From assembly GCF_003334305.1 (NCBI RefSeq), contig NZ_QOWS01000023.1: a stretch of 64,000 nt of DNA; one strand, 5' to 3'. The position numbers and the translations under genes were made by a program. How positions within the stretch are numbered: position 1 is the stretch's first letter; every line of letters begins with the position of its first letter. Below the pieces are notes generated by a model. The model saw only the letters and a list, made by a program, of their open reading frames with translations. It did no database searches and was not told where the DNA came from. The DNA comes from Escherichia coli. GTDB lineage: Bacteria > Pseudomonadota > Gammaproteobacteria > Enterobacterales > Enterobacteriaceae. Shown here one piece after another: positions 1 through 64,000 of this stretch.

Positions 1-2
1 AG

Positions 3-60
3 TGGTGGCGCATTATAGGGAGTTATTCCGGCCTGACAAGAGGAAATTTAAAATAATTTT
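3..60 (-). promoter_or_regulatory. rrnA: rRNA operon P1 promoter (UP element, -35 TTGTCA, 16-bp spacer, -10 TATAAT, GCGC discriminator); transcript leaves the window at position 1
   Basis: Reverse complement of 1-60 reads AAAATTATTTTAAATTTCCTCTTGTCAGGCCGGAATAACTCCCTATAATGCGCCACCACT, the classic rrn P1 architecture; hemG is followed by rrnA in K-12 (from memory). Confidence 0.7.
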
Positions 61-88
61 CTGACCGCGCATTTTTTATTCTTTGTGC

Positions 89-634
89 TTATTTCAGCGT
101 CGGTTTGTCGGTTAAATGGGCGATTTCTCGGGCGAAATTCGCCACCTGCTCCCAATCGGTATAGACAACTTCTTTGCGCGTATCCGTTTCACCGCCTGAC
201 ATCTTCATAATCAGCTTGATCATAAAACGGTCGTACCAGCGATAACGTGGGTAACGCAGCGCCCCGGCAATGACCGCGCAGCGATCGGGACGCCATTGCG
301 AGTTCATCAGAAACTTCCGCGCGTAGCTGTTGGTCTGTGGAGTACGCTTCTCCGGTTTGCGCGCCACCAGGTTTACGGAATAAAAGGCGCTCGGCATCGA
401 ATTCAGTCGCGTCGCATGTTTTTTGACAAATTCCTGGAACGCAGAGTGGTAGTGACCATAGCGAATAGAAGCACCAATGACCACACGGTCATAATTTTCC
501 CATTGTGGTTCTTCAATGCGGTGCACATTGGCGACATCCGTCTGGATCCCCAGTTCTTTCAGTTCCGAAGCCAGGTAGGAGGCAATCTCGCGCGTTTGTC
601 CGTCCCTTGTTGAGAAAAGAATTAATGTTTTCAC
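89..634 (-). CDS. hemG: Protoporphyrinogen IX dehydrogenase, flavodoxin-like (181 aa)
   Basis: Full-length ORF recognised as HemG; 11 bp downstream of trkH as in the trkH-hemG operon. Confidence 0.93.
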
Positions 635-645
635 GTATTACTCCA

Positions 646-2097
646 TCATTCACGCCAGAAAGTCGGGGTAAAGAGCACCAGCAATGTAAAGACCTCGAGA
701 CGACCAAACAGCATGTTGGCAATCAGGATCCATTTAGCCACCGGGTTCATACTGGTAAAGTTATCAGCAACCACGCCAAGCCCTGGCCCCAGGTTATTCA
801 ATGTCGCAACAACTGAGGCAAAGGCAGAAAAGTCATCCACGCCCGTGGCGATAATCGCCAGCATACTGACAATAAACACCAATGCATAGGCGGAGAAAAA
901 TCCCCAAACGGCTTCGAGGATACGTTCCGGCAGTGCGCGATTCCCCAGCTTAATGCTATAGACGGCGTTCGGATGCACCAGTCGTTTCAGCTCACGGTTC
1001 CCCTGCTTAAACAGCAGCAGGATGCGGATCACTTTCAGGCCACCGCCCGTTGACCCGGCACAACCGCCGATAAAAGCCGAACATAAAAGCAGTACCGGCA
1101 AAAAGAGCGGCCAGCGGGCAATGCTGTCAGTCGTAAACCCGGCGGTTGTCGCCATCGACACCACCTGGAAAAACGCCTGGTTAATTGTCATCAGCGCCGA
1201 ACTGTAGACATTATGAAACCACAGTACGAGGGTACAAATAACCACCAGCGTAAACTGTACGCCGATAAACATGCGAAATTCCGGATCGCGCCAATAAACC
1301 TTCAGACTACGCCCACTTAACAGTGAAAAGTGCAGACCGTAGTTACAGCCGGAGATCAGCAGGAAGATAGCAATGATAGTGTTAATAGTCGGGCTATCGA
1401 AATAACCGATACTGGCATCATGTGTCGAGAAGCCGCCAATAGCGATAGTCGCAAAGCTATGGCCGATGGCATCAAAGGCATCCATTCCGGCAAACCACAA
1501 CGCCAGCGCACAGGCGACGGTCAGCAAGACATAAATCAACCACAGGGTTTTCGCCGTTTCCGCAATTCGCGGGCGCATTTTGTTATCTTTCAGCGGGCCG
1601 GGCATTTCTGCGCGATAGAGCTGCATCCCACCCACGCCGAGGATAGGCAGTATCGCAACCGCTAACACGATGATCCCCATCCCGCCAAACCATTGCAGCA
1701 TCTGGCGATAAAAGAGGATGGCGTGAGGGAGCGAATCCAGCCCCACCAGCGTAGTGGCCCCGGTGGTGGTCAGGCCAGAGAAAGATTCAAAAAACGCATC
1801 GGTAATCGTGAGGTTCGGGCTTTCCGAGAAGATAAAAGGGAGCGCACCGACGCTACCCAGCACGGTCCAGAACAGCACCACTATCAGAAACCCCTCACGG
1901 GATTTAAGTTCGCCTTTCTCTTTGCGGTTCGGCCACCACAGCATAGAGCCAATGGCGAGGGCGACAAAAAAGGTCTGGGTAAAAGCGCGGCCCGCTCCAT
2001 CCCGGTAGATGAGTGCTACCAGCCCAGGGATAATCATGGTCCCTGAAAATAAGATGACCAGTAGTCCAACGATTCGGGTAATGGCGCGAAAATGCAT
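646..2097 (-). CDS. trkH: Potassium uptake protein TrkH (483 aa)
   Basis: Full-length polytopic membrane ORF recognised as TrkH. Confidence 0.95.
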   Translation of the reverse strand: MHFRAITRIVGLLVILFSGTMIIPGLVALIYRDGAGRAFTQTFFVALAIGSMLWWPNRKEKGELKSREGFLIVVLFWTVLGSVGALPFIFSESPNLTITDAFFESFSGLTTTGATTLVGLDSLPHAILFYRQMLQWFGGMGIIVLAVAILPILGVGGMQLYRAEMPGPLKDNKMRPRIAETAKTLWLIYVLLTVACALALWFAGMDAFDAIGHSFATIAIGGFSTHDASIGYFDSPTINTIIAIFLLISGCNYGLHFSLLSGRSLKVYWRDPEFRMFIGVQFTLVVICTLVLWFHNVYSSALMTINQAFFQVVSMATTAGFTTDSIARWPLFLPVLLLCSAFIGGCAGSTGGGLKVIRILLLFKQGNRELKRLVHPNAVYSIKLGNRALPERILEAVWGFFSAYALVFIVSMLAIIATGVDDFSAFASVVATLNNLGPGLGVVADNFTSMNPVAKWILIANMLFGRLEVFTLLVLFTPTFWRE

Positions 2098-2135
2098 CTC
2101 TGCCGCTTCCTTAGTTCTGCAAAACGAAGTGGGGA

Positions 2136-2753
2136 TTATTCTTCAATCGCTAACAATTGCAATGAACCACGGCTAAAATCCGCCAGCTTTGCGGAAAATT
2201 CAGCCACTTTCGCCGCCGGAAGCGCCACCCGCAGCAGAACGAATGCCTGATAATCACTGTTGATAATTTTGCCGTCACACTGCCCCAGCAACGCTTCAAT
2301 GCCGGTTAACTGATGATATTCACATTGCAAAGTATATTCGGTTAATGGCGTCTTGCGTTGGGTCGTTAGCTGGCGCAGCGCCTGATTCACGCCGCCGCCA
2401 TACGCTTTCACTAACCCACCGGTGCCAAGCAATATGCCGCCGTAGTAGCGCACTACCACAGCGGTAATTTCCCCGACGCCGCTGCCCATTAGCTGGGCGA
2501 GCATCGGTTTACCTGCCGTTCCCGCCGGCTCCCCGTCGTCAGAGAAACCCAGCTGTTGAGAATCATCCGGCGCACCCGCCACCCACGCCACGCAATGGTG
2601 GCGGGCATCGGGGTGTTCTGCCCGCACCGATTCAACAAACGCTTTCGCCGCCTCAACGCCATCGGTATGCGCCAACATCGTTATGAAGCGGCTCTTTTTG
2701 ATCTCTTCAACGACCGTGACCGGTGCCGCAGGAATTAACCAGCTTTCCATCAC
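2136..2753 (-). CDS. yigZ: IMPACT-family protein YigZ
   Basis: 205-aa ORF, 4-bp overlap with pepQ; conserved synteny. Confidence 0.85.
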
Positions 2754-4081
2754 GCCAGTTTCAGATCCCGGGTCATGTTTTCCACGTTGTTTTCGTGGAT
2801 CACCACGTTGTCTTCGATACGAATGCCGCCGAACGGTTTCAGTGCTTCAATTTTCTGCCAGTTGAAGTGCTTGCTGAACTGCCCTTCACGCCACGGTGCC
2901 AGCAGCGATTCAATGAAGTAGATACCCGGTTCGATGGTTAACACCATGCCCGGCTGGAGAATACGGGTGCAGCGCAGGTACGGATATTTTGCCGGTGCCG
3001 CGAGGTGCGTACCGCTATCATCCTGCATAAAACCGGCTACGTCATGCACCTGCAGGCCCAGCGGATGGCCAATACCGTGCGGCATAAACGGTCCGGTGAG
3101 ATCGTTTTCGACCATCGCTTCTTCACTCATATCGGTGATGATTTGATGTTTACGCAGCAGTTTGGCGATGCGCTGATGGAACTGGATGTGGTAATCCACA
3201 TAGCTGACGCCTGCTTTCATGGTAGCGATCAGCGCCAGTTGTTCATCATTTACGTCTTTCACCAGCTGTGCGTAGTCGTTGTCACTTTTTGCCGACCAGG
3301 TACGGGTCAGGTCAGCCGCATAGCCGTTATATTCGGCCCCGGCATCCAGCAGGAAGCTGCGCATCTCTTCCGGTGCCTGGTGGTCCAGTTTGGTGTAATG
3401 CAACACCGCAGCGTGTTCGTTGAGCGCCACAATGTTGCTGTAAGGTACGTCGGTATCACGATGACCGGTCGCGGTCAGATAGGCAATGTTGATATCGAAC
3501 TCGCTCATGCCAGAACGGAACGCTTCTTCTGCCGCGCGATGACCGTTGACCGCCATTTTCTGCGCTTCACGCATACAGGCCAGTTCGTACTCGGTTTTGA
3601 AGGAGCGGTAGTAATGCAGGTAGTCGATCACCCCTTTCGGGTTGATATTGCTGGCCTCAATACCCAGTTGCAGCGCACGTTCCGGCACCGGACCGATATA
3701 ACCGATATTCCCGCGCGCAGCAGGCAGCAGGCTACCAATGCCATCGGCTTTCGGCAGCGCGATCACTTCCACGTCTTCAGTCCAGAAAGAGGTCGGCAGC
3801 GGTTCGACGTTGTGCCAGTAATCAACCGGCAGATAGAACCACAGTTTCGGCTTGTTCACGCCATCCACCAGCAGCCAGCAGTTTGGCACCTGAGTTACCG
3901 GCACCCACGCTTTGAATTGCGGGTTCACTTTAAACGGATAGGGATGATCGTCGAGAAAAACGTTGAACAGTTCGCCGGAGTGAATAAGTAACGCATCCAG
4001 CTTGAAGCGCGCCAGCGCATCGCGAGTCCGTTCCTGTAAGGTAGCTATATGATTTTTATAGAGTGAGGCCAGTGATTCCAT
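2750..4081 (-). CDS. pepQ: Xaa-Pro dipeptidase (prolidase), 443 aa
   Basis: Full-length ORF recognised as PepQ (M24 peptidase). Confidence 0.93.
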
Positions 4082-4228
4082 TTTTTACCCTTCTGTTTTT
4101 TTGACCTTAAGTCTCCGCATCTTAGCACATCGTTCATCCAGAGCGTGATTTCTGCCGAGCGTGATCAGATCGGCATTTCTTTAATCTTTTATTTGCATAT
4201 TTTTAACACAAAATACACACTTCGATGC

Positions 4229-4245
4229 ATCTGGTACGACCAGAT
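4229..4245. promoter_or_regulatory. FadR operator upstream of fadB
   Basis: Perfect palindrome ATCTGGTACGACCAGAT ~25 bp upstream of the fadB ATG; matches the known fadB FadR operator (from memory). Confidence 0.8.
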
Positions 4246-4270
4246 CACCTTGCGGATTCAGGAGACTGAC

Positions 4271-6460
4271 ATGCTTTACAAAGGCGACACCCTGTACCTT
4301 GACTGGCTGGAAGATGGCATTGCCGAACTGGTATTTGATGCCCCAGGTTCAGTTAATAAACTCGACACTGCGACCGTCGCCAGCCTCGGCGAGGCCATCG
4401 GCGTGCTGGAACAGCAATCAGATCTAAAAGGGCTGCTGCTGCGTTCGAACAAAGCAGCCTTTATCGTCGGTGCTGATATCACCGAATTTTTGTCCCTGTT
4501 CCTCGTTCCTGAAGAACAGTTAAGTCAGTGGCTGCACTTTGCCAATAGCGTGTTTAATCGCCTGGAAGATCTGCCGGTGCCGACCATTGCTGCCGTCAAC
4601 GGCTATGCGCTGGGCGGTGGCTGCGAATGCGTGCTGGCGACCGATTATCGTCTGGCGACGCCGGATCTGCGCATCGGTCTGCCGGAAACCAAACTGGGCA
4701 TCATGCCGGGCTTTGGCGGTTCTGTACGTATGCCACGTATGCTGGGCGCTGACAGTGCGCTGGAAATCATTGCCGCCGGTAAAGATGTCGGCGCGGATCA
4801 GGCGCTGAAAATCGGTCTGGTGGATGGCGTAGTCAAAGCAGAAAAACTGGTTGAAGGCGCAAAGGCGGTTTTACGCCAGGCCATTAACGGCGACCTCGAC
4901 TGGAAAGCAAAACGTCAGCCGAAGCTGGAACCACTAAAACTGAGCAAGATTGAAGCCACCATGAGCTTCACCATCGCTAAAGGGATGGTCGCACAAACAG
5001 CGGGGAAACATTATCCGGCCCCCATCACCGCAGTAAAAACCATTGAAGCTGCGGCCCGTTTTGGTCGTGAAGAAGCCTTAAACCTGGAAAACAAAAGTTT
5101 TGTCCCGCTGGCGCATACCAACGAAGCCCGCGCACTGGTCGGCATTTTCCTTAACGATCAATATGTAAAAGGCAAAGCGAAGAAACTCACCAAAGACGTT
5201 GAAACCCCGAAACAGGCCGCGGTGCTGGGTGCAGGCATTATGGGCGGCGGCATCGCTTACCAGTCTGCGTGGAAAGGCGTGCCGGTTGTCATGAAAGATA
5301 TCAACGACAAGTCGTTAACCCTCGGCATGACCGAAGCCGCGAAACTGCTGAACAAGCAGCTTGAGCGCGGCAAGATCGATGGTCTGAAACTGGCTGGCGT
5401 GATCTCCACAATCCACCCAACGCTCGACTACGCCGGGTTTGACCGCGTGGATGTTGTGGTAGAAGCGGTTGTCGAAAACCCAAAAGTGAAAAAAGCCGTA
5501 CTGGCAGAAACCGAGCAGAAAGTACGCCCGAATACCGTGCTGGCGTCTAACACTTCAACCATTCCTATCAGCGAACTGGCCAACGCGCTGGAACGTCCAG
5601 AAAACTTCTGCGGGATGCACTTCTTTAACCCGGTCCACCGAATGCCGTTGGTAGAAATAATTCGCGGCGAGAAAAGCTCCGACGAAACCATCGCGAAAGT
5701 CGTCGCCTGGGCGAGCAAGATGGGCAAAACGCCGATTGTGGTTAACGACTGCCCCGGCTTCTTCGTTAACCGCGTGCTGTTCCCGTATTTCGCCGGTTTC
5801 AGCCAGCTGCTGCGCGACGGCGCGGATTTCCGCAAGATCGACAAAGTGATGGAAAAACAGTTTGGCTGGCCTATGGGTCCGGCATATCTGCTGGATGTCG
5901 TGGGCATTGATACCGCGCATCACGCTCAGGCTGTCATGGCAGCAGGCTTCCCGCAGCGGATGCAGAAAGATTACCGCGATGCCATCGACGCGCTGTTTGA
6001 TGCCAACCGCTTTGGTCAGAAGAACGGCCTCGGTTTCTGGCGTTATAAAGAAGACAGCAAAGGTAAGCCGAAGAAAGAAGAAGACGCCGCCGTTGAAGAC
6101 CTGCTGGCAGAAGTGAGCCAGCCGAAGCGCGATTTCAGCGAAGAAGAGATTATCGCCCGCATGATGATCCCGATGGTCAACGAAGTGGTGCGCTGTCTGG
6201 AGGAAGGCATTATCGCCACTCCGGCGGAAGCGGATATGGCGCTGGTCTACGGCCTGGGCTTCCCTCCGTTCCACGGCGGCGCGTTCCGCTGGCTGGACAC
6301 CCTCGGTAGCGCAAAATACCTCGATATGGCACAGCAATATCAGCACCTCGGCCCGCTGTATGAAGTGCCGGAAGGTCTGCGTAATAAAGCGCGTCATAAC
6401 GAACCGTACTATCCTCCGGTTGAGCCAGCCCGTCCGGTTGGCGACCTGAAAACGGCTTAA
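4271..6460 (+). CDS. fadB: Fatty-acid oxidation complex alpha subunit (enoyl-CoA hydratase / 3-hydroxyacyl-CoA dehydrogenase), 729 aa
   Basis: ORF track 4145-6460; start placed at in-frame ATG 4271 ([16 protein letters not shown]...) downstream of the FadR operator. Confidence 0.95.
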
Positions 6461-7633
<1,173 letters not shown>

Positions 7634-7639
7634 CCACTT

Positions 7640-7760
7640 GCCGGATGCGGCGTGAACGCCTTATCCGGTCTACCGATCCGGCACCAATGTAGGCCTGATA
7701 AGACGCGCCAGCGTCGCATCAGGCATCGTGTGCCGAATGCCGGATGCGACATAGATCTAA
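7640..7760. repeat. REP/BIME cluster (several REP palindromes)
   Basis: GCCGGATGCGGCGTGAACGCCTTATCCGG-type imperfect palindromes between fadA and fre. Confidence 0.8.
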
Positions 7761-7793
7761 ATGCCACTGAATAAAGTTTTAGTTGCCGTTCTT

Positions 7794-7819
7794 CCCGCCT
7801 GTCAGGGGCGGGTTTTTTT
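7794..7819 (+). terminator. Rho-independent terminator of the fadBA operon
   Basis: CCCGCC-TGTCAG-GGGCGG hairpin followed by GTTTTTTTA. Confidence 0.8.
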
Positions 7820-7824
7820 ATATC

Positions 7825-8526
7825 TCAGATAAATGCAAACGCATCGCCAAACAGGCGATCTTCCCGCGCATTACGCTCACTGCAAAACAGATCGCGGGCA
7901 ATTTTCGCCATCTCAAAACGTCCGGCAATATAGATATCATGCTCTGCCAGCGTACCGTGATCCTGCAATACCGCCGTTAACACGGTGCCAGTACGCCCAC
8001 GCCAGCCCGCTTCCGGTTGTTCAACCACCGGCACCACTTGCAGACCAGGATGCTTCAACGAAAGCGCCTCAAGCTCGCAGAGATCATACAGATGCTGCTC
8101 TTCACGCCCGCCCCAGTAAATGGTGATATCACGGTTTGGGTTACGCGCCAACGCTGTCAGCAAAATCGAGCGGGCATAAGAGAACCCGGTGCCGCCCGCA
8201 ATCAAAATCATCGGACGCTCTTCATCATCGCGCAGCCACGCTTCTCCGTGGGGAATATCGACCACGATTTGATGATCTTTGAGGATGCGGTCCATGACTG
8301 CTTTCGCGTAAAGGTTGATTTCAGAAGCGCCAATATGCAGCTCGATAAACCCTTTTTCATCCGGCGTCGAAGCCATTGAGAACGGACGTTTGTCGCGCTC
8401 ATCCATCACTACCATCAAATACTGACCAGCGCGAAAAGAAAAGGCCGCATCTGGCACGATGCGGACACGATATACGGTATCCGTGATAGCTTCTACCGAG
8501 GTCACTTTACAGCTTAAGGTTGTCAT
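7825..8526 (-). CDS. fre: NAD(P)H-flavin reductase, 233 aa
   Basis: ORF track 7825-8559; start placed at the internal ATG giving [14 protein letters not shown]... Confidence 0.9.
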
Positions 8527-8571
8527 GCGCTTTCTCTGTCGGATCGATAAATAGGGCAAAACAAACGCGCA

Positions 8572-10065
8572 TCAGGCGCTTTTACCGTTGTTAAAAATAG
8601 CCAGTTCATCCCAGATGGCGTCAATATGCGCGACAACATCTGGATCTTTTTTGATGGGACGTCCCCATTCACGCTGGGTTTCCCCCGGCCATTTATTCGT
8701 GGCATCCAGCCCCATTTTTGAACCCAGCCCGGAGACAGGCGAGGCAAAATCCAGATAATCAATAGGCGTATTTTCTACCAGAACAGTATCCCGCGCCGGG
8801 TCCATACGGGTGGTAATCGCCCAAATCACATCGTTCCAGTCGCGTGCGTTGACGTCATCATCGCAAACGATCACAAATTTAGTGTACATAAACTGGCGTA
8901 AGAACGACCAGACGCCCATCATGACGCGCTTCGCGTGTCCGGCGTACTGTTTTTTGATCGTCACTACCGCCAGACGATAAGAACAGCCTTCCGGCGGCAG
9001 GTAAAAATCGACAATTTCCGGGAACTGTTTTTGCAGAATCGGCACAAACACTTCGTTCAGTGCGACACCCAGCACCGCGGGTTCATCCGGCGGACGACCA
9101 GTATAGGTGGAGTGGTAAATCGCATCTTCACGCTGGGTAATATGCGTCACGGTAAATACCGGGAAACTATCGACTTCGTTATAGTAACCGGTGTGGTCGC
9201 CATACGGCCCTTCCGGCGCCGTTTCACCTTGTTCGATATACCCTTCCAGCACAATCTCCGCACTGGCGGGCACTTCAAGGTCATTGGAGATACACTTCAC
9301 CACTTCGGTCTTGGTACCGCGCAGCAATCCGGCAAACGCATACTCTGAAAGTGTATCCGGAACGGGGGTGACTGCACCGAGAATCGTGGCGGGATCGGCA
9401 CCCAGCGCCACAGAAACCGGGAAACGTTCGCCCGGATGCGCCGCACACCACTCCTGATAATCCAGCGCGCCGCCGCGATGCGACAGCCAGCGCATAATCA
9501 GTTTGTTTTTACCAATCAGCTGCTGGCGATAAATGCCCAGATTCTGCCGCTCTTTATGCGGGCCGCGCGTCACTGTCAGCCCCCAGGTAATCAGCGGCGC
9601 GGCATCTTCCGGCCAGCAGGTCATAATGGGAATGCGATTGAGATCGACGTCATCGCCAGAGACGATTTTTTGTTGGCAGGGCGCACCACGCAGCCGCTTT
9701 GTCGGCATGTTCAATACTTGCTTAAACTGCGGCAGTTTATCAAACAGGTCGCGGAAACCTTTTGGCGGCTCCGGCTCTTTCAGAAACGCCAATAATTTAC
9801 CAACTTCACGCAGCGCCGAAACATCTTCCTGCCCCATGCCCATCGCCACGCGCTTTGGCGTACCGAACAGGTTGCACAGCACCGGCATTGAGTAGCCTTT
9901 AGGGTTTTCGAACAACAGCGCAGGCCCACCGGCACGCAAAGTGCGGTCAGCAATTTCAGTGATTTCCAGATGCGGATCCACCGGGAGCGTGATACGTTTT
10001 AGCTCACCCTGCTGTTCAAGCAGCGTCAAGAAGTCGCGTAAATCGTTATATTTCATGGCGTCCAT
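8572..10065 (-). CDS. ubiD: 4-hydroxy-3-polyprenylbenzoate decarboxylase, 497 aa
   Basis: Full-length ORF recognised as UbiD. Confidence 0.95.
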
Positions 10066-10186
10066 TGTAGCCTCTTAATCTACGCCCATTATACGGCGTT
10101 CATCTTTGCGATGCTGTAAATTTGTTAAATTAGCGTGAACTCTGACGGTATAACGCAAACCGGGGAATATAATTAACTTAGCGTAA

Positions 10187-11499
<1,313 letters not shown>

Positions 11500-11540
11500 C
11501 CTGTACTCCATATGACAACCGCCCTGACGGGCGGTTGAAT

Positions 11541-12317
11541 TTATTCTTCAGTTTTTTCGCTTTCTGCTTCAGCGTCGTTTTCCTCTTCCCGATTTCGCCC
11601 TTTACCAACGTAAAAGCGTGAGAAGAAGACACCGATTTCAAACAGACAGTACATCGGGATCGCCAACAGCGTTTGCGAGAAGACATCCGGCGGTGTCAGC
11701 AGCATCCCGACAACGAATGCACCAACCAGCACATACGGGCGTTTTTTGCGTAAGTCTTCTGGCGAGGTAATCCCCATCCAGCACAGCAGCACAATTGCCA
11801 CAGGCACTTCAAAGGAGACACCAAACGCCATAAACAACGCCATAACGAAGCTTAAATAGCTGGCGATGTCGGTGGATACCTGTACCCCTTCCGGCGCGGT
11901 ATTGGCAAGGAAGCCAAATGCCAGCGGAAAGACCACAAAGTAGGCGAACGCCATGCCGATATAAAACAGCAGCGAGCTGGAAACCAGCAGCGGCACCACC
12001 AGGCGACGTTCATGCTTATACAGCGCTGGGGCGATAAATGCCCACACCTGATAGAGAATCACCGGCGCTGACAGAATCAGCGACACCATAAAGGTCAGCT
12101 TGATCGGCGTAAAGAACGGCGAGGCCACGTCGGTGGCGATCATCGTTGAACCTTGCGGCAACTGCTTGATCAATGGCGCGGATACCAGGTGATAGATGTC
12201 ATTGGCGAAATAGACCAGACACAGGAATATCACGATCACCGCGATAATGCAGTTCAGCAGACGCTTACGCAGCTCAATTAGATGCGTGATAAGCGGTTGA
12301 GTATCTTCTACAGACAT
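11541..12317 (-). CDS. tatC: Twin-arginine translocase subunit TatC, 258 aa
   Basis: Full-length polytopic ORF recognised as TatC. Confidence 0.95.
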
Positions 12318-12319
12318 GT

Positions 12320-12835
12320 TTACGGTTTATCACTCGACGAAGGGGAAGGTGCAGCGGTTTTCGGTTCAGCGTCCGCAGCAGGTTTTACCACCGGCTCTGG
12401 CGTGGTTTCTGGCTTCTGTTCCGGCGAACTGGCCTGCGTTTGTGCAGCGGCAGGCGTTACGCCCTCATGCGCAGCTTCATTATCTTTCACCACCGGGTTA
12501 TGGATGGTGTGCGCTTCATCGCTCGCCTTTTCAGGATCGTTTGCAACGTAGGAACGCTTCATCGACTCCGCGGCCTGGCGTAGTTCATCCATCGACGCTT
12601 TCAGTTCGGGCGTCAGGTTAGTGAGGCTCGCCTTTTCAACCTTTTTCAGACTGTCCTGAAACTCCTGGAGTTTTAACTCCTGGGTCAGTTCGTTCTGCAC
12701 CGTTGTCGCCAGTGAACGCAACGCGCGAATCCAGCCCGCTACCGTTTTTACCGCCACAGGCAGTCGTTGCGGCCCCAGAACGACGAGGCCGATGATGAAC
12801 ACCAATAGCAGTTCGCTAAAACCGATATCAAACAC
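12320..12835 (-). CDS. tatB: Twin-arginine translocase subunit TatB, 171 aa
   Basis: [26 protein letters not shown]... N-terminus. Confidence 0.95.
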
Positions 12836-12838
12836 GGA

Positions 12839-13108
12839 TTACACCTGCTCTTTATCGTGGCGCTTCGCGTCTTCTGTTTTAGCCTGTTCCTGATTCGTAT
12901 CCGCCTGCTTATCGGCGATAGTTTTCGCAGTAAAATCAGCATCCTGACTGGTTTTATCCTGCTTTGGTTCATCATCGCTCATTGCTTTTTTAAAGCCTTT
13001 GATCGACGCACCAAGATCGGAACCGATGGAGCCGAGCTTTTTGGTGCCAAAAAGCAGTACAACGATGACGGCAATAATCAATAACTGCCAAATACTGATA
13101 CCACCCAT
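12839..13108 (-). CDS. tatA: Twin-arginine translocase subunit TatA, 89 aa
   Basis: ORF track 12839-13150; start placed at internal ATG giving [27 protein letters not shown]... Confidence 0.93.
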
Positions 13109-13186
13109 ACATGTTCCTCTGTGGTAGATGATGATTAAACAAAGCCGCATTATACGTTACACGGCCCGCCTTGAGCGATGAAAAAA

Positions 13187-15429
<2,243 letters not shown>

Positions 15430-15442
15430 TTCCGGTCTCCTG

Positions 15443-16198
15443 TCAGAACTTATAACCACGATGCAGCGCCACAACCCCCGCCGTCAGATTGTAGTAGTCG
15501 ACACTTTCGAATCCGGCATCCTGCATCATGGCTTTCAGGGTATCCTGATCGGGATGCATACGGATGGATTCTGCCAGATAACGGTAGCTGTCGGCGTCGT
15601 TCGCGACCAGTGAGCCAATACGCGGCAGCACATGGAAGGAGTATGCATCATAGGCTTTGCTCAGCGGCTCGATAATTGGCTTCGAGAACTCAAGCACCAG
15701 CAGGCGGCCGCCGGGTTTCAGCACGCGATACATTGAACGCAGTGCTTTATCTTTGTCGGTGACGTTACGCAGACCAAACGAAATGGTGATGCAATCAAAG
15801 GTGTTATCCGGGAACGGCAGCGCCTCAGCGTTCGCCTGAACATACTCAACGTTGCCAATCACACCGATATTACGCAGCTTCTCGCGTCCCATTTTGAGCA
15901 TGGATTCATTGATATCAGCAAGGACCACTTTGCCAGTTTCTCCGACCAGGCGGGAGAATTTCGCTGTCAGGTCGCCGGTGCCACCAGCCAGATCCAGCAC
16001 GGTCTGCCCACGGCGTACGCCGCTGCAATCAATCGTGAATCGCTTCCACAAACGATGAATACCAAATGACATCAAATCATTCATGACATCGTATTTTGAT
16101 GCCACGGAATGGAAAACGTGGGCGACCATATCCGCTTTTTGTTCCTTCGCGACGGTCTGAAAACCAAAGTGCGTCGTTTCTTGTGACTTATCCACCAT
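15443..16198 (-). CDS. ubiE: Ubiquinone/menaquinone C-methyltransferase, 251 aa
   Basis: SAM-methyltransferase motif [10 protein letters not shown]; full-length. Confidence 0.95.
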
Positions 16199-16292
16199 CT
16201 CAATGCCTGCTCATCAAAAAATTGTTCCAGAAGTGTAACAGATTGGGCGTCGATGCCCTAGATTTCTACCCGGCTTAACTACCCCTAATGGG

Positions 16293-17720
16293 CTAGCGCG
16301 ACTGCTGATTATATTCATCATCGCGTTGATAAGCTTCATCATTCGGCTGCTCCGGAACCGACCGAAGTCGATACTCTTCATCCTGGCTCACCGCCTGTTC
16401 AGCCAAATCCGGATTAATCTCGCGTTTAATTTCTACTCCTAAACCGCGAAACGCTTCTGCCTGCGCCAGCACATTTCCGCGACCTGAAGAGAGTTTTTTC
16501 ATTGCCTGGCGGTAGTTATCCTGCGCTTTGTCGAGACTTTGACCAATCGCGGACATGTCATCGATGAACAAACGCATCTTGTCGTACAGCTTGCTGGCAC
16601 GATCGGCGATTTGCTGGGCGTTGCGGCTTTGATGCTCATAACGCCACAGGTTGGCAATAGTACGCAACGCCACCAGCAGCGTAGTCGGGCTAACCAGCAT
16701 GATATTGTTTTTCAACGCTTCGGTGATCAGCTCCGGCTGGCGGTCAAGCGCCAGTGAAAAAGCGGGTTCAACGGGAATAAACATCAGCACGTAATCCAGA
16801 GTTCGCAGCCCCGGCAGCTGTTGATAATCTTTGCGTCCCAGCAAACGGATATGGTTACGCACCGACGCGATATGTTCCTGTAGCGCGCTTTCGCGGGTGT
16901 AGTCGTCTTCGGCGTTAAAATAGCGTTCATAGGCGACCAGCGTCATTTTGGCGTCGATCACCACATCTTTTCCCTGCGGCAGCCGCACGATGACATCCGG
17001 CTGCATCCGCGAGCGGGCGTCATTTTCGATGCTGACCTGGGTTTCATATTCATACCCTTCACGCAGACCGGAAGCCTCCAGCACCCGCGTCAATACTACC
17101 TCGCCCCAGTTGCCCTGGGTTTTATTGTCGCCTTTCAGCGCGCGCGTCAGGTTGATCGCTTCCTGGGCCATTTGCGCGTTGAGTTGCTGGAGATTGCGAA
17201 TTTCGTGGGTCAGGGTATGGCGTTCTTGTGCTTCTTTACCGAAGCTGTCCTGAACCTGACGGCGGAAACCGTCCAGTTGTTCACGTAGCGGCGACAACAG
17301 GCTGTTCAGACTCTGACGGTTTTGCTCATCAACCCGGCGATTGCTGTGCTCAAAAATACGGTTGGCGAGGTTTTCAAACTGCTCACTGAGGCGCTGCTCG
17401 CTGTTAATCATCTGGCGAATTTTATCGTCAGCATGTTGCTGTGCGGCTTCCATCCGCGTGGTTACTTCACGCAGATCGGCCTCCAGAGAGGTGTTAATAC
17501 TTTGCAGGCTGCGCACTTCGTTATTGAGTAACTCGCACTCTGCACGCCAGTGCTCGCTTTGGGTAATTTGTTGTTTTGCCGCGCTTAACTCCGCGACCAT
17601 CTCTTCACGTTCAGCTAATTGCTCGGCTTTTTGCTGCGCATATTGATAACTGGCAAACAGCCAGCCAATTGCCACACCCACCAACGCAATAACTGCGTAA
17701 ACCATGATTGAGAAATCCAC
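16293..17720 (-). CDS. rmuC: DNA recombination protein RmuC, 475 aa
   Basis: Full-length coiled-coil ORF recognised as RmuC. Confidence 0.92.
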   Translation of the reverse strand: MDFSIMVYAVIALVGVAIGWLFASYQYAQQKAEQLAEREEMVAELSAAKQQITQSEHWRAECELLNNEVRSLQSINTSLEADLREVTTRMEAAQQHADDKIRQMINSEQRLSEQFENLANRIFEHSNRRVDEQNRQSLNSLLSPLREQLDGFRRQVQDSFGKEAQERHTLTHEIRNLQQLNAQMAQEAINLTRALKGDNKTQGNWGEVVLTRVLEASGLREGYEYETQVSIENDARSRMQPDVIVRLPQGKDVVIDAKMTLVAYERYFNAEDDYTRESALQEHIASVRNHIRLLGRKDYQQLPGLRTLDYVLMFIPVEPAFSLALDRQPELITEALKNNIMLVSPTTLLVALRTIANLWRYEHQSRNAQQIADRASKLYDKMRLFIDDMSAIGQSLDKAQDNYRQAMKKLSSGRGNVLAQAEAFRGLGVEIKREINPDLAEQAVSQDEEYRLRSVPEQPNDEAYQRDDEYNQQSR

Positions 17721-17811
17721 AACGCCTCCTGACGCAACAACTTACCCGCACAAAATAGAATTGTGCTGTACAAACGTCCAGTTGGAAAGGCATTTCCTGC
17801 GAGGCGCTACG

Positions 17812-17841
17812 CAAAAATACAAAAGGCCGAACGCGTCGGCC
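17812..17841 (-). terminator. Rho-independent terminator downstream of udp
   Basis: Minus strand reads GGCCGACGCGTTCGGCC hairpin then TTTTGTATTTTTG. Confidence 0.75.
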
Positions 17842-17860
17842 TTCAGACAGGAGAAGAGAA

Positions 17861-18622
17861 TTACAGCAGACGACGCGCCGCTTCCACCACGATTTTCACC
17901 GCTTGGCTTTCAGTTTGTTTCATCGTCTCAGCATTCGGGATCTCTTGCTGGGTGCGGTTAACGATAACACCCGCTACCATACCGGCACGCAGGCCCTGAC
18001 TTGCACACATGGTCAGCAGGGTTGCAGATTCCATTTCATAGTTCATTACGCCCATCGCCTGCCACTCTTCCATAGAACCTTTAAAGTGACGAACTACGCG
18101 ACCAGAGTAAGTATCGTAACGTTCCTGGCCTGGGTAGAAGGTATCAGAAGAAGCTGTCACGCCAACGTGAGTTGTCGCGCCAATGGATTTCGCAGCTTCA
18201 ACCAGCGCAGTCGTACATTCGAAATCAGCGACAGCCGGGAATTCCAGCGGTGCGAAGTGCAGGCTCGCGCCATCCAGACGGACAGACGCCGTGGTAACCA
18301 GGACATCACCCACATTAATATGCGGCTGAATAGCGCCCGTTGTACCGATACGCAGGAAGGTGCGAATGCCCAGCTGTGCCAGCTCTTCAACAGCAATAGA
18401 GGTAGACGGGCCGCCGATACCGGTAGAGCAGACGATAACAGGTTTACCATCCAGCTCTGCACGCCAGGTAGTGAATTCGCGGTGAGATGCCAGCTTAACC
18501 GGCTTATCCATCAGCGCGGCGATCTTTTCCACACGATCCGGGTCGCCAGGGACGATGGCAAGCGTAGCCCCTTGTAAATCGTTTTTAGTGAGGCCGAGAT
18601 GAAAAACATCAGACTTGGACAT
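17861..18622 (-). CDS. udp: Uridine phosphorylase, 253 aa
   Basis: ORF track 17861-18628; ATG start at 18622 gives [16 protein letters not shown]... Confidence 0.95.
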
Positions 18623-18747
18623 ATACAACTCCTCTGTGAATCGGTTTAGTCAGAAGAAGCAAAAAGACACTTTACCGAAGGGTTTAACATTTTTTCGTGA
18701 TACTCATCACCATGGCGCAAATGCGTTGCATAAATTTACCCACCAAA

Positions 18748-18763
18748 AGTGATTCAAATCACA
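18748..18763. promoter_or_regulatory. CRP binding site in the udp promoter region
   Basis: AGTGA-TTCAAA-TCACA, a near-perfect match to TGTGA-N6-TCACA; udp is CRP/CytR-controlled (established knowledge). Confidence 0.65.
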
Positions 18764-18883
18764 TAAATCACTCTTCATTCTGCAGGACTGCATAAAAGAT
18801 GAGCCGATTCAGGCAATGTGATTTGTTGCATGCTGACTATAGTTAACATTGCGCAACATTTTTATAAGGGTACGGAGAATACC

Positions 18884-19699
18884 ATGGCAACAACACAACA
18901 ATCTGGATTTACACCTGCTGCATCGCCTCTCGCTTCGACCATCGTTCAGACCCCGGACGACGCGATTGTGGCGGGCTTCACCTCTATCCCTTCACAAGGG
19001 GATAACATGCCTGCTTACCATGCCAGACCAAAGCAAAGCGATGGCCAACTGCCAGTGGTCATTGTAGTGCAGGAAATTTTTGGCGTGCATGAACATATCC
19101 GCGACATTTGTCGCCGTCTGGCGCTGGAGGGGTATCTGGCTATCGCACCTGAACTTTACTTCCGCGAAGGCGATCCGAATGATTTTGCCGATATCCCCAC
19201 GTTGCTTAGCGGTCTGGTAGCAAAAGTGCCTGACTCGCAGGTGCTGGCCGATCTCGATCATGTCGCCAGTTGGGCTTCCCGCAACGGCGGCGATGTTCAT
19301 CGTTTAATGATCACCGGATTCTGCTGGGGTGGACGTATCACCTGGCTGTATGCCGCGCATAATCCACAGCTAAAAGCCGCAGTGGCGTGGTACGGCAAAC
19401 TGACGGGCGATAAGTCGCTGAATTCACCGAAACAACCTGTTGATATCGCAACCGATCTTAACGCGCCGGTTCTCGGCTTATATGGCGGTCAGGATAACAG
19501 CATTCCGCAGGAGAGCGTTGAAACGATGCGCCAGGCGCTGCGGGCTGCTAATGCGAAAGCAGAGATTATCGTCTACCCGGATGCCGGGCATGCATTCAAC
19601 GCTGATTATCGCCCGAGCTATCATGCCGAATCTGCGAAAGATGGCTGGCAGCGTATGCTGGAATGGTTTAAGCAGTATGGTGGGAAGAAGTCGCTGTAA
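18884..19699 (+). CDS. ysgA: Dienelactone-hydrolase-family protein YsgA, 271 aa
   Basis: ORF track 18818-19699; start at 18884 (MATTQQSGF...). Confidence 0.85.
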   Translation: MATTQQSGFTPAASPLASTIVQTPDDAIVAGFTSIPSQGDNMPAYHARPKQSDGQLPVVIVVQEIFGVHEHIRDICRRLALEGYLAIAPELYFREGDPNDFADIPTLLSGLVAKVPDSQVLADLDHVASWASRNGGDVHRLMITGFCWGGRITWLYAAHNPQLKAAVAWYGKLTGDKSLNSPKQPVDIATDLNAPVLGLYGGQDNSIPQESVETMRQALRAANAKAEIIVYPDAGHAFNADYRPSYHAESAKDGWQRMLEWFKQYGGKKSL

Positions 19700-19737
19700 T
19701 GAGAAAAGACCGGGTGGTATTACCACCCGGTTTGGAT

Positions 19738-21999
19738 TTACCCCAGACGCAAATTCTGCGCCGCCTGCACCATGTTCGCCAGTGCCGCGCGGGTTTCTGG
19801 CCAGCCGCGCGTTTTCAGGCCACAGTCTGGGTTGACCCACAGGCGCTCTGCCGGAATGCGTTTTGCCGCTTTCTTCAGCAGGGCTTCAATCCATTCCACG
19901 CTCGGTACGTTTGGCGAGTGAATGTCATAGACGCCTGGACCGATTTCATTCGGATAATCAAACTCTTCAAACGACTCCAGCAACTCCATGTCGGAACGCG
20001 AGGTTTCGATGGTGATGACGTCTGCATCCAGCGCCGCAATGGAATCCATGATGTCGTTGAACTCGCAATAACACATGTGAGTGTGGATTTGTGTGTCATC
20101 TTTCGCCACGGCGGCGTTGATACGGAAGGCCTCTACGCCCCACTGGAGATAGGCGTCCCAGTCGCTACGACGCAGTGGTAAACCTTCGCGCAGCGCCGGT
20201 TCGTCAATCTGGATGATACCAATCCCTGCCGCTTCCAGATCGGCCACCTCATCACGCAGCGCCAGCGCAATCTGTTTGGCGATGGTTTCACGGCTGACAT
20301 CTTCACGCGGGAACGACCAGCAGAGTATGGTCACCGGCCCCGTCAGCATCCCTTTCACCGGTTTGTCGGTCAGCGATTGCGCATACTTCGCCCACTCCAC
20401 GGTAATCGGTGCCGGGCGACTAACGTCACCAATAACAATCGGTGGCTTCACGCAGCGGGAACCGTAGCTCTGTACCCAACCGTTTTGCGTAAAGACAAAC
20501 CCGTCGAGGTGCTCGCCAAAGTATTCCACCATGTCATTACGCTCGGCCTCGCCATGTACCAGCACATCCAGTCCCAAACGTTCCTGTTCAACAATGGCCT
20601 GCCTGATATGTTCCGCAATGCCCGTGCGGTAGTTATTGGCGTCGAGATTGCCCTTTTTGAAATCCAGACGCAGGGTACGAATTTCCGTGGTTTGCGGGAA
20701 AGAACCAATCGTGGTGGTCGGCCACGCTGGCAGTTTAAAACGCGCACGCTGGGCTTCGGCACGCACTTCATAGACATTCGCACGCTGGCTGTCCTGGGCG
20801 GTGATCGCCGCCAGACGCTTTTCTACCGCCGGATTATGTACGCGGGTAGAGTGACGACGTGCCTGAATCGGGGCGCTCCACTCTGCCAGAGCTGCCGTGT
20901 CACCACTGTTCAGCGCATCGCGCAGCAGTGCCAGTTCATGGCATTTTTGTAGGGCGAAGGCAAACCAGCTTTTCACTTCTGCATCAAGACGCGTTTCCAC
21001 GCTCAGGTCGATGGGGCTGTGCAGCAACGAGCAGGAAGATGCCACCCACAAATCACGTTTGCCGACAATGTCCTTAATTTGCGCATATTTCTCGGTAAGA
21101 TCGGCGCGCCAGACGTTACGACCATTGATCAGACCCGCAGACAGCAACCAGTCAGAAGGCAGGCGCTTGTGCAGTTCAGCAACGTCATCTTTACCATGTA
21201 CGAGGTCAACATGCAGACCCTGAACAGGCAGCGCAGTAATCGTGTCGAGATTTGGCGTTACGCCTTCAAAATAGGTGGTCAGCAGCAGTTTCACCTGTCC
21301 CTGGAGCGCGTCGTAAGCGGGTTTGTATGCGTCCAGCCACGCCTGTGGTAGTTCCAGTACCAGCGCGGGTTCATCAATCTGTACCCACTCGATGCCGCGT
21401 TTCGCCAGTTCTGCCAGCACTTGCTGATAAACCGGCAGAATGTCGTTCAGCAGGCTAAGGCGGTCAAACTGTTCACCTTTCACTTTCCCCAGCCACAGGT
21501 AAGTAACCGGCCCCAGCAGCACAGGCTTAACGTTGTGGCCCAGCGCCAGCGCCTCGTCCACTTCCTCCAGCAGCTGCGTCCAGGTCAGTTTGAACTGTTG
21601 GCCTTTAACGAATTCCGGCACCATGTAGTGATAGTTGGTGTTAAACCATTTGGTCATTTCCGCTGCCGCCGCAGGTTCGCCAGTCGGCGCACGTCCACGA
21701 CCAATACGGAACAGGGTGTCGATATCTACCGAACCGTCTTTGTTCTGATGACGTGGCGGAACATTACCCAGCAGCAGACTGGTGGTCAGAACATGATCGT
21801 ACCAGGCAAAATCGCCCACCGGCAGCAGGTCGATACCCGCTTGCTTTTGTTGATCCCAGTGACGAGCACGCAGTTCACGCCCTACTGTCAGCAGTTCTTC
21901 ACGCGTGGAGTTCCCCGCCCAATAACTTTCTTGCGCTTTTTTCAGCTCGCGACGCAGGCCAACGCGAGGGAAACCGAGGGTGTGATTAAGAATTGTCAT
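19738..21999 (-). CDS. metE: Cobalamin-independent methionine synthase, 753 aa
   Basis: Full-length ORF recognised as MetE. Confidence 0.96.
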
Positions 22000-22029
22000 T
22001 ATATGCCCCTTATGGAATTTTTAGTATTT

Positions 22030-22053
22030 AGCCGTCCAGATGTTTACACATCC
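22030..22053. promoter_or_regulatory. Candidate tandem MetJ boxes in the metE-metR divergent promoter region
   Basis: Tandem 8-mers AGCCGTCC-AGATGTTT-ACACATCC loosely matching the AGACGTCT met-box repeat; weak. Confidence 0.35.
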
Positions 22054-22116
22054 ATAATTGGCGGTTACTGTATATTCCTCAAGCGCAAATTATTCATGCC
22101 GAAGTGAAGGACTTTC

Positions 22117-23070
22117 ATGATCGAAGTAAAACACCTGAAAACGCTACAAGCGTTGCGGAACTGCGGCTCTCTCGCAGCCGCTGCGGCGACGTTGCATCAG
22201 ACGCAATCCGCCCTGTCTCACCAGTTTAGCGATCTGGAACAACGCCTTGGCTTCCGGCTATTTGTGCGTAAGAGCCAGCCGCTACGCTTTACACCGCAGG
22301 GAGAAATCCTGTTGCAACTGGCAAACCAGGTGCTGCCGCAAATTAGCCAGGCACTGCAAGCCTGCAATGAACCGCAGCAGACGCGTCTGCGCATTGCCAT
22401 TGAGTGCCATAGCTGTATTCAGTGGCTGACGCCCGCGTTAGAAAATTTCCATAAGAACTGGCCGCAGGTAGAGATGGATTTTAAATCGGGCGTGACGTTT
22501 GACCCGCAGCCCGCGTTGCAACAGGGCGAGCTGGATCTGGTGATGACCTCCGATATCCTGCCGCGCAGTGGCCTGCATTATTCGCCGATGTTCGACTATG
22601 AAGTGCGTCTGGTGTTAGCACCTGACCATCCACTGGCGGCGAAAACGCGAATTACACCGGAAGATCTCGCCAGCGAGACGCTGTTGATTTATCCGGTGCA
22701 GCGTAGTCGACTGGATGTCTGGCGGCATTTTCTTCAGCCGGCAGGCGTCAGCCCGTCACTGAAAAGCGTCGATAACACCTTATTGTTGATTCAGATGGTT
22801 GCCGCGCGGATGGGTATTGCCGCGCTACCGCATTGGGTAGTAGAGAGTTTTGAGCGCCAGGGTCTGGTGGTGACCAAAACCCTGGGCGAAGGCTTGTGGA
22901 GCCGACTGTACGCCGCCGTGCGCGATGGCGAGCAGCGTCAGCCAGTTACGGAAGCGTTTATTCGCTCAGCGCGCAATCACGCCTGCGATCATCTGCCGTT
23001 TGTGAAGAGCGCGGAGCGACCCACTTACGATGCACCCACAGTGAGGCCAGGATCACCAGCGCGCCTGTAA
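22117..23070 (+). CDS. metR: LysR-type regulator MetR, 317 aa
   Basis: Full-length ORF with N-terminal HTH; divergent from metE. Confidence 0.95.
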
Positions 23071-23857
23071 TAAACGTTGGCCAGTGCGGCTGTTGGTGCC
23101 AGATAGCCAGGTTTACCAGCAGCCCTGCCGGAACGTGCATATTATTCATAATGCCCAGCGTTCCGGCGTCCACCTGCGTCGCGCCGTAGTTCCACATAAA
23201 GTAGCCAATCCCGGAAGCCACCACGCCAAGAAACACCAGAATGCCCCATTGCAGCGTGGTTTGCGGCATTTTCTGCGCATTTCCCAGCAAGAACCATGCA
23301 ATTACCGCCACCAGGAACGCGCCAAGATAGAACCACGCAAAGGCGTTATGCTGCGGCATCGGGCGAGTTTCCATCAGGCGTTTGTAACCCACCATGCCGA
23401 TGGCAAAAGTGATATTGGAGAGTTGCACCAGCAACAAGCCAGTCCAGAAATGGTCGGTGACCTGATCATAGCGAATAATCCCGGCACCAATCACCGCCAA
23501 CAAGGCACTAAAAGCATATCCCCAGCGCAGACGGCGCTTACTCATGATGTCATAAATCAGCGTGATGTAGAGCGGCGTCAGTACGGTGAACAGCAGCAGT
23601 TCGGAAACCGTCAGATAGAGATAAGCGCGGAAACTCAGCATATACATCACGCCAAGCTGCATCGCGCCCACCAGCATATACAGGCCGACTGTTTTCAGGC
23701 TATTGCCACGGGTACGCAGAAACGGCAGAAAAACGAGTGCCGCCAGGCCAACGCGCACCAGCACCGCAAAATAGCTATCGACGTGCCCCGCAAGGTACTC
23801 GCCATAAAAGCTAAAGGAGAAGGCCCACAGAATCGTGGTGATGATAAGTAGCGCCAC
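22958..23857 (-). CDS. yigM: DMT-family inner membrane transporter YigM (biotin transporter BioP), 299 aa
   Basis: Polytopic membrane ORF; its 3' end overlaps the metR 3' end by 113 bp. Confidence 0.88.
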
Positions 23858-23932
23858 AATGGAAAACTCTTTGATTAACGAGTATCCATTGTAGCGAAGT
23901 ATCAGGTTGACAACTGACCAAATAAAGAACGA

Positions 23933-24733
23933 TTACGATAAATAGAGTTTACGCAGATAATGCGGCACCGCGTCGTCGGCATTAGTACCAATCACTTCCA
24001 GCTCGGGATGAAGGTCTTTCAGACGCTGGTGCGCACTGCCCATAATGCAGCCTTTCCCCGCCATCGACAGCATTTCGGCATCGTTCATCCCGTCACCAAA
24101 CGCAATACAATCCTTCAGGCTGTAGCCCAGTTTCTTCGCCACCGCTTCCAGCGCATGGCCTTTCGACACGCCGCCCGCCATCACTTCCAGACAGGTTAAG
24201 GTAGAGAAACTGACGTTGACGCGATCGCCCCAGCGAGCGTTAATCGCCTGCTCCAGCGGCAGCAGTTGTTCATGGGAATCGCAGGTGAAAAACACTTTGC
24301 TGACGCCTTCCGGCTCCAGTAATCCAGGCTCATACAGCGCATATTTGAACACCGCTTCTTTAAAAAAGCGCATCTCTTCCGGGCGATGGCGATTCATAAA
24401 CCATTCGTCGTCGCGATAAACGTTAGTAATGATGTCCGGATTGTCGTTGACTACGCCAAACAGATCGCTGGCAATGTCGCGATCCAGGTTATGAGCAAAA
24501 ATCAGATTACCATCCAGATCGTGAACGCGCGCACCATTGGAGGTAATCATGTAAGACTTAATCTCCAGATTATCGCGAATTTGCCCCACATCAACGTGGT
24601 GACGACCGGTCGCAAACACAAAGTTGATGCCGCGCGCGGTGAGCAGCTTCAGAGTTTCTTTGGCGTAAGGGGATAACGTATGGTCGGGAGAAAGTAACGT
24701 GCCATCTAAATCAGACGCAACAACCTGGTACAT
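23933..24733 (-). CDS. yigL: HAD-superfamily (Cof-like) sugar phosphatase YigL, 266 aa
   Basis: ORF track 23933-24859; start at internal ATG giving MYQVVASDLDGTLL... (HAD motif I DLDGTL). Confidence 0.88.
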   Translation of the reverse strand: MYQVVASDLDGTLLSPDHTLSPYAKETLKLLTARGINFVFATGRHHVDVGQIRDNLEIKSYMITSNGARVHDLDGNLIFAHNLDRDIASDLFGVVNDNPDIITNVYRDDEWFMNRHRPEEMRFFKEAVFKYALYEPGLLEPEGVSKVFFTCDSHEQLLPLEQAINARWGDRVNVSFSTLTCLEVMAGGVSKGHALEAVAKKLGYSLKDCIAFGDGMNDAEMLSMAGKGCIMGSAHQRLKDLHPELEVIGTNADDAVPHYLRKLYLS

Positions 24734-24740
24734 AAGAAAT

Positions 24741-25763
24741 TTAAACCTCTGTAGAGCGGTTTCCGCTGGGTGAGTTATGCCTGTTGAAAAAATCAACAAT
24801 GGCGTGGAGCGCGACTGAGCGCATTGCGTCCTTTTCAAAAAGGATCTCATGGTAAGCACCTTTAATTACCAACGGTCGTCCTCCTTCGACAGGATGGCCC
24901 GCGGCGGTGCGGAGTTCACAAAAACGGTCATGCATGCGGTTATCCACCACGCGTTCCTCTTCAGCTTGTAAGAGAAGCGTTGGCGTGGCGTCATCACCCG
25001 CACCGGCTAACACCTGTTCGCCAGCCAGAATACTTTCGCGTACCCAATGGTAGGTCGGCCCACCGACGCGAATCGTTGGGTCATCAGCATAGAAGCGTAA
25101 GTTACGTCGATATCGCTGTCTGCTGTGGGTCAGTACGTTGATAGCAAACGGCAACGCGCGCCAGCGCCCGGTGCCTATTGCATAGCCATCACGGAAACGT
25201 GGATGCGCTTCGGCCCAGTTGAGGATCTGCCGTGCCATAAATGACGGCATACGAATCACGATCCCAAACATTGGCGCAGTTAGCGCAATGGCGTCACATA
25301 CACCTGGATGGCGTTGCAGAAATAATGTGGAGATCGCACCGCCCATCGAATGTGCCAGTATATAGCGTTTACGCCACGGACCGGGCTGAACCTCCTGCTG
25401 CCAGAATGCCGCCAGATCATCAACATAATCATTAAAGCGATTAACATGCCCGAGATGCGGATCGGCTAACAGGCGACCGGAACGTCCCTGCCCGCGATGG
25501 TCGATGATTAAGACATCAAACCCCAAATGGAACAGGTCATAGGCCAGTTCCGCATATTTTACGTAGCTCTCAATACGCCCCGGGCAGATGACTACCACCC
25601 GGTCATGGTGCTGTGCGCGAAAACGGACAAAGCGCACCGGAATGTCATCCACACCAGTAAACTCTGCTTCATCACGCTGACGCCAGAAATCAGTCAGCGG
25701 TCCCATGGTAAAAGCAGCAAACGCGTTTTCTCTTGTTTCCCAGTCTTTTTGCTGCTGAAACAT
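24741..25763 (-). CDS. pldB: Lysophospholipase L2, 340 aa
   Basis: Full-length alpha/beta hydrolase (GHSMGG motif). Confidence 0.93.
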   Translation of the reverse strand: MFQQQKDWETRENAFAAFTMGPLTDFWRQRDEAEFTGVDDIPVRFVRFRAQHHDRVVVICPGRIESYVKYAELAYDLFHLGFDVLIIDHRGQGRSGRLLADPHLGHVNRFNDYVDDLAAFWQQEVQPGPWRKRYILAHSMGGAISTLFLQRHPGVCDAIALTAPMFGIVIRMPSFMARQILNWAEAHPRFRDGYAIGTGRWRALPFAINVLTHSRQRYRRNLRFYADDPTIRVGGPTYHWVRESILAGEQVLAGAGDDATPTLLLQAEEERVVDNRMHDRFCELRTAAGHPVEGGRPLVIKGAYHEILFEKDAMRSVALHAIVDFFNRHNSPSGNRSTEV

Positions 25764-25873
25764 CGGGTAATCTGCCTCTTAAACCACGTAAAATCGTTTT
25801 TTTTAGCGTGCCTGACACAACGCTGCGACAGTAGCGTATTGTGGCACAAAAATAGACACACCGGGAGTTCATC

Positions 25874-26494
25874 ATGACCTTAGAATGGTGGTTTGCCTAC
25901 CTGCTGACATCGATCATTTTAAGCCTGTCGCCAGGCTCTGGTGCAATCAACACTATGACCACCTCGCTCAACCACGGTTATCGCGGCGCGGTGGCGTCTA
26001 TTGCTGGGCTTCAGACCGGACTGGCGATTCATATTGTGCTGGTTGGCGTGGGGTTGGGGACGCTATTTTCCCGCTCAGTGATTGCGTTTGAAGTGTTGAA
26101 GTGGGCAGGCGCGGCTTACTTGATTTGGCTGGGAATCCAGCAGTGGCGCGCCGCTGGTGCAATTGACCTTAAATCGCTGGCCTCTACTCAATCGCGTCGA
26201 CATTTGTTCCAGCGCGCAGTTTTTGTGAATCTCACCAATCCCAAAAGTATTGTGTTTCTGGCGGCGCTATTTCCGCAATTCATCATGCCGCAACAGCCGC
26301 AACTGATGCAGTATATCGTGCTCGGCGTCACCACTATTGTGGTCGATATTATTGTGATGATCGGTTACGCCACCCTTGCTCAACGGATTGCTCTATGGAT
26401 TAAAGGACCAAAGCAGATGAAGGCGCTGAATAAGATTTTCGGCTCGTTGTTTATGCTGGTGGGAGCACTGTTAGCATCGGCGAGGCATGCGTGA
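25874..26494 (+). CDS. rhtB: Homoserine/homoserine-lactone efflux protein (LysE family), 206 aa
   Basis: Full-length ORF recognised as RhtB. Confidence 0.93.
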
Positions 26495-26502
26495 AAAATA
26501 AT

Positions 26503-26532
26503 GTCGGATGCGGCGTAAACGCCTTATCCGAC
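26503..26532. repeat. REP element between convergent rhtB and rhtC
   Basis: GTCGGATGCGGCGTAAACGCCTTATCCGAC palindrome. Confidence 0.8.
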
Positions 26533-26555
26533 TTACTCTGAAGACGCGTCTGGCA

Positions 26556-27176
26556 TCACCGCGAAATAATCAAATGAATGCCAAATCCGGCAAATAACGC
26601 CCCGGCAAAACCATCAATCCACTTCGCCAGACGTTGATAACCACGGCGCATTTGCGGCAGGGCAAACAGGCTGGCAACGACGGTAAACCACGCCAGTGTT
26701 TCGACAATGATCAGCGCAAAAATGCCCCAGCGCGCGGTAGTGCCAACGTTATCACCGACAAACAATGAGAATACCGAACCAAAATAGATAATCGCTTTCG
26801 GATTAGCGAGATTGGTCAGTAAACCTTTCAGGAAACTGCGCCCACTTTTCGCCAGCTCGACCTGTGGCGCAGGTGCAGAAACCGCCTCTTTTTTCAGCGC
26901 GCCGCGCAGCATCTGATAACCCATCCAGCAGAGATACAGGCCACCGCCAACCATAATCAGCGTATGCAGCCAGGCCATTTTTTCGATAATCAAATGCAGG
27001 CCAAGCAACGCAATCCCTTCCCAAACCATAACGCCGCAGGTAATACCCAGCACGCCCATCATCGCTTCTTTACGGGAACGACTGACAGCGGTCTGAGAGA
27101 CAAAAAAGAAATCGGGACCGGGACTCATAAGCGCCACAATGTGCACCATGGCGACGGTAAGAAATAACATCAACAT
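26556..27176 (-). CDS. rhtC: Threonine efflux protein (LysE family), 206 aa
   Basis: Full-length ORF recognised as RhtC. Confidence 0.93.
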   Translation of the reverse strand: MLMLFLTVAMVHIVALMSPGPDFFFVSQTAVSRSRKEAMMGVLGITCGVMVWEGIALLGLHLIIEKMAWLHTLIMVGGGLYLCWMGYQMLRGALKKEAVSAPAPQVELAKSGRSFLKGLLTNLANPKAIIYFGSVFSLFVGDNVGTTARWGIFALIIVETLAWFTVVASLFALPQMRRGYQRLAKWIDGFAGALFAGFGIHLIISR

Positions 27177-27239
27177 ACATTTGACTCGCGGGGGAAACGT
27201 TTACGGAGTCTTCATCCTGGCACTTTTTTATGCTGCTGA

Positions 27240-29069
27240 CTACTCTTCGTCGTCGCCATCGACATGCGCACGAATCAGCGCCATAAACGGTTTACCAAAG
27301 CGTTCCAGCTTGCGCATCCCAACGCCGTTAACGCTGAGCATTTCGCTGGCGGTGATCGGCATCTGTTCAGCCATCTCAATCAAGGTTGCGTCGTTAAACA
27401 CCACGTACGGCGGGACATTACTTTCATCGGCAATCGATTTACGCAGTTTGCGTAATTTGGCGAACAGTTTGCGATCATAGTTGCCGCCGAACGATTTCTG
27501 CATCGCTTTCGGTTTGAGCGCCACGATACGCGGCACGGCAAGTTGCAAAGAGGATTCGCCGCGCAGCACCGGGCGCGCGGCCTCTGTCAGTTGTAGGGCA
27601 GAATGCTGGGCAATATTTTGCGTCACCAGGCCGAGGTGAATCAGCTGGCGGATCACGCTCACCCAATGTTCATGGCTTTTATCACGGCCCATGCCATAGA
27701 CTTTCAGTTTGTCATGACCATAGTCGCGGATACGCTGGTTATTAGCACCACGAATCACTTCCACCACATAACCCATCCCAAACCGCTGATTCACACGACC
27801 AATGGTGGAAAGGGCAATCTGAGCATCGGTTGAACCATCGTATTGTTTCGGCGGATCGAGGCAGATATCGCAGTTCCCGCACGGCTCCTGACGCCCTTCG
27901 CCAAAATAGTTCAGCAGTACCAGACGACGGCAAGTTTGCGCTTCGGCAAAAGCGCCCATCGCATTGAGTTTATGACGTTCGATATCCTGCAACTGCCCCT
28001 GCGGCTTCTCTTCCAGACAACGGCGCAGCCACGCCATATCGGCCGGATCGTAAAACAGCATCGCTTCCGCGGGCAGGCCATCACGCCCGGCGCGACCGGT
28101 TTCCTGATAATAGGATTCGATATTGCGCGGAATATCAAAGTGGACCACGAAGCGAACGTTTGGTTTATTGATGCCCATGCCGAACGCCACCGTCGCCACC
28201 ACAATTTGCAGGTCATCGCGCTGGAATTTTTCCTGCACATCGGCGCGAACATTATTTTCCAGCCCGGCATGATAGGCCGCCGCGCTAATTCCCTTGCTTT
28301 GCAGGCGCGCAGCGGTGTCTTCTACTTTCGCGCGGCTGTTGCAGTAGATAATGCCTGACTTACCGCGCTGTTCCTGCACGTAGCGCATCAACTGATCGAG
28401 CGGTTTGAACTTCTCCATCAGCATGTAGCGAATATTCGGACGGTCAAAACTGTTGATTTGAATCAGCGGATCGTTCAGCCCCAGCAGGCGCACGATATCC
28501 TGGCGCGTGGTGTCGTCGGCTGTGGCGGTCAGCGCCATAAACGGCAGCGTCGGGAACCGCTGGCGCAACTGACCGAGCGCGGCATATTCCGGGCGGAAAT
28601 CGTGGCCCCATTGGGAGATACAGTGCGCTTCATCAACGGCTAATAACACCGGATTCCAGTGCGCCAGATGCTCAAGAAAGTTATCCAGCATCAGGCGTTC
28701 CGGGGCGATATAAAGCAGACGAATTTGCCCGGTGCGGCAGCCTGTCATCACTTCAAGTTGCTGTTCGCGGGTTTGCGTCGAGTTAAGGCACGCCGCCGCC
28801 ACGCCGTTGGCTTGCAGTTGATCCACCTGATCTTTCATCAACGAAATCAGCGGTGAAACAACCACGGTAAGGCCGTTTAGCAATAAGGCAGGAATTTGAT
28901 AGCAAAGGGATTTTCCGCCACCGGTGGGCATGACGACCAGGCAATCGCGACCGGAAAGCACAGTGTCGATAATTTCTTCCTGGCCGGGGCGAAACTGTTG
29001 GTAGCCAAAGGTTTCTTGTAAAACCTGTTTAGCTCCGGACTCCAGATTCAACACTTCCGCCTGCGCCAC
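27240..29069 (-). CDS. recQ: ATP-dependent DNA helicase RecQ (609 aa from a GTG start; a GTG two codons upstream at 29075 is the alternative)
   Basis: DEAH helicase, RecQ zinc-binding and HRDC regions; ORF track 27240-29075. Confidence 0.93.
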
Positions 29070-29087
29070 ATTCACCCCGATTGCCTG

Positions 29088-29119
29088 AAATAAAAACAGG
29101 CGCTATTTTCAGCGCCTGC
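29088..29119 (-). terminator. Rho-independent terminator downstream of pldA, immediately upstream of the recQ start
   Basis: Minus strand reads CAGGCGCT-GAAAAT-AGCGCCTG hairpin then TTTTTATTT; coordinates approximate (+/-2 bp). Confidence 0.7.
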
Positions 29120-29201
29120 ACGAGAAACTGCAATGCTTTTAGTCTCTGAGAGGGTAATCCTGGATGCTGGATTCCAGATTTGCCAACCACTCAACCGTTC
29201 A

Positions 29202-30071
29202 TCAAAACAAATCGTTTAGCATAACTCCCACACCGACACGGGTCTGGTTGAAGTTATAGTCGATGAGCGATTCGCCATAGCCGCTGTAAACCTGAGTATA
29301 AAGGCGCACATGTTTGGTGATCGGGTAACTTAAGCCTAACTCCGCGCCGCCGTAGCCGGTGTTCCAGTTGTACTGTCCTTTCGCACTGAGCACCGCATCA
29401 CCGAGGTGATAGCCGATTTTAAGCTGGTAGTAACCCATATATTTGGTGATATCCGGGTTATCGTCAGTATTACCCACCACATACCACGGCTTCACTTCTA
29501 CCAGCCAGTTACCGTTTTCTGCCATCAGGCGAGTATAAAGGCGGTTCCAGCTGCGGGAGGTCGGGTCTGAACGCCCGTTAGAGTCGTGGTTATACCCCAT
29601 CTCCACATCGCGCAGCGTCCAACCTGCAAAACGGTAATCGGTGGCAAAACCGAGGAACAATTGCGGTTCGTAGTTGGTTTCACGAAACGGTGAAGACTCT
29701 TCGCTATTGGACAGTTGCCACCAGGATTTTTGCGTATAAGATGCACCCAACACCGAGTTCGGGCCTAAAATCCCACGCCACAGTGGAAATGCCAGGCTCA
29801 ACTGAAACTTTACTTCATCCTTACGCGCATTTTCCGCCCAGTCGTAACTGGCAATCGCTTCTTTATTCAGATCGCTGGTTTGTGTGTAGATGAGGTAGTT
29901 GGTGTCATAAGGATAGAGCGTGAACGGATTGTCATGCTCCTGCAGCATATTGGCGATAATACTGCCACGCACCGCTGGCGCGTCATGCACCTCTTTCACC
30001 GTTGCCTCTTGTGCATATACTGCCATAGGCAACATAAACACCGGCAACAACCAGCCCTGCAGAGTCCGCAT
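29202..30071 (-). CDS. pldA: Outer-membrane phospholipase A, 289 aa
   Basis: Signal peptide plus beta-barrel phospholipase sequence; full-length. Confidence 0.95.
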   Translation of the reverse strand: MRTLQGWLLPVFMLPMAVYAQEATVKEVHDAPAVRGSIIANMLQEHDNPFTLYPYDTNYLIYTQTSDLNKEAIASYDWAENARKDEVKFQLSLAFPLWRGILGPNSVLGASYTQKSWWQLSNSEESSPFRETNYEPQLFLGFATDYRFAGWTLRDVEMGYNHDSNGRSDPTSRSWNRLYTRLMAENGNWLVEVKPWYVVGNTDDNPDITKYMGYYQLKIGYHLGDAVLSAKGQYNWNTGYGGAELGLSYPITKHVRLYTQVYSGYGESLIDYNFNQTRVGVGVMLNDLF

Positions 30072-30235
30072 CGGTCGTGTTCTCCGTAACGAATTATTGA
30101 TAAGGTGAATGTTTTTCTGCGGGCTATTTTACATACTTAACTCCATTGCCGTTAGTTATCCCTTCCTAAAGTAGAAACCAACAACAAAGAAGCATAAAAT
30201 CAACATTTCATTAACCAATGAAGTGTAAGGATGAT

Positions 30236-30703
30236 ATGTCTGCCGTACTGACTGCTGAACAAGCCCTGAAATTAGTGGGTGAGATGTTTGTTTATCACAT
30301 GCCATTTAACCGCGCATTGGGGATGGAACTGGAGCGTTACGAAAAAGAGTTCGCACAGCTGGCCTTTAAAAATCAGCCAATGATGGTGGGCAACTGGGCG
30401 CAAAGCATTTTGCACGGCGGGGTCATTGCGTCGGCGCTGGATGTCGCCGCCGGTCTGGTGTGCGTGGGAAGTACCTTAACCCGCCACGAAACCATCAGTG
30501 AAGATGAACTACGCCAGCGGCTATCGCGGATGGGGACCATTGATCTTCGCGTTGATTATCTGCGCCCAGGCAGGGGCGAGCGTTTTACTGCTACCAGTAG
30601 CCTGTTGCGTGCAGGCAATAAAGTCGCCGTCGCCCGCGTTGAATTACACAATGAAGAACAGCTTTATATTGCCAGTGCCACCGCCACCTATATGGTAGGT
30701 TGA
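30236..30703 (+). CDS. yigI: Hotdog-fold (PaaI-like) thioesterase YigI, 155 aa
   Basis: ORF track 30218-30703; start at 30236 (MSAVLTAEQ...). Confidence 0.85.
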
Positions 30704-30754
30704 AGACATAAAAGCAGGTAAACTGCTGTTACCAATTAAAAATGAGTATTCCCG

Positions 30755-31642
30755 ATGGATGCAAAACAAACGCGGCAGGGCGTATTACTCGCTCTTGCCG
30801 CTTATTTTATTTGGGGTATTGCGCCAGCGTACTTCAAGTTGATTTACTACGTGCCCGCCGATGAAATCCTGACGCATCGCGTGATCTGGTCGTTTTTCTT
30901 TATGGTGGTGCTGATGAGTATTTGCCGCCAGTGGTCCTATTTAAAAACGCTGATTCAGACGCCACAGAAAATTTTTATGCTGGCAGTCTCTGCCGTGCTG
31001 ATTGGTGGCAACTGGCTACTGTTTATCTGGGCGGTGAACAATCACCATATGCTGGAAGCGAGCCTTGGTTACTTTATTAACCCGCTGGTGAACATTGTGC
31101 TGGGGATGATTTTCCTCGGCGAGCGATTCCGCCGGATGCAATGGCTGGCGGTGATTCTGGCGATATGTGGCGTGTTAGTCCAGCTGTGGACTTTTGGTTC
31201 GCTACCTATTATCGCGCTGGGACTGGCATTTAGTTTTGCCTTCTACGGTCTGGTACGCAAGAAGATTGCCGTTGAAGCGCAAACCGGCATGTTAATCGAA
31301 ACCATGTGGCTGCTGCCCGTGGCGGCAATTTACCTGTTTGCTATTGCCGACAGCTCAACCAGCCATATGGGGCAAAACCCGATGTCGCTGAATTTACTGC
31401 TGATCGCCGCCGGTATTGTCACTACCGTACCGCTGTTGTGTTTTACCGCCGCTGCCACGCGCTTGCGTCTCTCAACGTTAGGCTTTTTCCAGTACATTGG
31501 CCCGACGCTGATGTTCCTGCTGGCTGTGACGTTTTATGGTGAAAAACCGGGTGCCGATAAGATGGTGACTTTCGCCTTTATTTGGGTGGCGCTGGCAATT
31601 TTTGTTATGGATGCGATTTATACGCAGCGTAGAAAAAGTTAA
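30755..31642 (+). CDS. rarD: DMT-family transporter RarD, 295 aa
   Basis: Full-length polytopic membrane ORF recognised as RarD. Confidence 0.92.
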   Translation: MDAKQTRQGVLLALAAYFIWGIAPAYFKLIYYVPADEILTHRVIWSFFFMVVLMSICRQWSYLKTLIQTPQKIFMLAVSAVLIGGNWLLFIWAVNNHHMLEASLGYFINPLVNIVLGMIFLGERFRRMQWLAVILAICGVLVQLWTFGSLPIIALGLAFSFAFYGLVRKKIAVEAQTGMLIETMWLLPVAAIYLFAIADSSTSHMGQNPMSLNLLLIAAGIVTTVPLLCFTAAATRLRLSTLGFFQYIGPTLMFLLAVTFYGEKPGADKMVTFAFIWVALAIFVMDAIYTQRRKS

Positions 31643-31688
31643 GAATTAACATGGGTAGGCCGTTTAATGAGCCTACCCACTGACTTAT

Positions 31689-32033
31689 TTATCTTTTTTT
31701 GAAAAAAATTAAGATAAGAAAAAGAACAATATTTGTTACAGGAAGTACCCCCAAAACTCCCCAGTACTTACTCCATCCTAGAGACATCGTATATCTACCA
31801 AGGATTTGACAAAACCCAAAACTTAACCCTATACCTATACTTCTTAAATTTAATGTCGTAGTCAGGCTTAAAATAAATAGAACAAGGATGGTAATAGCCC
31901 ACCACAATAACCATGCCTTAACAAAATCAGATTTTTTGCTGTAAGGTTCTTTACCCAAGAACAACTGCCAAAAGTTACCATTCCCCATATAGAATCCATT
32001 CCCCAAGATATTGTTTATAGAATAAAAATACAT
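31689..32033 (-). CDS. Hypothetical small membrane protein (114 aa, 2-3 predicted TM helices); possibly YigG-like
   Basis: ATG-initiated ORF in low-GC DNA with hydrophobic stretches WLLWWAITILVLFILSL and VLGVLPVTNIVLFLILIFF; no family recognised with confidence. Confidence 0.45.
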   Translation of the reverse strand: MYFYSINNILGNGFYMGNGNFWQLFLGKEPYSKKSDFVKAWLLWWAITILVLFILSLTTTLNLRSIGIGLSFGFCQILGRYTMSLGWSKYWGVLGVLPVTNIVLFLILIFFKKR

Positions 32034-32308
32034 TCCAATTATATAATTAAAATATACCCCATCAATAAAAACTTACACACTCTAAATTACTACTGTATAG
32101 TTATCAATGCAAAGACTGCTATATTGCATATATATGCAAACCTCATAATTCAGGTAATATATATATTCAAAACAATTATATATAAAAAACAATGTAAAAA
32201 ATATTCAAATCATCCATCAGAAATATATTCTACCCATCCAGGCTTGAGCATTTATCACGCTTTCAGTTCATAATCTATACATTAACATCATGGTCAATAT
32301 TAATAACT

Positions 32309-32587
32309 TTGAATGATATCAACCTGGCTTTGAGTTTTATTCTGGTTATTAATAATACCTATGTAAATATCAATATTGGAGCAAAAAGAATAAGAGATAC
32401 TGGATGTAAGGCAATCTACTTTGTATTGATTTCATTGGGTTTGACACTTTTTTCTATTATCTCTGCAGCAATTGAAGGGGTGAGATGTGAGTCATTAAGC
32501 GTCCAACTCAACGTGGCATGGATATTATTCACAACAATTATATTATCTGCGATTCCCTCGGCTAAAATGTCGCTGTCAGCACACTAA
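32309..32587 (+). CDS. Questionable small hydrophobic ORF (92 aa, TTG start only)
   Basis: No in-frame ATG near the 5' end; the ORF depends on a TTG start; hydrophobic; AT-rich context. Confidence 0.25.
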   Translation: MNDINLALSFILVINNTYVNINIGAKRIRDTGCKAIYFVLISLGLTLFSIISAAIEGVRCESLSVQLNVAWILFTTIILSAIPSAKMSLSAH

Positions 32588-32611
32588 CTTACTCACAGCG
32601 ACATCGTATAG

Positions 32612-32749
32612 TTACAGCCAGTTCTTACGCTTAAAGTACAGATACGGTGTCAGGCCCGCAAGGATCATAAAGATAATCGCGCCAGGGTAGCCAAAGCTCC
32701 ACTTCAGTTCTGGCATAAACTCAAAGTTCATGCCATAGCTGGAGGCAAT
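32612..32749 (-). pseudogene. Duplicated 3'-end fragment of corA (last ~45 codons), fused upstream to unrelated sequence
   Basis: ~138 bp at 32612-32749 align at ~94% identity (8 mismatches) with the 3' end of intact corA (34322-34459); encodes ...[43 protein letters not shown]. Confidence 0.8.
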
Positions 32750-32938
32750 CCGCGTAGGAAAAAGTTTCCTAATCGGTAAATTCAACATTTTGTTATTAAC
32801 AATGAGCAAGACCAATCATTAACGAGGTTCTCTTCAGAGATGTAATGAAAAAATGTGAAATGTACTTCTTTTTTAAATATTTTTTTACCCTAGCATTTGT
32901 TCTCGAATTGACATTGAGCTTAAATATAACCAAGGCAA

Positions 32939-33793
32939 ATGCAAATGAATAACATATTACTTCCGCCAATTAATATTCCCTGTACACTTTTCGAAACTAT
33001 TAGTTTATTCGATGATTTTTCTGCTGATGATATGCAATATGGTGATATGGTAGAACAAGACTTTCTCTCACTCGGCCTAAGCGATATCTCAGCAAAAGTT
33101 GATCCTTACAGACTTATTAAATACCATTTCCCTGGCCCAGGTTCTATTAATGTTGCTTTTAGTGCCTCAAGTTCCGGAACAAAAATATCACAACGTGAAT
33201 GCACTGATATTTTATTTGCAGAAATGAAAGAACTAGCAAAAATGTTTTCCTTTTTTGGACAAAATAAAACACTTATCGAAGATCTGATTGAACATTTTAG
33301 ATATAGAAATGGCAGCAATTTTCATAGCCAACAATTAAATTTATCTTTTCATGAAAAAATAAATAAATATGGTTATAATAGTCCAATACGAATAATCAAA
33401 GAATGTATCGAAAATGGCATTAATTCAACTCCCTCGACAGGATACCAACCTCTTATCCTGCAAAGCATTAAAACCAAATTACTTTCATCAAGACTAAATA
33501 AATTTAATGACTTCGAGGACAGTTTTAATGGCTTAGGAATCAGTGTTCATGATATTTCAGCTCAAAAAATATCTCTTTTAAGTTTTCAAAACTACGCTAT
33601 AGGATGGAGTGCAACAATTCATTTTGTAGCACAGGACCACTTCGGTCTTGATGTAACTGATATCAAAAACAAGACTTACAGCAAATATAGATTTTTTCGC
33701 ATATGGTTCTTTTTACAACGGCATAAAGACTTTGCTTTCAAACCTTTTTTCACCAATTTTAACACTATCGAAAGAATCGAAAATTATCTATGA
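32939..33793 (+). CDS. Hypothetical cytoplasmic protein, 284 aa, acidic N-terminus; first gene of an overlapping two-gene cassette
   Basis: ATG-initiated ORF in a low-GC islet; no signal peptide; stop overlaps the next start (ATGA); family not identifiable without a search. Confidence 0.65.
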   Translation: MQMNNILLPPINIPCTLFETISLFDDFSADDMQYGDMVEQDFLSLGLSDISAKVDPYRLIKYHFPGPGSINVAFSASSSGTKISQRECTDILFAEMKELAKMFSFFGQNKTLIEDLIEHFRYRNGSNFHSQQLNLSFHEKINKYGYNSPIRIIKECIENGINSTPSTGYQPLILQSIKTKLLSSRLNKFNDFEDSFNGLGISVHDISAQKISLLSFQNYAIGWSATIHFVAQDHFGLDVTDIKNKTYSKYRFFRIWFFLQRHKDFAFKPFFTNFNTIERIENYL

Positions 33794-34269
33794 AAAGCAA
33801 ACTCCAGAAAATTATATTATGTTTATTTCTTCTATGCTGCATCTATAATTTATGGACATTGCGTCCTGTACAGATTTTGTATACATACTCTGATGCTGGC
33901 AATTCAGTCTTTCTGGTCGTTGATCATCTGCCATGGACTGACAGCGATAAAATAAATTGGTATCTGAAGCATCAGAATGAAATTAAAAATCAACATCCCC
34001 TACCAGAAGGTAGTTGGCATACCTGGTATGTCATTGATATCGGTAATGGCTTCACTGACTATAAAAAATATATCGAAGGGCCGTATGAAGATCTCTACTG
34101 TTTCCCGACAATTAAGAGCAATGATAATTGCATCGTGAAAAATTACTTAATGGTTATTAATGAATACCCTTATCGTAACACTCATATTGGTATTAACGAT
34201 TTTACTGAGTATCAATTAACACAAGAAAATAAAATAGAGCGAGTTTTCAATCCGCATGACTTTAAATAA
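33790..34269 (+). CDS. Hypothetical exported or membrane-anchored protein, 159 aa; second gene of the cassette
   Basis: N-terminal hydrophobic segment MKSKLQKIILCLFLLCCIYNLWTL; start overlaps the upstream stop by 4 bp. Confidence 0.6.
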   Translation: MKSKLQKIILCLFLLCCIYNLWTLRPVQILYTYSDAGNSVFLVVDHLPWTDSDKINWYLKHQNEIKNQHPLPEGSWHTWYVIDIGNGFTDYKKYIEGPYEDLYCFPTIKSNDNCIVKNYLMVINEYPYRNTHIGINDFTEYQLTQENKIERVFNPHDFK

Positions 34270-34322
34270 GACAATTTTTAGAAATAAGCCGGATAAAAAA
34301 ATAGCTTTATCCGGCACTCATA

Positions 34323-35273
34323 TTACAGCCAGTTCTTGCGCTTAAAGTACAGATACGGTGCCAGGCCCGCGAGGATCATAAAGATAATCGCGCCTGGGTA
34401 GCCGAAACTCCACTTCAGTTCTGGCATAAACTCAAAGTTCATCCCATAGCTGGAAGCAACGAGCGTCGGCGGCAGGAATACCACGGATACCACCGAGAAG
34501 ATTTTGATGATGCGGTTCTGCTCGATGTTGATAAAGCCCATCGCCGCCTGCATCAGGAAGTTCACCTTCTGGAACAGGGATTCGTTATGCGGCAGCAGGG
34601 ATTCGATATCTCGCAGGATTTCACGCGCCTGCTCCAGTTGCCCACCCGGTAAACGCGCCTTGCGTACCAGGAAGTTGAGCGCACGCTGGGTATCCATCAG
34701 ACACAGGCGAACTTTCCAGCCGATATCTTCCAGTTCCGCCAGCGTGGAGAGCGCCTCATCGTACTCATCGCCCTGATGCCCTTCCATAATTACCCGGCTC
34801 AACTGCTCCAGATCGCTGTAGATATTTTCAATTTCATCTGCCAGCTGTTCGATTTTGGTTTCGAACAGATCCAACAGCAGCTCGTAGGCGTTACCGTCCA
34901 CCATTGACTGGCTACGGGCGCGCATACGATACAGACGGAATGCAGGCAGTTCACGCTCACGCAGAGTAAACAGACGACCATCACGGATGGTAAATGCCAC
35001 AGTGGAGTTACCGGCGTGATCTTCCGCATCTTCAAAGAAGAAGAAGGAGTGAATATGCAGGCCGTCGTCGTCTTCAAAGAAACGTGCCGATGCTTCGATG
35101 TCTTCCAGTTCCGGGCGGGTTGCCAGGCTCTGGCCAAGTTCAGATTGTACGCGCAGTCGCTCGTCGTCGTCCGGTTCGACAAGATCAATCCATACTGCAT
35201 TTACAAGGGGTTGTGACTCTTCGACTTCCAGCCGGGTCAGTCGGTTATTTTCCAGTTGAAATGCGCTCAGCAT
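34323..35273 (-). CDS. corA: Magnesium/cobalt transport protein CorA, 316 aa
   Basis: ORF track 34323-35288; start at 35273 ([15 protein letters not shown]...); C-terminal [10 protein letters not shown] motif. Confidence 0.95.
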
Positions 35274-35642
35274 GACCGGGACTCCCAATGCTTAAAATAT
35301 CGGACAGTTCGGTGGGCACACAGAAACAAATTGGGTTTCAGACCATTAAACAGCCTGACTCAGCGCGACGGGAAAAATTGAGGTCGCTGACAACCGCTAA
35401 GGCTATCAGCAAAAAGGGATAGCCTTAGGAGTTGATCCTGGATGACAGGATAGTGAGCCAGTATCTACTGGGTGTGTCCAAGGCGAATGTCCTCTTAGAG
35501 TGATCGTGCGCGCATGTTACGCCAGCAAAATTTTGCCGTCAACACGCAACAGAACACCACAGAACAATAGTTGAACTTCGCGCTTTTTGGTACTCGTCAA
35601 GGTCGCTAACAGGATAAAAAAATCCAACATCCAGGACCTATA

Positions 35643-36407
35643 ATGGCGCATCGGCTACTCATTGGTAAAGGAATGATCACCTTGAATCTCAAACGGATTT
35701 TTCTCACCCTCACCTTACTTCCCTTGTTTGCTGTTGCCGCTGATGATTGCGCACTCTCAGATCCGACGCTGACCGTACAGGCGTATACCGTTAATCCTCA
35801 AACAGAGCGGGTGAAAATGTACTGGCAAAAAGCCAATGGCGAAGCGTGGGGAACTTTACATGCTCTGCTGGCGGATATGAATAGTCAGGGTCAGGTGCAG
35901 ATGGCGATGAACGGCGGCATCTATGATGAAAGCTATGCGCCGCTCGGTTTGTACATCGAAAACGGTCAGCAGAAGGTGGCGTTAAATCTCGCTTCAGGTG
36001 AAGGGAATTTCTTTATCCGTCCTGGCGGCGTGTTTTATGTCGCGGGAGATAAAGTCGGCATCGTTCGTCTGGATGCCTTCAAAACCAGTAAAGAGATTCA
36101 GTTTGCGGTGCAGTCAGGGCCAATGTTGATGGAAAACAGTGTAATTAATCCGCGTATTCATCCCAACGTCGCCTCACGTAAAATTCGTAACGGTGTTGGG
36201 ATTAATAAACATGGGAATGCCGTGTTTTTGTTGAGCCAGCAGGCGACAAATTTTTATGATTTTGCCTGTTATGCCAAAGCGAAACTGAACGTTGAGCAGC
36301 TGCTTTATCTTGATGGCACGATTTCACATATGTATATGAAAGGCGGGGCAATCCCGTGGCAACGCTATCCTTTTGTCACCATGATTTCCGTAGAGCGGAA
36401 AGGTTAA
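35643..36407 (+). CDS. yigE: Exported DUF2233-type protein YigE, 254 aa
   Basis: Signal peptide plus conserved synteny between corA and uvrD. Confidence 0.85.
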   Translation: MAHRLLIGKGMITLNLKRIFLTLTLLPLFAVAADDCALSDPTLTVQAYTVNPQTERVKMYWQKANGEAWGTLHALLADMNSQGQVQMAMNGGIYDESYAPLGLYIENGQQKVALNLASGEGNFFIRPGGVFYVAGDKVGIVRLDAFKTSKEIQFAVQSGPMLMENSVINPRIHPNVASRKIRNGVGINKHGNAVFLLSQQATNFYDFACYAKAKLNVEQLLYLDGTISHMYMKGGAIPWQRYPFVTMISVERKG

Positions 36408-36443
36408 AACGATAGTTTTGTGTCAGATACTGAAGATGGCGCA

Positions 36444-36553
36444 GATGCCGGATGCGGCGTAAACGCCCTATCCGGCCTACATGACGTTGCAATTTATTGA
36501 ATATGAATGATTTTTTAGGCCAAATAAGGTGCGCAGCACCGCATCCGGCAACG
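36444..36553. repeat. REP/BIME elements between yigE and the uvrD 3' end
   Basis: GATGCCGGATGCGGCGTAAACGCCCTATCCGGCCTAC plus an inverted copy GCGCAGCACCGCATCCGGCAACG. Confidence 0.8.
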
Positions 36554-38716
36554 TTACACCGACTCCAGCCGGGCGTATGCCGCCACCAGCCATTTAATAC
36601 CCTGGCCCTGGAATGCCACCTGCAAACGGCTATGCTCGCCGCTGCCTTCCATATTGACGATGGTGCCTTCACCAAACTTAGCGTGGCGTACACGCTGACC
36701 GAGCTTGTAGCCGCTGTCGTTCTCGACCATCGGCGTCCCCATCCGTTGATGGCTGACCGGACGACTTACCGTAGCGCGCAGGCGCACCTCTTCCACACAC
36801 TCTTCCGGCAGCTCGCCGATAAAGCGCGACGGGCGATGGTAAACCTCTTTACCATACAGACGGCGGGTTTCCGCGTAGGTCAGCGTCAGTTTCTGCATCG
36901 CGCGGGTTACACCAACGTAGGCCAGACGGCGTTCTTCTTCCAGACGCCCGCCTTCATCCAGCGACATCTGGCTTGGGAACATACCCTCTTCCATACCGAC
37001 AATAAACACCTGCGGGAACTCCAGGCCTTTCGCCGAGTGCAGCGTCATCAACTGCACTGCATCCTGCCAGGTATCCGCCTGCCCCTCGCCCGCTTCCAGC
37101 GCCGCATGGGAGAGGAATGCCTGCAGCGGCATTAAATCTTCATCTTCTTCGTTGTAGCTGAACTGGCGCGTTGCCGTCACCAGTTCCTCTAAGTTTTCGA
37201 TACGCGTCTGGCCTTTTTCGCCCTTCTCCTGCTCGTACATGGTGCGCAGGCCGGAGTCTTTAATTACCCGGTCAGTCTGTACATGCAGCGGCATATCGGC
37301 AGTTTCTTGCGCTAAGGCATCGATTAATTCCATAAATCGCTGCAAGGCGCTGGCAGCTCGCCCGGCGAGGGCTTTTTCCTGCAACAGTTCACGACATGCC
37401 TGCCAGAGTGTTAACTGGCGATCGCGCGATGTCTGACGTACCACGTCCAGCGTCCGGTCACCAATACCCCGCGTTGGCGTATTCACCACACGCTCAAAGG
37501 CCGCGTCGTCGTTACGGTTGGCAATCAGGCGCAGATACGAGAGCGCATCTTTGATTTCCTGGCGTTCGAAGAAGCGCATCCCGCCGTAAATACGGTACGG
37601 CATACTCGCCTGCAACAGTGCTTCTTCCAGCACACGCGACTGGGCGTTACTGCGGTAGAGAATGGCGCACTCGGCAAGCGCCCCGCCGTTGTCCTGCCAG
37701 GTTTTGATGCGGTTAACCACAAAACGCGCTTCATCGAGTTCGTTAAAAGCGCAATAGAGGGAAATAGGCTCACCGTCCGCGCCATCGGTCCACAGTTTTT
37801 TACCCAAACGCCCGTTGTTGTTTTCAATCAGGGCGTTCGCGGCGCTCAGAATATTGCTGGTAGAGCGGTAGTTCTGCTCCAGACGGATAGTTTCAGCACC
37901 GGGGAAATCATTGAGGAAACGCTGAATATTCTCCACCTGCGCTCCACGCCAGCCGTAGATTGACTGATCGTCATCGCCAACGATCATCACTTTGCCGGTA
38001 TCGCCCGCCAGCAGGCGGATCCACGCATACTGAATGTTGTTGGTATCCTGGAATTCGTCCACCAGGATATTGGTAAACCGTTCGCGATAGTGCTGAAGGA
38101 TATGCGGCTTGTTAAGCCACAACTCGTGAGCACGTAGCAGCAGCTCGGCGAAGTCCACCAGGCCCGCGCGGTCACACGCTTCCTGATACGCCTGATACAC
38201 CTTCTGCCAGGTCTGCTCCACCGGATTACCGTAGCTTTGAATATGATGCGGACGCAGGCCTTCATCTTTCTGGCTGTTGATGTACCACATTGCCTGGCGC
38301 GGCGGCCACTGCTTCTCGTCGAGGTTCATGGCTTTGATCAGACGCTTAAGCAGGCGCAGCTGGTCCTCGCTATCGAGGATCTGGAAATCCTGCGGCAGAT
38401 TGGCGTCCATATGGTGCGCACGCAGCAAACGGTGCGCCAGCCCGTGGAAGGTGCCGACCCACATGCCGCCCTGGCTGGTGCCCATCAGTTGCCCGATACG
38501 ATGACGCATTTCCGCCGCCGCTTTGTTGGTAAACGTCACCGCCATAATCGAGTATGGCGAGCAGTTTTCCACGCTCATCAACCAGGCGATACGATGCACC
38601 AGTACGCGCGTCTTACCACTGCCCGCGCCCGCCAGCACCAGAAGGTTGCTGCGTGGCGCGGCCACCGCTTCGCGCTGTTTGTCATTAAGGCTGTCGAGCA
38701 GGTAAGAAACGTCCAT
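36554..38716 (-). CDS. uvrD: DNA helicase II UvrD, 720 aa
   Basis: ORF track 36554-38905; start at internal ATG 38716 (MDVSYLLDSLNDKQREAV...), consistent with the LexA box just upstream. Confidence 0.95.
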   Translation of the reverse strand: MDVSYLLDSLNDKQREAVAAPRSNLLVLAGAGSGKTRVLVHRIAWLMSVENCSPYSIMAVTFTNKAAAEMRHRIGQLMGTSQGGMWVGTFHGLAHRLLRAHHMDANLPQDFQILDSEDQLRLLKRLIKAMNLDEKQWPPRQAMWYINSQKDEGLRPHHIQSYGNPVEQTWQKVYQAYQEACDRAGLVDFAELLLRAHELWLNKPHILQHYRERFTNILVDEFQDTNNIQYAWIRLLAGDTGKVMIVGDDDQSIYGWRGAQVENIQRFLNDFPGAETIRLEQNYRSTSNILSAANALIENNNGRLGKKLWTDGADGEPISLYCAFNELDEARFVVNRIKTWQDNGGALAECAILYRSNAQSRVLEEALLQASMPYRIYGGMRFFERQEIKDALSYLRLIANRNDDAAFERVVNTPTRGIGDRTLDVVRQTSRDRQLTLWQACRELLQEKALAGRAASALQRFMELIDALAQETADMPLHVQTDRVIKDSGLRTMYEQEKGEKGQTRIENLEELVTATRQFSYNEEDEDLMPLQAFLSHAALEAGEGQADTWQDAVQLMTLHSAKGLEFPQVFIVGMEEGMFPSQMSLDEGGRLEEERRLAYVGVTRAMQKLTLTYAETRRLYGKEVYHRPSRFIGELPEECVEEVRLRATVSRPVSHQRMGTPMVENDSGYKLGQRVRHAKFGEGTIVNMEGSGEHSRLQVAFQGQGIKWLVAAYARLESV

Positions 38717-38774
38717 TGGCACCGCCGCGTAAAAATAGGTTGGGCGGAGAAGCGCAACGCCCTCCGCCAAAAAG

Positions 38775-38790
38775 CTGGGTATATATACAG
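38775..38790. promoter_or_regulatory. LexA (SOS) box of the uvrD promoter
   Basis: Minus strand reads CTGTATATATACCCAG, a CTGT-N8-(A)CAG match, ~60 bp upstream of the uvrD ATG. Confidence 0.8.
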
Positions 38791-38799
38791 ATTTGCTGA

Positions 38800-39516
38800 T
38801 TATATCAGCGAGGTCAGAGATGCCAACCGGGAAATTTCCAGATGCGGCAGTAAACGGCTGTCCCAGGTTTGCATCAGATCGCCATTTTCCGGTCTGATCC
38901 AACAAGCCTGCATTCCGCTGCGAATTGCCCCACCCACGTCAGTGGTGAGATCGTCCCCAACATGTAAGATCTCGCCGATCGGCACGTTGAGTTTTTCCGC
39001 AGCCAGAAAGTACATATCGCTGAACGGTTTTGAGCGCCCGTGCGGGCCAGCGCGCAGCACAAACTCAAAATAATCCCCCAAACCAAACAGTTCCGGCTGG
39101 GCGTTACCGTTGGTGATCGCCACCAGCGGCCATTTCTTCGCCAGCTGTTTTAAGGTGTCGTGAGTTTGCTGCGGGACGTCGATTCGGCTGCGCCATTTGG
39201 CAAAGTTAATCATTGCTGCGTGTGCGCCTGCACTGGCTTCTTCGGCACTCAGCCCGGCGTCGAGCATCGCTTGTTCAATCGAACGAAAACGCCAACGCGT
39301 CACGTCGTGATAAATCTCGGGTTCCGCTTCCCGTACCGCCTGGCGCAGGCGTTGCAGATCTTCATTCTGGAAGCTGCGCAGCGCCGGATGATAATTTTGC
39401 ACAAAGGTAAGCGCCTCTCGCTCGGTGCGCAAAATCACCGGACGGTTATCGTAAAGGGTATCATCCAGGTCAAAGGTGAGCGCCGAGATGCGCCCCAAAG
39501 GCCGGTAAAAACGCAT
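38800..39516 (-). CDS. yigB: HAD-family phosphatase YigB, 238 aa
   Basis: Full-length ORF; HAD motif [10 protein letters not shown]. Confidence 0.9.
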
Positions 39517-40412
39517 TATTTCCCCCGTTTGGCGCGTGGATGCGCCGCATCGTACACCGAGGCAAGGTGTTGAAAATCAAGATGAGTATAGATTTGCGTG
39601 GTGGAGAGGTTGGCATGACCCAGCAGCTCCTGCACACCACGAAGATCGCCGCTCGACTCCAGCATATGCGTAGCGAACGAGTGACGTAATTTATGTGGGT
39701 GAACGTGATTATTCAGCCCTTGTTTTATGCCCCATTCGGCAAAGCGTTTCTGCACATTACGCGCGGAGATACGCTTGCCCAGTTTCGACAGAAAAAGCGC
39801 GTCGTCTTCGCTACCAAACAGGTCGCGCAAATCAAGCCAGTGCTCAATCCACGCCACAGCGTTGCGACCAATCGGCAGGCGGCGCTCTTTGCTGCCTTTC
39901 CCCATTACCCACACTTCACCAGACTCCAGGTCGAGGTGTTTGATATCCAGCCCCACCAGCTCGGAAAGACGCAGACCCGCGCCGTACATCACTTCCAGCA
40001 TTGCACGGTCGCGTACAGCGAGGGGATCGTTGATATCAATATCCAGCAGCCGATTCATATCGTCGACGTCGATGTTTTTCGGCAGATGACGCGGCGCTTT
40101 CGGTGCCGAAACTCCTTTCGCCGGGTTAGCTTTGAGTTCGTTCTGGCTGACCAGCCAGTCAAAAAAGCTACGTAGCGCAGAAAGCCGTAACGCGAGGCTT
40201 GCTGCTCCCAGCCCTTTACGGCGACTGCGTACAGCAAAATTGCGCACCATCGTCACATCACATTGCTGCCAGCTTTGCAGGCCGTTTTCGCTGGCAAAAT
40301 TGATGATCGCCTCAAGCTGACGCTGGTAGTTAAGCAGGGTTATCGGGCTAAGCTGGCGCTCCACGCTCAGATAACGTAGGTAGCGTTCTACATCGGTGTG
40401 TAAATCGGTCAT
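39516..40412 (-). CDS. xerC: Tyrosine site-specific recombinase XerC, 298 aa
   Basis: Full-length tyrosine-recombinase ORF with the catalytic RHSFATHML...Y region. Confidence 0.95.
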
Positions 40413-41116
40413 ACGCGTTCAATCCAACGCTCCAGAAGCTCCGGCAACATCAGCGCAATTTCATGAAGTAACTGCGTTCCTTGCCCTTGTTGATAGTGAC
40501 TGGCATCGCGACTGGTAAACAGCACGACACCCAAATCAGCATCGCTTCCCAGCATCGACATCGCCACCGATCCCACCGCTTTCGCTTCCGGTAGCACCAC
40601 CAGCAGCTCTGGTCCGTTAAGCGGCCCAAGATAGTGCTGTTCCTGCCCCAAACGCTGAATACGCAGCGGTTCGAAAGACTGACGGCTTAATGCCAGATGA
40701 GTGTGGTTCGACGGCGCACCTAAGCGCCAGCGATCCGGAAACAGGCGCAGACTCGCACCTGCCAGGCCGAGATCGCGCGCCCAGCGGTGAAAGCGCATCA
40801 GCATATCGTCGAGACTGCTGGCGGCGGTGAGACTGCGCTGCAGGTAGAGTAGGCGATAAAACAGGCCTTCGTTGGCGATAGCCTGTTCCATCAACAGCGC
40901 CATGTTCTCTTCCAGAACATGAATATGATTACGTGCGCGGGCCATGTGCCACTCGACCAACGAAACGGTGCCGCGTACCGGATGCGGCACACGTATCGCT
41001 TCTACTGCGCGCGCATTACGGATAAAAAACTCAGGATTTTTAATCAGATAATCGACAACCGCCCGGTCATCAAGCTCCGTGAGTGTTTCCTGCAGTTCTT
41101 CCCCTGGTTGCTTCAT
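40409..41116 (-). CDS. yigA: DUF484-family protein YigA, 235 aa
   Basis: Conserved member of the dapF-yigA-xerC-yigB operon; 4-bp overlaps on both sides. Confidence 0.88.
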
Positions 41117-41937
41117 AGATGAATAAATCCGTCGTAGACATGTACCGCCGGGCCAGTCATATATAACGGGTGACCCGGACCTTTCCAGGCGATATCAAGA
41201 CGACCGCCGGGGAGTTCCACGCGTACTTCTTCGGCCAGCAAACCTTGCTGAATCCCTACTGCGACCGCCGCACACGCGCCGCTGCCGCAGGCCTGGGTTT
41301 CTCCTGCCCCACGCTCATAAACGCGTAAACGAATATGCTCGCGCTTAACCACTTGCATAAAACCGATATTGGCGCGCTCCGGAAAACGCTCGTGGCTTTC
41401 CAGAACAGGACCAAGCGTTTCTACCGCCGCGGTATCGACATCATCGACCTGAATCACGCAATGCGGATTTCCCATCGACACCACGCCGCATAAGATTGTC
41501 TGCTCGGCGGCGCGCATAATATAGGTCTTTTCCGCTTTGTTAGCGCGAAACGGCACGGCGGAAGGTTCGAAGTTGGGTTCGCCCATATTTACGCGGACCA
41601 GATCATCATCGGTGACGGTCAGAACCATCCGCCCGTTGGCGGTGCTGACGCGGATATCACGCTTATTGGTCAGTCCTTTCAGACGCACAAAACGGGCAAA
41701 GCAGCGCGCACCGTTGCCGCACTGCGCCACTTCACTGCCATCAGCATTGAAAATGCGATAGTGAAAATCCAGTTCAGGATCATACGGCGGCTCAACCACC
41801 AGCAGTTGGTCAAACCCTACCCCCAGGTGCCGATCCGCCAGGCGACGAATCAGCTCCGGTGAAAAAAAGACATTCTGCGTTACCGCGTCGACGACCATAA
41901 AATCGTTGCCAAGGCCATGCATTTTCGAGAACTGCAT
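41113..41937 (-). CDS. dapF: Diaminopimelate epimerase, 274 aa
   Basis: ORF track 41113-41940; start at the second ATG ([13 protein letters not shown]...). Confidence 0.95.
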
Positions 41938-41973
41938 CATTTACTCCAATCACGCGGGTACAGAAACTGACTT

Positions 41974-42177
41974 TTAGTAATTCACCTGGGATGGACCATC
42001 GCCAGTGGCGCGATCGTTTTTATCCGGCACCGTGGATTGCGTTTGCGTCTCTACCGGTTTGGTCGGCGGCGGTGCCTTTTTATCTGCAGGCGGGAAATAG
42101 AGCGGACCTTTCAGACCGCAGCCCGTCAGGCTGAAGAGAGTAATTAATACAGTGAGTGCCTTAAACACGTTTTTCAT
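41974..42177 (-). CDS. lptM: Small lipoprotein LptM (YifL), 67 aa
   Basis: MKNVFKALTVLITLFSLTGCGLKGPLY... lipobox LTGC; 36 bp upstream of dapF. Confidence 0.88.
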   Translation of the reverse strand: MKNVFKALTVLITLFSLTGCGLKGPLYFPPADKKAPPPTKPVETQTQSTVPDKNDRATGDGPSQVNY

Positions 42178-42257
42178 TATGGATTGCCTGTAAAGTTCAT
42201 CGCTTTCTGCTTTCTATCATCGCAGGAGAAGGCGTAAAAGCAAGCGTTTAGCGACTC

Positions 42258-42427
42258 TTTATGAAGTCTGAAAAGTGAGGAAATGCTGCGAGTATAACGC
42301 TTACTCGTGGGGATTTATGTTTTGCTGGTAGTTTCGTGATCGGCACCTCGCGCCAGGATGGCTCTATGCACTATCGCAATGTAGTTTGTTTGTTGGCTTG
42401 TTCGTTGTTCTTATCGTCGGCATGGAG
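42258..42427 (+). repeat. Copy A of a ~170-bp duplicated 5' module (leader plus signal-peptide stub MHYRNVVCLLACSLFLSSAWSF*)
   Basis: ~88% identical to 43340-43510; in this copy the signal-peptide reading frame stops after 22 codons. Confidence 0.75.
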
Positions 42428-42526
42428 CTTTTAAAAGAGTGGCGCACCATGCAATTTTGTTGTCTGACCTTAGTCGCCAGTGACATACAACTTTGCCAAC
42501 CTGGTGATAAGAGGGAATAAAATCTG

Positions 42527-43081
42527 ATGGGGCTATTTACCCAACTGGAAAAATTTGACCAAAAGCTTACGCGCGGTTATGCCCGGTGGGGGCGCTGGGT
42601 ATGGCGGACGTTAATTGTCGTTCCGGTACTGGTCGTGTTGTGGAATATAGGACAGGCAGTATGGGGAGGACCAAGAGGTGGAGTGATTCTGGAAATCCAC
42701 AGTGAAATTGACCGTCCGATACTGGGATTCAGTGTTAACGGCGTGGCGGGCGCGAATGCTTTTGCAAATGGTGGCGGTTCAATCACCTGTTGTGGTGATG
42801 TCAGTGGGGATACGGCAGAGGTTATCTGGACATTAGATATGACTCACGAGCAATATCTTAAAGGGATGCGTCTGGAGAAACGTAACAAGACTTTGCCTCT
42901 CCCAAAAAGAGAATGGGGAGAAAATTATCTGCATGTGCATTTTATGCCTGGCGATAAAGTGCTGCTGGGGTGGAGTAAAGATTCTTTTTCTCCGTATGAA
43001 GATCTTCACAACGGGGGGTACAAGACCCGCGTTCGGCAGGATGTGAAAGATAAACTTTATGGTACAGGGAAAATGAATTGA
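42527..43081 (+). CDS. Hypothetical membrane-anchored protein (184 aa; N-in single TM, predicted periplasmic domain)
   Basis: ATG-initiated ORF with a good SD (AAGAGGG); TM segment WVWRTLIVVPVLVVLWNIGQAVW; lies in DNA I believe is absent from K-12. Confidence 0.6.
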   Translation: MGLFTQLEKFDQKLTRGYARWGRWVWRTLIVVPVLVVLWNIGQAVWGGPRGGVILEIHSEIDRPILGFSVNGVAGANAFANGGGSITCCGDVSGDTAEVIWTLDMTHEQYLKGMRLEKRNKTLPLPKREWGENYLHVHFMPGDKVLLGWSKDSFSPYEDLHNGGYKTRVRQDVKDKLYGTGKMN

Positions 43082-43339
43082 TAGATTTCTATAAAAATCA
43101 CGTTCGGCAGAAAGCGTAATAATGTGGCGAATGTTAGATACCGGTGGTGGGACCTGAATACAACACGCGAAAGACAATAAAGTAGGTAACGGTGGGCAGA
43201 GTCGCATGTTGAAACCCTTCCCGGCGTCAATCCGGCACATTTTAACGTGATCAGTCACACCATGGCGCAGTACCTCGTATTTATATCGTGAATGAAAACC
43301 TCAAGTTTACACCAGCAACTATCAGAAAATAGCGATGAC

Positions 43340-43510
43340 CTTTATGGATTCTGAAAAGTGACGATTTGCTGCGAAAGTTACGCTTACGTGCGGAGATTTA
43401 TGTTCTGCTGGTAGTTTCGTGATCGGCACCTCGCGCCAGGATGGCTTTATGCACTATCGCAATGTGGTTTGTTTGTTGGCTTGTTCATTGTTCTTATCGT
43501 CGGCATGGGG
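43340..43510 (+). repeat. Copy B of the duplicated 5' module, forming the leader and signal peptide of the first DKNYY-like gene
   Basis: Aligns with 42258-42427; here the frame continues into a 492-aa ORF. Confidence 0.75.
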
Positions 43511-44927
43511 ATGTCGGCTTGATGCGCCTGAACATAATATTTACCAGAAACAGGGAAAAGGCGTGGTGTACCTGCGCCCTTATAAAGAAACAAATCTTTC
43601 TCTTCCTGACGTGAATTACAAAAGTTTGCGCCGTTTACCCAATTTATTAATAGACCCGACAACACTAGACAAATGGGATAAAGTACCTCCTCTGACTGAT
43701 CTGACAACCGACTACCTCTATGAAGGCGCACAGGCCTGGTATCCTCATTACTCCTGGCATAGCGATGGTCGCTATATCCTCTACGCGGGTGAAGTTGTGC
43801 AAAACCCGCCAGACAAACCTCCCGTCGATGTCGCCTCGTTCAAGGCGTGGGGTGATTTTGCCGCAGATAAACACAGTCTCTATTTCGAAGGCAAGCGCAC
43901 CGATAACAATGGCGGGGGAAATCGCTTAGATATCAAAACACTGCATCAGGTGGAATTCCGGCCTCCCTGGGATCCTGACTTACTGGGGCTGATATTACGT
44001 GACGCTAATTTCTTGTATATCAATGGGCATCGCCTCGCAGATCCCGATAGTTTCCGTGTGCTGGCACAAAAGTCATGGGATCAGCGAGGAAAGTTTTCTA
44101 CCGCGTTTAATCCCTGTGTGGCTATGCCATTTGGCCCCTGGGATACCCTGGCTCGTACACGGACCAAAATCCTGATCAACGGCGAACAGCTTGATGCCGA
44201 CCCGGACACCTTTTCCGTCGTGCGCTGGATGCCCGGCTCACTCTTGACCTGGCGTGATAAAAACGGGCTGCAGCGTAAAGTCCTCGACAAGGAAAATCTG
44301 GAGTGGGATGAAGATTTAACAAAGCACTGTCTGGATTTTTCTCTGCTGGAAAAGAAAGTGTTCTGGCGTAAAGGACCTGCTTGTAAACAGGAAGAATTAC
44401 CCGGACTCGATCCGGAGCAGTTTCAACCCATCAGTGATGCTGTCGCCCAGTATCAGGACTCGCTTTATACCATCATCGAAACAGAGTCTGGTGACCGCAA
44501 GCTGGAAATCGTGAAACTTGATGATCCCAATCTTATTATCAACAAACGTTTCAACGCCGGGAAACGCCACGGCTATTTACTTACGCGTGCCGAAGGGTGG
44601 CCATACCATTCCGGTTTACATGTGTTTGAATCTGACGGACCGCTGATCTTACTGGATAACCGTTCTCCGGATGAACGCGAAGCCCATCTTAATGACCATC
44701 CCTTTTTGCGCAGATGGTATGCCCGCGATAACCGCTACATTTACAGCTTTGATGGCGCGCAGCTCTGGCGATACCGCACCGCTGATCCGAAACAAGTTCG
44801 CTTAATCTGGAAGGAACAACATTCGGGATATGGCTATGGCGTAAATTACAAAACGGGATATCTGGACGGAAAAATTACTGATGACGGCGAATTTATTCCT
44901 GCCCCGCGCAATGAGGCGACAAAATGA
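43449..44927 (+). CDS. Exported repeat protein, DKNYY-like (492 aa from ATG 43449), N-terminal signal peptide or lipoprotein signal
   Basis: ORF track 43419-44927; MHYRNVVCLLACSLFLSSAWGC signal sequence; recurring Y-x-x-G...[AP]-D-P-x-[ST]-F repeat units (e.g. FLYINGHRLADPDSF, ILINGEQLDADPDTF). Confidence 0.75.
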   Translation: MHYRNVVCLLACSLFLSSAWGCRLDAPEHNIYQKQGKGVVYLRPYKETNLSLPDVNYKSLRRLPNLLIDPTTLDKWDKVPPLTDLTTDYLYEGAQAWYPHYSWHSDGRYILYAGEVVQNPPDKPPVDVASFKAWGDFAADKHSLYFEGKRTDNNGGGNRLDIKTLHQVEFRPPWDPDLLGLILRDANFLYINGHRLADPDSFRVLAQKSWDQRGKFSTAFNPCVAMPFGPWDTLARTRTKILINGEQLDADPDTFSVVRWMPGSLLTWRDKNGLQRKVLDKENLEWDEDLTKHCLDFSLLEKKVFWRKGPACKQEELPGLDPEQFQPISDAVAQYQDSLYTIIETESGDRKLEIVKLDDPNLIINKRFNAGKRHGYLLTRAEGWPYHSGLHVFESDGPLILLDNRSPDEREAHLNDHPFLRRWYARDNRYIYSFDGAQLWRYRTADPKQVRLIWKEQHSGYGYGVNYKTGYLDGKITDDGEFIPAPRNEATK

Positions 44928-46249
44928 AGGGTCAAATAATCACAGTTGCACTCATCCTGTTGGGACACACATTTCTGACGCCTGCTGTACAGGCCATAGG
45001 GTTCGACTATTACAATGATCACGGTGTTATGTCTTACGGTAAAGGTTATTGGGGGGATAAGAAAATCATTGCCCAATTTCCGAAGATGAACAGAGCCGAT
45101 TTGCGCCTTGTGACAAATATATCCGGGGAGCGGGAGTTGGTGGAAGGCTATATACCCACCGATGAAATAAGCATAAAAAATGAGGAATACCACTGGGTGA
45201 CAGACGGCCGCGTTATTCTCTGGCGTGGCAAAATCGTTAGCAATCCACCGGGAACACCCACTGTCGATATTGCCAGCTTTCAGGCTATGGGCCGCTTCGC
45301 GGTCGATAAATATAGCCTCTATTTTGACGGACAGCGCACCGAAAGTAATAGCGGCGCGTCACGTGTTGATCTGGCGACACTAAAAGCTATCGAAGGTAAC
45401 TCTACCACGCTGGTGGATAGTAAAAATCTCTATTTGTCCGGTCGACGTCAGGGGAGCAGCAGTAATGTTACTGTATTAGAAAAAAGATGGTGGGGTATTA
45501 ATCCACGTCTTATGAGTGTAAACAGAAATTTGTATTCCAATGATCTGCTTATCCGCAGTGGGCAGAATATTTATTTAAATGGCGTTCACCTTACGGCGAA
45601 TGCAGACTCATTTGAGATAATTCGCTGGATACCTCATTCACTGCTGGTTTTTCGCGACAATAAGGGTATGCATCGTTATCCCTTTGGGCAATTGTCTGGC
45701 AAAGCGATACCCGTAGATGATGACGTCTCTTTTGAAGTAGGGGAAAGTCGCGTTCGCTGGCGTAAACAGCTCACGTCCGACCGTCAGTGGAGCAAGTGGA
45801 TAGACCTACCAGATATTGAACCTGAACAATTCCATCTGATTACTGGCAATATTGCGCAATATAAAGATCGGCTGTATGTAACAAAATTATCGACATTTGG
45901 TGAAGACCAGCTTGAGATAATCCCGCTGGATACGCCAGACCTGGTCATTGATCGCTCATTTAATAGCGGCAAACAGCATGCTTATTTTATCCGCCAATTA
46001 CGGTCAAAGAGCGTGCAAATTATTCCAGTTAACGGTCCGCTAACTAAAAACGATCGCTTCGCTTATGACGATCGCAATGTTTATACATGGACCGATACAG
46101 AGGTAAGGATTACGCCCTCCCCCTGCCCGGCGAAAACACACGTCAGAGAAGAGAATGTGCGTGAACTTCACAACAGAGACATTATTATTCCGTTGACGGA
46201 TGACTCATGCCGGAACGCAGCAACAGACGGGCAAACTTTGAAGCCCTGA
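44924..46249 (+). CDS. Exported repeat protein, DKNYY-like paralogue (441 aa), cleavable signal peptide
   Basis: Signal peptide MKGQIITVALILLGHTFLTPAVQA; clearly homologous to the upstream ORF (PPGTPTVDIASFQAMGRFAVDKYSLYFDGQRTESN vs PPDKPPVDVASFKAWGDFAADKHSLYFEGKRTDNN); ATGA overlap; SD GAGG. Confidence 0.75.
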   Translation: MKGQIITVALILLGHTFLTPAVQAIGFDYYNDHGVMSYGKGYWGDKKIIAQFPKMNRADLRLVTNISGERELVEGYIPTDEISIKNEEYHWVTDGRVILWRGKIVSNPPGTPTVDIASFQAMGRFAVDKYSLYFDGQRTESNSGASRVDLATLKAIEGNSTTLVDSKNLYLSGRRQGSSSNVTVLEKRWWGINPRLMSVNRNLYSNDLLIRSGQNIYLNGVHLTANADSFEIIRWIPHSLLVFRDNKGMHRYPFGQLSGKAIPVDDDVSFEVGESRVRWRKQLTSDRQWSKWIDLPDIEPEQFHLITGNIAQYKDRLYVTKLSTFGEDQLEIIPLDTPDLVIDRSFNSGKQHAYFIRQLRSKSVQIIPVNGPLTKNDRFAYDDRNVYTWTDTEVRITPSPCPAKTHVREENVRELHNRDIIIPLTDDSCRNAATDGQTLKP

Positions 46250-46296
46250 CCCCATACCGCTATACTGCCGCCATCACTTAAAGACAGGATACAACA

Positions 46297-46617
46297 ATGA
46301 ACGACAGTGAATTTCATCGCCTGGCTGATCAACTCTGGCTGACCATTGAAGAACGCCTGGACGACTGGGATGGCGACAGCGATATCGACTGCGAAATCAA
46401 CGGCGGCGTACTGACCATTACCTTTGAAAACGGCAGCAAAATCATTATTAACCGCCAGGAGCCGCTGCACCAGGTGTGGCTGGCAACCAAACAGGGCGGC
46501 TACCATTTTGACCTAAAAGGCGATGAGTGGATTTGCGATCGCAGCGGCGAAACCTTCTGGGATTTGCTGGAACAGGCGGCGACGCAGCAGGCGGGTGAAA
46601 CAGTCAGTTTCCGCTAA
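46297..46617 (+). CDS. cyaY: Frataxin homologue CyaY, 106 aa
   Basis: Full-length [30 protein letters not shown]... Confidence 0.95.
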
Positions 46618-46656
46618 GATTGCATGCCGGATAAGCCTCGCTTTCCGGCACGTTCA

Positions 46657-49203
46657 TCACGAAAAATACTGCTGTAATAGCGGCGTATCGTGATCCTGAT
46701 TGGCAGGCGGCATGTTACCGATAGATTTTGTGCGGAACGGAATCACCTGTTCACGACCATCAACCTTCACAATCTGATAGAACTGCGGCAGGTTGAAGTT
46801 GATGAAGCTTGAGCCGTAGGTAAAACGGTCATGCGATGACGAGTAGAAGCGACTGACGTCACGTACCAGCTCCTCTTTGCTGCCTTCGCAGTGGTGATAC
46901 ACCTCAACCCGGTTGCTTTCGTCGAGAATGTAGATATTAAAGCCATTCTCGTCTTGCGTTTCTTCGAAAAAGAACTGGATGATCCCTTCGCTGGCAAAGC
47001 CGTCCACCACCGCCGGTAATTTGACGTGATTGGTTTCAACCTGCACTGACAGGCCGTGCAGTTTGTTATGCGAAATCGCGCCATAAAACTCGATGGCGTT
47101 TTCCAGTTTCTGTACCGATACATTCAGGCGTTCGAAGAACAACCCCCAGGTTTGACCAGAAACGCGCAGCGCCTTGAAACGCCCGGTTTCCTGGCGGGTG
47201 CTGGAAAGGCGCAGTTCAATACACTCAGAAACCAGTTGCTGCACGCGAGTACGGATTAAGCCGCGCAGATGCTGGCTATAACAGAAGACTTCCACGCTAT
47301 CTGGCGGTGCGGCGTCCTGATGCATTTTGCCGAGAATAGTTTTCAGGGCTTCGATCATCGATTGCTCGCCGTTGAAGTGCAGCGTACGCACTTCGTTCCA
47401 CGAGTTGCGGTACAGCAGGTCAACGCTACCTACCAGGCAATTTTGATTCTCGCCAAAGCTGAAGACATCCAGCTTACGGAAATCAAAATGCACCACCTGA
47501 TTGCGGAACGCCGCTGTCGGGTCATATTCCAGGTTAACGATAATCGCCAGATGGCGGATCTCACACGGGCTGTAGAGCGCCTTCGGTGTCGGTGCAGGTA
47601 AGCGCAGCGGGAAATGGTGCGACACGTCGGCGACCATCTCCTGCAACTTAGGCAAATCGACAATGCCGTTACCTTTAATATACAAACGGGTGCGCGAGGT
47701 CAGCAGGCCGTTAAACCATGCCCACGCCACCAGTTTGTTCAGGTAACGGTTATATTCCAGCGGCTGATGGCTGATGATCGACTCAATATTTGGCGCGCGG
47801 TTATACAGATACCAACCTGAACGGTTAGCACGGCCCGGCGGCACATAAATAAAGGTCAGATTCGGTTCCGAGAGATCGGGTGAAATCTGCGGGTTTACCA
47901 GCGTCACTTTACCTGGTAATGCTTCAAACGCGGCATACAGCTTACGCGTCAGCACGCCGATATCCTGCGGACTGGCGGAGACGCTAAGGTTATTGCGACG
48001 CGCAAAGCGGATCAGATTACGGTAGCTCTGCATCATCGCGTCGAGCAACTCGTTGTGCGCCTCACGCACCTGATCAATCTTCCAGTTAGCGCGGTTATCG
48101 AGCATTGCCAGACGAGCTTCGTCCCAACCCCACTCGCTCACTAACTGGCTCAACACTGCGCGACGCCAGCCTACGCAGGCGCGTTCACGGCTGAGCTTTT
48201 CGCACACTTTTAAATAGAAGCAGCGACGTACTAAATCCAGACGGGTAAAATCTTCAATCGCCGTCAGGTATTCAGTAACACGCTCCAGCATCATGCAGTA
48301 TGGATCGAGACCAAACGATACAATCTCGCCGTCGTGCAAACGCTGTTTGATATCTTTCGCCAGCAGACGTGGGTTCGGGTATTCCCAGGAATAGGCTTCC
48401 AGCAGCAGTGTTTTCAGTACCGCTTTGTATGGGGAATCGATACTCTTGTAGAGCTGCCAGAGGCTGGCACCAAAGTACTCTTCAGCAGAAAGCGAGCTTA
48501 AGCCACCGAGATCCAGCCATTCATTTGGCGTCAGCACGCCCTGCGCGTAAAGCGTCATCACATAGTCGTCGTAATGCTCTTCTTCGTCGCACGGCACCAT
48601 ATTCCACAGAATACGCTTACCGGCGAGACGCACGGCGGTACGATAAAATTCGTCAAGCAGCAGTATATGCTGGGTGGAGCCACAATCTTCGCCCCCCAGG
48701 CTGCCGCTTTCATTATGACGGAAGCGGTTTTCATCAATCAGGAAGAAGCTGACTTCCACACCCAGCGAGGCGGCCCAGCTTTCCAGCAGACTACATTTAC
48801 GTTGTAGTAACTGGCGCTCTTCGCTATCGAGCCAGGATTGATGACAGACCCAGATATCCAGGTCAGAGGAACAACTTTGCCCTACGGACGAGGTGCTGCC
48901 CATGGTGTATACACCAGTAATTGGAAGCTCACCTTTCGGTGGGTCCTGTACTGACATTCCACGATACAGTTCAAGCTCGTTCAGGTAGTGGCGTTGAGTT
49001 TCATCAGGCGTGTAAAGGCAAATGCCTTTGGGAACGTTACCATCAAGGTAACCCGGCATTAGCGGATGGTGATAGTGCAACAATGTCGGCAGTAGACTGT
49101 AGACCTGTTGGAATGCAGGCCCCATAGCAGCAAGCGCGCGATCCACACGCAATTGATTTATGGCATCCAGTCTCTGTTTCAGAGTCTCAATATAGAGGTA
49201 CAA
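46657..49203 (-). CDS. cyaA: Adenylate cyclase, 848 aa, TTG start
   Basis: Full-length ORF; first codon is TTG, as known for cyaA. Confidence 0.95.
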
Positions 49204-49589
49204 GACGTATCGCCTGATTTGCTACCCGTCATGACTGTGATTCCGCCAACATCAACGGTAACACGCGGCATTCGGGATATTTCGTATGTCAAAGGTAACC
49301 GTTACCACTTTTCGCGCCTGGTTTTTTTAGTTTCACGACGAAAAAATGGTCTAAAACGTGATCAATTTAACACCTTGCTGATTGACCGTAAAGAAAGATG
49401 CGCTACATACAAGTGTAGCACCGTTTATTCTCTGTAAATTCCTTATTACGACGGCGTGAAACGCCTGTCAGGATCCACTGCCAGACCTCATTTTACGGTT
49501 TGCGCAGGCGTCTACGTTTCACCACAACACTGACATCACTCTGGCAAGGATGTTAGGATGGACCACGGATGATAATGACGGTAACAAGC

Positions 49590-50531
49590 ATGTTAGACAA
49601 TGTTTTAAGAATTGCCACACGCCAAAGCCCACTTGCACTCTGGCAGGCACACTATGTCAAAGACAAGTTGATGGCGAGCCATCCGGGCCTGGTGGTTGAA
49701 CTGGTACCGATGGTGACGCGCGGCGATGTGATTCTTGATACGCCGCTGGCGAAAGTAGGCGGAAAAGGCTTATTTGTAAAAGAGCTGGAAGTCGCGCTCC
49801 TGGAGAATCGCGCCGATATCGCCGTACATTCAATGAAAGATGTGCCGGTTGAATTCCCGCAAGGTCTGGGGTTGGTCACTATTTGTGAGCGTGAAGATCC
49901 TCGCGATGCCTTTGTGTCCAATAATTATGACAGTCTGGATGCGTTACCGGCAGGCAGTATCGTCGGGACGTCCAGTTTACGTCGCCAGTGCCAACTGGCT
50001 GAACGCCGCCCGGATCTGATTATCCGCTCCCTGCGCGGCAACGTCGGCACTCGCCTGAGCAAACTAGATAACGGCGAATACGATGCCATCATTCTTGCCG
50101 TAGCCGGACTAAAACGTTTAGGTCTGGAGTCCCGCATTCGCGCCGCGTTACCACCCGAGATTTCTCTTCCGGCGGTAGGACAAGGTGCAGTCGGTATTGA
50201 ATGCCGCCTTGATGATACGCGCACTCGCGAGCTGCTTGCCGCGCTGAATCACCACGAAACTGCACTGCGCGTTACCGCAGAACGCGCCATGAATACCCGT
50301 CTCGAAGGTGGATGTCAGGTGCCAATTGGTAGCTACGCCGAGCTTATTGATGGTGAAATCTGGCTGCGTGCGCTGGTCGGCGCGCCGGACGGTTCGCAGA
50401 TTATTCGCGGTGAACGCCGCGGTGCGCCGCAAAATGCCGAACAAATGGGGATTTCGCTGGCAGAAGAGCTACTGAATAACGGCGCGCGCGAGATCCTCGC
50501 TGAAGTCTATAACGGAGACGCCCCGGCATGA
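49590..50531 (+). CDS. hemC: Porphobilinogen deaminase (hydroxymethylbilane synthase), 313 aa
   Basis: ORF track 49569-50531; start at 49590 ([20 protein letters not shown]...). Confidence 0.93.
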
Positions 50532-51268
50532 GTATCCTGGTCACCCGCCCGTCTCCCGCTGGAGAAGAGTTAGTGAGCCGTCTGCGCACACTGGGGCAGG
50601 TGGCCTGGCATTTTCCGCTGATTGAGTTTTCTCCGGGTCGACAATTACCGCAACTTGCTGATCAACTGGCGGCGCTGGGGGAGAGCGATCTGTTGTTTGC
50701 CCTCTCGCAACACGCGGTTGCTTTTGCCCAATCACAGCTGCATCAGCAAGATCGTAAATGGCCCCGACTACCTGATTATTTCGCCATTGGACGCACCACC
50801 GCACTGGCGCTACATACCGTAAGCGGACAGAAGATTCTCTACCCGCAGGATCGGGAAATCAGCGAAGTCTTGCTACAATTACCTGAATTACAAAATATTG
50901 CGGGCAAACGTGCGCTGATATTACGTGGCAATGGCGGTCGTGAGCTAATTGGGGATACCCTGACAGCGCGCGGTGCTGAGGTCACTTTTTGTGAATGTTA
51001 TCAACGATGCGCAATCCATTACGATGGTGCAGAAGAAGCGATGCGCTGGCAATCCCGCGAGGTGACGATGGTCGTTGTTACCAGCGGTGAAATGTTGCAG
51101 CAACTCTGGTCGCTGATCCCACAATGGTATCGTGAGCACTGGTTACTACACTGTCGACTATTGGTCGTCAGTGAGCGTTTGGCGAAACTCGCCCGGGAAC
51201 TGGGCTGGCAAGACATTAAGGTCGCCGATAACGCTGACAACGATGCGCTTTTACGGGCATTACAATAA
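50528..51268 (+). CDS. hemD: Uroporphyrinogen-III synthase, 246 aa
   Basis: 4-bp overlap with hemC; full-length. Confidence 0.93.
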
Positions 51269-51289
51269 CTCTCATAACAGGAAGCCATA

Positions 51290-52537
51290 ATGACGGAACA
51301 AGAAAAAACCTCCGCCGTGGTTGAAGAGACCAGGGAGGCCGTGGACACCACGTCACAACCTGTCGCAACAGAAAAAAAGAGTAAGAACAATACCGCATTG
51401 ATTCTCAGCGCGGTGGCTATCGCTATTGCTCTGGCGGCGGGCGTCGGTTTGTATGGCTGGGGTAAACAACAGGCCGTCAATCAGACCGCCACCAGCGATG
51501 CCCTGGCTAACCAACTGACGGCATTGCAAAAAGCCCAGGAGAGCCAAAAAGCCGAGCTGGAAGGCATTATTAAGCAACAAGCTGCACAGCTTAAGCAGGC
51601 GAATCGTCAGCAAGAAACGCTGGCAAAACAGTTGGATGAAGTCCAACAAAAGGTCGCCACCATTTCCGGCAGCGATGCTAAAACCTGGCTGCTGGCTCAG
51701 GCCGATTTTCTGGTGAAACTCGCCGGACGGAAGCTGTGGAGCGATCAGGACGTCACGACCGCTGCAGCGTTGCTGAAAAGTGCAGATGCCAGCCTGGCGG
51801 ATATGAATGACCCGAGTCTGATTACCGTTCGTCGGGCAATTACCGATGATATCGCCAGCCTTTCTGCAGTTTCGCAGGTGGATTATGACGGCATCATCCT
51901 TAAGCTTAATCAGCTTTCAAATCAGGTAGATAACCTGCGTCTGGCCGATAATGACAGCGATGGTTCGCCGATGGATTCCGACGGTGAAGAGCTTTCCAGT
52001 TCCATCAGCGAATGGCGTATCAATCTGCAAAAAAGCTGGCAGAACTTTATGGACAACTTCATTACGATTCGCCGTCGTGATGACACCGCCGTACCGCTGT
52101 TAGCGCCAAATCAGGATATCTATCTGCGCGAAAATATTCGCTCTCGCCTGCTGGTCGCAGCACAAGCTGTACCGCGTCACCAGCAAGAGACTTATCGCCA
52201 GGCGCTGGAGAACGTCTCCACCTGGGTACGTGCTTACTACGATACTGATGATGCCACCACCAAAGCGTTCCTCGACGAGGTAGACCAGTTAAGCCAGCAA
52301 AATATCTCGATGGATCTTCCGGAAACCCTGCAAAGCCAGGCGATGCTGGAAAAACTGATGCAGACTCGCGTGCGTAACCTGCTGGCACAACCGGCAGCGG
52401 GGACAACGGAAGCTAAACCTGCACCTGCACCTGCACCTGCACCTGCACCTGCACCTGCACCTGCACCTGCACCTGCACCTGCACCTGCACCTGCACCGCA
52501 AGGTGATACTCCGGCAGCCGCGCCGCAAGGAGAATAA
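51290..52537 (+). CDS. hemX: HemX (415 aa here) with a C-terminal (Pro-Ala)13 tract
   Basis: Full-length ORF in the hemCDXY operon; I recall ~393 aa in K-12, so the tract appears expanded. Confidence 0.92.
52418..52495 (+). repeat. Perfect hexanucleotide tandem repeat (CCTGCA)x13 inside hemX, in frame
   Basis: Direct reading of the sequence; 78 bp, no interruptions. Confidence 0.95.
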
Positions 52538-52539
52538 CC

Positions 52540-53736
52540 ATGCTAAAAGTGTTATTACTCTTTGTTTTGCTGATTGCGGGGATAGTGGTTGGCCCGATGA
52601 TTGCCGGTCATCAGGGTTACGTGCTGATCCAGACTGACAACTACAATATCGAAACCAGCGTCACGGGCCTGGCGATTATTTTGATTCTGGCGATGGTAGT
52701 GCTGTTTGCCATTGAGTGGCTACTGCGGCGGATCTTCCGCACAGGCGCACACACCCGTGGGTGGTTTGTCGGACGTAAGCGTCGCCGTGCCCGTAAGCAG
52801 ACCGAACAGGCGCTGCTGAAACTGGCGGAAGGCGATTATCAGCAAGTTGAAAAGCTGATGGCGAAAAATGCCGATCACGCGGAACAACCGGTGGTGAACT
52901 ATCTACTGGCTGCCGAAGCCGCGCAACAACGTGGTGATGAAGCACGCGCCAACCAACATCTGGAACGCGCAGCAGAGCTGGCCGGCAATGACACCATTCC
53001 GGTAGAAATCACCCGTGTACGTCTGCAACTGGCCCGTAATGAAAACCATGCTGCACGCCACGGCGTGGATAAGCTGCTGGAAGTTACGCCACGCCATCCG
53101 GAAGTATTACGTCTGGCGGAACAGGCGTATATCCGCACAGGTGCATGGAGTTCTCTGCTGGATATCATCCCATCAATGGCGAAAGCCCATGTTGGTGATG
53201 AAGAACATCGTGCAATGCTGGAACAACAGGCATGGATTGGCCTGATGGATCAGGCGCGTGCCGATAACGGTAGTGAAGGTTTGCGTAACTGGTGGAAAAA
53301 CCAAAGCCGGAAAACGCGTCATCAGGTAGCGTTGCAGGTGGCAATGGCGGAACATCTTATTGAATGTGACGATCATGATACTGCCCAGCAAATTATCATC
53401 GATGGCCTGAAACGCCAGTACGACGATCGCCTACTGCTGCCGATTCCTCGACTGAAAACCAACAATCCGGAACAGCTGGAAAAAGTGCTGCGCCAGCAGA
53501 TCAAAAACGTCGGCGATCGCCCGCTGTTGTGGAGCACACTGGGCCAGTCACTGATGAAGCACGGAGAATGGCAGGAAGCATCGCTCGCCTTCCGCGCGGC
53601 GCTGAAACAACGTCCGGACGCCTACGATTACGCATGGCTTGCCGACGCGCTGGACAGACTGCACAAGCCGGAAGAAGCTGCAGCGATGCGTCGCGACGGT
53701 TTGATGTTAACGTTGCAGAACAACCCACCACAGTAG
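52540..53736 (+). CDS. hemY: HemY, 398 aa (TPR-like inner membrane protein)
   Basis: Full-length ORF 2 bp after hemX. Confidence 0.93.
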   Translation: MLKVLLLFVLLIAGIVVGPMIAGHQGYVLIQTDNYNIETSVTGLAIILILAMVVLFAIEWLLRRIFRTGAHTRGWFVGRKRRRARKQTEQALLKLAEGDYQQVEKLMAKNADHAEQPVVNYLLAAEAAQQRGDEARANQHLERAAELAGNDTIPVEITRVRLQLARNENHAARHGVDKLLEVTPRHPEVLRLAEQAYIRTGAWSSLLDIIPSMAKAHVGDEEHRAMLEQQAWIGLMDQARADNGSEGLRNWWKNQSRKTRHQVALQVAMAEHLIECDDHDTAQQIIIDGLKRQYDDRLLLPIPRLKTNNPEQLEKVLRQQIKNVGDRPLLWSTLGQSLMKHGEWQEASLAFRAALKQRPDAYDYAWLADALDRLHKPEEAAAMRRDGLMLTLQNNPPQ

Positions 53737-53746
53737 TTCCTTCTCA

Positions 53747-53768
53747 CCCGGAGGCAAGCACCTCCGGG
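53747..53768 (+). terminator. Putative hairpin terminator downstream of hemY
   Basis: CCCGGAGG-CAAGCAC-CTCCGGG hairpin followed by a weak T tract (ACCTTTCTG). Confidence 0.4.
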
Positions 53769-53783
53769 ACCTTTCTGATGCAT

Positions 53784-53990
53784 AAAAAAACGCCTGCTCT
53801 TATTACGGAGCAGGCGTTAAAACAGGTCTGTATGACAACAAGTGGGTGCTTCACTCAACGTTGTGTCCATGGTGTCTGATGAGGCATAAGCGACATCTGT
53901 CAGTGGACGATAAGCACCGTAAACGGCTCTGCGTCATTCCGGAGTTTATGAGGCACTAAGGCGAACATAAGAGATGGAATGAGCATCTAC
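53784..53990 (-). ncRNA. glmZ: GlmZ small regulatory RNA (~207 nt)
   Basis: Lies in the hemY-aslA intergenic region where glmZ is located in K-12; minus strand begins GTAGATGCTCATTCCATCTC and ends with a GC-rich hairpin plus U7; an extended -10 (TGgCATAAT) precedes the 5' end. Confidence 0.8.
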
Positions 53991-53996
53991 CCGTTT

Positions 53997-54005
53997 ATTA
54001 TGCCA
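53997..54005 (-). promoter_or_regulatory. Extended -10 promoter element (TGgCATAAT) for glmZ
   Basis: Hexamer CATAAT at -12 to -7 with TG at -15/-14 relative to the inferred 5' end at 53990. Confidence 0.55.
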
Positions 54006-54414
54006 CAGAGAATCGGGAAATAACATCCCTTAACACTTGTTATGAGATAATTCTGTAATCCTCTTTGCTTCCTGAGTAATAACTTCCTGAGTGAATATTT
54101 AACCTGAGCTTGATCCTACACATACTTATTATGAATGATAAAATTCATTCAATTAATAACACATATATTAATTGCCGTTAAAACTAAAAAAAGCATCAAT
54201 AATCAACGCGATATAATAAACCTGCCTTACATATCAACTGCGCCAGAGGTAGGATTGAAAACGCTCTCCTGATTTTCCAATTCATTTTCTGGATAAATAA
54301 ATAATTTATTTTTGTCACTATTATTTATGTAATCATCCTGTCAGGGAGAGGGATCTCAATTATCAATGCTTAATTACGTCATCATTTTGATGACATGAAA
54401 CCGGAGCATTTTGC

Positions 54415-54576
54415 ATGGAATTTTCGTTTTCACCCAAACTTCTTGTTGTTGCTGTCGCCGCCGCTCTTCCTCTCATGGCCAGCGCAGCAGATACCCCGTC
54501 AACTGCCACCGCACGCAAAGGCTTTGCCGGATACGATCACCCAAACCAGTATCCACAGAACGCTGCAATTTATTGA
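54415..54576 (+). pseudogene. aslA: aslA (arylsulfatase) remnant: 53-codon ORF with signal peptide only
   Basis: [29 protein letters not shown]... stops after 53 codons; only 83 bp separate its stop from the convergent aslB 3' end, whereas K-12 aslA is ~551 aa (from memory). Confidence 0.65.
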
Positions 54577-54589
54577 ATTTGCACGATCA

Positions 54590-54627
<38 letters not shown>

Positions 54628-54659
54628 CAACCGCAGGCGGCCACAAAATGGCCGCTTTT

Positions 54660-55895
54660 TTACTTATTCACCACCAGCAAATGTGCCTGCATAATGTCAC
54701 TGGCCGGGCGACCGTGCGCCAGCAAATCAGCCATTGCTTTAAGATATGGCGGTAGATGGCGGAAATAACGCTGATACCCGGCACACAAATAATTCAGCCC
54801 CGGTTTGCCGCTGGCATCGAGCATGAAGCGGTGTTTCGGGCAGCCTCCCCAGCACGCTTTTAACACGTTACAACTGCGACACTGCGCCGGTAATTGCTTA
54901 AATTTATCTTCACCAAACACCTGCTGTTGCGGGGAATCGATCATTTCTGCAATTGTTTGCTGATGCATATTCCCCAGCCGATATTGCGGATAAACATAGT
55001 GATCGCAGGCGTAAACGTCGCCGTTGTGCTCAACAATCACCGAGCGCCCACAGGTTGGCTGATGATGGCAAACCGCACCCGGCGCACCGACAAAATTGGC
55101 AAACGCCCATTCGATATTCATCACGAAAATCTTGCCGACGTCGCGTTTGATCCAGTGGTCGAATATCGCCACCAGAAATTCACCAAATTCATCGGGGCGC
55201 ACCGACCATTCCTTCAGTTCCCCCTGAATATCACCAGGCGCATGTAGTTTCAGTCCATCGCTGGCAGCTGTTTCATCAGCCAGGCGCTCGACCACCGGAA
55301 TAAACTGGATGAATTCGACTCCCGCATCGCACAAAAAATCATAAACCTGCAACGGTTGCTGCGCGCTGGTGCGGTTGACGCAGACCAGCACGTTATAGTC
55401 GACATGATGTTTTTGCAGCAGCGTCAGGGCACGCATCACCAGCTTATGCGTTGGTCTGCCACCTTTGGTCACGCGATATTGATTGTGGATCTCAGCCGGA
55501 CCGTCCAGCGATAACCCAACAAGAAAATGATTTTCTGCCAGAAATGCACACCATTTATCATCGAGCAGCACGCCGTTAGTCTGGAAGCTGTTACTTATCT
55601 TCCTGCCAGCACCGTATTTCGCCTGTAACTTTACGGCACGGCGGTAAAAATCCAGCCCGAGTAACGTTGGTTCGCCGCCCTGCCAGGTAAAAGCCACTTC
55701 GTTTTGCGGTTCGCTGGCAGCGATATAGTGACGGACATACGCTTCCAGCGTGTCATCGTCCATATGCGTGACTGGCTTTTCGCGGTAAAGGGATTGTTTT
55801 TCGAGATAAAAACAGTAGTCACAGTTCAGATTACAATCGGAACCACTCGGTTTCGCCATCACATGAAAAGCACGCGTTGGAACCTGTTGCAGCAT
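54660..55895 (-). CDS. aslB: Anaerobic sulfatase-maturating enzyme homologue (radical SAM), 411 aa
   Basis: ORF track 54660-55925; start at 55895 (MLQQVPTRAFHVMAKPSG...); CxxxCxxC radical-SAM motif CNLNCDYC. Confidence 0.9.
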   Translation of the reverse strand: MLQQVPTRAFHVMAKPSGSDCNLNCDYCFYLEKQSLYREKPVTHMDDDTLEAYVRHYIAASEPQNEVAFTWQGGEPTLLGLDFYRRAVKLQAKYGAGRKISNSFQTNGVLLDDKWCAFLAENHFLVGLSLDGPAEIHNQYRVTKGGRPTHKLVMRALTLLQKHHVDYNVLVCVNRTSAQQPLQVYDFLCDAGVEFIQFIPVVERLADETAASDGLKLHAPGDIQGELKEWSVRPDEFGEFLVAIFDHWIKRDVGKIFVMNIEWAFANFVGAPGAVCHHQPTCGRSVIVEHNGDVYACDHYVYPQYRLGNMHQQTIAEMIDSPQQQVFGEDKFKQLPAQCRSCNVLKACWGGCPKHRFMLDASGKPGLNYLCAGYQRYFRHLPPYLKAMADLLAHGRPASDIMQAHLLVVNK

Positions 55896-56020
55896 GGTCA
55901 CTCCTTGCCTGAAGTCATCCTTCAATACGTTAAGGGCGAAATCATACCGTGGGGCAATGAGTTATTACGGGCGTTTATTGCGAAGGGAGGGTGACGAAAT
56001 GCACAGAAAACAAAAAACCC

Positions 56021-56041
56021 CGCCGAAGCGGGGTTCAAAAT
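56021..56041 (-). terminator. Rho-independent terminator of the tRNA operon
   Basis: Minus strand reads CCCCGC-TTCG-GCGGGG hairpin then TTTTTTG, immediately 3' of proM. Confidence 0.8.
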
Positions 56042-56118
56042 TGGTCGGCGAGAGAGGATTCGAACCTCCGACCCACTGGTCCCAAACCAGTTGCGCTACC
56101 AAGCTGCGCTACTCGCCG
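56042..56118 (-). tRNA. proM: tRNA-Pro (anticodon UGG)
   Basis: Reverse complement gives CGGCGAGTAGCGCAGCTTGGTAGCGCAACTGGTTTGGGACCAGTGGGTCGGAGGTTCGAATCCTCTCTCGCCGACCA. Confidence 0.93.
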
Positions 56119-56160
56119 AAATACTGCTTTTTGAATTTTTAGTTCAATTCTTTAAAGTCG

Positions 56161-56247
56161 TGGTGCGAGGGGGGGGACTTGAACCCCCACGTCCGTAAGG
56201 ACACTAACACCTGAAGCTAGCGCGTCTACCAATTCCGCCACCTTCGC
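56161..56247 (-). tRNA. leuT: tRNA-Leu (anticodon CAG), 87 nt with long variable arm
   Basis: Reverse complement gives GCGAAGGTGGCGGAATTGGTAGACGCGCTAGCTTCAGGTGTTAGTG...CCCCCCCTCGCACCA. Confidence 0.93.
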
Positions 56248-56267
56248 ATTGTCACAACTTCTAATAA

Positions 56268-56344
56268 TGGGGTGGCTAATGGGATTCGAACCCACGACAA
56301 CTGGAATCACAATCCAGGGCTCTACCAACTGAGCTATAGCCACC
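56268..56344 (-). tRNA. hisR: tRNA-His (anticodon GUG)
   Basis: Reverse complement gives GGTGGCTATAGCTCAGTTGGTAGAGCCCTGGATTGTGATTCCAGTTGTCGTGGGTTCGAATCCCATTAGCCACCCCA with the extra 5' G. Confidence 0.93.
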
Positions 56345-56401
56345 ACTACAAATCTTGTTACGCGGTATTACTACCACCGCAGCTCAAGCGCCGGGACTAA
56401 A

Positions 56402-56478
<77 letters not shown>

Positions 56479-56580
56479 TTAGCGCCGTTGCGGGGGTGGA
56501 TAATACGGACTTCCCACCCCTCTGTCTAGTCCCTTTTTAAATAAATTGCGCGTTTGGTTACGGTTTGTGCGTTTTGCTGC

Positions 56581-57966
56581 TTATTCCTCCAGTTTATGCG
56601 CTTTCCCGTGGCGATTAAGGCCAAAAACTTTATAAATCGCCGTCACCGCCAGCATAAAGATGATGCCAACAAACAGCGACATACGCGTATCTTCATTAAA
56701 GTACATGCCGATCAAAACGCAAATCAGGAATGCCATTGTTACGTAGTTGGCCCACGGGAACAGGATTGAGCGGAACGGATGGCTGGCAATCGCCGCTTTA
56801 TGTGCACGCCGAAAACGCAGCTGGCTTATCAATATCACAAACCATGGCACCATCCCCGGAAGCACGCTGGCACTGTAGACGTAGACAAACACACGCTGCG
56901 GATTGGGAATGATGTAGTTCAGGCATGAGCCAATTAGCAGAATAGCAATAGATACTGCCACACCCGCAACGGGTACGCCGTGACGGGAAACTTTCGCCAT
57001 CGCCGCCGGTAACTGACGGTTTTTCGCCAGTGCGTAGAGCATACGTCCGCAACTGTACATGCCGCTGTTACAGCCAGAGAGCGCAGCCGTCAGCACCACA
57101 AAGTTGATAATGCCCGCCGCTGCGGTAATACCGATTTTGGCAAAAGTCAGTACGAACGGGCTGCCGTTGCTGCCTATTTCATTCCACGGGAAGATGGTGA
57201 CGATAACGAAAATCGCGCCTACGTAGAAAATCAGGATCCGCCACAGCACCTTGCCTACGGCACTGCGCAGCGTCACCTGCGGATTCTTCGCTTCACCGGC
57301 AGTAATGCCAATCAGCTCCACGCCCTGGTAGGACGCCACCACAATACACAGCGCGGTCAGGAACCCTTTCCAGCCACCCGCAAAGAAACCGCCATGCTCT
57401 GTGAGATTGCTAAAACCAATCGACTGCCCGCCATTGCCAAAGCCAAAGAAAATCACGCCCAGGCCAATGACAATCATCACGATAATCGTGGTGACTTTGA
57501 TCATCGCGAACCAGAACTCGATTTCGCCGTACAACCGCACCGCCGCCAGATTCGCCAACGCCACCAGCGCCACTGCGATCAATGCGGGTATCCACTGCGC
57601 CATCTCCGGGAACCAGAACTGGACATAAACGCCAATGGCGGTGATTTCTGAGATCCCCACCGCCATCCACATAAACCAATAAGACCAGGCGGTGAGATAA
57701 CCAAAGAACGGGCTCATATAACGATGCGCATAAACGGCGAACGAACCGGTAACCGGTTCGAGGAACAACATTTCGCCCATTGAACGCATGATGAAAAAGA
57801 CGAATAGCCCGGCGATGATATAGGCCAACAATACGGATGGCCCGGCCCATTTCAAGGTACTGGCGGCCCCCATAAACAGGCCGACGCCAATGGTGCCCCC
57901 CAGGGCGATGAGTTCGATATGTCGAGCTTCCAGCCCACGCTGTAGCTCTGGTTTGTTATCTGCCAT
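56581..57966 (-). CDS. yifK: APC-family amino-acid permease YifK, 461 aa
   Basis: Full-length polytopic ORF recognised as YifK. Confidence 0.9.
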
Positions 57967-58156
57967 AAATCCTCGTGTTGTGTTTGCATGCTTTCCGGTG
58001 TTACCGGTTATCGTTATGGGTACATCGAGTGTTGCGAATGTTTTCGTAATTCAGGAGAAATGGCAAATAAAGCATTAAAAATTTGAATGCTTTGTGTAAT
58101 AAAAAAGCAGGCAGGCGACGAAGTGACCACTCCGTCGCTTTACAAAGAGAGGAAAA

Positions 58157-58897
58157 TCAGAGGTTGCCGGTGTAGTGCCAGCGTAAATAACGCAGCAAAC
58201 GAAGCTGACGCTTAATGCGGCTCGGCTGCGAAAGCAGGCGGTAGAGCCACTCCAGTCCCAGCGTTTGCCAGATTTTCGGTGCGCGTTTTACGTGACCGGT
58301 GAAAACATCGTAAGTCCCGCCAACGCCCATATACAGCGCATCTGGATGCACCAGACGGCAGTCGCGCATGAAGATCTCCTGCTTTGGCGATCCCATCGCA
58401 ACGGTGACGATTTGCGCTCCGCTGGCATGAATGCGTTCAAACAGCGCCTGACGCTGCTCGGGTTTAAAATAACCATCCTGACTGCCAACGATATTCACAT
58501 TCCATTGGTTGCGCAGTTTAGCTTCAGTTTGCGCCAGCACTTCAGGTTTACCGCCCACAAGAAATACCGGCGTCCCTTCTTTGCCTGCGCGCGCCATCAG
58601 CTCTTCCCAGAGATCGGCACCGGCAACGCGGGAAACCTGCGCCTGCGGGTACTTTTTACGTACTGAACGTACAACGCTGATGCCATCCGCATATTTAAAT
58701 TCGGCAGCGTTAATTAACTCCCTGACCTCGGCGTTATCTTCAATGGTCAGCATTTTTTCGGCATTAATGGCAACCAGCGTTCCCTGCTTAAGCTGCCCGT
58801 CAGCAAACAGATAATCGAGGGCGTGCTGCATATCACGCCAACCAATCAACTGTAAGCCACGCAGCGTATAGGTCGGTGCCGTGGTGTTGTTATTCAT
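58157..58897 (-). CDS. wecG: UDP-N-acetyl-D-mannosaminuronic acid transferase (ECA biosynthesis), 246 aa
   Basis: Full-length ORF; last gene of the wec cluster. Confidence 0.92.
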
Positions 58898-58899
58898 TG

Positions 58900-60252
58900 T
58901 TATCCTTCAACCTGCGTCCGGAGCGATGATTTTGTACGTTTATGAATGAGTCCGGCGCTTTCAAAAAGCCAGTACAACAGTTTTGCGATCATCAGACATG
59001 CGCCGAAGACCACGATAAAAAAGACTACGCGTGAGACAAACGAATCCAGCCCTTCACGTGCCAGCACGATCATATTGAAGATCGCCCCAAAGCAGAAACT
59101 GTGCAATATCGCAGCCTTATAGCGATTAGTCTCGCGGTTGCCCAGCTCATACAGCCAGTCGAACCATTTGATGATCAGTCCAACCACAATCGCCCCGAGT
59201 GGGATGAACAACGCGCCGCCCATCACCACCAGTGAGCCTATAAGCGTAGGCGAGATCGCCAGTCCGGAGTGGTTATTCAGCACTTCCCAGGTAAAGTAGT
59301 TGGCTGAGTTCAGCACCATACTCGGGCGACCCGGCCACAGCCAGGAAGGGATAAAGACATAGAAATCGCGGACAATTGGAGCCAGGCCCTGGAAGTCGAT
59401 GTTGTCGTAGTTCTGCAACAGCAACGCCAGATTCTCCCATGGCGAGAAGGTGTCGCGAGTGAGATAGAGAAACGTATAGAACGCTTCATCGCCGCTCACA
59501 TTCATTCCATAGCGTTTTAGCGCCAGCCAGAACATGCCCACAATCCCCAGCACGCCCGCCGCCGCCAGCATCCACAACGAAATCCAGCCGCGAATAATGC
59601 CAATAAACAGGAAGATAGCGAATGCGATGATGATATTGGCGCGAGTGCCGCCGACAATCATATAAGTCAGCAAGCCAAAGGCGACCGTGCTGACGAGGAA
59701 AAACAGCCACGCTTTGCTATCCTGGCGCAGAAAGTAGACCACCAGCATCGCCGGGATGAAAAAGTAAAAGAAGCGTTTTAACGCCACGCCGGAGACTTCA
59801 CTGGAGAAGATCTGACTGTAGGAGTTAAGCCGGAACAGCAAAAAGCCGTTGTGCATGAAGAAGATGCCGACGCTTACCAGCGCGATGCCCATCAGGATCA
59901 CCCACGTAAGATTGGTCTCCACGCGGTTCATGGTAAACAGCGGACGGCGCGGTACATCAGCAACGCGTTTGCGTAGGCGGGTTTTGTAGGTGACATAGTA
60001 AACCGCGTAGAAGCAGCCCGCAGAAAGCAACGCCTGCAACAAGATTTCTGGCGGCGCGACACCAACATCAAAGCGAAATACCAGCACGCTGGTCAGCGGG
60101 AAGCCGAAGAAAAAGGTGAGCAAAAACAGCAATGAAAAGAAGACATTGAAGTTAAAGCGCACACGGCGAAACTCAAACCAGGTCAGCGTGGCAATAAACA
60201 GCGTGCAGAGCAGCCAGACCACAAACAGGCCACTGAATTGCAGCAGACTCAT
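58900..60252 (-). CDS. wzyE: ECA polysaccharide polymerase WzyE, 450 aa
   Basis: Polytopic membrane ORF, conserved synteny. Confidence 0.92.
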
Positions 60253-61328
60253 GCGCCCTCCCCGGCGGCAATCGCCAACGCCCGCTGCCAGCCTTGTAGA
60301 TAGTTAGGGCTAAAGAAGGCAATGGTGTTTTTATCCACCGACGCCAACTGGCGCTGCGCTTCACGCACAATATCCTCGTTGAGATCGTCGGTAGTAAACA
60401 GCACTGGCAAATGCTGTTCCGTCATATCCTGCCAGAACGGATTTTCCCGGTTAAGCACACAAGGAATGCCCGCCTGAATCAGTAAGCACAGCGTACCAAT
60501 GCCCTGCTGGCGAGCAAAAATAAAGTAACCAAGATCGCACTGACGAAGTAGCGCCAGATAGGCGTCAAATTCCAGTTTTTCGCTCAAAATTTGCAGATTT
60601 TCTTCGCTGAATAACTCCAGCCCCGCCTGACGAACTTCCTCAATGTACGCTTCGTTATTAGGCGGATATCCCATCGGCACCACCACTTTTACCGTATCGC
60701 CAAATTGCTGATGAACGGCACGTAAAGCGGCGACATGCTCATTGCTGAGGTCGCCGGAGTTCCCCACCAGAATGGTCATTTTTCCTTCACGTTGCCGATC
60801 GTTCGCCATCGTATTGAGAGAAGGGTCCATCCGCGTCGGGAAGTACAGCAGTTCTCCCCGCACCTTTGGGTGCGTTTTGGCAAAAAAGCTCAAATCGCCG
60901 CGGGTGGCAAATACACAGCCGACTCGCTTTTGCGCCAGGCGACGTAGTGGGTAAAAAAGCTTATATCTCAAGCCACTGGAAAGCTCATACAGGTCTGCCC
61001 CCCAGATATGCCAGAAAAACTGGCTGGGCTTAATGCCACCACTCAGCAGAGCCAGCCACAGTGTGGGATTGAACTGACCGTGGAAAAAAAATCGCTGCTG
61101 ACGGTTAGCTTTTGCTTTCGCGATGACCGCTTCCGCCAGCGATTTTTTCCCAGGGAAAAATTGCACAGAAAGCGCCGGACAGCTATCACTTAAGCCGTCG
61201 TCCTTGCCAACAACCATAAACTCGCGCGCGTGCTCGCTCGTCGCAGCCAGCGCGTCATTGAAAAACCGCAAAACGGTTCGGTTATGGTGAGGGATATCCG
61301 ATCCCAGTACGTGAATCAGTACAGTCAT
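60249..61328 (-). CDS. wecF: TDP-Fuc4NAc:lipid II Fuc4NAc transferase, 359 aa
   Basis: Full-length ORF, 4-bp overlaps on both sides. Confidence 0.92.
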
Positions 61329-62575
61329 GCCCGCCTACGCCAGAGTAAAAACACGCCACAACAAAGAGAAAAATAGACGATATAAGTTGCCATATATGCC
61401 TGCGCCGCGCCCAGTGCACCATGCGCAGGGATTAGCCAGTGGGCAAATACCATCAATAAAGTGAACTGGCTGATTTCCGCCAGAATATAAAACCGCAATG
61501 ACGCTTTGGCGATCACCAGATAACCAAAGACATAAGCGCCCACTTTTAACACATCACCCACTAACTGCCAGGCAAAGAGATCGCGCATAGCGGTAAATTT
61601 ATTCGACAACAGCAGCCAGATAGCAAAATCACGCAGCAGCCAGACGGTAAAACTCGCCGCCGCCACTGCCGGTAAGACGAATTTCAGCGATTTAACCACT
61701 TCCCGGGTGATATCGCGCTTTTCCGTTAGCCGCGACAACGTGGGCAGCAAATATACGCTGAACGATGCCGTAATAAATTGCAGGTAGGCATCGGAAATAC
61801 TGCTCACCCCTTGCCAGATCCCCACTTCATCCCAGCTATACTGCGCCGCGAGCAGTTTACGCATCATGATGTAAGCAACAGGCAAGGTCACCGACGTAAT
61901 CAACGCCATGAGCGTAAATTTGCTCAACTGCCCTGCCAGACCGTTATCCCAGCTGGGTTTCAGATAGCTTAACGGGATGACACCACGTTTGATCAACATG
62001 ATGGCGGCAGGAATCACCACCAGCGCGGGAATCAGCGCCAGACCCAGCAACGCCCCTTCATAACCGCCCAAACGGTAACTGACGTAGTACGCGAGAACGC
62101 CAATCAAGCTGCCGACAATCAGCGATAACGCATTACCTGCGGCATCGCGAAAGCCTTTCATCAGCGCCAGTAACAGGTTGCCCCAGGCGATCCCCATTTG
62201 CACCAGCGCCACTAAACGCACCAGCCCCTGATAGTCGGTATTACCAAACAATCCCTGGCTGATTGGCGCAGCTGCCAGCACAAAAACCAGCGCCATCAGC
62301 GTAGAGAAACCAAGTACCATCGCTGATGAAGTGCCGACCACGCGGCGCAGCTGTTGCGGATTATCATGGTACTGGGCAACGTATTTGGTTACACCGTTAA
62401 AGATGCCAGCTCCGGCAAGCACGCCGAGCACGGTAATCAACTGGCGGAAATTTGCCGCCAGCCCAAGCCCCGCCGGACCAAATGACACAGCCAGCAACTT
62501 ACCGACCAGTAACCCGGCACCAATCTTGACCAGTGTACTGGCCGCCGTCCACAAGGACGCTTTTGCCAACGACAT
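61325..62575 (-). CDS. wzxE: ECA lipid III flippase WzxE, 416 aa
   Basis: Polytopic membrane ORF, conserved synteny. Confidence 0.92.
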
Positions 62576-62576
62576 A

Positions 62577-63707
62577 TCAGGAGAAGTAGTTCAACAAAGT
62601 CGCAATTACCGTACGCTGATTGACGGGCGACAGGTTGTAGAACAGCGGCAGGCGCAGCAGGCGCTCGCTCTCTTTGGTGGTGTAGCGATCTTCACCGTGG
62701 AACTCACCAAAGCGTTCCCCCGCAGGGCAACCGTGCAGCGGAATGTAATGGAACACCGCCATGATTTCCGCTTCTTTCAGAAAGTTAATCAACGCGCTCC
62801 GGTCATCAATATCCCGCAGTTTAATGTAGAACATATGCGCGTTCTGCACGCAGCCATCGGGAATCGACGGCAGCTCGATACGCCCGGCTTTCGCCAGAGG
62901 CGCTAACGCATCGTAGTAGTTTTGCCACAGCGCCAGACGTTGCTGGTTGATACGATCCGCTGCTTCCAGTTGCGCCCACAGGTACGCAGCTTGCAGATCG
63001 GACATCAAATAGCTGGAGCCAATATCGCGCCAGGTATATTTATCGACCTGACCACGGAAGAACTGGCTGCGGTTAGTGCCCTTTTCACGGATGATCTCGG
63101 CTCGTTCGATTAACGCTTTATCGTTAATCAGCGTCGCGCCGCCTTCACCACCCGCCGTATAGTTTTTGGTTTCATGGAAGCTAAAGCAGCCAATATGACC
63201 AATGGTTCCCAGTGCACGCCCTTTGTAAGTGGACATCACGCCCTGAGCGGCATCTTCTACCACAAACAGATTATGCTTTTTCGCCAACGCCATAATGGTG
63301 TCCATTTCGCAGGCCACACCCGCGTAATGGACCGGCACGATAACGCGCGTTTTGTCGGTGATCGCCGCTTCAATCAGCGTTTCGTCGATGTTCATGGTGT
63401 CCGGGCGAACATCCACAAAAACGATTTTTGCGCCACGCAGCACAAAGGCATTGGCGGTGGAGACAAAGGTGTAGCTCGGCATGATCACTTCATCGCCAGG
63501 CTGGATATCGAGCAGCAGCGCCGCCATCTCCAGCGAAGCGGTGCAGGACGGCGTCAGTAACACTTTGGCGCTGCCAAAACGTTGCTCCAGCCACTGCTGG
63601 CAGCGACGGGTAAAACCGCCATCGCCACACAGTTTGCCGCTACCCATTGCCGACTGCATATAGTCGAGTTCGGTTCCCACCACCGGCGGTGCGTTAAATG
63701 GAATCAT
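62577..63707 (-). CDS. wecE: TDP-4-oxo-6-deoxy-D-glucose transaminase, 376 aa
   Basis: Full-length DegT/aminotransferase-type ORF. Confidence 0.93.
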   Translation of the reverse strand: MIPFNAPPVVGTELDYMQSAMGSGKLCGDGGFTRRCQQWLEQRFGSAKVLLTPSCTASLEMAALLLDIQPGDEVIMPSYTFVSTANAFVLRGAKIVFVDVRPDTMNIDETLIEAAITDKTRVIVPVHYAGVACEMDTIMALAKKHNLFVVEDAAQGVMSTYKGRALGTIGHIGCFSFHETKNYTAGGEGGATLINDKALIERAEIIREKGTNRSQFFRGQVDKYTWRDIGSSYLMSDLQAAYLWAQLEAADRINQQRLALWQNYYDALAPLAKAGRIELPSIPDGCVQNAHMFYIKLRDIDDRSALINFLKEAEIMAVFHYIPLHGCPAGERFGEFHGEDRYTTKESERLLRLPLFYNLSPVNQRTVIATLLNYFS

Positions 63708-63711
63708 GTGA

Positions 63712-64000
63712 TCACCTGTATAACCAGTACGCGGTGCTTTCTACATTCGCACCACTTTGTATGTATCGTTTAAGCGCGGCGGTGTTGCCCATTTGGGTCG
63801 CCACCCGCAAAGTTGTTTTACCGCGAGCATACGCCCAGTTTAGCGCCGTTTGCATCAGCTCAGCACCTACACCGCGTCCAGCCAGCAGGCCAATTCGCGC
63901 ATCTGTCGCATTGAGTTCCCGTAAAGAGACATAACCACGAATACCGCCGGACGCCGCACGTAAAATCAGACATTGATGATCAAAGGTGCCGCGCACGGCA
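63712..64000 (-). CDS. wecD: TDP-fucosamine acetyltransferase WecD, C-terminal part only (gene continues beyond the window end)
   Basis: GNAT-like C-terminal ORF; truncated by the window boundary. Confidence 0.8.

Follow-up and report, generated by a model that had tools for sequence, protein, structure and literature searches.

The AT-rich islet between rarD and corA in one strain of Escherichia coli raises a simple question: what do the two overlapping genes that it carries encode? In the stretch of DNA analysed here (64,000 nucleotides, hereafter the window) the gene order is that of the E. coli chromosome, recQ-pldA-yigI-rarD, then the islet, then corA-ysgD-yigE-uvrD. A preliminary description, made from the letters of the window, recognised neither protein and suggested an orphan effector/immunity or toxin/antitoxin-like module on the basis of architecture. 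Both proteins in fact belong to named families, DUF3289 (TIGR03034) and DUF943, and we consider that they probably form an orphan T6SS effector-immunity pair of the kind already published for these two families.

The two genes

Both open reading frames exist as they had been described, the first at 32939..33793 (+ strand, 284 aa) and the second, the predicted immunity gene, at 33790..34269 (+ strand, 159 aa), and they share the sequence ATGA, in which the ATG of the second (33790) overlaps the TGA of the first. The length reported for the first protein is more doubtful. Its frame opens with ATGCAAATG, which leaves the start ambiguous (32939 or 32945), and the true start is probably the second ATG, giving 282 aa (32945..33793), since the RefSeq start of the DUF3289 gene lies there and since in a second E. 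coli allele the first ATG is missing and AAGGAG precedes the other one by 7 nt. In the window, a Shine-Dalgarno-like AAGG is found at 32931-32934. The Salmonella orthologue starts at the position of the first ATG; for E. coli, 32945 appears to be the safer choice.

The strong AT-richness relative to the flanking core genes is borne out by the numbers: GC content is 0.326 for the cassette against 0.518 for the whole 64-kb window, 0.29-0.35 across the islet and about 0.52 in both flanks, and GC3 is 0.24 in the first gene and 0.34 in the second against 0.63 in corA. A comparison of two E. coli alleles gave a dN/dS of 0.18 for the DUF3289 gene and 0.17 for the DUF943 gene, i.e. both are under purifying selection, and thus both frames are real coding genes that are kept by selection. 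The two alleles have 84% amino acid identity in the effector and 93% in the immunity protein, with dS values (0.44 and 0.22, respectively) that are higher than those of corA (0.13) and rarD (0.20).

Non-coding sequence and islet surroundings

A promoter-like region had been proposed at 32816-32938. Scanning for the sigma-70 consensus gave no match there or elsewhere upstream of the cassette, and the whole scanned region yielded 4 matches against 7.5 expected from shuffles. What does stand is that approximately 160 bp upstream of the DUF3289 gene (from about 32780) are conserved together with the cassette between E. coli locus variants. When the window is compared with strain FHI_NMBU_03 these 160 bp or so are conserved, whereas the sequence further upstream is wholly different, and when the region is aligned with Salmonella and Enterobacter the conservation is confined to E. 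coli. By allele comparison, the non-coding sequence at 32780..32944 (+ strand) moves with the cassette; it presumably comprises the 5' UTR and is where the promoter would lie. At the other end, a terminator scan found a GC-rich hairpin (34288..34315, not assigned to a strand) between the convergent DUF943 gene and corA, with an 11-pair stem followed by a T-run on the - strand. It was called as the intrinsic terminator of corA; the stem lies 19 nt past the DUF943 stop codon, and it may also end the cassette transcript.

In this lineage the cassette is bounded on the left by a duplicated 3' fragment of corA (32612..32770, - strand) that holds the last 50 or so codons and the stop. It matches the 3' end of the intact gene (34323-34481) at about 94% identity, so that the last 150 nt or so are present twice. 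In strain D1, the closest genome (99.9% identical over the islet), RefSeq labels this fragment as an incomplete CorA pseudogene; the loci of FHI_NMBU_03 and Salmonella have no such fragment. We read it as a probable recombination scar, left when the cassette came with a new corA 3' end. D1 also has a second full ysgD-corA (NZ_CP010134.1, 1531747-1533756) that lies between two IS1A copies far from the native locus, suggestive of a composite-transposon-like event that duplicated the Mg2+ transporter gene.

In the upstream half of the islet (31650-32600) GC content falls to 0.26. This half contains an ORF for a hydrophobic protein of 114 aa (31689..32033, - strand) with no family match, and one of 92 aa (32309..32587, + strand) that resembles YigG weakly (33% identity over 45 aa, E 9e-5) and scores far under the cut-off of NCBIfam PRK11371; it is a weak YigG-like remnant.

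Distribution and genomic slot

At a coverage of at least 80%, the cassette was found in 2634 of 5426 complete E. coli genomes, i.e. in about half of them, with alleles ranging from 100% down to 88% nucleotide identity and with O157:H7 and CFT073 among the carriers. Genomes of the K-12 type have yigG-yigF in the rarD-corA slot instead. Strain FHI_NMBU_03 has the cassette immediately between rarD and corA, while in 1407 genomes, including that of the window, it is preceded by other islet DNA and the corA 3' fragment. In E. coli TUM1881 only the last 130 nt or so of the searched part of the cassette remain, and these are annotated as DUF943. Salmonella enterica has a 63%-identical pair in the same slot, in genomes whose names include houtenae, arizonae, diarizonae and salamae, whereas in Enterobacter the DUF3289/DUF943 pair adjoins valS. 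In both genera, too, the DUF943 gene lies directly downstream of the DUF3289 gene and overlaps it. The variation of the rarD-corA slot points either to a long-standing polymorphism or to a hot spot of repeated insertion.

None of the E. coli, Salmonella or Enterobacter loci has T6SS genes beside the pair, and all these copies are therefore orphans, as the preliminary description had called the one in the window.

The DUF3289 protein

The HMM searches that had been proposed for both proteins leave little doubt about their families. Pfam assigns the first to DUF3289 (PF11692) with an E-value of 5.8e-82, covering model positions 2-270 of 272, and NCBIfam assigns it to TIGR03034, the "YPO3983 family", with 428.7 bits against a cut-off of 156.45; the second belongs to DUF943 (PF06092, E 1.7e-26). 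The names DUF3289 and DUF943 are already attached to these genes in the RefSeq annotation of thousands of E. coli genomes. Neither assignment makes the pair a housekeeping one, since half of E. coli, K-12 included, does without it. An anti-phage defence role or a prophage origin of the cassette was also considered and dropped, there being no PADLOC or PHROG matches.

As noted before, the first protein has no signal peptide: its N-terminus is not hydrophobic and its highest KD19 (19-residue Kyte-Doolittle) value is 1.44. All of the family motifs (VHD, QDHFGLDxxD, FRxWFxLQ and KPF) are present. In an alignment of 40 DUF3289 sequences, with identities down to 22%, H234, F235, G236, D241, W256, L259, Q260, P269 and F270 are invariant and D233, D238, H204, D205, D31, G35 and D36 nearly so. 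The conserved histidines and aspartates among them (H204, D205, D233, H234, D238 and D241) would suit an enzyme. According to the model, the protein has the fold of a solved DUF3289 member.

A search of 1.84 billion representative proteins retrieved 440 relatives, many of them stand-alone proteins of about 280 aa in Enterobacterales, in addition to longer fusions. PAAR was present in 9 of 28 long relatives and DUF4280 in one of the 28, and others carry Peptidase_M23, Peptidase_M14, PG_binding_1, LysM, SH3_3 or a glycoside-hydrolase-like domain. In the PAAR fusions DUF3289 sits at the C-terminal toxin position. Judged by these domain combinations, the fusions with PAAR, with DUF4280 and with peptidoglycan enzymes point to T6SS delivery and to a cell-wall context. 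In the protein from the window, Pfam finds DUF3289 alone and no PAAR, VgrG, Rhs or MIX/FIX/PIX/WHIX delivery domain. Nor does a delivery determinant (adaptor, vgrG or hcp) lie beside the cassette, where the neighbours are rarD, the corA fragment and corA.

The DUF943 protein

Residues 2-152 of the second protein align with positions 1-150 of the 151 in the DUF943 model. The hydrophobic signal or anchor segment that had been described for this protein corresponds to its sole hydrophobic stretch, residues 8-26 (KD19 1.79), and the AF2 prediction has a helix at residues 2-23. Twelve homologues have in common the N-terminal anchor, a TD.DKI motif and two invariant cysteines (C104 and C114), which would suit an oxidising compartment, i.e. 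a periplasmic domain. The protein is thus predicted to have a single N-terminal membrane anchor and an otherwise periplasmic location, its orientation also being a prediction. An AF2 model built from the 12 homologues had a pLDDT of 53.7, too low for a fold search, and the DUF943 profile matched nothing in the PDB. Some of the database sequences of this family (P0124 and P0151) show a frameshift in mid-sequence with the frame regained later, probably through errors in sequencing or assembly, or because the gene is decaying in a few genomes.

Co-occurrence with a T6SS

The preliminary description had suggested looking for secretion loci in genomes that have the cassette. No T6SS was found within the 64-kb window. 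A complete set of T6SS core genes (tssA, B, C, E, F, G, H, J, K and M) lies at aspV in D1, the closest genome, along with tagH, two hcp genes and a gene for a DotU/TssL-type protein that is annotated icmH. Since the vgrG (tssI) gene beside this cluster (1599912-1603314) is split by an IS3-family element, it is uncertain whether this system is competent to fire, despite core genes that are annotated as intact.

Across the 5426 E. coli genomes, tssC of O157 Sakai or relatives of at least about 70% identity were found in 2847; for this comparison tssC was counted in about 2770-2850 and the cassette in about 2630-2750. A chimeric query made of the cassette and tssC hit a union of 3505 genomes (median of two places in each). 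Both are present in approximately 1900-2100 genomes, an approximate intersection, where about 1400 would be expected if they were independent; the association of the cassette with tssC is positive, on counts that take no account of phylogeny. Around three quarters of some 2650 cassette carriers have tssC; the remaining quarter, without the tssC type searched for, is an upper bound, as the search reaches one T6SS lineage and its relatives at about 70% identity or more. In these searches 580 records had the divergent cassette allele (80-90% identity band) and 580 had their best tssC match in the 60-80% band; the two sets may represent the same lineage, possibly phylogroup B2, since CFT073 has that cassette allele.

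Comparison with published systems

The closest published system is T6EC1/T6IC1 of Yersinia pseudotuberculosis IP32881, which combines the two Pfam families in the order seen here, the immunity gene being directly downstream. There, a PAAR-DUF3289 protein from a T6SS operon is toxic to E. coli only if it is directed to the periplasm, the cells becoming round, and the downstream DUF943 protein restores both growth and shape (Geller et al. 2024, PMC11148199). The two DUF943 partners are much alike: that of Yersinia (T6IC1) has 157 aa, a predicted transmembrane helix at 7-26 and a periplasmic remainder (PMC11148199), and that of the window has 159 aa and a hydrophobic stretch at 8-26. PAAR-fused relatives align to residues 10-276 of the DUF3289 protein with 36-39% identity. 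Unlike T6EC1, the protein from the window is a bare DUF3289 domain encoded in a core-genome slot far from T6SS genes; toxicity and rescue are findings on the Yersinia pair.

For such an orphan there is a precedent, likened here by description, in Aeromonas jandaei DSM 7311, whose DUF3289 effector (WP_042032936.1) is also encoded away from the T6SS clusters, is secreted by the T6SS and kills non-immune kin. It was detected in the T6SS-dependent secretome, and in competition assays it formed a true effector-immunity pair with the product of the downstream gene (WHIX paper, PMC12135965). That immunity protein has 95 aa and three transmembrane helices and is not a DUF943 protein (PMC12135965). DUF3289 has also been named as one of the C-terminal toxin domains found in PIX effectors, and a survey of Klebsiella tied clusters of DUF3289 and DUF943 to a T6SS.

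A structure in the PDB, 9jdi, is titled as an effector-immunity complex, and its DUF3289 chain (9jdi_A) is the BtpeA C-terminal domain of that title. This domain and its partner BtpiA (9jdi, 9jg8 and 9jg9; Li et al. 2025, Cell Host Microbe 33:1901) come from Bacteroides fragilis, which is in a different phylum from E. coli. BtpeA is a multidomain effector of 608 aa that is loaded via a dedicated adaptor, and articles citing that work assign it no activity. BtpiA and DUF943 appear to be unrelated as immunity proteins, no DUF943-like chain having been found in the PDB with the DUF943 profile.

Relation to colicin M

The proposal that DUF3289 is a homologue of colicin M came from a Foldseek match to PaeM (PMC11148199). 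Our own Foldseek comparison of the DUF3289 model with the colicin M fold gave a weak match (probability 0.44, TM 0.27). At the sequence level, no relation of the window protein to the colicin M family (ColM, PaeM and pectocins M1/M2; PF14859, with Cmi as the immunity protein) is detectable: Pfam reports no PF14859 Colicin_M match even at E-values up to 10, and HHalign gave the DUF3289 profile a probability of 0.3% against ColM, whose query sequence had been checked against 2xmx, and of 0.1% against a profile of nine ColM-domain sequences. The ColM motif DxYDx5HR is absent from the window protein and from the DUF3289 family consensus, and the conserved acidic/histidine cluster of DUF3289 is instead DHFGLDxxD plus VHD. 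Homology by sequence was therefore rejected, the lone and non-significant pairing being that of SVHD in DUF3289 opposite SYDD in ColM. The link to colicin M is thus a structural one and, on the evidence of the model, weak.

The two also differ in their biology. Colicin M is imported through FhuA/TonB, whereas the window protein has no receptor-binding or translocation domains and T6SS delivery is proposed for it; the window pair is chromosomal rather than carried on a colicin plasmid. That the DUF3289 family consists of periplasm-acting cell-wall toxins is well supported, while lipid II cleavage as its mechanism is plausible but unproven.

Proposed function and competing explanations

Family membership, fold, topology, gene coupling, purifying selection, the fusions seen in relatives and co-occurrence with a T6SS are the basis on which we assign the cassette, with some confidence, to the orphan effector-immunity pairs of the DUF3289/DUF943 kind. 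Periplasmic toxicity, rescue by DUF943 and T6SS-dependent delivery are taken from the literature on relatives and would hold for E. coli by analogy. The DUF3289 protein (282/284 aa), having no signal peptide, would be made in the cytoplasm and would presumably be harmless there. A T6SS encoded elsewhere on the chromosome (at aspV in D1) would be loaded with it and would carry it into the periplasm of Gram-negative neighbours, where it would harm the synthesis or integrity of the cell wall and so lead to rounding and lysis; in its most specific form, the published idea is that lipid II, the precursor of peptidoglycan, is attacked in the manner of colicin M. The DUF943 protein (159 aa) would be translationally coupled to it through the ATGA overlap and anchored in the inner membrane by its one N-terminal helix, and its periplasmic domain would bind and block toxin that arrives from sister cells. 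Expression, loading and firing of the E. coli copy, like the chemical nature of its target, are inferences.

Of the two options in the preliminary description, it is the effector/immunity one that holds, given the two named families and their published behaviour (PMC11148199 and PMC12135965). A classical cytoplasmic toxin-antitoxin module is not supported, since the partner is predicted to be a membrane-anchored periplasmic protein and the published toxin acts only when targeted to the periplasm.

Several other explanations should be considered. AT-rich DNA is subject to silencing by H-NS, and the composition of the cassette suggests that it too may be silenced. One may accordingly imagine a stranded or domesticated orphan that is no longer fired, its DUF943 gene being kept mainly for protection from the DUF3289 toxins of competitors or because its loss is costly, with the effector riding along or having a T6SS-independent role. 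Such a history would also agree with the lack of a delivery domain and of T6SS neighbours, with the quarter or so of the carriers that lack the searched tssC type, and with the disrupted vgrG beside the T6SS of D1. Nevertheless, that quarter is an upper bound, the effector is intact in about 2600 genomes and under a constraint (dN/dS 0.18 vs 0.17) that one would not expect of a passenger, its catalytic-looking residues are invariant, and the orphan DUF3289 effector of Aeromonas is actively secreted (PMC12135965). We therefore regard this explanation as unlikely, although it survives better than the others.

A smaller chance is given to a group of variants: the bare DUF3289 protein may have a T6SS loading signal of its own, the pair may work independently of a T6SS in those carriers with no detectable one, or the protein may have a new cell-wall activity that is not colicin-M-like. 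A loading signal, as far as the alignment can tell, may reside in the conserved N-terminal 85 residues or so, with D31, G35 and D36 (DDM..GD), which are retained in the PAAR fusions.

It is improbable that the pair is no interbacterial weapon at all but serves as a type II-like addiction module in the cytoplasm or, alternatively, encodes a housekeeping enzyme of the envelope together with a regulator. The overlapping two-gene layout is indeed toxin-antitoxin-like, the chromosomal slot is stable and common to E. coli and Salmonella, and some DUF3289 relatives are fused to cell-wall enzymes. However, the PAAR and DUF4280 fusions and published secretion (PMC12135965) argue for T6SS delivery. A membrane-anchored, periplasmic DUF943 protein with conserved cysteines, as predicted here, is not a cytoplasmic DNA-binding antitoxin, the cassette has no PADLOC or PHROG matches, and the pair is missing from half of E. 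coli, K-12 being one example.

Toxicity on over-expression is a common artefact for small membrane proteins, and this weighs against the least probable explanation of all, namely that the roles are reversed, DUF943 being a membrane-active toxic effector and DUF3289 an adaptor or chaperone for T6SS loading. [quoted passage not shown]

Implications

The orphan effector-immunity pair proposed here is no new class of system, since papers of 2024-2025 had already described the family together with its toxicity, immunity partner and T6SS delivery. What the assignment does provide is a likely interbacterial cell-wall toxin and its antidote for two "hypothetical" genes in about half of the complete E. 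coli genomes, O157:H7 and CFT073 among them, and in several non-enterica subspecies of Salmonella. It bears on competition between strains in the gut, and on how the rarD-corA slot is to be read, as a place that holds either this pair or yigG-yigF.

Follow-up and report, generated by a model that had tools for sequence, protein, structure and literature searches.

DUF3304 is a domain of immunity proteins that neutralize Tle1 phospholipase effectors, with Tli1a of P. aeruginosa and proteins of B. thailandensis and K. pneumoniae among its known carriers (PMC13133936). The DUF3304 immunities to Tle1 of these three species are either validated or candidates (PMC13133936; PMC5649205). The P. aeruginosa locus has the order vgrG4a, tla1 (DUF4123), tli1b, tli1a, and tle1. 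Tli1a (PA3291) is an outer-membrane lipoprotein that provides immunity to Tle1 (PA3290) (PMC13133936). [quoted passage not shown] The K. pneumoniae immunity protein Tli1(KP) also contains DUF3304 (PMC13133936), and complementation with tli1 shielded prey from Tle1(KP) in competition assays (PMC5649205). The Tle1 of EAEC binds VgrG directly and does so without an adaptor (bioRxiv 10.1101/2024.03.05.583533). Immunity genes are also found apart from their toxins. The orphan immunities of V. cholerae and the AID arrays of Bacteroides stand for this concept and for that of acquired interbacterial defence (PMC12469244).

Here we describe a DUF3304 gene that lies between lptM and cyaY on the chromosome of E. 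coli. Its family, the concept of orphan immunity, and the RefSeq label DUF3304 are already known, and the analysis adds no new mechanism. It is a known type of gene in a new place.

The Gene and Its Setting

The window, by which we mean the whole 64-kb stretch of DNA that was analyzed, is E. coli chromosome that reads uvrD, yigB, xerC, yigA, dapF, lptM (yifL), an island, cyaY, cyaA, and hemC. The island between lptM and cyaY is about 4 kb long. Its first ORF, at 42527-43081 on the plus strand (as are all features located below unless stated otherwise), has an ATG start and encodes a protein of 184 aa; the ORF together with its homology marks it as a putative orphan immunity gene of the tli1 type. 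The identical CDS is listed in RefSeq as WP_000522551.1, a "DUF3304 domain-containing protein". The ORF does not arise by chance, because 422 homologues of the protein were found and dN/dS among its alleles is below 1. Two minus-strand ORFs that overlap the gene (42577-42786 and 42833-43258) were dismissed, as conservation and dN/dS both track the plus-strand frame. The 3′ end of the gene (43019-43048) has an imperfect 30-nt direct repeat just beyond the stop codon (43090-43119, 70% identity), which may be left from a tandem copy that followed the gene or may match by chance.

Family and Predicted Fold

An earlier note on this DNA, made from the sequence alone, held that nothing in the protein would let a family be assigned. 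HMM searches and structure prediction do assign one, namely DUF3304 of the Tli1 type. Pfam DUF3304 (PF11745) matches residues 63-145 over model positions 6-95 of 97, with an E-value of 2.6e-4 and 21.8 bits. A Pfam scan that listed all matches to E 10 gave no other domain in the protein, DUF2931 included. The sole NCBIfam match is Tli1a_fam (NF053804), a hypothetical equivalog model, at 21.4 bits against a curated cutoff of 110, and relatives of the protein score 24-30 bits against it. By these profile scores the protein is homologous to Tli1a_fam at the level of the domain and lies outside that narrow family. The DUF3304 assignment is solid even though the single-sequence scores are weak, because homologues match the model transitively: 19 of 20 close homologues do so, as do 57 of the 62 in a wider set that extends to 20-30% identity, with a best E-value of 5e-31. 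PADLOC defence models matched neither the 184-aa protein nor the effector, the adaptor, or the DKNYY proteins discussed below.

AF2 run on the 62-sequence alignment gave a model with a pLDDT of 90.6 and a pTM of 0.76, which supersedes a mediocre earlier model built from 20 close sequences (pLDDT 69). It consists of a long N-terminal helix (residues 2-46) and a beta-sandwich (residues 53-150). The DUF3304 domain is assigned to codons 48-150 (42668-42976) from the AF2 strands and from Foldseek matches, and is predicted to be periplasmic. When the AF2 model was searched against AFDB50 with Foldseek, nearly all of the top 50 matches were DUF3304 proteins, from Escherichia to Pseudomonas, Burkholderia, Vibrio, Aeromonas, and Xanthomonas. 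The beta-sandwich fold is common to the model and these family members. We found no solved structure of any DUF3304 member. One AFDB50 entry, X5FDM4, is a 761-aa E. coli "DNA 3′-5′ helicase" that is 67% identical to the 184-aa protein across 165 alignment columns; its gene model was probably mis-called or fused.

Membrane Anchor and Cysteines

The protein has a single hydrophobic helix at codons 27-47 (42605-42667) that would serve as a membrane anchor. Kyte-Doolittle hydropathy in a 19-residue window peaks at 1.91 over residues 29-47, and no other segment exceeds the membrane threshold of 1.6. The N-terminal flank (residues 1-26) has five K/R and two D/E, and the C-terminal flank one K/R and three D/E. 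The anchor is kept in 20 enterobacterial homologues. Hydropathy, the positive-inside rule, and the AF2 model together predict an N-in/C-out protein with one N-terminal anchor and a periplasmic domain, in keeping with the topology put forward earlier. A cleavable signal peptide with a long n-region may be the alternative to a transmembrane anchor. A lipobox cysteine is absent from the protein, in which the first cysteine is residue 88. By a simple hydropathy-plus-lipobox rule, 51 members of the 62-sequence set have transmembrane-type anchors and 6 have a lipobox, a rule that undercounts the latter since a few further lipobox members were scored as transmembrane.

The CCGD motif pointed out in the earlier note is present at residues 88-91. 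C88 and C89 (42788-42793) are the only cysteines in the protein and are followed by G and D. This adjacent pair is near-invariant across DUF3304 relatives (invariant in one family alignment, at least 90% conserved in another), and there is no further cysteine for either to pair with. In the predicted periplasmic domain they could possibly form a vicinal disulfide or stay as free thiols.

Origin in a T6SS Effector Locus

[quoted passage not shown] Window positions 42449-43088 are 96.4% identical to positions 8923-9562 of the E. coli IZSBS22 locus L003 (640 bp, blastn), and this matching tract opens 78 nt 5′ of the ATG. It begins with the last 35 nt of a DUF4123 adaptor gene, including the TGA stop (42449-42483), which was recognized from the match to L003 and from a four-way alignment with three T6SS loci. 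The adaptor-to-immunity spacer follows (42484-42526). It carries a ribosome-binding site, GAGGG, at 42511-42515, 11 nt 5′ of the ATG. When the window is aligned with L003, L016, and L002, the adaptor end is near-invariant, as is the spacer. Just upstream is a 28-nt scrap from the interior of the DUF4123 (Tla1-like adaptor) gene (42427-42454), which matches L003 8711-8738 by blastn (93%, E 4e-6); L003 8136-8957 is annotated as a DUF4123 protein. The E. coli DUF4123 adaptor weakly matches the NCBIfam model of Tla1, the P. aeruginosa Tle1 chaperone (E 1e-8).

Other E. coli genomes carry close copies of the gene within T6SS loci. In L003 and in L016 (strain PSJ-42), the order is tssH, vgrG, DUF4123, DUF3304, a DUF3304 pseudogene, DUF2235, and vgrG. 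L002, an ST131-type locus, has vgrG, DUF4123, DUF3304, and a gene labeled "phospholipase effector Tle1 domain". The 184-aa protein differs from the effector-linked copy of L003 only by Q6R, R23H, T180E, K182N, and M183N, and residues 24-179 are identical. In L016, a second DUF4123 adaptor fragment (5071-5337, 65% over 89 aa) separates the DUF3304 pseudogene from the effector gene, and L003 has one at the same spot, so the source T6SS locus has itself been rearranged.

By tblastn, the 64-kb window contains no Tle1, VgrG, or DUF4123 gene other than the adaptor scraps, and since Tle1, VgrG, and an intact DUF4123 gene are all missing from it, we call the 184-aa gene an orphan. The junctions show no inverted repeats or mobile-element ends, and the annotation has no flanking mobile-element genes; the junctions therefore look, from their sequence, like illegitimate recombination. 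As an insertion of this kind that carries a scrap of an adaptor gene, the locus is a clean and datable case of the capture of an immunity gene.

The DKNYY-Like Genes of the Island

Downstream of the orphan gene are two genes for secreted proteins or lipoproteins (43419-46249, made up of 43419-44927 and 44924-46249), which resemble Pfam DKNYY weakly. They are paralogues with 35% identity, overlap by 4 nt at start and stop, and have N-terminal signal sequences. Their matches to DKNYY (PF13644) are marginal, with E 9.4 for the 502-aa protein and E 0.03 and 0.075 for the 441-aa protein. RefSeq calls some alleles of these neighbours "DKNYY family protein".

Remnants of a further DKNYY-like gene surround the orphan gene. 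A 169-nt direct repeat, 90% identical between its copies, lies at 42257-42425 and 43340-43508. The first copy comprises the native lptM-side leader and the 5′ stub of a destroyed DKNYY-like gene, and the second covers the 5′ end of the intact 502-aa gene together with its leader. The stub ORF extends from 42336 (GTG) or 42366 (ATG) to a stop codon at 42432-42434 and is 22-32 codons long, with the translation MHYRNVVCLLACSLFLSSAWSF. By tblastn, 42336-42425 corresponds to residues 1-30 of the 502-aa protein at 97%. The left copy is the native one, because window positions 42100-42425 are 97-98% identical to, and collinear with, K-12 J53, elppa5, and JCM5491; the second copy and the native leader of other strains share only 84-90% identity. 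Between the orphan gene and the second copy, tblastn detected a decayed internal fragment of the destroyed (third) DKNYY-like gene with in-frame stops (43124-43273). Its best-preserved part, ETLPGVNPAHFNVISHTMAQY, aligns with residues 325-345 of the 502-aa protein (52%, E 4e-4), and a weaker extension reaches back to 43124. The 640-bp T6SS piece is thus enclosed by the remains of this degraded gene.

The lptM-cyaY site is found in three states. In K-12 and most strains, all that is left is a short pseudogene from the 5′ end of a DKNYY-like gene (L004 and L005). In some others, both DKNYY-like genes are intact and a DUF3304 gene is absent (L006). The window represents the third state, with the stub, the T6SS fragment, the decayed DKNYY piece, the second leader and 5′ end, and the two intact genes. 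Both the 184-aa ORF and the "signal-peptide stub" that the earlier note saw upstream of it are thus real, the stub matching the beginning of the 502-aa gene at 97% identity. The gene is not, as had been proposed, the first member of one inserted cluster. The island has two origins: the DKNYY-like genes belong at the locus, where K-12 retains a stub, and the 184-aa gene is a separate arrival. Sequence comparison indicates that it reached this site from a T6SS locus, later than the DKNYY-like genes.

A consensus scan of 42100-43500 gave no sigma-70-like promoter, and Rfam gave nothing over 41900-46700. Inside the DKNYY leader, a terminator-like hairpin at 42286-42310 precedes a T-rich run, and repeat copy 2 has a diverged version of it. 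The hairpin at 42286-42310 was the single one returned by a terminator scan of 42100-43500, a number that is not above shuffled expectation. A 4-kb contig binned as "Collinsella sp." (L017, JAIJJM010000270.1) carries the E. coli island, with a DUF3304 gene at 95% and DKNYY genes at 97-99%, and is probably a binning contaminant.

Gene Neighbourhood in Other Enterobacterales

Gene contexts were taken from three exact-protein look-ups and from 26 loci found in a scan of species-representative genomes, all annotated by local tblastn. In 19 loci outside E. coli with enough downstream sequence, one to five tandem homologues of the 184-aa gene directly precede a Tle1 homologue; vgrG and a DUF4123 gene usually come before them. 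The Tle1-linked genera are Citrobacter, Serratia, Pantoea, Kosakonia, Enterobacter, Dryocola, Buttiauxella, Hafnia, Erwinia, Morganella, Mangrovibacter, and Rahnella. Only the E. coli lptM-cyaY copies have DKNYY neighbours and kilobases of downstream sequence that contain no effector.

These contexts bear on the suggestion that the 184-aa protein serves the two downstream DKNYY-like proteins as an immunity, chaperone, or assembly factor. The three genes do share a strand and are closely spaced within the island, and 850 genomes have the entire island at a coverage of at least 80%. The DKNYY pair nevertheless also exists without the 184-aa gene, as in L006, which indicates that its products are not partners of the 184-aa protein. 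The pair is present in 1395 genomes against 1074 with the orphan junction, so by subtraction at least 321 have the pair and lack the gene. Outside the E. coli locus, no homologue has a DKNYY neighbour and relatives instead adjoin a Tle1-like effector. The gene, moreover, came with a piece of a T6SS adaptor gene, and a 340-bp gap with pseudogene debris separates it from the next gene. A role as partner of the DKNYY-like proteins is extremely unlikely on this evidence. Of the roles proposed earlier, immunity stands as the right class, and the pairing with the secreted proteins downstream does not.

Frequency and Maintenance in E. coli

The population survey covered 5426 complete genomes of E. 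coli, of which 1074 have the orphan junction and 618 the adaptor-immunity junction that marks the effector-linked copy. Any homologue of the 184-aa gene is found in 1674 genomes, at 1747 places. From these three genome counts it follows that at most a few dozen genomes have both copies, and that no effector-linked copy accompanies the orphan in at least about 93% of its carriers. A total of 618 genomes contain Tle1-like DNA, a number equal to the adaptor-junction count. An effector allele that matches the immunity gene of the window (at least 99%) is found in 43 genomes, and the remaining Tle1-like DNA is 65-73% identical. The orphan is about 25 times commoner than its cognate effector allele. 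Among the sampled carriers are Shiga-toxin-producing (STEC) strains, O111 and O103 included, and many isolates from animals.

Each of five orphan alleles, taken from different strains, is intact and encodes 184 aa. Compared in pairs, they give dN/dS values of 0.03-0.36 and dS values that reach 0.27. In this five-allele sample, the ratios argue for purifying selection on the orphan gene. The gene could also be an inert relic, a hitch-hiking T6SS fragment in a decaying region that is unexpressed or useless and kept by descent. Its surroundings are indeed pseudogene debris, made up of the stub, scraps of the adaptor gene, and what remains of the DKNYY-like gene; the promoter scan returned no promoter-like site, and the matching effector allele is rare. 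The intact state of every sampled allele and the spread of the orphan junction speak against decay, as do the dN/dS values, given that the dS values allow ample time for it. The gene has kept its own ribosome-binding site. The neighbouring DKNYY genes, in contrast, are frameshifted or deleted in many strains. We consider it unlikely that the gene is a relic.

Nearly all differences between orphan alleles lie inside gene nt 310-401, a patch of 92 nt (42836-42927, codons 104-134) that was delimited by this clustering. It comes in two protein types, DMTHEQYLKG..NKT..ENY and STTRTQYNAG..NMT..EDF. The patch is mosaic and looks, from the pattern of differences, like gene conversion among paralogues. 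It also differs between the immunities of L003 and L016, although their effector, WP_001402476.1, is identical. The idea that the dimorphism at codons 104-113 is a specificity switch is weakened by this pair, which differs there and faces the same effector.

The Effector Clade Paired With This Immunity

The DUF2235 "Tle1-like" effectors beside this clade of immunities lack the G-x-S-x-G motif (L003:10418-12361, L002:9525-11390, and those of L008, L010, and L023). Aligned to the solved Tle1-domain protein 9j3f_A (PDB), the nucleophile Ser is replaced by Asp223 (GYDTG vs. GFSRG), and the His of HSDVGGG by Ser. Both changes are conserved in five enterobacterial effector homologues. These non-canonical residues fit published mutagenesis of the K. 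pneumoniae protein, in which the toxicity of Tle1(KP) survives S248A and H375A and is abolished by D297A, the only change to do so. Since the clade lacks the canonical Ser and His, "phospholipase" may be the wrong word for the toxin that this immunity would neutralize.

A non-canonical effector clade would also suit a DUF3304 protein that has been re-purposed, either for sensing or buffering envelope or lipid damage or as a broad decoy for lipase-type toxins. So would the excess of orphan genes over the cognate effector allele and the recombination of the mosaic patch among paralogues. The periplasmic domain is nevertheless identical to that of the effector-linked copy, no sequence change indicates a new function, and the 184-aa protein has no other domain. 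We regard such re-purposing as very unlikely.

Proposed Function

The 184-aa protein is most probably an orphan T6SS immunity protein of the DUF3304/Tli1 family that is anchored in the inner membrane and faces the periplasm, with protection proposed by analogy to its relatives. Several points count against it as an orphan immunity. A consensus promoter was not found, the single-sequence scores are weak, and the matching effector allele is confined to 43 genomes. The relatives that have been localized are outer-membrane lipoproteins, and the canonical Ser and His are missing from the effector clade. The protein is homologous to DUF3304 proteins all the same, and its gene, conserved after the loss of the effector, comes from an effector locus.

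As an orphan immunity, the protein could work as follows. The helix at residues 28-47 would insert in the inner membrane with the N-terminus in the cytoplasm, and this insertion would put the beta-sandwich DUF3304 domain in the periplasm. There the domain would bind the catalytic domain of an incoming Tle1-like (DUF2235) toxin and stop membrane damage. We infer this binding and blocking because Tli1(KP) and Tli1a are analogous. The toxin would come from the T6SS of a rival E. coli or of another enterobacterium, and the carrier would outlive the attack without owning the weapon. Transcription would most likely start in the adjacent upstream leader, which belonged to the destroyed DKNYY gene.

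If the gene is protective, about 20% of complete E. coli genomes would resist one class of T6SS toxin without having the weapon. This would affect which strains win when cells in the gut fight by contact, as in encounters with Klebsiella or Enterobacter that deploy Tle1-like effectors. More tentatively, and with less than even confidence, we suggest that the gene is a one-gene shield, carried by a fifth of sequenced E. coli, against the non-canonical DUF2235 toxins of gut Enterobacterales, and that codons 104-134 tune its range. If true, E. coli would have a one-gene form of "acquired interbacterial defence" that is 25 times commoner than the matching weapon. The users of the toxin would be gut Enterobacterales such as Klebsiella, Enterobacter, and Citrobacter, with effectors of the Ser-to-Asp, His-to-Ser clade.

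Comparison With Known Systems

The source locus resembles that of K. pneumoniae, where arrays of tli1(KP) lie upstream of tle1(KP) in HS11286 (KPHS_23060-23090) and in CH1157 (PMC5649205; PMC9550808). Compared by gene order and domain, both have vgrG, a DUF4123 adaptor, at least one tli1, and a DUF2235 effector. Unlike the K. pneumoniae genes, the copy in the window has no effector, adaptor gene, or vgrG alongside. With P. aeruginosa Tli1a, the 184-aa protein shares the DUF3304 beta-sandwich, and it is predicted to face the periplasm, where Tli1a is located. Tli1a is a lipoprotein, whereas the 184-aa protein has a predicted N-terminal transmembrane helix, lacks a lipobox, and scores well below the Tli1a_fam cutoff (21 bits vs. 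110).

The Tli1 of EAEC (EC042_4535) is from the same species, bears the same name, and has the role, immunity to a Tle1 phospholipase, that is proposed for the 184-aa protein. It is, however, an unrelated DUF2931 lipoprotein that is encoded downstream of Tle1 (bioRxiv 10.1101/2024.03.05.583533). EAEC Tli1 resides in the outer membrane, whereas in the clade of the 184-aa protein the predicted anchor is a transmembrane helix, or else a signal peptide that is not cleaved. A further parallel is with the orphan immunities and AID systems. There, as here, the immunity gene persists where its toxin is absent and is found more widely than the toxin. In contrast to the AID arrays of Bacteroides, the E. 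coli gene stands singly, with no adjacent recombinase or mobile element, at a fixed chromosomal site between lptM and cyaY.

What the first reader, a model, noticed from the sequence alone, without database searches (positions are those of the whole stretch)
43449..46249. Tandem, translationally coupled paralogues built from DKNYY-like repeats, both with N-terminal signal sequences
The 492-aa and 441-aa proteins share clearly alignable blocks (e.g. VDVASFKAWGDFAADKHSLYFEGKRTDNNGG vs VDIASFQAMGRFAVDKYSLYFDGQRTESNSG; LDPEQFQPISDAVAQYQDSLYTII vs IEPEQFHLITGNIAQYKDRLYVTK). Both contain recurring ~25-residue units of the form aromatic-x-x-G-x-x-hydrophobic...[AP]-D-[PA]-x-[ST]-F, which I associate with the functionally uncharacterised DKNYY repeat family. 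Their signal peptides differ: the first is lipoprotein-like (...LLAC / SSAWGC), the second is a classical AVQA-cleaved one. The stop of the first overlaps the start of the second (ATGA), implying coupled expression. A divergent pair of exported repeat proteins could be a variable surface or periplasmic binding module.
Basis: partly seen in the sequence, partly recalled or inferred. Interest (0 to 1): 0.7.

Follow-up and report, generated by a model that had tools for sequence, protein, structure and literature searches.

The report
Exported DKNYY-repeat lipoprotein/periplasmic paralogue pair
Two adjacent E. coli genes encode related, exported all-beta repeat proteins (one probably a lipoprotein, one soluble) that recur as a pair in a few enterobacteria, are missing from most E. 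coli including K-12, and have no known function.

Summary
ORF1 (43449-44927, 492 aa) and ORF2 (44924-46249, 441 aa) overlap by ATGA and are paralogues (35% identity over 325 aa, E 4e-61). ORF1 has a signal peptide ending in a family-conserved Cys. ORF2 has an A-x-A signal peptide. Pfam DKNYY hits on the two proteins are below threshold, but the family profile matches canonical DKNYY repeats (hhalign 96.8%).

The window is E. coli chromosome, between lptM (yifL) and cyaY. The family is small and confined to Enterobacterales. It nearly always occurs as a lipoprotein-type plus soluble-type pair or array, at three unrelated loci, and as natural fusions in Salmonella and E. albertii. About 26% of complete E. 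coli genomes keep ORF2; K-12 has a deletion scar.

The ORF1 model is confident and all-beta, with no solved or annotated structural relative. dN/dS is 0.17-0.5.

My best reading is a two-subunit, probably outer-membrane-tethered periplasmic binding scaffold that is accessory and fast-evolving. Its ligand is unknown.

Upstream, a 750-bp fragment of a T6SS cluster (an orphan tli1 immunity gene plus a tle1 stub) is bracketed by a 169-bp duplication of ORF1's 5' region.

Interest is modest: a divergent variant of an uncharacterised family.

The parts
42257..42425 (+). Direct repeat D1, copy 1. This is the native upstream region plus the first ~20 codons of an ORF1-type gene next to lptM. It now ends in a truncated 22-codon ORF (MHYRNVVCLLACSLFLSSAWSF*, about 42367-42435).
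   Evidence: the repeat finder: 169 nt, 90% identity, spacing 1083. It aligns with the lptM-proximal upstream region of K-12, strain 3-72 and Pseudocitrobacter. The sequence was read.
42449..43198 (+). A fragment of about 750 bp derived from a T6SS auxiliary cluster: the last bases of a DUF4123 adaptor gene, a whole tli1-type gene and the start of tle1.
   Evidence: The pairwise alignment (mean column identity 92%) matches E. coli MEW tssH-vgrG-DUF4123-DUF3304-DUF2235 (L039) up to about window 43198, and similarity decays beyond.
42527..43081 (+). Orphan Tli1-type (DUF3304) immunity gene, 184 aa, with an N-terminal membrane anchor at residues ~27-40. It is not part of the paralogue pair.
   Evidence: Pfam DUF3304 E 2.6e-4. 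NCBIfam Tli1a E 1.9e-4, below the curated cut-off. Homologues of 65-84% identity lie in VgrG-DUF4123-DUF3304-Tle1 clusters. DUF3304 is the Tle1 immunity domain according to PMC13133936.
43122..43198 (+). Stub of a tle1 (DUF2235 phospholipase effector) gene: the first 77 nt, with an in-frame TGA at codon 12.
   Evidence: It aligns to the start of the DUF2235 gene of L039 at 4041. Translation gives MWRMLDTGGGT*.
43195..43290 (+). Remnant of a third family paralogue of the 'type B' lipoprotein kind: VETLPGVNPAHFNVISHTMAQYLVFIS*.
   Evidence: Translation. It resembles Klebsiella spallanzanii P0054 'VETLPNVDPEKFNVISHAMAQF'.
43340..43508 (+). Direct repeat D1, copy 2: the upstream region, ribosome-binding site (AGGA 8 nt before the ATG) and signal-peptide codons of ORF1.
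43449..44927 (+). ORF1, 492 aa: predicted lipoprotein (signal peptide, Cys22 in ...SSAWGC, +2 Arg), then an all-beta body with degenerate DKNYY repeats (about residues 100-260) and a C-terminal module (about 295-490). PGAP starts it at GTG 43419.
   Evidence: AF2 model pLDDT 84.7, pTM 0.80. hhalign to DKNYY repeats covers residues 102-212. dN/dS 0.17-0.22.
44924..44927 (+). ATGA overlap between the ORF1 stop and the ORF2 start.
   Evidence: The same 4-nt overlap occurs in other E. coli alleles and in Citrobacter FP75. The gap is 1-14 nt in Leminorella-like CP146357.1, Klebsiella and Pseudocitrobacter.
44924..46249 (+). ORF2, 441 aa: signal-peptidase-I type signal (…TPAVQA|IGF), then the same body plan as ORF1. 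Its only two Cys residues lie near the C-terminus (Cys401, Cys429).
   Evidence: dN/dS 0.19-0.51. Its C-terminal 177 aa are 48% identical to the C-terminal module of the fused 674-aa E. albertii protein.

Best explanation
ORF1 and ORF2 are the two subunits of an accessory envelope module found only in some Enterobacterales. Shown: they are diverged paralogues built from degenerate DKNYY beta-hairpin repeats plus a family-specific C-terminal module. ORF1-type members carry a signal peptide ending in a conserved Cys. ORF2-type members carry an A-x-A signal peptide. The two types are encoded next to each other in several genera and at three unrelated loci, and are fused into one polypeptide in Salmonella, E. 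albertii and Pseudocitrobacter vendiensis. Both genes are under purifying but relaxed selection, and the pair is often deleted. Inferred: ORF1 is lipidated and, with Arg at +2, sorted to the outer membrane. ORF2 is released into the periplasm and, being co-translated, binds ORF1. Together they form a non-enzymatic beta-repeat scaffold that binds or shields some envelope or incoming ligand. The ligand is unknown.
For: Paralogy: E 4e-61. Conserved lipobox Cys versus A-x-A in the 17-sequence alignment. UniProt names close relatives 'Lipoprotein'. Adjacent pairs occur in Pseudocitrobacter, Citrobacter FP75, Escherichia sp. MOD1 and K. spallanzanii, in Leminorella-like CP146357.1 at hda|arsC, and in E. 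whittamii at cycA|ytfE in reversed order. No other neighbour is conserved. Natural fusions (670-710 aa) consist of ORF1 plus the C-terminal module of ORF2. The ATGA overlap has a Shine-Dalgarno sequence upstream. dN/dS is 0.17-0.5, against 0.02-0.03 for cyaY. The ORF1 model is confident and all-beta, with no catalytic-family match in Pfam, NCBIfam, PADLOC, PHROGs or PDB. The linker-fused ORF1-ORF2 model has pTM 0.61 over 918 aa. That is above the roughly 0.45-0.5 I estimate for two unplaced halves, so it is suggestive only.
Against: No experiment or signal-peptide predictor was available. The E. coli lipobox A-W-G-C has an unusual Trp at -2. The heterodimer rests on gene adjacency, the fusions and a shallow 13-row paired alignment, and no interface could be inspected. 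Atlantibacter hermannii and one Leminorella genome carry a single gene, so a partner is not obligatory. About 74% of complete E. coli genomes lack the pair, and some alleles carry stops, so any function is dispensable. No ligand or partner pathway can be named.
Confidence: 0.45

Rival explanations
1. The pair or array consists of immunity-like defence proteins. They would neutralise periplasm-acting toxins (T6SS effectors, colicin-like or lytic enzymes), and the lptM-cyaY site would be a place where such genes accumulate.
For: The proteins are exported paralogues in tandem arrays of 1-4 copies. Distribution is patchy and loss is frequent. Alleles within E. coli are very deep: ORF1 dS 0.36-1.2 and 69-88% amino-acid identity. 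The family evolves much faster than its neighbours: 54% identity to Pseudocitrobacter against 97% for cyaY. In E. coli an undoubted orphan tli1 immunity gene with a tle1 stub has landed in the same operon-like array.
Against: In none of about 20 loci examined is a family member next to a toxin, VgrG, PAAR, Rhs or any T6SS gene. There are no PADLOC or NCBIfam hits. At 440-500 aa the proteins are large for immunity proteins. The tli1 association is specific to E. coli and recent. dN/dS is below 1 overall.
Confidence: 0.2
2. The two proteins act independently, as redundant or sub-functionalised duplicates such as a surface-exposed variable lipoprotein and a separate periplasmic protein. They do not form a complex, and adjacency merely reflects tandem duplication.
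For: Single-copy loci exist. Copy number varies from 1 to 4. ORF1 alleles are far more diverged than ORF2 alleles in the same strains: dS 0.36-0.48 against 0.05-0.07. That fits different selective regimes or separate recombination histories.
Against: The lipoprotein-plus-soluble combination, not just any two copies, recurs at three unrelated loci and in both gene orders. Fusions join parts of the two types. Gene spacing is tight or overlapping.
Confidence: 0.2
3. In E. coli the pair is a decaying relic with no current function.
For: K-12, B, LF82 and most strains carry only a scar of about 180 bp. Strain 3-72 has an internal stop in ORF1. dN/dS of ORF2 among close alleles is 0.43-0.51.
Against: Both ORFs are intact in the window. 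ORF2 is present in 1408 of 5426 complete genomes. dN/dS is clearly below 1, at 0.17-0.22 for ORF1. The family is maintained across genera.
Confidence: 0.1

Closest known systems
DKNYY family (Pfam PF13644), a repeat family of unknown function
   Different: The two window proteins are below the Pfam threshold. Only about 3-5 degenerate repeats are recognisable. There is a family-specific N-terminal region and a duplicated C-terminal module ('RWRK...LPxxDPExF...AQYxDxLY...'). The arrangement as a lipoprotein/soluble pair is not part of the Pfam definition. The clade is tiny: about 25 full-length representatives among 1.84 billion.
MliC/PliC-type envelope inhibitors, where lipoprotein and periplasmic forms of one fold exist (comparison from general knowledge)
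   Same: It follows the same logic: one paralogue is membrane-tethered by a lipid anchor and one is soluble in the periplasm. Both are non-enzymatic beta proteins and both are accessory.
Tli1 / DUF3304 immunity proteins against T6SS Tle1 phospholipases (this applies to the upstream gene only)
   Same: Gene 42527-43081 has a DUF3304 domain. It belongs to a stretch whose pairwise alignment to a tli1-tle1 junction of an E. coli T6SS cluster has 92% mean column identity. It is 84% identical in protein to a Salmonella copy in a VgrG-DUF4123-DUF3304-Tle1 cluster.
   Different: It is an orphan: there is no intact Tle1, VgrG or adaptor next to it. It has a membrane anchor rather than the lipoprotein signal described for P. 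aeruginosa Tli1a. ORF1 and ORF2 are unrelated to it.
WD40, WG-repeat and other beta-propeller or beta-hairpin repeat proteins
   Same: Local four-stranded antiparallel blade-like units align.

Membership tests
DKNYY family (PF13644) | Significant match of the protein itself to the Pfam HMM | tested here: not met
   ORF1 E 9.1; ORF2 E 0.032 and 0.075.
DKNYY family (PF13644) | Family-level homology to DKNYY repeats | tested here: met
   5 of 17 aligned relatives reach E <= 1e-3, best 9.9e-6. hhalign of the family profile against canonical repeats gives Prob 96.8%, E 2.3e-10. Distant relatives carry canonical repeats.
DKNYY family (PF13644) | Several tandem repeat units within one protein | tested here: inconclusive
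   3 (ORF1) and 2 (ORF2) strict motif matches. Self-BLAST finds none, while canonical repeats hit 4-5 places weakly.
Bacterial lipoprotein (signal peptidase II substrate), ORF1 | n-region, hydrophobic core, lipobox with invariant Cys at +1 | tested here: met
   MHYR, then a hydrophobic core at residues 5-19, then AWG-C22. The Cys is conserved in all ORF1-type relatives. Trp at -2 is atypical. Relatives are named 'Lipoprotein' in UniProt.
Bacterial lipoprotein (signal peptidase II substrate), ORF1 | Actual lipidation and outer-membrane sorting | not testable with these tools
   Needs palmitate labelling, globomycin and fractionation. +2 Arg (not Asp) predicts Lol export, by the general rule.
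Sec / signal peptidase I substrate, ORF2 | n-h-c signal with A-x-A before the cleavage site | tested here: met
   MKGQ, a hydrophobic core at residues 3-19, then AVQA|IG. A-x-A is conserved in ORF2-type relatives. No dedicated predictor was available.
T6SS immunity protein (considered for ORF1/ORF2) | Encoded next to a cognate effector in at least some genomes | tested here: not met
   No effector or T6SS gene lies beside any family member in the loci examined.
Tli1 (DUF3304) immunity, upstream gene 42527-43081 | DUF3304 domain and homologues adjacent to Tle1 in VgrG clusters | tested here: met
   Pfam E 2.6e-4. Clusters L018, L036, L037 and L039. Nucleotide alignment. The NCBIfam Tli1a score of 21 bits is below its cut-off of 110.
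Closed beta-propeller | Whole-domain structural superposition on a propeller | tested here: not met

The most novel reading that the evidence does not exclude
The lipoprotein/soluble DKNYY-like pair could be a previously unrecognised class of periplasmic immunity or shielding proteins against incoming envelope-targeting toxins. The lptM-cyaY site would then be an immunity-gene accretion locus in Enterobacteriaceae. The capture of an orphan tli1 gene with its tle1 stub into the same transcription unit would be one visible episode of that process.
Probability: 0.15. Interest if true: 0.6.

Novelty: new variant of a known kind. Interest (0 to 1): 0.35.

Why it matters
DKNYY proteins have no assigned function, and the full-text search found only one paper that mentions the name. 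This enterobacterial clade offers a tractable entry point for four reasons. It is in E. coli. It has natural presence and absence alleles: K-12 is a clean deletion. It has a clear two-subunit design, a lipoprotein plus a soluble paralogue, with natural fusions. It also has a confident structural model without any solved relative. The locus further gives a well-resolved example of how an orphan T6SS immunity gene is fixed: a 750-bp tli1-tle1' fragment placed behind a duplicated resident promoter and 5' region. None of this overturns current understanding. The value is descriptive, and it makes a DUF-type family testable.

Tried and rejected
- Pfam, NCBIfam, PADLOC and PHROGs scans of ORF1 and ORF2 gave nothing significant.
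- A sequence search of PDB with the family profile gave no hit.
- The promoter and terminator scan was uninformative: 2 promoter-like sites against 6.4 expected.
- Self-BLAST for internal repeats was negative.
- Genomic context gave no lead to function: no conserved neighbour other than a paralogue.
- Literature: 'DKNYY' occurs in one unrelated paper. STM3944 (iron phenotype, next to cyaY in Salmonella) is mentioned in PMC8264917, but I could not establish which ORF it is, and E. coli has no equivalent small ORF.
- The 'second place' that BLAST reports in island-bearing genomes is most likely the internal D1 duplication and not a second locus. I inferred this and did not check it directly.
- The first dN/dS script failed on file layout and was rerun. 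Its dapF rows were out of frame and are ignored.
- The linker-fused heterodimer model returns only pTM and pLDDT, so the interface could not be inspected.
Full report
**Where the window comes from**

The window is E. coli chromosome. The segment 42100-46700 is 100% identical to several complete genomes (strains A7, A28, H15 and others). The order of the flanking genes is xerC-yigA-dapF-lptM(yifL) | islet | cyaY-cyaA-hemC. The islet has lower G+C (0.47) than its flanks (0.52-0.56).

**Checking the observation**

- ORF1 (43449-44927, 492 aa) and ORF2 (44924-46249, 441 aa) are intact + strand ORFs.
- ORF1's TGA and ORF2's ATG overlap as ATGA, with GAGG 8 nt upstream.
- The two proteins align at 35% identity over 325 residues, E 4e-61. 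Paralogy is certain.
- Each starts with a short basic stretch and a hydrophobic core.
- In a 17-sequence family alignment, every ORF1-type protein has a Cys directly after the hydrophobic core (AWGC, STAC, ALAC and similar). Every ORF2-type protein instead has an A-x-A motif (AVQA, AQA, ALAA and similar).
- PGAP starts ORF1 at GTG 43419. However, homologues begin at the Met of MHYRN, and the conserved 'RQDGF' codons upstream coincide with an AGGA Shine-Dalgarno sequence.

**Relationship to the DKNYY family**

- Taken alone, the two proteins fail the Pfam DKNYY threshold: E 9.1 for ORF1, and 0.03 and 0.075 for ORF2.
- At family level the link is solid. Among aligned relatives, 5 of 17 reach E <= 1e-3.
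- Distant full-length relatives found by an exhaustive profile search carry textbook DKNYY repeats C-terminal to the shared core.
- A profile-profile comparison of the family with those canonical repeats gives 96.8% probability, E 2.3e-10, over ORF1 residues 102-212.
- The repeats in ORF1 and ORF2 are degenerate. A strict motif finds 3 and 2 units, and self-BLAST finds none.

**Size and spread of the family**

- The family is very small. Among 1.84 billion cluster representatives, only 128 hits reach E <= 1e-3, and about 25 of these are full length.
- A scan of one genome from each of 100,044 species found 13 loci, all from Enterobacterales. They come from Escherichia coli, E. albertii, E. whittamii and an unnamed Escherichia species, and from Citrobacter sp. 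FP75, Pseudocitrobacter, Klebsiella spallanzanii, Leminorella and Atlantibacter. The scan relies on two peptide patterns, so this count is a lower bound. A 'Collinsella MAG' contig among them is evidently E. coli contamination.
- Some Salmonella serovars also carry the family.

**The pairing is the conserved feature**

- At lptM|cyaY, an ORF1-type lipoprotein is followed at once by an ORF2-type soluble paralogue in Pseudocitrobacter cyperus, Citrobacter FP75, Escherichia sp. MOD1 and E. coli.
- K. spallanzanii has four tandem copies there. By signal type they run lipoprotein, soluble, soluble, lipoprotein.
- In a Leminorella-like genome (CP146357.1) the same lipoprotein-plus-soluble pair lies at a different locus, hda|arsC, with the two genes one base apart.
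- In E. whittamii a pair lies at a third locus, cycA|ytfE, in the reverse order (soluble, then lipoprotein). Further second-locus copies exist in P. vendiensis and E. albertii, but their flanks were not identified.
- No other neighbour is shared between these loci.
- In Salmonella, E. albertii, P. vendiensis and some E. coli a single 670-710-aa gene replaces the pair. It equals ORF1 plus the C-terminal module of ORF2. ORF2 residues 265-441 are 48% identical to E. albertii residues 499-674, down to the shared C-terminal ...DGQTLKP. The two C-modules within the fusion are 32% identical to each other.
- These natural fusions, together with the recurrent adjacency and the ATGA overlap, are my main argument that the two proteins work together physically.
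- A linker-fused ORF1-ORF2 AlphaFold model built on a 13-row paired alignment gave pTM 0.61 over 918 residues. That is somewhat above what I estimate for two unplaced halves. I treat it as suggestive only, because the interface could not be examined.

**Structure**

- ORF1 modelled with a 40-sequence alignment gives pLDDT 84.7 and pTM 0.80, and is almost entirely beta-hairpins.
- Foldseek against AFDB50 returns only the family itself, named 'DKNYY family protein', 'Lipoprotein' or 'Possible exported protein'.
- There is therefore no solved or functionally annotated structural relative, no closed propeller, and no sign of a catalytic domain.

**Population genetics in E. coli**

- ORF2 of this allele type is present in 1408 of 5426 complete genomes.
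- Most others, including K-12 MG1655, BW25113, B and LF82, carry a scar that PGAP annotates as a DKNYY pseudogene.
- In K-12 the first ~50 codons of ORF1 are joined to the last ~25 codons of ORF2.
- Other states exist. Some strains have the pair without the upstream gene, for example strain 3-72 (with an internal stop in ORF1) and strain 25DN. One strain has a four-gene array, EcPNK004: DUF3304 + 480 aa + 436 aa + 675 aa.
- Against other E. coli alleles, dN/dS is 0.17-0.22 for ORF1 and 0.19-0.51 for ORF2. For cyaY it is 0.02-0.03.
- ORF1 alleles are unusually deep: 87-88% amino-acid identity, or 69% for the EcPNK004 allele, and dS 0.36-1.2.
- The genes are therefore real and constrained, but fast-evolving and dispensable.

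**The upstream gene is a separate story**

- ORF 42527-43081 (184 aa) has a DUF3304 domain and a weak Tli1a match.
- DUF3304 is the domain of Tli1 immunity proteins against T6SS Tle1 phospholipases (PMC13133936).
- Its homologues of 65-84% identity in Enterobacter and Salmonella sit in VgrG-DUF4123-DUF3304-Tle1 clusters.
- Window 42449-43198 aligns to the corresponding stretch of an E. coli T6SS cluster (strain MEW); the pairwise alignment has 92% mean column identity. The stretch covers the end of the DUF4123 gene, all of tli1 and the first 77 nt of the DUF2235 (tle1) gene. In the window the tle1 stub is broken by a stop at codon 12.
- This fragment is followed by a short remnant of a third family paralogue.
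- The whole insert is bracketed by a 169-nt direct repeat (90% identity, spacing 1083) that duplicates ORF1's upstream region and signal-peptide codons.
- This is an orphan immunity gene placed behind a copy of the resident promoter region. It is full length in 1158 of 5426 genomes.

**Interpretation**

- I commit to a two-subunit envelope module. A probably outer-membrane-anchored lipoprotein and its soluble periplasmic paralogue are made in a fixed ratio by coupled translation, and form a non-enzymatic beta-repeat binding scaffold (confidence 0.45).
- Shown: exported-type signals, paralogy, the conserved pairing, the fusions and purifying selection.
- Inferred: lipidation, outer-membrane sorting, complex formation and a binding role.
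- The most interesting rival is that these are immunity-like shielding proteins (0.2). Arrays, patchiness, fast evolution and the co-resident orphan tli1 fit that idea. However, no family member is ever found beside a toxin or T6SS gene.
- Independent action of the two paralogues (0.2) and functional decay in E. coli (0.1) remain possible.

**Novelty and interest**

The genes are already in databases as hypothetical or DKNYY proteins. What is new here is the subfamily definition, the conserved lipoprotein/soluble pairing and its fusions, the locus polymorphism, and the anatomy of the orphan tli1 capture. I rate it a new variant of a known but uncharacterised kind, with interest 0.35.

Noticed in passing
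window 42449-43198 (gene 42527-43081; tle1 stub 43122-43198): An orphan T6SS Tli1-type (DUF3304) immunity gene with the first 77 nt of its tle1 effector gene and the tail of a DUF4123 adaptor gene. The pairwise alignment to an intact E. coli T6SS cluster (strain MEW) has 92% mean column identity. There is no intact effector nearby.
   Followed up: yes
window 42257-42425 and 43340-43508: A 169-nt direct repeat (90% identity) duplicates ORF1's upstream region and signal-peptide codons and brackets the tli1 insert. The lptM-proximal copy ends in a truncated 22-codon ORF.
   Followed up: yes
window 43195-43290: A short remnant of a third family paralogue (VETLPGVNPAHFNVISHTMAQY...). It is closest to the 'type B' lipoprotein of K. 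spallanzanii and E. whittamii, which implies a formerly larger or different array.
   Followed up: partly
L007 (E. coli K-12 MG1655, lptM-cyaY intergenic region, locus 1489-1950): K-12, B and LF82 carry a deletion scar. About 50 codons of ORF1 are fused to the last ~25 codons of ORF2, and PGAP annotates this as a DKNYY pseudogene. K-12 is therefore a natural null for the pair.
   Followed up: yes
window 31689-34269: A low-GC (0.33) islet lies between rarD and corA. It holds a 284-aa 'YPO3983 family' protein (TIGR03034, E 9e-129) overlapping a 159-aa ORF with an N-terminal hydrophobic, lipobox-like signal, plus a 114-aa membrane ORF on the opposite strand. It may be a two-gene toxin/immunity-like cassette.
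   Followed up: partly
L002 9992-10381 (Salmonella enterica): In Salmonella the fused 670-aa gene is followed by a 129-aa ORF (weak DUF3021) just upstream of cyaY, with no E. coli counterpart. A review (PMC8264917) cites work in which overexpression of STM3944 lowered free iron. I could not confirm that STM3944 lies at this locus, or that it is this ORF.
   Followed up: partly
L020 (contig JAIJJM010000270.1, labelled 'MAG: Collinsella sp.'): A 4-kb contig in a Collinsella metagenome-assembled genome carries the E. coli islet at 94-99% protein identity. It is almost certainly E. coli contamination of the bin.
   Followed up: no
window 43419 vs 43449: RefSeq/PGAP starts ORF1 at GTG 43419 (502 aa). 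Homologue N-termini and the AGGA ribosome-binding site favour ATG 43449 (492 aa).
   Followed up: partly

Follow-up and report, generated by a model that had tools for sequence, protein, structure and literature searches.

How is cyaY transcribed when a gene cluster occupies the region in which its promoter should lie? The window, a stretch of 64,000 nucleotides of Escherichia coli DNA, raises this question through its local gene order: dapF (−), lptM (−), a DUF3304 ORF (+), two DKNYY-like ORFs (+), cyaY (+) and cyaA (−; 46657–49203). Between 41900 and 46700 it is 100% identical to the DNA of E. coli strain A7. CyaY, the frataxin of bacteria, is much used as a model of how Fe-S clusters are assembled. 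Its gene is intact here (46297–46617, + strand) and encodes an iron donor/frataxin homologue of 106 aa that scores 146.7 bits on TIGR03421 FeS_CyaY, above the curated cutoff of 53.25; one RefSeq protein accession, WP_000999947.1, is common to strain A7 and K-12 BW25113. An initial annotation of the region had placed cyaY on the same strand as the cluster and just downstream of it, which we confirmed. The last cluster gene and cyaY are separated by a spacer of 47 nt (46250–46296), the 48 given earlier being the difference between the stop and start coordinates.

To reconstruct the region without the cluster, we scanned for CyaY in one genome per species and obtained 80 loci. In most of them the start of lptM lies ~138 bp from the start of cyaY, and ~60 Enterobacteriaceae species from more than 15 genera, among them Citrobacter, Salmonella, Kluyvera, Raoultella, Klebsiella, Kosakonia and Enterobacter, have a well conserved, collinear, divergent lptM-cyaY region of this length that does not contain the cassette. 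When the window was aligned to the empty sites of 12 species, the alignment stopped at ~42252, at the end of the sequence AAGCGTTTAGC (42242–42252), and resumed at ~46259 with G[C/T]TATACT. These junctions delimit an acquired cassette of ~4.0 kb (42253–46257, + strand) which replaces ~25 bp of the ancestral intergenic region and has a GC content of 47.4%, as compared with 52–56% in the flanks. On its left side lies lptM (41974–42177, − strand; NCBIfam NF047847 with 43.7 bits over a cutoff of 27.7, and annotated in RefSeq for A7), which diverges from the cyaY promoter in the ancestral arrangement, followed by the native lptM-side part of the intergenic region, which was kept intact (42178–42252, 75 bp). 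On its right side ~38 bp of native DNA (46259–46296) are left upstream of cyaY, comprising the −10 box, the 5′ UTR and the ribosome-binding site. The same exchange is visible within Pseudocitrobacter, where the empty P. faecalis and the cassette-bearing P. vendiensis are identical over 77 nt of the left flank and the junctions are clean; ~25 ancestral bases (CCCGACTGCAACGTGTTTTGTTTCA) are replaced in P. vendiensis, and homology returns just before TATACT. The proposals that the insertion sits in the divergent lptM/cyaY promoter region, and that less than 50 bp of native sequence remain upstream of cyaY, both agree with these comparisons. The two promoters, back-to-back in the ancestral region, are 4 kb apart after the arrival of the cassette. 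None of the three convincing cassette ORFs matched a transposase in the libraries searched; a repeat search detected no terminal inverted repeats at the cassette ends, and there was no target-site duplication, ~25 bp having been replaced instead.

The first cassette ORF (42527–43081, + strand, 184 aa) has an N-terminal hydrophobic segment and bears the RefSeq name DUF3304 protein. In the papers that our literature search listed, DUF3304 proteins are Tle1 immunity proteins. The cassette ORF resembles immunity proteins of the Tli1 type, with a weak match to DUF3304 (Pfam PF11745, E = 2.6e-4) and a score of 21.4 bits on NCBIfam Tli1a_fam, far short of the cutoff of 110; its neighbours are lptM and the DKNYY-like genes, with no effector, VgrG or adaptor gene adjoining. 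A DUF3304 paralogue elsewhere in E. coli adjoins a DUF4123 T6SS adaptor gene. Lacking an effector neighbour, the cassette ORF would be at most an orphan T6SS-immunity-like gene. The other two ORFs owe their name to the PGAP annotation of homologues, as their Pfam matches to DKNYY (PF13644) are marginal (E = 9 for gene 1 and E = 0.03 for gene 2). Gene 1 (43419–44927, + strand) has 502 aa when read from a GTG and 492 aa from the ATG at 43449 (MHYRN...), while gene 2 (44924–46249, + strand) has 441 aa and ends with the codons TTG AAG CCC TGA, its stop occupying 46247–46249; both have a signal-peptide-like N-terminus. The DKNYY-like genes received no anti-phage defence assignment from PADLOC and have no solved-structure relative in the PDB.

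Two copies of a 169-nt direct repeat with 90% identity flank the DUF3304 module on the + strand. The repeat consists of the left-end leader of the cassette and the first ~23 codons of gene 1; in copy A (42257–42425) these codons encode only a truncated signal-peptide ORF, and copy B (43340–43508) is the leader and 5′ end of the intact gene 1. E. coli Nissle 1917 has one copy of the repeat and no DUF3304 module, so the module either arrived by an insertion accompanied by a duplication or was removed when the repeats recombined. The left end also carries a motif, TCTTTATRRARTCYGAAAAG, at 42256–42275 and again at 43340–43358, which is conserved across genera and lies just after the lptM-side GTTTAGC in loci L019, L027, L075, L081, L030 and L017. 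In Escherichia, Pseudocitrobacter and Phytobacter it combines with the native CGTTTA into a direct repeat, CGTTTA-N5-TCTTTA. This arrangement resembles a PhoP box, but the spacing is 7 nt in Superficieibacter and UBA5654; the repeat may be a regulatory site of the cassette. Downstream of it, the leader contains a hairpin with a 9-bp stem followed by GGATTTATGT (42286–42310; 887–911 in L001), which overlaps a −10-like hexamer, TATAAC (42293–42298), and is conserved in what K-12 retains of the cassette. The hairpin may either act as an attenuator or have no function.

Next, we looked at what remains of the cyaY promoter. The initial annotation had proposed a search for promoter elements around 46240–46300, which we ran with a sigma-70 criterion of hexamers near TTGACA and TATAAT separated by a spacer of 16–18 bp. 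The scan found a site at 46238–46266 that straddles the stop codon of gene 2 and consists of TTGAAG (46238–46243, 4/6 matches) and TATACT (46261–46266, 5/6 matches) at a distance of 17 bp, with 9/12 consensus matches overall. The same TTGAAG-17-TATACT is the sole promoter-like site in the K-12 locus, and the empty lptM-cyaY site of Salmonella stayed below the threshold of the scan. TATACT lies upstream of the cyaY ATG in 79 of the 80 species, at a distance of 33–37 nt in 78 and of 44 nt in the other; only Atlantibacter hermannii lacks it. This distribution is strong phylogenetic evidence for TATACT as the cyaY −10 box. At the position 17 bp upstream, 33/80 species have CTGCAA, with 3/6 matches to the consensus, and 9/80 have CTGCGC. 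In the window this ancestral −35 position has been replaced and reads TTGAAG (4/6), drawn from the codons TTG AAG that precede CCC TGA. The suspicion that the insertion had disabled the cyaY promoter is not supported by these data, as the −10 box common to the family is still in place and the cassette end gives a −35 hexamer at 17 bp.

The explanation that we favour, and consider probable, is that cyaY in Escherichia uses a hybrid sigma-70 promoter made of the native −10 box and a −35 hexamer derived from the cassette. The ancestral state would have been the ~138 bp region with the lptM and cyaY promoters back-to-back. A cassette of ~4 kb encoding exported DKNYY-like proteins, here with an orphan DUF3304 gene in addition, would then have replaced ~25 bp including the old −35 position, while 38 native bp with the −10 box, the 5′ UTR and the ribosome-binding site of cyaY stayed in place. 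The cassette codons TTG AAG, exactly 17 bp upstream of the −10 box, would serve as a new and slightly better −35. In this way cyaY would keep its own transcription start, which we infer from the usual distance of 6–8 nt downstream of the −10 box to lie near 46273 (46272–46274, + strand; MG1655 ~3,994,082–3,994,084, minus strand), with a predicted 5′ UTR of ~24 nt. A Shine-Dalgarno sequence, AGGA, can be read directly at 46286–46289. It counts against the hybrid promoter that, by a rough estimate, ~1 in 10 random junctions would by chance offer a 4/6 match to the −35 consensus at a permitted spacing. No entry for cyaY or for MG1655 3,9940xx–3,9944xx turned up in the supplementary tables searched for Cappable-seq, SMRT-Cappable-seq, Kim 2012 and Cho 2014. 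A description of the cyaY promoter, or of cyaY together with lptM, was not found in the searchable literature, and a hybrid cyaY promoter at this junction is apparently undescribed.

We then compared the region upstream of cyaY among nine aligned cassette alleles. When the window's allele class is set against that of WW2, E. albertii, MOD1 and P. vendiensis, 24–28 of 58 positions differ between −124 and −67 from the cyaY ATG, and ~42% of positions do so further upstream. Between −66 and −39, the difference falls to 1–2 of 28 positions. This cassette-derived block (46231–46258, + strand) is nearly invariant across alleles and genera and includes the −35 hexamer, TTGAAG being unchanged in eight of the nine alleles and TTGATG in E69. 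Conservation of the protein C-terminus (QTLKP) was considered as the cause and rejected, given that the last ORF of Citrobacter sp. FP75, which stops 54 nt before the cyaY ATG, has a different frame: it ends in CRKGKL, with its TGA inside TTTGAAG, and the E. coli protein ends in GQTLKP. Since FP75 reads the conserved block in another frame, the constraint lies on the DNA and not on the peptide. With the 17-bp spacing unchanged, TTGATG occurs in Phytobacter diazotrophicus and Kosakonia sp. S29, where it lies in an apparently non-coding remnant. The retention of a 77-bp stub of gene 2 in deletion derivatives was also tried as a sign of selection and was rejected; a deletion ending at random hits the final 28 bp in under 1% of cases and the events are few, so the retention carries no statistical weight.

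The wording of the initial annotation, that cyaY "now lies" downstream of the cluster, implied a recent change specific to the strain. The distribution of the junction contradicts this. All five Escherichia loci of our set (E. albertii, E. whittamii, the E. coli representative and two further species) either have the cassette or have kept a remnant. Of 5,426 complete E. coli genomes, 5,425 match window positions 46050–46330, every one of these keeping at least 46231–46296. The entire 46050–46330 interval is present in 1,405 of the 5,425; most of the others begin at 46173–46176, and the weakest begin at 46231. The 3′ cassette gene is intact in ~26% of E. coli, roughly one quarter, and the rest have a deletion. 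K-12 is one of these. Its lptM-cyaY gap of 462 bp contains an annotated, frameshifted DKNYY pseudogene, and it aligns to window positions 41400–42402 and 46173–47200 and to the 5′ end of gene 1. It corresponds to an internal deletion of ~43604–46172 that kept the last 77 bp of gene 2, and it has no DUF3304 module; its last 124 bp before the cyaY ATG (46173–46296) are homologous to the window and contain the same TTGAAG-17-TATACT. A recent insertion relative to K-12 was thus rejected, K-12 being the derived deletion form. The arrangement of cassette and cyaY is old and ordinary for the genus Escherichia, K-12 included. In five architectures (A7, Nissle 1917, WW2, Z0117 and E. albertii) the last cassette ORF ends exactly 47 nt before the cyaY ATG; the cassette consists of three genes in A7, of two in Nissle 1917 and Z0117, and of one fused gene of 684–685 aa in WW2 and E. 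albertii.

Several observations concern the alleles themselves. The K-12-type endpoints (~43603 joined to ~46173) are common to E. coli (L001, L006 and L007), E. whittamii (L011) and Escherichia sp. E1V33 (L012), which indicates that this deletion is either very old or has moved between the three species by recombination. E. coli E69 (L024) has an independent deletion, from 43465 to 46063. In a second allele class, one fused ORF of 684–710 aa takes the place of the two genes (WW2, L005 962–3019; E. albertii, L009 3899–5953; P. vendiensis, L019 3821–5953), in whose 3′ part ~42–48% of nucleotide positions differ from the window genes, as against only 3–11% in the last 38 nt before cyaY. Judged from these alleles, the cassette locus is hypervariable.

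It had also been proposed that, with no terminator hairpin between the cluster and cyaY, read-through from the cassette could feed into cyaY. As to the hairpin, a terminator scan of the + strand from 45567 to 46800 returned no site, and the RNA from 46180 to 46320 folds weakly, being less stable than its shuffles (−18 versus a mean of −24 kcal/mol, z = +1.79). The Term-seq tables for K-12 (PMC7815308) list no 3′ end at MG1655 3,994,000–3,994,299. The region 41900–46800 had no Rfam match, and a structured RNA or riboswitch is thus unsupported. Although 47 nt without a terminator are by themselves no more than expected by chance, they make read-through into cyaY physically possible, and because the untranslated gap is also short, any transcription of the cassette genes would be expected to run on into cyaY. 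Read-through from the cassette is therefore plausible on sequence grounds; such transcripts would enter cyaY and add to its expression. At the other end of the gene, Term-seq in K-12 maps a primary cyaY 3′ end to MG1655 3993701 (−), in flanking sequence identical to the window, where it corresponds to 46655 (PMC7815308); the interval 46626–46655 (+ strand) comprises this position and a hairpin, GCCGGA...TCCGGC. Adams 2021 reports 3′ ends only and gives no cyaY start.

How far do these data discriminate between the hybrid promoter and other explanations of the junction? The block with TTGAAG may not be a promoter element at all and may be conserved as the edge of a homogenised core flank, in which case cyaY would be transcribed from the −10 box alone or from an unrecognised upstream element. 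The abrupt fall in divergence at −66 is what a recombination boundary would produce, and breakpoints of recombination, instead of a role in the promoter, could explain part of the sharp rise in conservation there. Crossovers do happen here, as the imported tract of P. vendiensis ends within the cyaY 5′ UTR, and the conserved G at −14 (46259, two bases upstream of the −10 box) is half of an extended −10 motif. Yet the block is derived from the cassette and missing from the empty sites, and it is nevertheless conserved like core DNA in three genera and in two reading frames; moreover, the 17-bp spacing is kept in every variant, including the non-coding remnants of Phytobacter and Kosakonia. We regard conservation as a mere recombination edge as unlikely.

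A different objection accepts the junction and moves the promoter. The cassette and cyaY have the layout of an operon, lying on the same strand with a 47-nt gap and no terminator, and cyaY could effectively be the last gene of a cassette operon that is transcribed mainly from the left end, the native promoter being weak or dead; this is the stronger form of what the initial annotation proposed. The spacing that is exact in five E. coli and Escherichia architectures fits this, as does the retention of the left-end leader together with a 3′ stub in K-12-type deletions; given the leader, some K-12 cyaY transcription could start further upstream. Against it stand the family-wide conservation of the −10 box and the conservation of the −35 block at the DNA level. 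In addition, the left end of the cassette has no sigma-70-like promoter reaching the scan threshold, the only other match of the scan lying inside gene 1 (44511–44539), and the leader contains the hairpin at 42286–42310 with its weak T-tail. We give this explanation little credence. Still less can be said for the reverse polarity, according to which the long form is ancestral, nothing was inserted, and the ~138 bp region found elsewhere results from loss of the cassette. The short forms within Escherichia are indeed demonstrable deletions with remnants, but the same 138-bp sequence, collinear and without any remnant, recurs in ~60 species from more than 15 genera, which would require many precise and identical deletions. 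The lower GC content of the cassette, its patchy distribution and its identical junctions across genera argue against loss as well, and we consider this scenario very improbable.

The hybrid promoter that we favour has known counterparts. The ends of IS1, IS2, IS5 and IS10-type elements carry outward-facing −35 hexamers that pair with a resident −10 box. As in these IS hybrid promoters, the end of the inserted DNA gives a −35-like hexamer 17 bp from a resident −10 box, forming a putative composite promoter for the downstream gene. In contrast to them, the cassette is not an IS, with no transposase ORF, terminal inverted repeats or target-site duplication seen, and its −35 hexamer lies within the last codons of a protein-coding gene; unlike activating IS mutations, its junction is old and fixed across the genus. 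With respect to the ancestral lptM/cyaY region of Salmonella and Citrobacter, the TATACT, the 5′ UTR, the Shine-Dalgarno sequence, cyaY and the 75-bp lptM-side block are the same, whereas ~25 bp including the −35 position (CTGCAA) were swapped for the 4-kb cassette. K-12 shares the 124 bp next to cyaY with the window and differs from it by the deletion of 43604–46172, by the absence of the DUF3304 module and by a remnant annotated as a frameshifted DKNYY pseudogene.

If the hybrid promoter is real, half of the "intergenic" sequence upstream of cyaY in K-12 is a pseudogene remnant, and constructs that include only the last ~50 bp upstream of cyaY lose the −35 hexamer. A broader interpretation, which we put forward tentatively, is that the cyaY −35 of all Escherichia, K-12 included, could be the exapted 3′ end of a horizontally acquired gene that selection has kept even where the gene was deleted, and that in the quarter of E. 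coli with an intact cassette, frataxin could in addition be coupled by read-through to the signal controlling an envelope or T6SS-immunity-like operon, giving strain-dependent CyaY levels. If the hybrid promoter exists, E. coli strains would also differ as to whether cyaY receives transcription from an upstream operon, which could affect comparisons of cyaY phenotypes across strains. The locus would also be a clear natural example of how an insertion can swap half a promoter and leave the gene unsilenced, and of how a cassette moves between genera by recombination in conserved flanks.

In P. vendiensis (L019 5960–6000, compared with L015), the DNA resembles that of E. coli (GCCGCCATCACTTAAAAAC) between the −10 box and about −14 in the cyaY 5′ UTR, and that of Pseudocitrobacter beyond this point. 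It appears that homologous recombination brought the cassette into this species and that the right-hand crossover fell within the cyaY leader. The lptM-cyaY site is occupied in other ways as well. Atlantibacter hermannii (L062 4500–6000) has a distant DKNYY-like gene (36%) there and has lost TATACT, and at loci L030, L071, L017, L048 and L060 the lptM-cyaY gap measures between ~240 bp and 4.7 kb and gave no DKNYY match. The site appears to be a recurrent hotspot of integration or replacement.

Finally, an antisense ORF of 112 aa (46168–46506, − strand) corresponds to MG1655 yzcX (b3808), which in K-12 is annotated antisense to cyaY and crosses the DKNYY remnant. It looks like an annotation artefact. 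The ExcludonFinder paper treats cyaY-yzcX as a divergent overlap; because yzcX overlaps cyaY by annotation, this overlap is uninformative on the cyaY start. The supplement tables of PMC7815308 place a + strand 3′ end antisense to cyaY at MG1655 3993834.

Follow-up and report, generated by a model that had tools for sequence, protein, structure and literature searches.

The hemX gene in the stretch of Escherichia coli DNA analyzed here (the window, 64,000 nucleotides of contig NZ_QOWS01000023.1, assembly GCF_003334305.1) carries near its 3' end a long and perfect run of the hexanucleotide CCTGCA. The question raised by this locus is whether the length of such a run matters to the cell, as an adjustable part of the HemX protein, as a regulator of the following gene or as a switch, or whether it is a repeat whose length drifts with little effect.

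Results

A perfect hexanucleotide repeat in the last codons of hemX

A reading of the sequence alone had counted 13 uninterrupted CCTGCA copies in frame within hemX, and the direct sequence read, TRF and the open reading frame all agree with that count (Table 1). The local sequence is AAA (CCT GCA)x13 CCG CAA GGT GAT..., and the TRF array has a period of 6, 13.5 copies, 100% matches, 0 indels and a score of 162. The run encodes (Pro-Ala)13 as residues 377-402 of the 415-amino acid HemX protein, the tail reading ...TEAK(PA)13, and translation of the ORF confirms the further claim that 13 final residues lie beyond the 26-residue Pro-Ala run. The window contains no other perfect microsatellite with 4 or more copies and a length of 18 nt or more, and no other high-scoring TRF array, so that (CCTGCA)13 is not a chance occurrence. 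An ORF on the minus strand (52289-52528) that reads (RC)n was set aside as a mechanical by-product of the CCTGCA repeat.

Table 1. Positions, in window coordinates, of the hemX repeat and the features around it.
Feature	Position	Strand	Basis or remark
Rfam RF02757 'Erse small RNA'	14824-15075	-	full-length match, 319 bits, E 1e-96
hemX CDS, 415 aa	51290..52537	+	ORF, Pfam, RefSeq annotation
Predicted TM segment of HemX, ~residues 36-57	51395-51460	+	prediction
HemX domain, residues 130-363	51677-52378	+	Pfam PF04375
CVN014 'R' primer site GCAGCRGGGACAACGGAAGC	52394..52413	+	exact match
TRF array	52417-52497	+	TRF
(CCTGCA)13 hexanucleotide VNTR, CVN014 allele 13	52418..52495	+	sequence read, TRF, in-silico PCR
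AAGGAG Shine-Dalgarno-like hexamer for hemY	52527..52532	+	sequence read; RBS function presumed
hemY CDS	52540..53736	+	start 45 nt past repeat end, 2 nt past hemX stop
CVN014 'F' primer site TCCCCGCAATCAGCAAMACAAAGA	52559..52582	-	exact match; within first hemY codons
GlmZ (SraJ) small RNA	53784-53990	-	Rfam RF00083, full-length, 218 bits
aslA (arylsulfatase) remnant, 138 nt	~54415-54552	+	projected from a near-identical genome
Four tRNA genes	56045-56478	-	Pro, Leu, His, Arg in near-identical genomes

The hemX repeat is the MLVA marker CVN014

The repeat is already known: it is the published E. coli MLVA marker CVN014, present in the window as allele 13. Both CVN014 primers, the sequences of which were taken from PMC8143711 and PMC8261245, match the window exactly and converge on the tract, with a chance expectation of 0. 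The in-silico amplicon of 189 bp leaves a nonrepeat offset of 189 - 78 = 111 bp, which is the offset in the published sizing formula for this 6-bp unit, (PS-111)/6 (PMC8143711, PMC8261245), and (189-111)/6 gives allele 13. The same arithmetic gives whole-number alleles in 9 other genomes in which both primers match. The remaining nine primer pairs of GECM-10 have no match in the window. The window tract differs in no respect from CVN014 as used in the generic E. coli MLVA scheme (Lindstedt et al. 2007; GECM-7/GECM-10): primers, 6-bp unit, 111-bp offset and high polymorphism are held in common. The suggestion made from the sequence, that the tract was a likely VNTR and perhaps a published MLVA locus, was thus correct.

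CVN014 has been in use since 2007 for the subtyping of E. coli, ST131 and STEC included. It is the most variable of the GECM-10 loci (PMC3877011), and alleles 2-11 are found within ST131 alone (PMC3407997). In the open-access papers searched, hemX is not identified as the host of CVN014, and the link comes from the exact primer matches. The sole paper returned by a literature search combining hemX with MLVA or VNTR concerns Salmonella, where hemX has an unrelated SNP, and searches for uroporphyrinogen with VNTR or MLVA and for the motif CCTGCA returned nothing relevant. The O157 MLVA paper PMC3777172 is without gene or motif information linking its loci to the hemX tract.

Copy number across E. 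coli

The sequence-only reading had regarded the tract as slippage-prone and variable in copy number. A comparison across E. coli genomes bears this out: copy number is clearly not identical everywhere, and samples drawn from 5426 complete genomes span 0-21 copies. The locus was found with a 601-bp query around the tract in 5426/5426 of these genomes, and the matched spans deviate from the query length in steps of 6 bp. Systematic sampling, short of a full census, was carried out twice with 60 records each. The first sample, drawn at even steps down the match ranking, contains alleles of 0, 2-13, 15 and 21 copies, with a median of 6 and a Nei diversity of 0.89, and the second, based on a 901-bp query, contains 0-15 copies in a distribution of the same shape; in these samples the 2-copy class is overrepresented owing to laboratory derivatives of K-12. 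At least 13 copies are present in ~5% of the sampled genomes, which places the window allele in the upper tail.

The tracts themselves were read in 17 fetched genomes. Sixteen are pure CCTGCA runs, as is the window tract, with 2 copies (K-12 MG1655 and IAI39), 3 (CEC01302), 5 and 8 (two O157:H7 strains), 11 (O104:H4) and, in other isolates, 6, 7, 8, 8, 9, 12, 15, 19, 20 and 21 copies. In MG1655 the hemX CDS is 1182 nt and encodes 393 amino acids, and the sequence-only reading was accurate in giving K-12 a shorter HemX (~393 residues). The O157:H7 genomes (n=4) contain 5, 8, 12 and 15 copies, a wide scatter within one serotype. The 17th genome, NCTC11023 (NZ_LS483297.1), has a null allele from which the whole tract and the next five codons (PQxDT) have been deleted in frame, making it 93 bp shorter than the window. 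It also possesses a SNP in a CVN014 primer site and would probably fail or be mis-sized in MLVA. A SNP in a CVN014 primer site is likewise present in IAI39.

Length differences among the 180 matches listed are all multiples of 6 except for three kinds of case: the in-frame 93-bp deletion (two records of one genome), a 2-bp indel outside hemX, and a difference of ~750 bp in NZ_CM129854.1 (SW071618). In SW071618 the 10-kb query is matched in three pieces over a span of 10,748 bp, which implies a putative insertion of ~750-780 bp, possibly an IS element, at some point in the cyaA-thrP region.

A HemX protein of 485 amino acids encoded by an ENA metagenome contig was considered as a giant allele and rejected. 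Its last ~70 residues are duplicated, it is chimeric, and its PAPAPAPTPAPAPAP tract is interrupted; the likeliest explanation is that assembly went wrong at the repeat. As this case illustrates, short-read or metagenome assemblies can break at the hemX repeat. In automated annotation and pangenome pipelines HemX will be divided among numerous length variants, and a single HemX protein cluster at 90% identity has 4199 member sequences.

Rate and mechanism of copy-number change

The tract changes much faster than the sequence that surrounds it. Among the best 60 genomes over 10 kb, all with at least 99.9% identity to the window, the spans imply alleles of 6, 7, 8, 13, 19 and 20 copies. When SNPs were counted over 9,923 flanking bp against the window, with its 13 copies, as the reference, WL164 (8 copies) and A28 (12 copies) were found to have 0 SNPs, A28 differing additionally by one 2-bp indel in thrP, and TUM1887 (6 copies) has 1. 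Res13-Lact-PEB01-20 (19 copies) and ZH49 (20 copies) each have 9. The occurrence of 6, 8, 12 and 13 copies at 0-1 flanking SNPs, together with the scatter in O157:H7, shows that copy number shifts faster than point mutations accumulate in the flanks.

Gain and loss of whole units in a pure tract, with the flanks unchanged, is the pattern that slipped-strand mispairing typically leaves behind, and replication slippage is most likely the mechanism of the copy-number change. The CCTGCA unit contains the palindrome TGCA, and the single-stranded tract is predicted to fold into a ladder of TGCA/TGCA helices with CC/CC loops between them (-14.9 kcal/mol, z = -5.5 against shuffles). Hairpins formed by TGCA/TGCA pairing could possibly stabilize the slipped intermediates.

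We propose that slipped-strand mispairing at replication would add whole CCTGCA units to the 3' end of hemX or remove them from it. The 6-bp unit corresponds to two codons, so that every allele would stay in frame, and the effect at the level of the product would solely be a longer or shorter Pro-Ala stretch within the low-complexity C-terminal tail of HemX. The tail beyond the HemX domain appears to tolerate anything from 0 to at least 21 Pro-Ala dipeptides. It is therefore very probable, in our judgment, that CVN014 is a microsatellite in hemX that slippage keeps in near-neutral churn and not a regulated switch. Near-neutral variation of the tail length is suggested by the breadth of the range (0-21), by the existence of a natural null allele and by the spread of alleles within single haplotypes. 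The conserved Ala/Pro-rich tail in Citrobacter and Salmonella could mean that there is some requirement for a tail, and would count against neutrality.

The HemX tail is not a linker

The gene is named hemX in all matching RefSeq genomes, and the gene order is hemC-hemD-hemX-hemY. The Pfam HemX model is matched almost end to end (positions 2-235 of 236), with an E value of 4.4e-108. A single TM segment is predicted, preceded by KKSK and followed by a coiled-coil-like stretch, and residues 364-415 form a low-complexity tail rich in Ala, Pro, Thr and Gln. By the positive-inside rule, the single N-terminal TM segment and its flanking Lys residues would place this tail in the periplasm. In keeping with database annotation, HemX is presumably an inner-membrane protein with a periplasmic tail.

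One claim of the sequence-only reading was not borne out, namely that the Pro-Ala run is a natural spacer of variable length. The Pfam domain stops at residue 363, no second folded domain follows, only 13 low-complexity residues lie beyond the tract, and one natural allele is entirely without the tract. Judged from the sequence and the Pfam match, the repeat is a terminal tail and not an interdomain linker. The OmpA hinge, the Pro-rich spacer of TonB and the linkers of the lipoyl domains in the E2 components of 2-oxo-acid dehydrogenases are Pro-Ala- or Ala-Pro-rich segments that connect two folded domains. The hemX tract shares with them the alternation of Pro and Ala, and would be expected to be similarly extended and unstructured, but those linkers join domains whereas the hemX tract is a tail beyond residue 363.

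Although the product name for HemX in all RefSeq genomes is uroporphyrinogen-III C-methyltransferase, no tetrapyrrole methylase domain is present in the Pfam scan, which returned the HemX domain and weak coiled-coil or TM-like matches alone; the name is apparently retained for historical reasons. A review describes HemX as poorly characterized and as a suggested methylase (PMC2704936). HemX is reported to be the one two-hybrid partner of YhcB/ZapG to be conserved among E. coli, Yersinia and Vibrio (PMC8163987), and it has been described as a distant homologue of Mic60 without the mitofilin domain (bioRxiv 10.1101/2022.06.14.496148).

Orthologous tails and the hemX-hemY junction

The HemX tails of Citrobacter and Salmonella are Ala/Pro-rich, ~25-35 residues long, and always end in APQGE. 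Four copies of a GCA-CCT unit are present at the orthologous site in both Citrobacter gillenii and C. rodentium, from which it appears that a short proto-repeat is old and was expanded in E. coli. At the same site C. sedlakii has a 9-bp unit, (GCA CCT GCC)x3, encoding (APA)n, and its HemX variants are 394, 397 and 400 amino acids long, which suggests an independent 9-bp VNTR in the hemX gene of that species. The orthologous site in Salmonella hemX contains no repeat.

The end of the tail coincides with the start signals of the next gene. The AAGGAG hexamer lies in the last hemX codons (CAA GGA GAA TAA), 7 nt before the hemY ATG, and in every genus examined AAGGAG (AGGGAG in C. gillenii) is found 5-7 nt before that ATG. 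The invariance of the C-terminal PQGE across genera is probably due to the ribosome-binding site of hemY, which lies within those codons and would impose a constraint at the level of the DNA. The arrangement of hemX and hemY is consistent with translational coupling.

Discussion

Does the length of the repeat have a function?

The best of the alternatives to near-neutral slippage is that the Pro-Ala stretch acts as a stiff, extended tether, and that its length is an adaptive and rapidly adjustable parameter of HemX, setting its reach in the periplasm or toward a partner. HemX would suit such a role, being a membrane-anchored envelope protein, a distant relative of Mic60 and a conserved interactor of YhcB/ZapG. 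Retention of an Ala/Pro-rich tail ending in APQGE throughout Escherichia, Citrobacter and Salmonella is also what would be expected of a tail with a task, although the invariant PQGE codons hold the AAGGAG of hemY and are thereby explained without a protein motif.

A precedent exists in tolA, where varying the number of repeats has measurable effects on the phenotype of E. coli, stress tolerance among them (Zhou, Michiels & Aertsen 2012, PMC3477136). Both tolA and hemX contain in-frame, copy-variable repeats and encode envelope proteins anchored in the inner membrane. The likeness does not extend to the position of the repeat, because the 15-bp unit of tolA lies in a helical domain that joins two functional domains (PMC3477136), whereas the 6-bp unit of hemX lies in a terminal low-complexity tail. 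It also does not extend to the range and consequences of the variation: tolA has 8-16 copies, which change mainly via recombination, and demonstrated phenotypes (PMC3477136), in contrast to the 0-21 copies of hemX, for which there is no known phenotype.

Other evidence speaks more directly against adaptive tuning of the tail. There is nothing folded after the tract to be positioned, just the 13 low-complexity residues, and a natural isolate possesses the null allele. Alleles of 2-21 copies occur, and they scatter widely even inside a single flanking haplotype or serotype, a pattern that resembles drift more than an optimum. We consider it unlikely that the tail is tuned in this way. If tail length did have a phenotype, it would offer a first way of getting at the function of HemX, which is poorly understood, and nothing here suggests that it does.

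It is less likely still that the length of the repeat alters mRNA structure or ribosome traffic at the junction and so tunes the translation of HemY. The hemX stop and the hemY start are 2 nt apart and the Shine-Dalgarno sequence is inside hemX, which makes coupling plausible, and the RNA around the tract, in which the repeat pairs with itself, is predicted to fold at -62.7 kcal/mol (z = -2.3 against shuffles). That z score is nevertheless a weak signal, with 4/200 shuffles folding equally well. The helix of the minimum free energy structure is internal to the repeat, the Shine-Dalgarno sequence and the start codon are not paired with it, and ribosomes translating hemX would melt it. An RNA structure sequestering the hemY start was rejected on the weak signal and the internal position of the helix.

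By analogy with the tolA repeat, either the length of the Pro-Ala tail or the length of the repeat in the mRNA upstream of the coupled hemY might be a selectable and rapidly tunable parameter for envelope or heme physiology, a proposition that we regard as improbable. Were it true, the best-known typing VNTR of E. coli would be a functional tuning knob and not neutral noise.

The contingency loci of Haemophilus and Neisseria are hypermutable perfect short repeats in which slippage is presumed to bring about ON/OFF phase variation. The hemX tract differs from them in having a unit that is a multiple of three and in having no ON/OFF states, all alleles encoding full-length HemX. There is thus next to no chance that changes in the repeat switch hemX on and off, even though it is a long, perfect and hypermutable simple-sequence repeat in a coding region, because the 6-bp unit keeps all changes in frame, the ORF and the C terminus are kept in every allele examined, and length differences among the 180 matches listed are, with few exceptions, multiples of 6.

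Neighboring features

Several other features of the window were recorded (Table 1). The GlmZ small RNA gene is located just 3' of hemY on the opposite strand, which is its expected position in E. coli, and the four tRNA genes lie between aslB and thrP. The aslA remnant, between hemY and aslB, is annotated in near-identical genomes as 'incomplete; missing C-terminus', and its window coordinates were projected from positions 6986-7123 of one such genome; this haplotype seems to have lost most of aslA. The small RNA match to the Erse family is located much farther upstream in the window.

What the first reader, a model, noticed from the sequence alone, without database searches (positions are those of the whole stretch)
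53784..54100. GlmZ sRNA locus retained beside the deleted aslA, with a tandem 10-mer direct repeat upstream
A 207-nt minus-strand RNA with an extended -10 promoter and an intrinsic terminator fits GlmZ, the sRNA that activates glmS, convergent with hemY. About 78-102 bp upstream of its inferred start are two exact copies of CTTCCTGAGT spaced 15 bp apart (54068-54077 and 54083-54092), which could be an activator or nucleoid-protein binding site shared with the divergent aslA promoter. The aslA deletion has left this regulatory region intact.
Basis: partly seen in the sequence, partly recalled or inferred. Interest (0 to 1): 0.35.

Follow-up and report, generated by a model that had tools for sequence, protein, structure and literature searches.

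The report
Known GlmZ sRNA gene, incidental repeat
This is the ordinary, well-studied E. coli glmZ small-RNA gene, identical to that of K-12; the small 10-base repeat upstream is real but sits in DNA already shown to be unnecessary for glmZ transcription, so the finding is ordinary.

Summary
Rfam places GlmZ (RF00083, 218 bits, full length) at 53990..53784 on the minus strand. The RNA is 100% identical to K-12 GlmZ. It has an extended -10 promoter and an intrinsic terminator, and it is convergent with hemY. CTTCCTGAGT occurs exactly at 54068-54077 and 54083-54092. aslA is cut down to codons 1-46.

None of this is new. The same repeat is in K-12 and in about 96% of 5,426 complete E. coli genomes. 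The same aslA deletion junction is in 32% of them.

The proposed activator role for the repeat is not supported:
- Göpel et al. 2011 showed that everything upstream of -40 is dispensable for the constitutive sigma-70 glmZ promoter.
- A whole lineage (about 175 genomes, including SMS-3-5 and ST648) carries only one copy.
- One genome has IS1 between the repeat and the promoter.
- In four other Escherichia species the same-length sequence is not a repeat.

The repeat is most likely a neutral, E. coli-specific templated conversion in an AT-rich spacer that one published table flags as H-NS-bound. A role at aslA or under untested conditions is not excluded. Interest is low.

The parts
53784..53990 (-). 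glmZ (sraJ/ryiA) small RNA gene, 207 nt, +1 at 53990
   Evidence: Rfam RF00083, 218.4 bits, full model. 100% identical over 207 nt to a K-12-like genome. The RNA folds at z = -3.3 against shuffles.
53789..53818 (-). GlmZ intrinsic terminator: 11-bp G+C-rich stem, 8-nt loop, then U-run to 53784
   Evidence: I3; last helix of the covariance model
53997..54005 (-). glmZ -10 region: CATAAT (53997-54002) with TG at -15/-14 (54004-54005), an extended -10
   Evidence: Read from the sequence. Göpel et al. 2011 showed by mutating it in K-12 that the -10 is required. The sequence is identical here.
54021..54026 (-). glmZ weak -35 element ATGTTA (3 of 6 matches, 18-bp spacer)
   Evidence: Read from the sequence. 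This fits Göpel's description of a -35 with three consensus bases whose mutation drastically lowers expression. The assignment of this exact hexamer is my inference.
54018..54065 (.). Block at -75..-28 of glmZ, conserved across Escherichia species (40-41 of 48 identical). It holds the -35 and, on the + strand, a possible divergent extended -10 (TGAGATAAT, 54043-54051).
   Evidence: The divergent-promoter reading is inference only. Shimada 2014 predicted an aslA-direction promoter TTAACA-18-TGTAAT in the same block.
54068..54077 (.). Copy of CTTCCTGAGT proximal to glmZ (-78..-87). E. coli-specific: the co-linear sequence in other Escherichia species is GTGTGTGAAG, GCGAACGAAA and similar on the glmZ strand.
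   Evidence: 3-5 of 10 identical to other species
54083..54092 (.). Copy of CTTCCTGAGT distal to glmZ (-93..-102). This is the older unit, partly conserved in other Escherichia species (5-8 of 10).
54068..54097 (.). Period-15 tandem array, 1.9 copies (CTTCCTGAGT-AATAA / CTTCCTGAGTGAATA). One 15-bp unit is deleted in the lineage that includes SMS-3-5 and ST648.
   Evidence: TRF; alignment with L006; 175 genomes carry the single-copy allele
53991..54414 (.). glmZ-aslA spacer, 424 bp, 32.5% G+C, with no GlrR sites and no sigma-54 promoter
   Evidence: Flagged as an RpoD-SELEX peak with H-NS in Shimada 2014. Used as a chromosomal insertion site for reporter cassettes.
54415..54553 (+). aslA remnant (codons 1-46 of 551). 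The deletion junction lies at 54553/54555. The frame runs on to a stop at 54576.
   Evidence: (PGAP pseudogene in an identical genome)
54660..55895 (-). aslB (anaerobic sulfatase maturase), intact, 411 aa
   Evidence: 97% identical to K-12 AslB over 411 aa
52540..53736 (+). hemY, convergent with glmZ

Best explanation
The locus is the canonical E. coli glmZ gene.

From the literature, not tested here: GlmZ is a 207-nt sRNA that base-pairs with the glmS mRNA leader to activate GlcN6P-synthase synthesis. RapZ-directed RNase E cleavage turns it off, and the decoy sRNA GlmY protects it.

Shown for the identical K-12 promoter: it is transcribed from one constitutive sigma-70 promoter, with a weak -35 and an extended -10, that needs nothing upstream of -40. 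This differs from Salmonella, Yersinia, Citrobacter and Enterobacter, where glmZ has a sigma-54 promoter driven by GlrR/QseF bound at TGTCN10GACA sites.

Inferred: the tandem CTTCCTGAGT pair at -78..-102 is not part of this promoter. It is an E. coli-specific perfect direct repeat. It most likely arose when a pre-existing imperfect repeat (ATT-N7-GAAG twice, 15 bp apart) was made perfect by a short templated event, meaning replication misalignment or patch conversion of about 6 nt without a change in length. Being a perfect repeat, it later lost one unit by slippage in one lineage. It sits in an AT-rich spacer, flagged as H-NS-bound in one published table, and has no demonstrated function.

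The aslA deletion next to it is an unrelated, common polymorphism that ends at a REP element.
For: - GlmZ identity: Rfam 218 bits, full length. 100% identity to K-12 GlmZ. The synteny hemCDXY-glmZ-aslA'-aslB-proM-leuT-hisR-argX matches K-12.
- Promoter: the aligned 441 nt covering the spacer differ from a K-12-like genome at 2 positions, neither in the -10, the -35 or the repeat.
- Published tests of that promoter (Göpel et al. 2011): a -40..+32 fusion is as active as longer fragments. Mutating the -35 drastically reduces expression and mutating the -10 abolishes it. GlrR does not bind -424..+32. Deleting glrR or rpoN has no effect.
- No GlrR site (up to 2 mismatches) and no sigma-54 -24/-12 element in the spacer. 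The same scan finds 2-3 sites and TGGCAC-N5-TGTGCA at -27 in Salmonella, Citrobacter and Enterobacter loci.
- Repeat frequency: present in K-12. The 65-nt stretch is covered in 5,243 of 5,426 genomes, and the 33-nt core is exact in 4,967.
- Natural variants: an exact 15-bp single-unit deletion in 175 genomes, including SMS-3-5, ST648 and MS6198. IS1 sits between the promoter and the repeat in L129.
- Origin: E. albertii, E. whittamii and two further Escherichia species are co-linear and of the same length (within 1 nt). They keep the distal unit (5-8 of 10) but have an unrelated proximal unit (3-5 of 10), the least conserved segment of the region.
- Spacer properties: AT-rich and listed with H-NS. 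It also tolerates a 7-bp tandem duplication in ATCC 8739.
Against: - The repeat is nearly fixed and perfectly conserved in E. coli even in the haplotype whose spacer is otherwise about 6% diverged. This could reflect purifying selection rather than youth or hitch-hiking with glmZ.
- Six to seven clustered changes that all create identity with the neighbouring unit could also be read as selection for a second binding site.
- Göpel's truncations were assayed on plasmids under standard growth conditions, so conditional regulation of glmZ is not excluded.
- Nothing here tests a role for the repeat in aslA expression. I found no transcription-start or ChIP data for the spacer.
- The templated-conversion mechanism is inferred from five lineages. 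E. fergusonii, E. marmotae and E. ruysiae were not identified among the loci I obtained.
Confidence: 0.72

Rival explanations
1. The two 10-mers are a functional binding site for a transcription factor or nucleoid protein. The site would act on the divergent aslA promoter, or on glmZ only under conditions not yet tested. It would have been gained in the E. coli lineage and kept by selection.
For: - Both copies are exact in more than 95% of genomes, including the diverged B2/D-type spacer haplotype.
- The region from -105 to -1 shows 2 differences in about 106 nt between the haplotypes, against about 24 in the other 318 nt.
- The clustered substitutions all go toward identity with the neighbouring unit.
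- A third CCTGAG follows 17 bp further on in the K-12-type haplotype.
- The repeat lies 59-83 bp upstream of a promoter-like site on the + strand at 54117-54144.
Against: - The region is dispensable for glmZ promoter activity.
- A successful lineage has one copy.
- The proximal unit is absent in sister species that have intact aslA and the same spacer architecture.
- A spacing of 15 bp, about 1.5 helical turns, is atypical for tandem-dimer regulators, which usually use 10-11 or 21-22 bp (established knowledge).
- No known motif matched in my scans. No bacterial paper appeared among the 15 listed of 226 hits for the sequence.
- The repeat is equally retained in the 32% of genomes that have no aslA.
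Confidence: 0.13
2. The repeat is pure coincidence: two independent 10-mers that happen to match in AT-rich DNA, with no shared origin.
For: Exact repeats of 10 nt or more at offsets 10-30 occur 5 times in this window. 2.4% of simulated spacers contain one.
Against: - The similarity extends to about 15 nt with one indel (TRF, 93% matches).
- Outgroups show the proximal unit differed at 5-7 of 10 positions, and every change in E. coli went to the base of the distal unit. That is very unlikely without a template or selection: (1/3)^6 is about 0.001.
Confidence: 0.07
3. The repeat is transcribed. It would lie at the 5' end of a long aslA leader, starting from a divergent promoter in the conserved block (TGAGATAAT at 54043-54051, or Shimada's TTAACA-18-TGTAAT), and act at the RNA level.
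For: - The block at -75..-28 is conserved across Escherichia beyond what the weak -35 explains.
- It contains an extended -10-like TGAGATAAT on the + strand.
- Shimada 2014 lists an aslA-direction promoter there. Either start would place the repeats within about +1 to +35 of the transcript.
Against: - I found no transcription-start data.
- TGTAAT lacks the critical A at position 2, and the promoter scan did not report either site.
- The proximal copy is not conserved.
- There is no obvious pairing partner or protein motif on the + strand.
Confidence: 0.05

Closest known systems
E. coli K-12 glmZ (b4456; SraJ/RyiA; Rfam RF00083) with its constitutive sigma-70 promoter (Göpel et al. 2011, group III)
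   Same: The RNA is identical over 207 nt. The -10, the -35 and the upstream repeat are identical. The neighbours are the same (hemY convergent, aslA divergent). The terminator is the same.
   Different: The aligned 441 nt covering the spacer carry two SNPs (position -1, and one in a T-run at 54191). aslA is deleted beyond codon 46.
Sigma-54/GlrR(QseF)-dependent glmZ and glmY promoters of Yersinia, Salmonella, Citrobacter and Enterobacter (groups I and II)
   Same: Orthologous sRNA and the same +1. The extended -10 region, TGTGCAATAAT in those species and TGTGGCATAAT here, is homologous.
   Different: There is no TGGCAC-N5-TTGCA element, no TGTCN10GACA enhancer site and no matching IHF site here. 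The 10-mers are direct repeats, not the inverted half-sites of GlrR. Homology with those genera ends at about -16. Upstream of that point the Escherichia sequence is linked to aslAB and AT-rich.
Short tandem duplications and slippage-prone direct repeats in intergenic DNA (VNTR-like copy-number polymorphism)
   Same: Period-15 array of 1.9 copies. One-copy and two-copy alleles exist in the species, with an exact one-unit deletion. Another small tandem duplication occurs in the same spacer in ATCC 8739.
   Different: Outgroups have the same total length, so the second copy was not simply inserted. It replaced pre-existing sequence, by templated conversion or by duplication plus deletion. No alleles with three or more copies were seen: no place fell below 95% identity.
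Direct-repeat operator sites of response regulators (OmpR/PhoB family, LytTR family)
   Same: Two identical units in direct orientation upstream of a promoter.
   Different: The spacing is 15 bp rather than 10-11 or 21-22 bp. There is no match to boxes I know of (recall only). The region is dispensable for the adjacent promoter. It is not conserved in sister species.

Membership tests
GlmZ_SraJ sRNA (Rfam RF00083) | Covariance-model score above the curated gathering threshold over the full model | tested here: met
   218.4 bits against 60, model positions 1-214 of 214, E 3.4e-56
GlmZ_SraJ sRNA (Rfam RF00083) | Orthologous position: downstream of and convergent with hemY in the hemCDXY cluster | tested here: met
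   hemY 52540..53736 (+), glmZ 53990..53784 (-). Same order as MG1655 and as stated by Göpel 2011.
GlmZ_SraJ sRNA (Rfam RF00083) | Sequence identity with the experimentally characterised K-12 GlmZ, including the glmS-pairing and RapZ/RNase E regions | tested here: met
   100% identity over 207 nt to the K-12-like locus L001. Function is inferred from identity and was not assayed.
GlmZ_SraJ sRNA (Rfam RF00083) | Own promoter and Rho-independent terminator | tested here: met
   Extended -10 TGgCATAAT and -35 ATGTTA read from the sequence. Terminator found. Promoter elements validated by mutation in K-12.
Sigma-54/GlrR-dependent glmY/glmZ promoter class | Sigma-54 -24/-12 element (TGGCAC-N5-TTGCW) ending about 12 bp before +1 | tested here: not met
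   No match at the promoter with up to 3 mismatches. Positive controls in Salmonella, Citrobacter and Enterobacter were found at -27.
Sigma-54/GlrR-dependent glmY/glmZ promoter class | Three GlrR/QseF sites TGTCN10GACA upstream | tested here: not met
   0 matches with up to 2 mismatches in 53991-54414, against 2-3 per control locus with up to 1 mismatch. GlrR does not bind the K-12 fragment.
   Not assayed by me. Published 5' truncation of the identical K-12 sequence shows that sequence upstream of -40 is dispensable (PMC3045617). Natural one-copy alleles and an IS1-separated allele exist.
   The proximal unit is 3-5 of 10 identical in four other Escherichia species, while the adjacent block is 40-41 of 48.
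Regulatory site of the aslA promoter | Defined position relative to a mapped aslA transcription start, and an effect on aslA expression | not testable with these tools
   No start-site data were retrievable. There are only consensus-level promoter guesses.
Tandem duplication / slippage repeat | Head-to-tail units with copy-number polymorphism by whole units | tested here: met
   TRF period 15, 1.9 copies. Exact 15-bp deletion allele in 175 genomes.
Tandem duplication / slippage repeat | Origin by insertion of one extra unit relative to the ancestral sequence | tested here: not met
   The outgroup sequences are co-linear and within 1 nt of the same length. The proximal unit replaces older sequence.

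The most novel reading that the evidence does not exclude
The E. coli lineage created, in a single templated step, a second perfect copy of a 10-mer. The pair would now serve as a species-specific binding site for an unidentified regulator of aslA, or for conditional control of glmZ. The one-copy allele of the SMS-3-5/ST648 lineage would be a natural regulatory variant.
Probability: 0.08. Interest if true: 0.3.

Novelty: already known. Interest (0 to 1): 0.08.

Why it matters
It matters little. GlmZ and its E. coli promoter are among the best-characterised sRNA loci. The repeat is present in K-12, and the region was already dissected experimentally without any effect upstream of -40. The aslA deletion is a common polymorphism of a gene that is routinely scored as variably present.

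The only mildly useful by-products are these:
- A clean example of a perfect direct repeat generated without a length change, consistent with templated multi-nucleotide mutation, followed by slippage loss in one lineage.
- The observation that the whole Escherichia genus shares the aslAB-linked, GlrR-free glmZ upstream region.

Tried and rejected
- Relic GlrR/sigma-54 enhancer: rejected. There are no TGTCN10GACA or -24/-12 matches, while the positive controls matched.
These are leads only, not a proper motif-library scan.
- Literature search for the 10-mer itself: 226 papers contain it, and none of the 15 listed was bacterial.
- Literature on aslA regulation: nothing relevant.
- Transcription-start tables in the supplements of Cappable-seq, SMRT-Cappable-seq and Rend-seq papers: no entries for the MG1655 coordinates or gene names, or the files are not held.
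- Simple 15-bp insertion as the origin: rejected, because the outgroups have the same length.
- Three-copy alleles: no sign of them, since no place fell below 95% identity.
- A causal link between the aslA deletion and the repeat: rejected, because K-12 with intact aslA has the same repeat.
E. fergusonii, E. marmotae and E. ruysiae were not obtained under those names.

Full report
**1. The observation**

- cmscan against Rfam 15 reports GlmZ_SraJ (RF00083) at 53990..53784 on the minus strand. The score is 218.4 bits against a gathering score of 60, with E 3.4e-56 and the full model matched, positions 1-214.
- The last helix is an 11-bp G+C-rich hairpin at 53818..53789 followed by a U-run. The terminator scan also picks it up.
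- On the glmZ strand, the sequence before +1 reads ...ATGTTA TTTCCCGATTCTCTG TG G CATAAT AAACGG G(+1). This gives a -10 CATAAT at 53997-54002, a TG at -15/-14 (an extended -10), and a weak -35 at 54021-54026.
- hemY (52540..53736, +) is convergent with glmZ.
- CTTCCTGAGT occurs exactly twice in the window, at 54068-54077 and 54083-54092. These positions are -78..-87 and -93..-102 from +1.
- TRF reports the repeat as a period-15 array of 1.9 copies, 54068-54097, with 93% matches and one indel.

Statistically the repeat is unremarkable for a reader who scanned 64 kb.

- The window holds five distinct exact direct repeats of 10 nt or more at offsets 10-30. About 1.1 are expected from Markov-1 simulations.
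- 2.4% of simulated 424-bp spacers of this composition contain one.

**2. What the locus is**

The window is E. coli.

- The gene order is hemC-hemD-hemX-hemY / glmZ / aslA' / aslB / proM-leuT-hisR-argX / thrP(yifK). This is the K-12 order.
- The GlmZ sequence is 100% identical to that of a K-12-like genome.
- The aligned 441 nt covering the 424-bp glmZ-aslA spacer differ at two positions only: position -1, and one base in a T-run. Neither touches the promoter elements or the repeat.
- K-12 carries the same two 10-mers at the same place. The repeat therefore has nothing to do with the aslA deletion.

**3. The aslA deletion**

- Compared with the K-12-like genome, about 1,579 bp are missing. 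The window keeps aslA codons 1-46 (54415-54553).
- Sequence resumes 62 bp past the aslA stop, at the edge of a REP element.
- PGAP annotates the remnant as a pseudogene in an identical genome.
- aslB is intact: 411 aa, 97% identical to K-12 AslB.
- A 111-nt probe across the junction is fully covered in 1,729 of 5,426 complete E. coli genomes, or 32%.
- aslA is intact (551 aa) next to glmZ in E. albertii, E. whittamii and two further Escherichia species. The deletion is therefore derived.
- aslA appears as a variably present virulence gene in a genomic-epidemiology paper I checked.

**4. How the glmZ promoter works (published, on the identical sequence)**

Göpel et al. 2011 (PMC3045617) reported the following for E. 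coli glmZ.

- GlrR does not bind the -424..+32 fragment.
- Deleting glrR or rpoN has no effect.
- In a series of 5' truncations of the aslA-glmZ spacer, sequence upstream of -40 is dispensable, and truncation to -20 abolishes activity.
- Mutating the -35 drastically lowers expression and mutating the -10 abolishes it.

The 10-mer pair lies at -78..-102, inside the dispensable region.

My own scan agrees with this.

- No TGTCN10GACA site (up to 2 mismatches) and no sigma-54 -24/-12 element exists in 53991-54414.
- The same scan finds 2-3 GlrR sites and TGGCAC-N5-TGTGCA at -27 upstream of glmZ in Salmonella, Citrobacter, Enterobacter and related loci.

**5. Population and comparative evidence on the repeat**

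Within E. coli:

- The 65-nt stretch 54036-54100 is covered in 5,243 of 5,426 genomes and identical in 4,744.
- The 33-nt core is exact in 4,967 genomes.
- Both main spacer haplotypes, which differ by about 6% overall, carry the perfect pair.
- 175 genomes carry an exact 15-bp deletion that leaves one copy. They include SMS-3-5, ST648 strains, MS6198 and CUVET19-1396. I take these from memory to be phylogroup F; this was not checked here.
- One genome has an IS1 inserted between the glmZ promoter and the repeat.
- The spacer also tolerates a 7-bp tandem duplication in ATCC 8739.
- The spacer has been used as a chromosomal insertion site for reporter cassettes.

Across species:

- E. albertii, E. 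whittamii and two other Escherichia genomes labelled E. coli have the same upstream architecture with the same length, within 1 nt.
- The distal unit is recognisable in them, for example GCTCAGGAAACTATT and GCTCAGGTAATTATT (5-8 of 10 identical).
- The sequence co-linear with the proximal unit is GTGTGTGAAG, GCGAACGAAA, GCGAGCGAGA or GCAAGTGCAT. At 3-5 of 10 identical, it is the least conserved segment of the region.
- By contrast, the block at -75..-28 is 40-41 of 48 identical.

**6. Interpretation of the repeat**

- The perfect repeat is specific to E. coli. It arose without a net length change, by replacement of about 6 nt (GYGWRY to ACTCAG) lying between short pre-existing homologies (ATT before, GAAG after).
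- Every change went to the base present 15 bp away. This points to a templated event: replication misalignment or short patch conversion, or, less economically, duplication followed by deletion. Independent point mutations giving this result have a probability of roughly (1/3)^6. This step is inference.
- Once perfect, the repeat became a slippage substrate. That explains the exact one-unit loss in the single-copy lineage.
- The spacer is 30-33% G+C. Shimada et al. 2014 list it as an RpoD-holoenzyme SELEX peak flagged with H-NS. Small indels are common in this type of DNA.
- I therefore regard the repeat as most likely neutral.

**7. What remains open**

- The repeat is strikingly invariant in E. 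coli.
- The promoter-proximal 105 bp are less polymorphic than the rest of the spacer.
- Göpel's assays used plasmids under standard conditions.
- Nothing tests aslA expression.
- The conserved block at -75..-28 contains TGAGATAAT on the aslA strand (54043-54051), an extended -10-like element. Shimada predicted an aslA-direction promoter, TTAACA-18-TGTAAT, in the same block.
- I could not retrieve transcription-start data.

These readings are listed as rivals with low probabilities.

**8. Comparison with known systems, and verdict**

- The RNA is a member of RF00083, and the locus is the K-12 glmZ locus in all tested respects.
- It is not a member of the sigma-54/GlrR-dependent promoter class. 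Both defining features were tested and not met.
- The repeat does not behave like an upstream activator site of glmZ. It is dispensable, not conserved, phased at 15 bp, and a natural one-copy lineage exists.
- It fits a slippage-type tandem repeat in structure and polymorphism, but not in origin.
- The finding is already known biology plus an incidental repeat. Interest is low.

Noticed in passing
window 52417-52497 (+), inside hemX (51290..52537): A perfect hexanucleotide tandem array, (ACCTGC)n of about 13 units, lies in frame inside hemX. HemX is 415 aa here, 393 aa in a K-12-like genome and 405 aa in another strain, so this is a coding VNTR.
   Followed up: partly
window 14824-15075 (-): Rfam hit to 'Erse small RNA' (RF02757), 319.5 bits, full model. 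It is unrelated to the finding.
   Followed up: no
window 54660-55895 (-) and 54415-54553 (+): aslB, the anaerobic sulfatase maturase, is intact (411 aa) although its neighbour and presumed substrate aslA is deleted. The same junction is present in 1,729 of 5,426 complete E. coli genomes, and its right end abuts a REP element. It is unclear why the orphan maturase is retained.
   Followed up: partly
window 54018-54065; loci L010, L114, L031, L039: The block at -75..-28 upstream of glmZ is 83-85% conserved across Escherichia species, while its flanks are about 55-60%. Published work says that sequence upstream of -40 is dispensable. The block contains a palindrome, TAACAAGTGTTA, and on the aslA strand an extended -10-like TGAGATAAT. 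It may hold a divergent promoter.
   Followed up: partly
L129 (NZ_CM194533.1) 1748-2445; also H1 NZ_CP096834.1: IS1 copies are inserted in the glmZ-aslA spacer in individual genomes. In L129 the insertion is at about -68 of glmZ, between the promoter and the repeat, and a second IS1 disrupts aslB.
   Followed up: partly
L005 (E. coli ATCC 8739), corresponding to window ~54361-54372: A 7-bp tandem duplication (ATTGATA) lies in the spacer close to the aslA start codon. It is another small slippage-type indel in this AT-rich region.
   Followed up: no
L009, L030, L047 (Citrobacter), L044, L106 (Raoultella) versus Escherichia loci: In several Citrobacter and Raoultella species a tRNA gene with its terminator lies about 100-130 bp upstream of glmZ. 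From its position I presume it is proM; I did not scan it. aslA was detected next to glmZ only in the Escherichia loci; I checked two non-Escherichia loci for aslA, S. enterica arizonae (L045) and C. koseri (L072). In the loci examined, its presence goes together with loss of the GlrR/sigma-54 upstream region.
   Followed up: partly
L096 (Alkalicoccobacillus porphyridii, 279-nt contig, coverage 1.5) and L125 (Chryseobacterium sp. 18061, 86-kb contig): The GlmZ pattern matched contigs filed under a Bacillales genome and a Flavobacteriales genome. These are most likely enterobacterial contamination or mislabelled assemblies.
   Followed up: no
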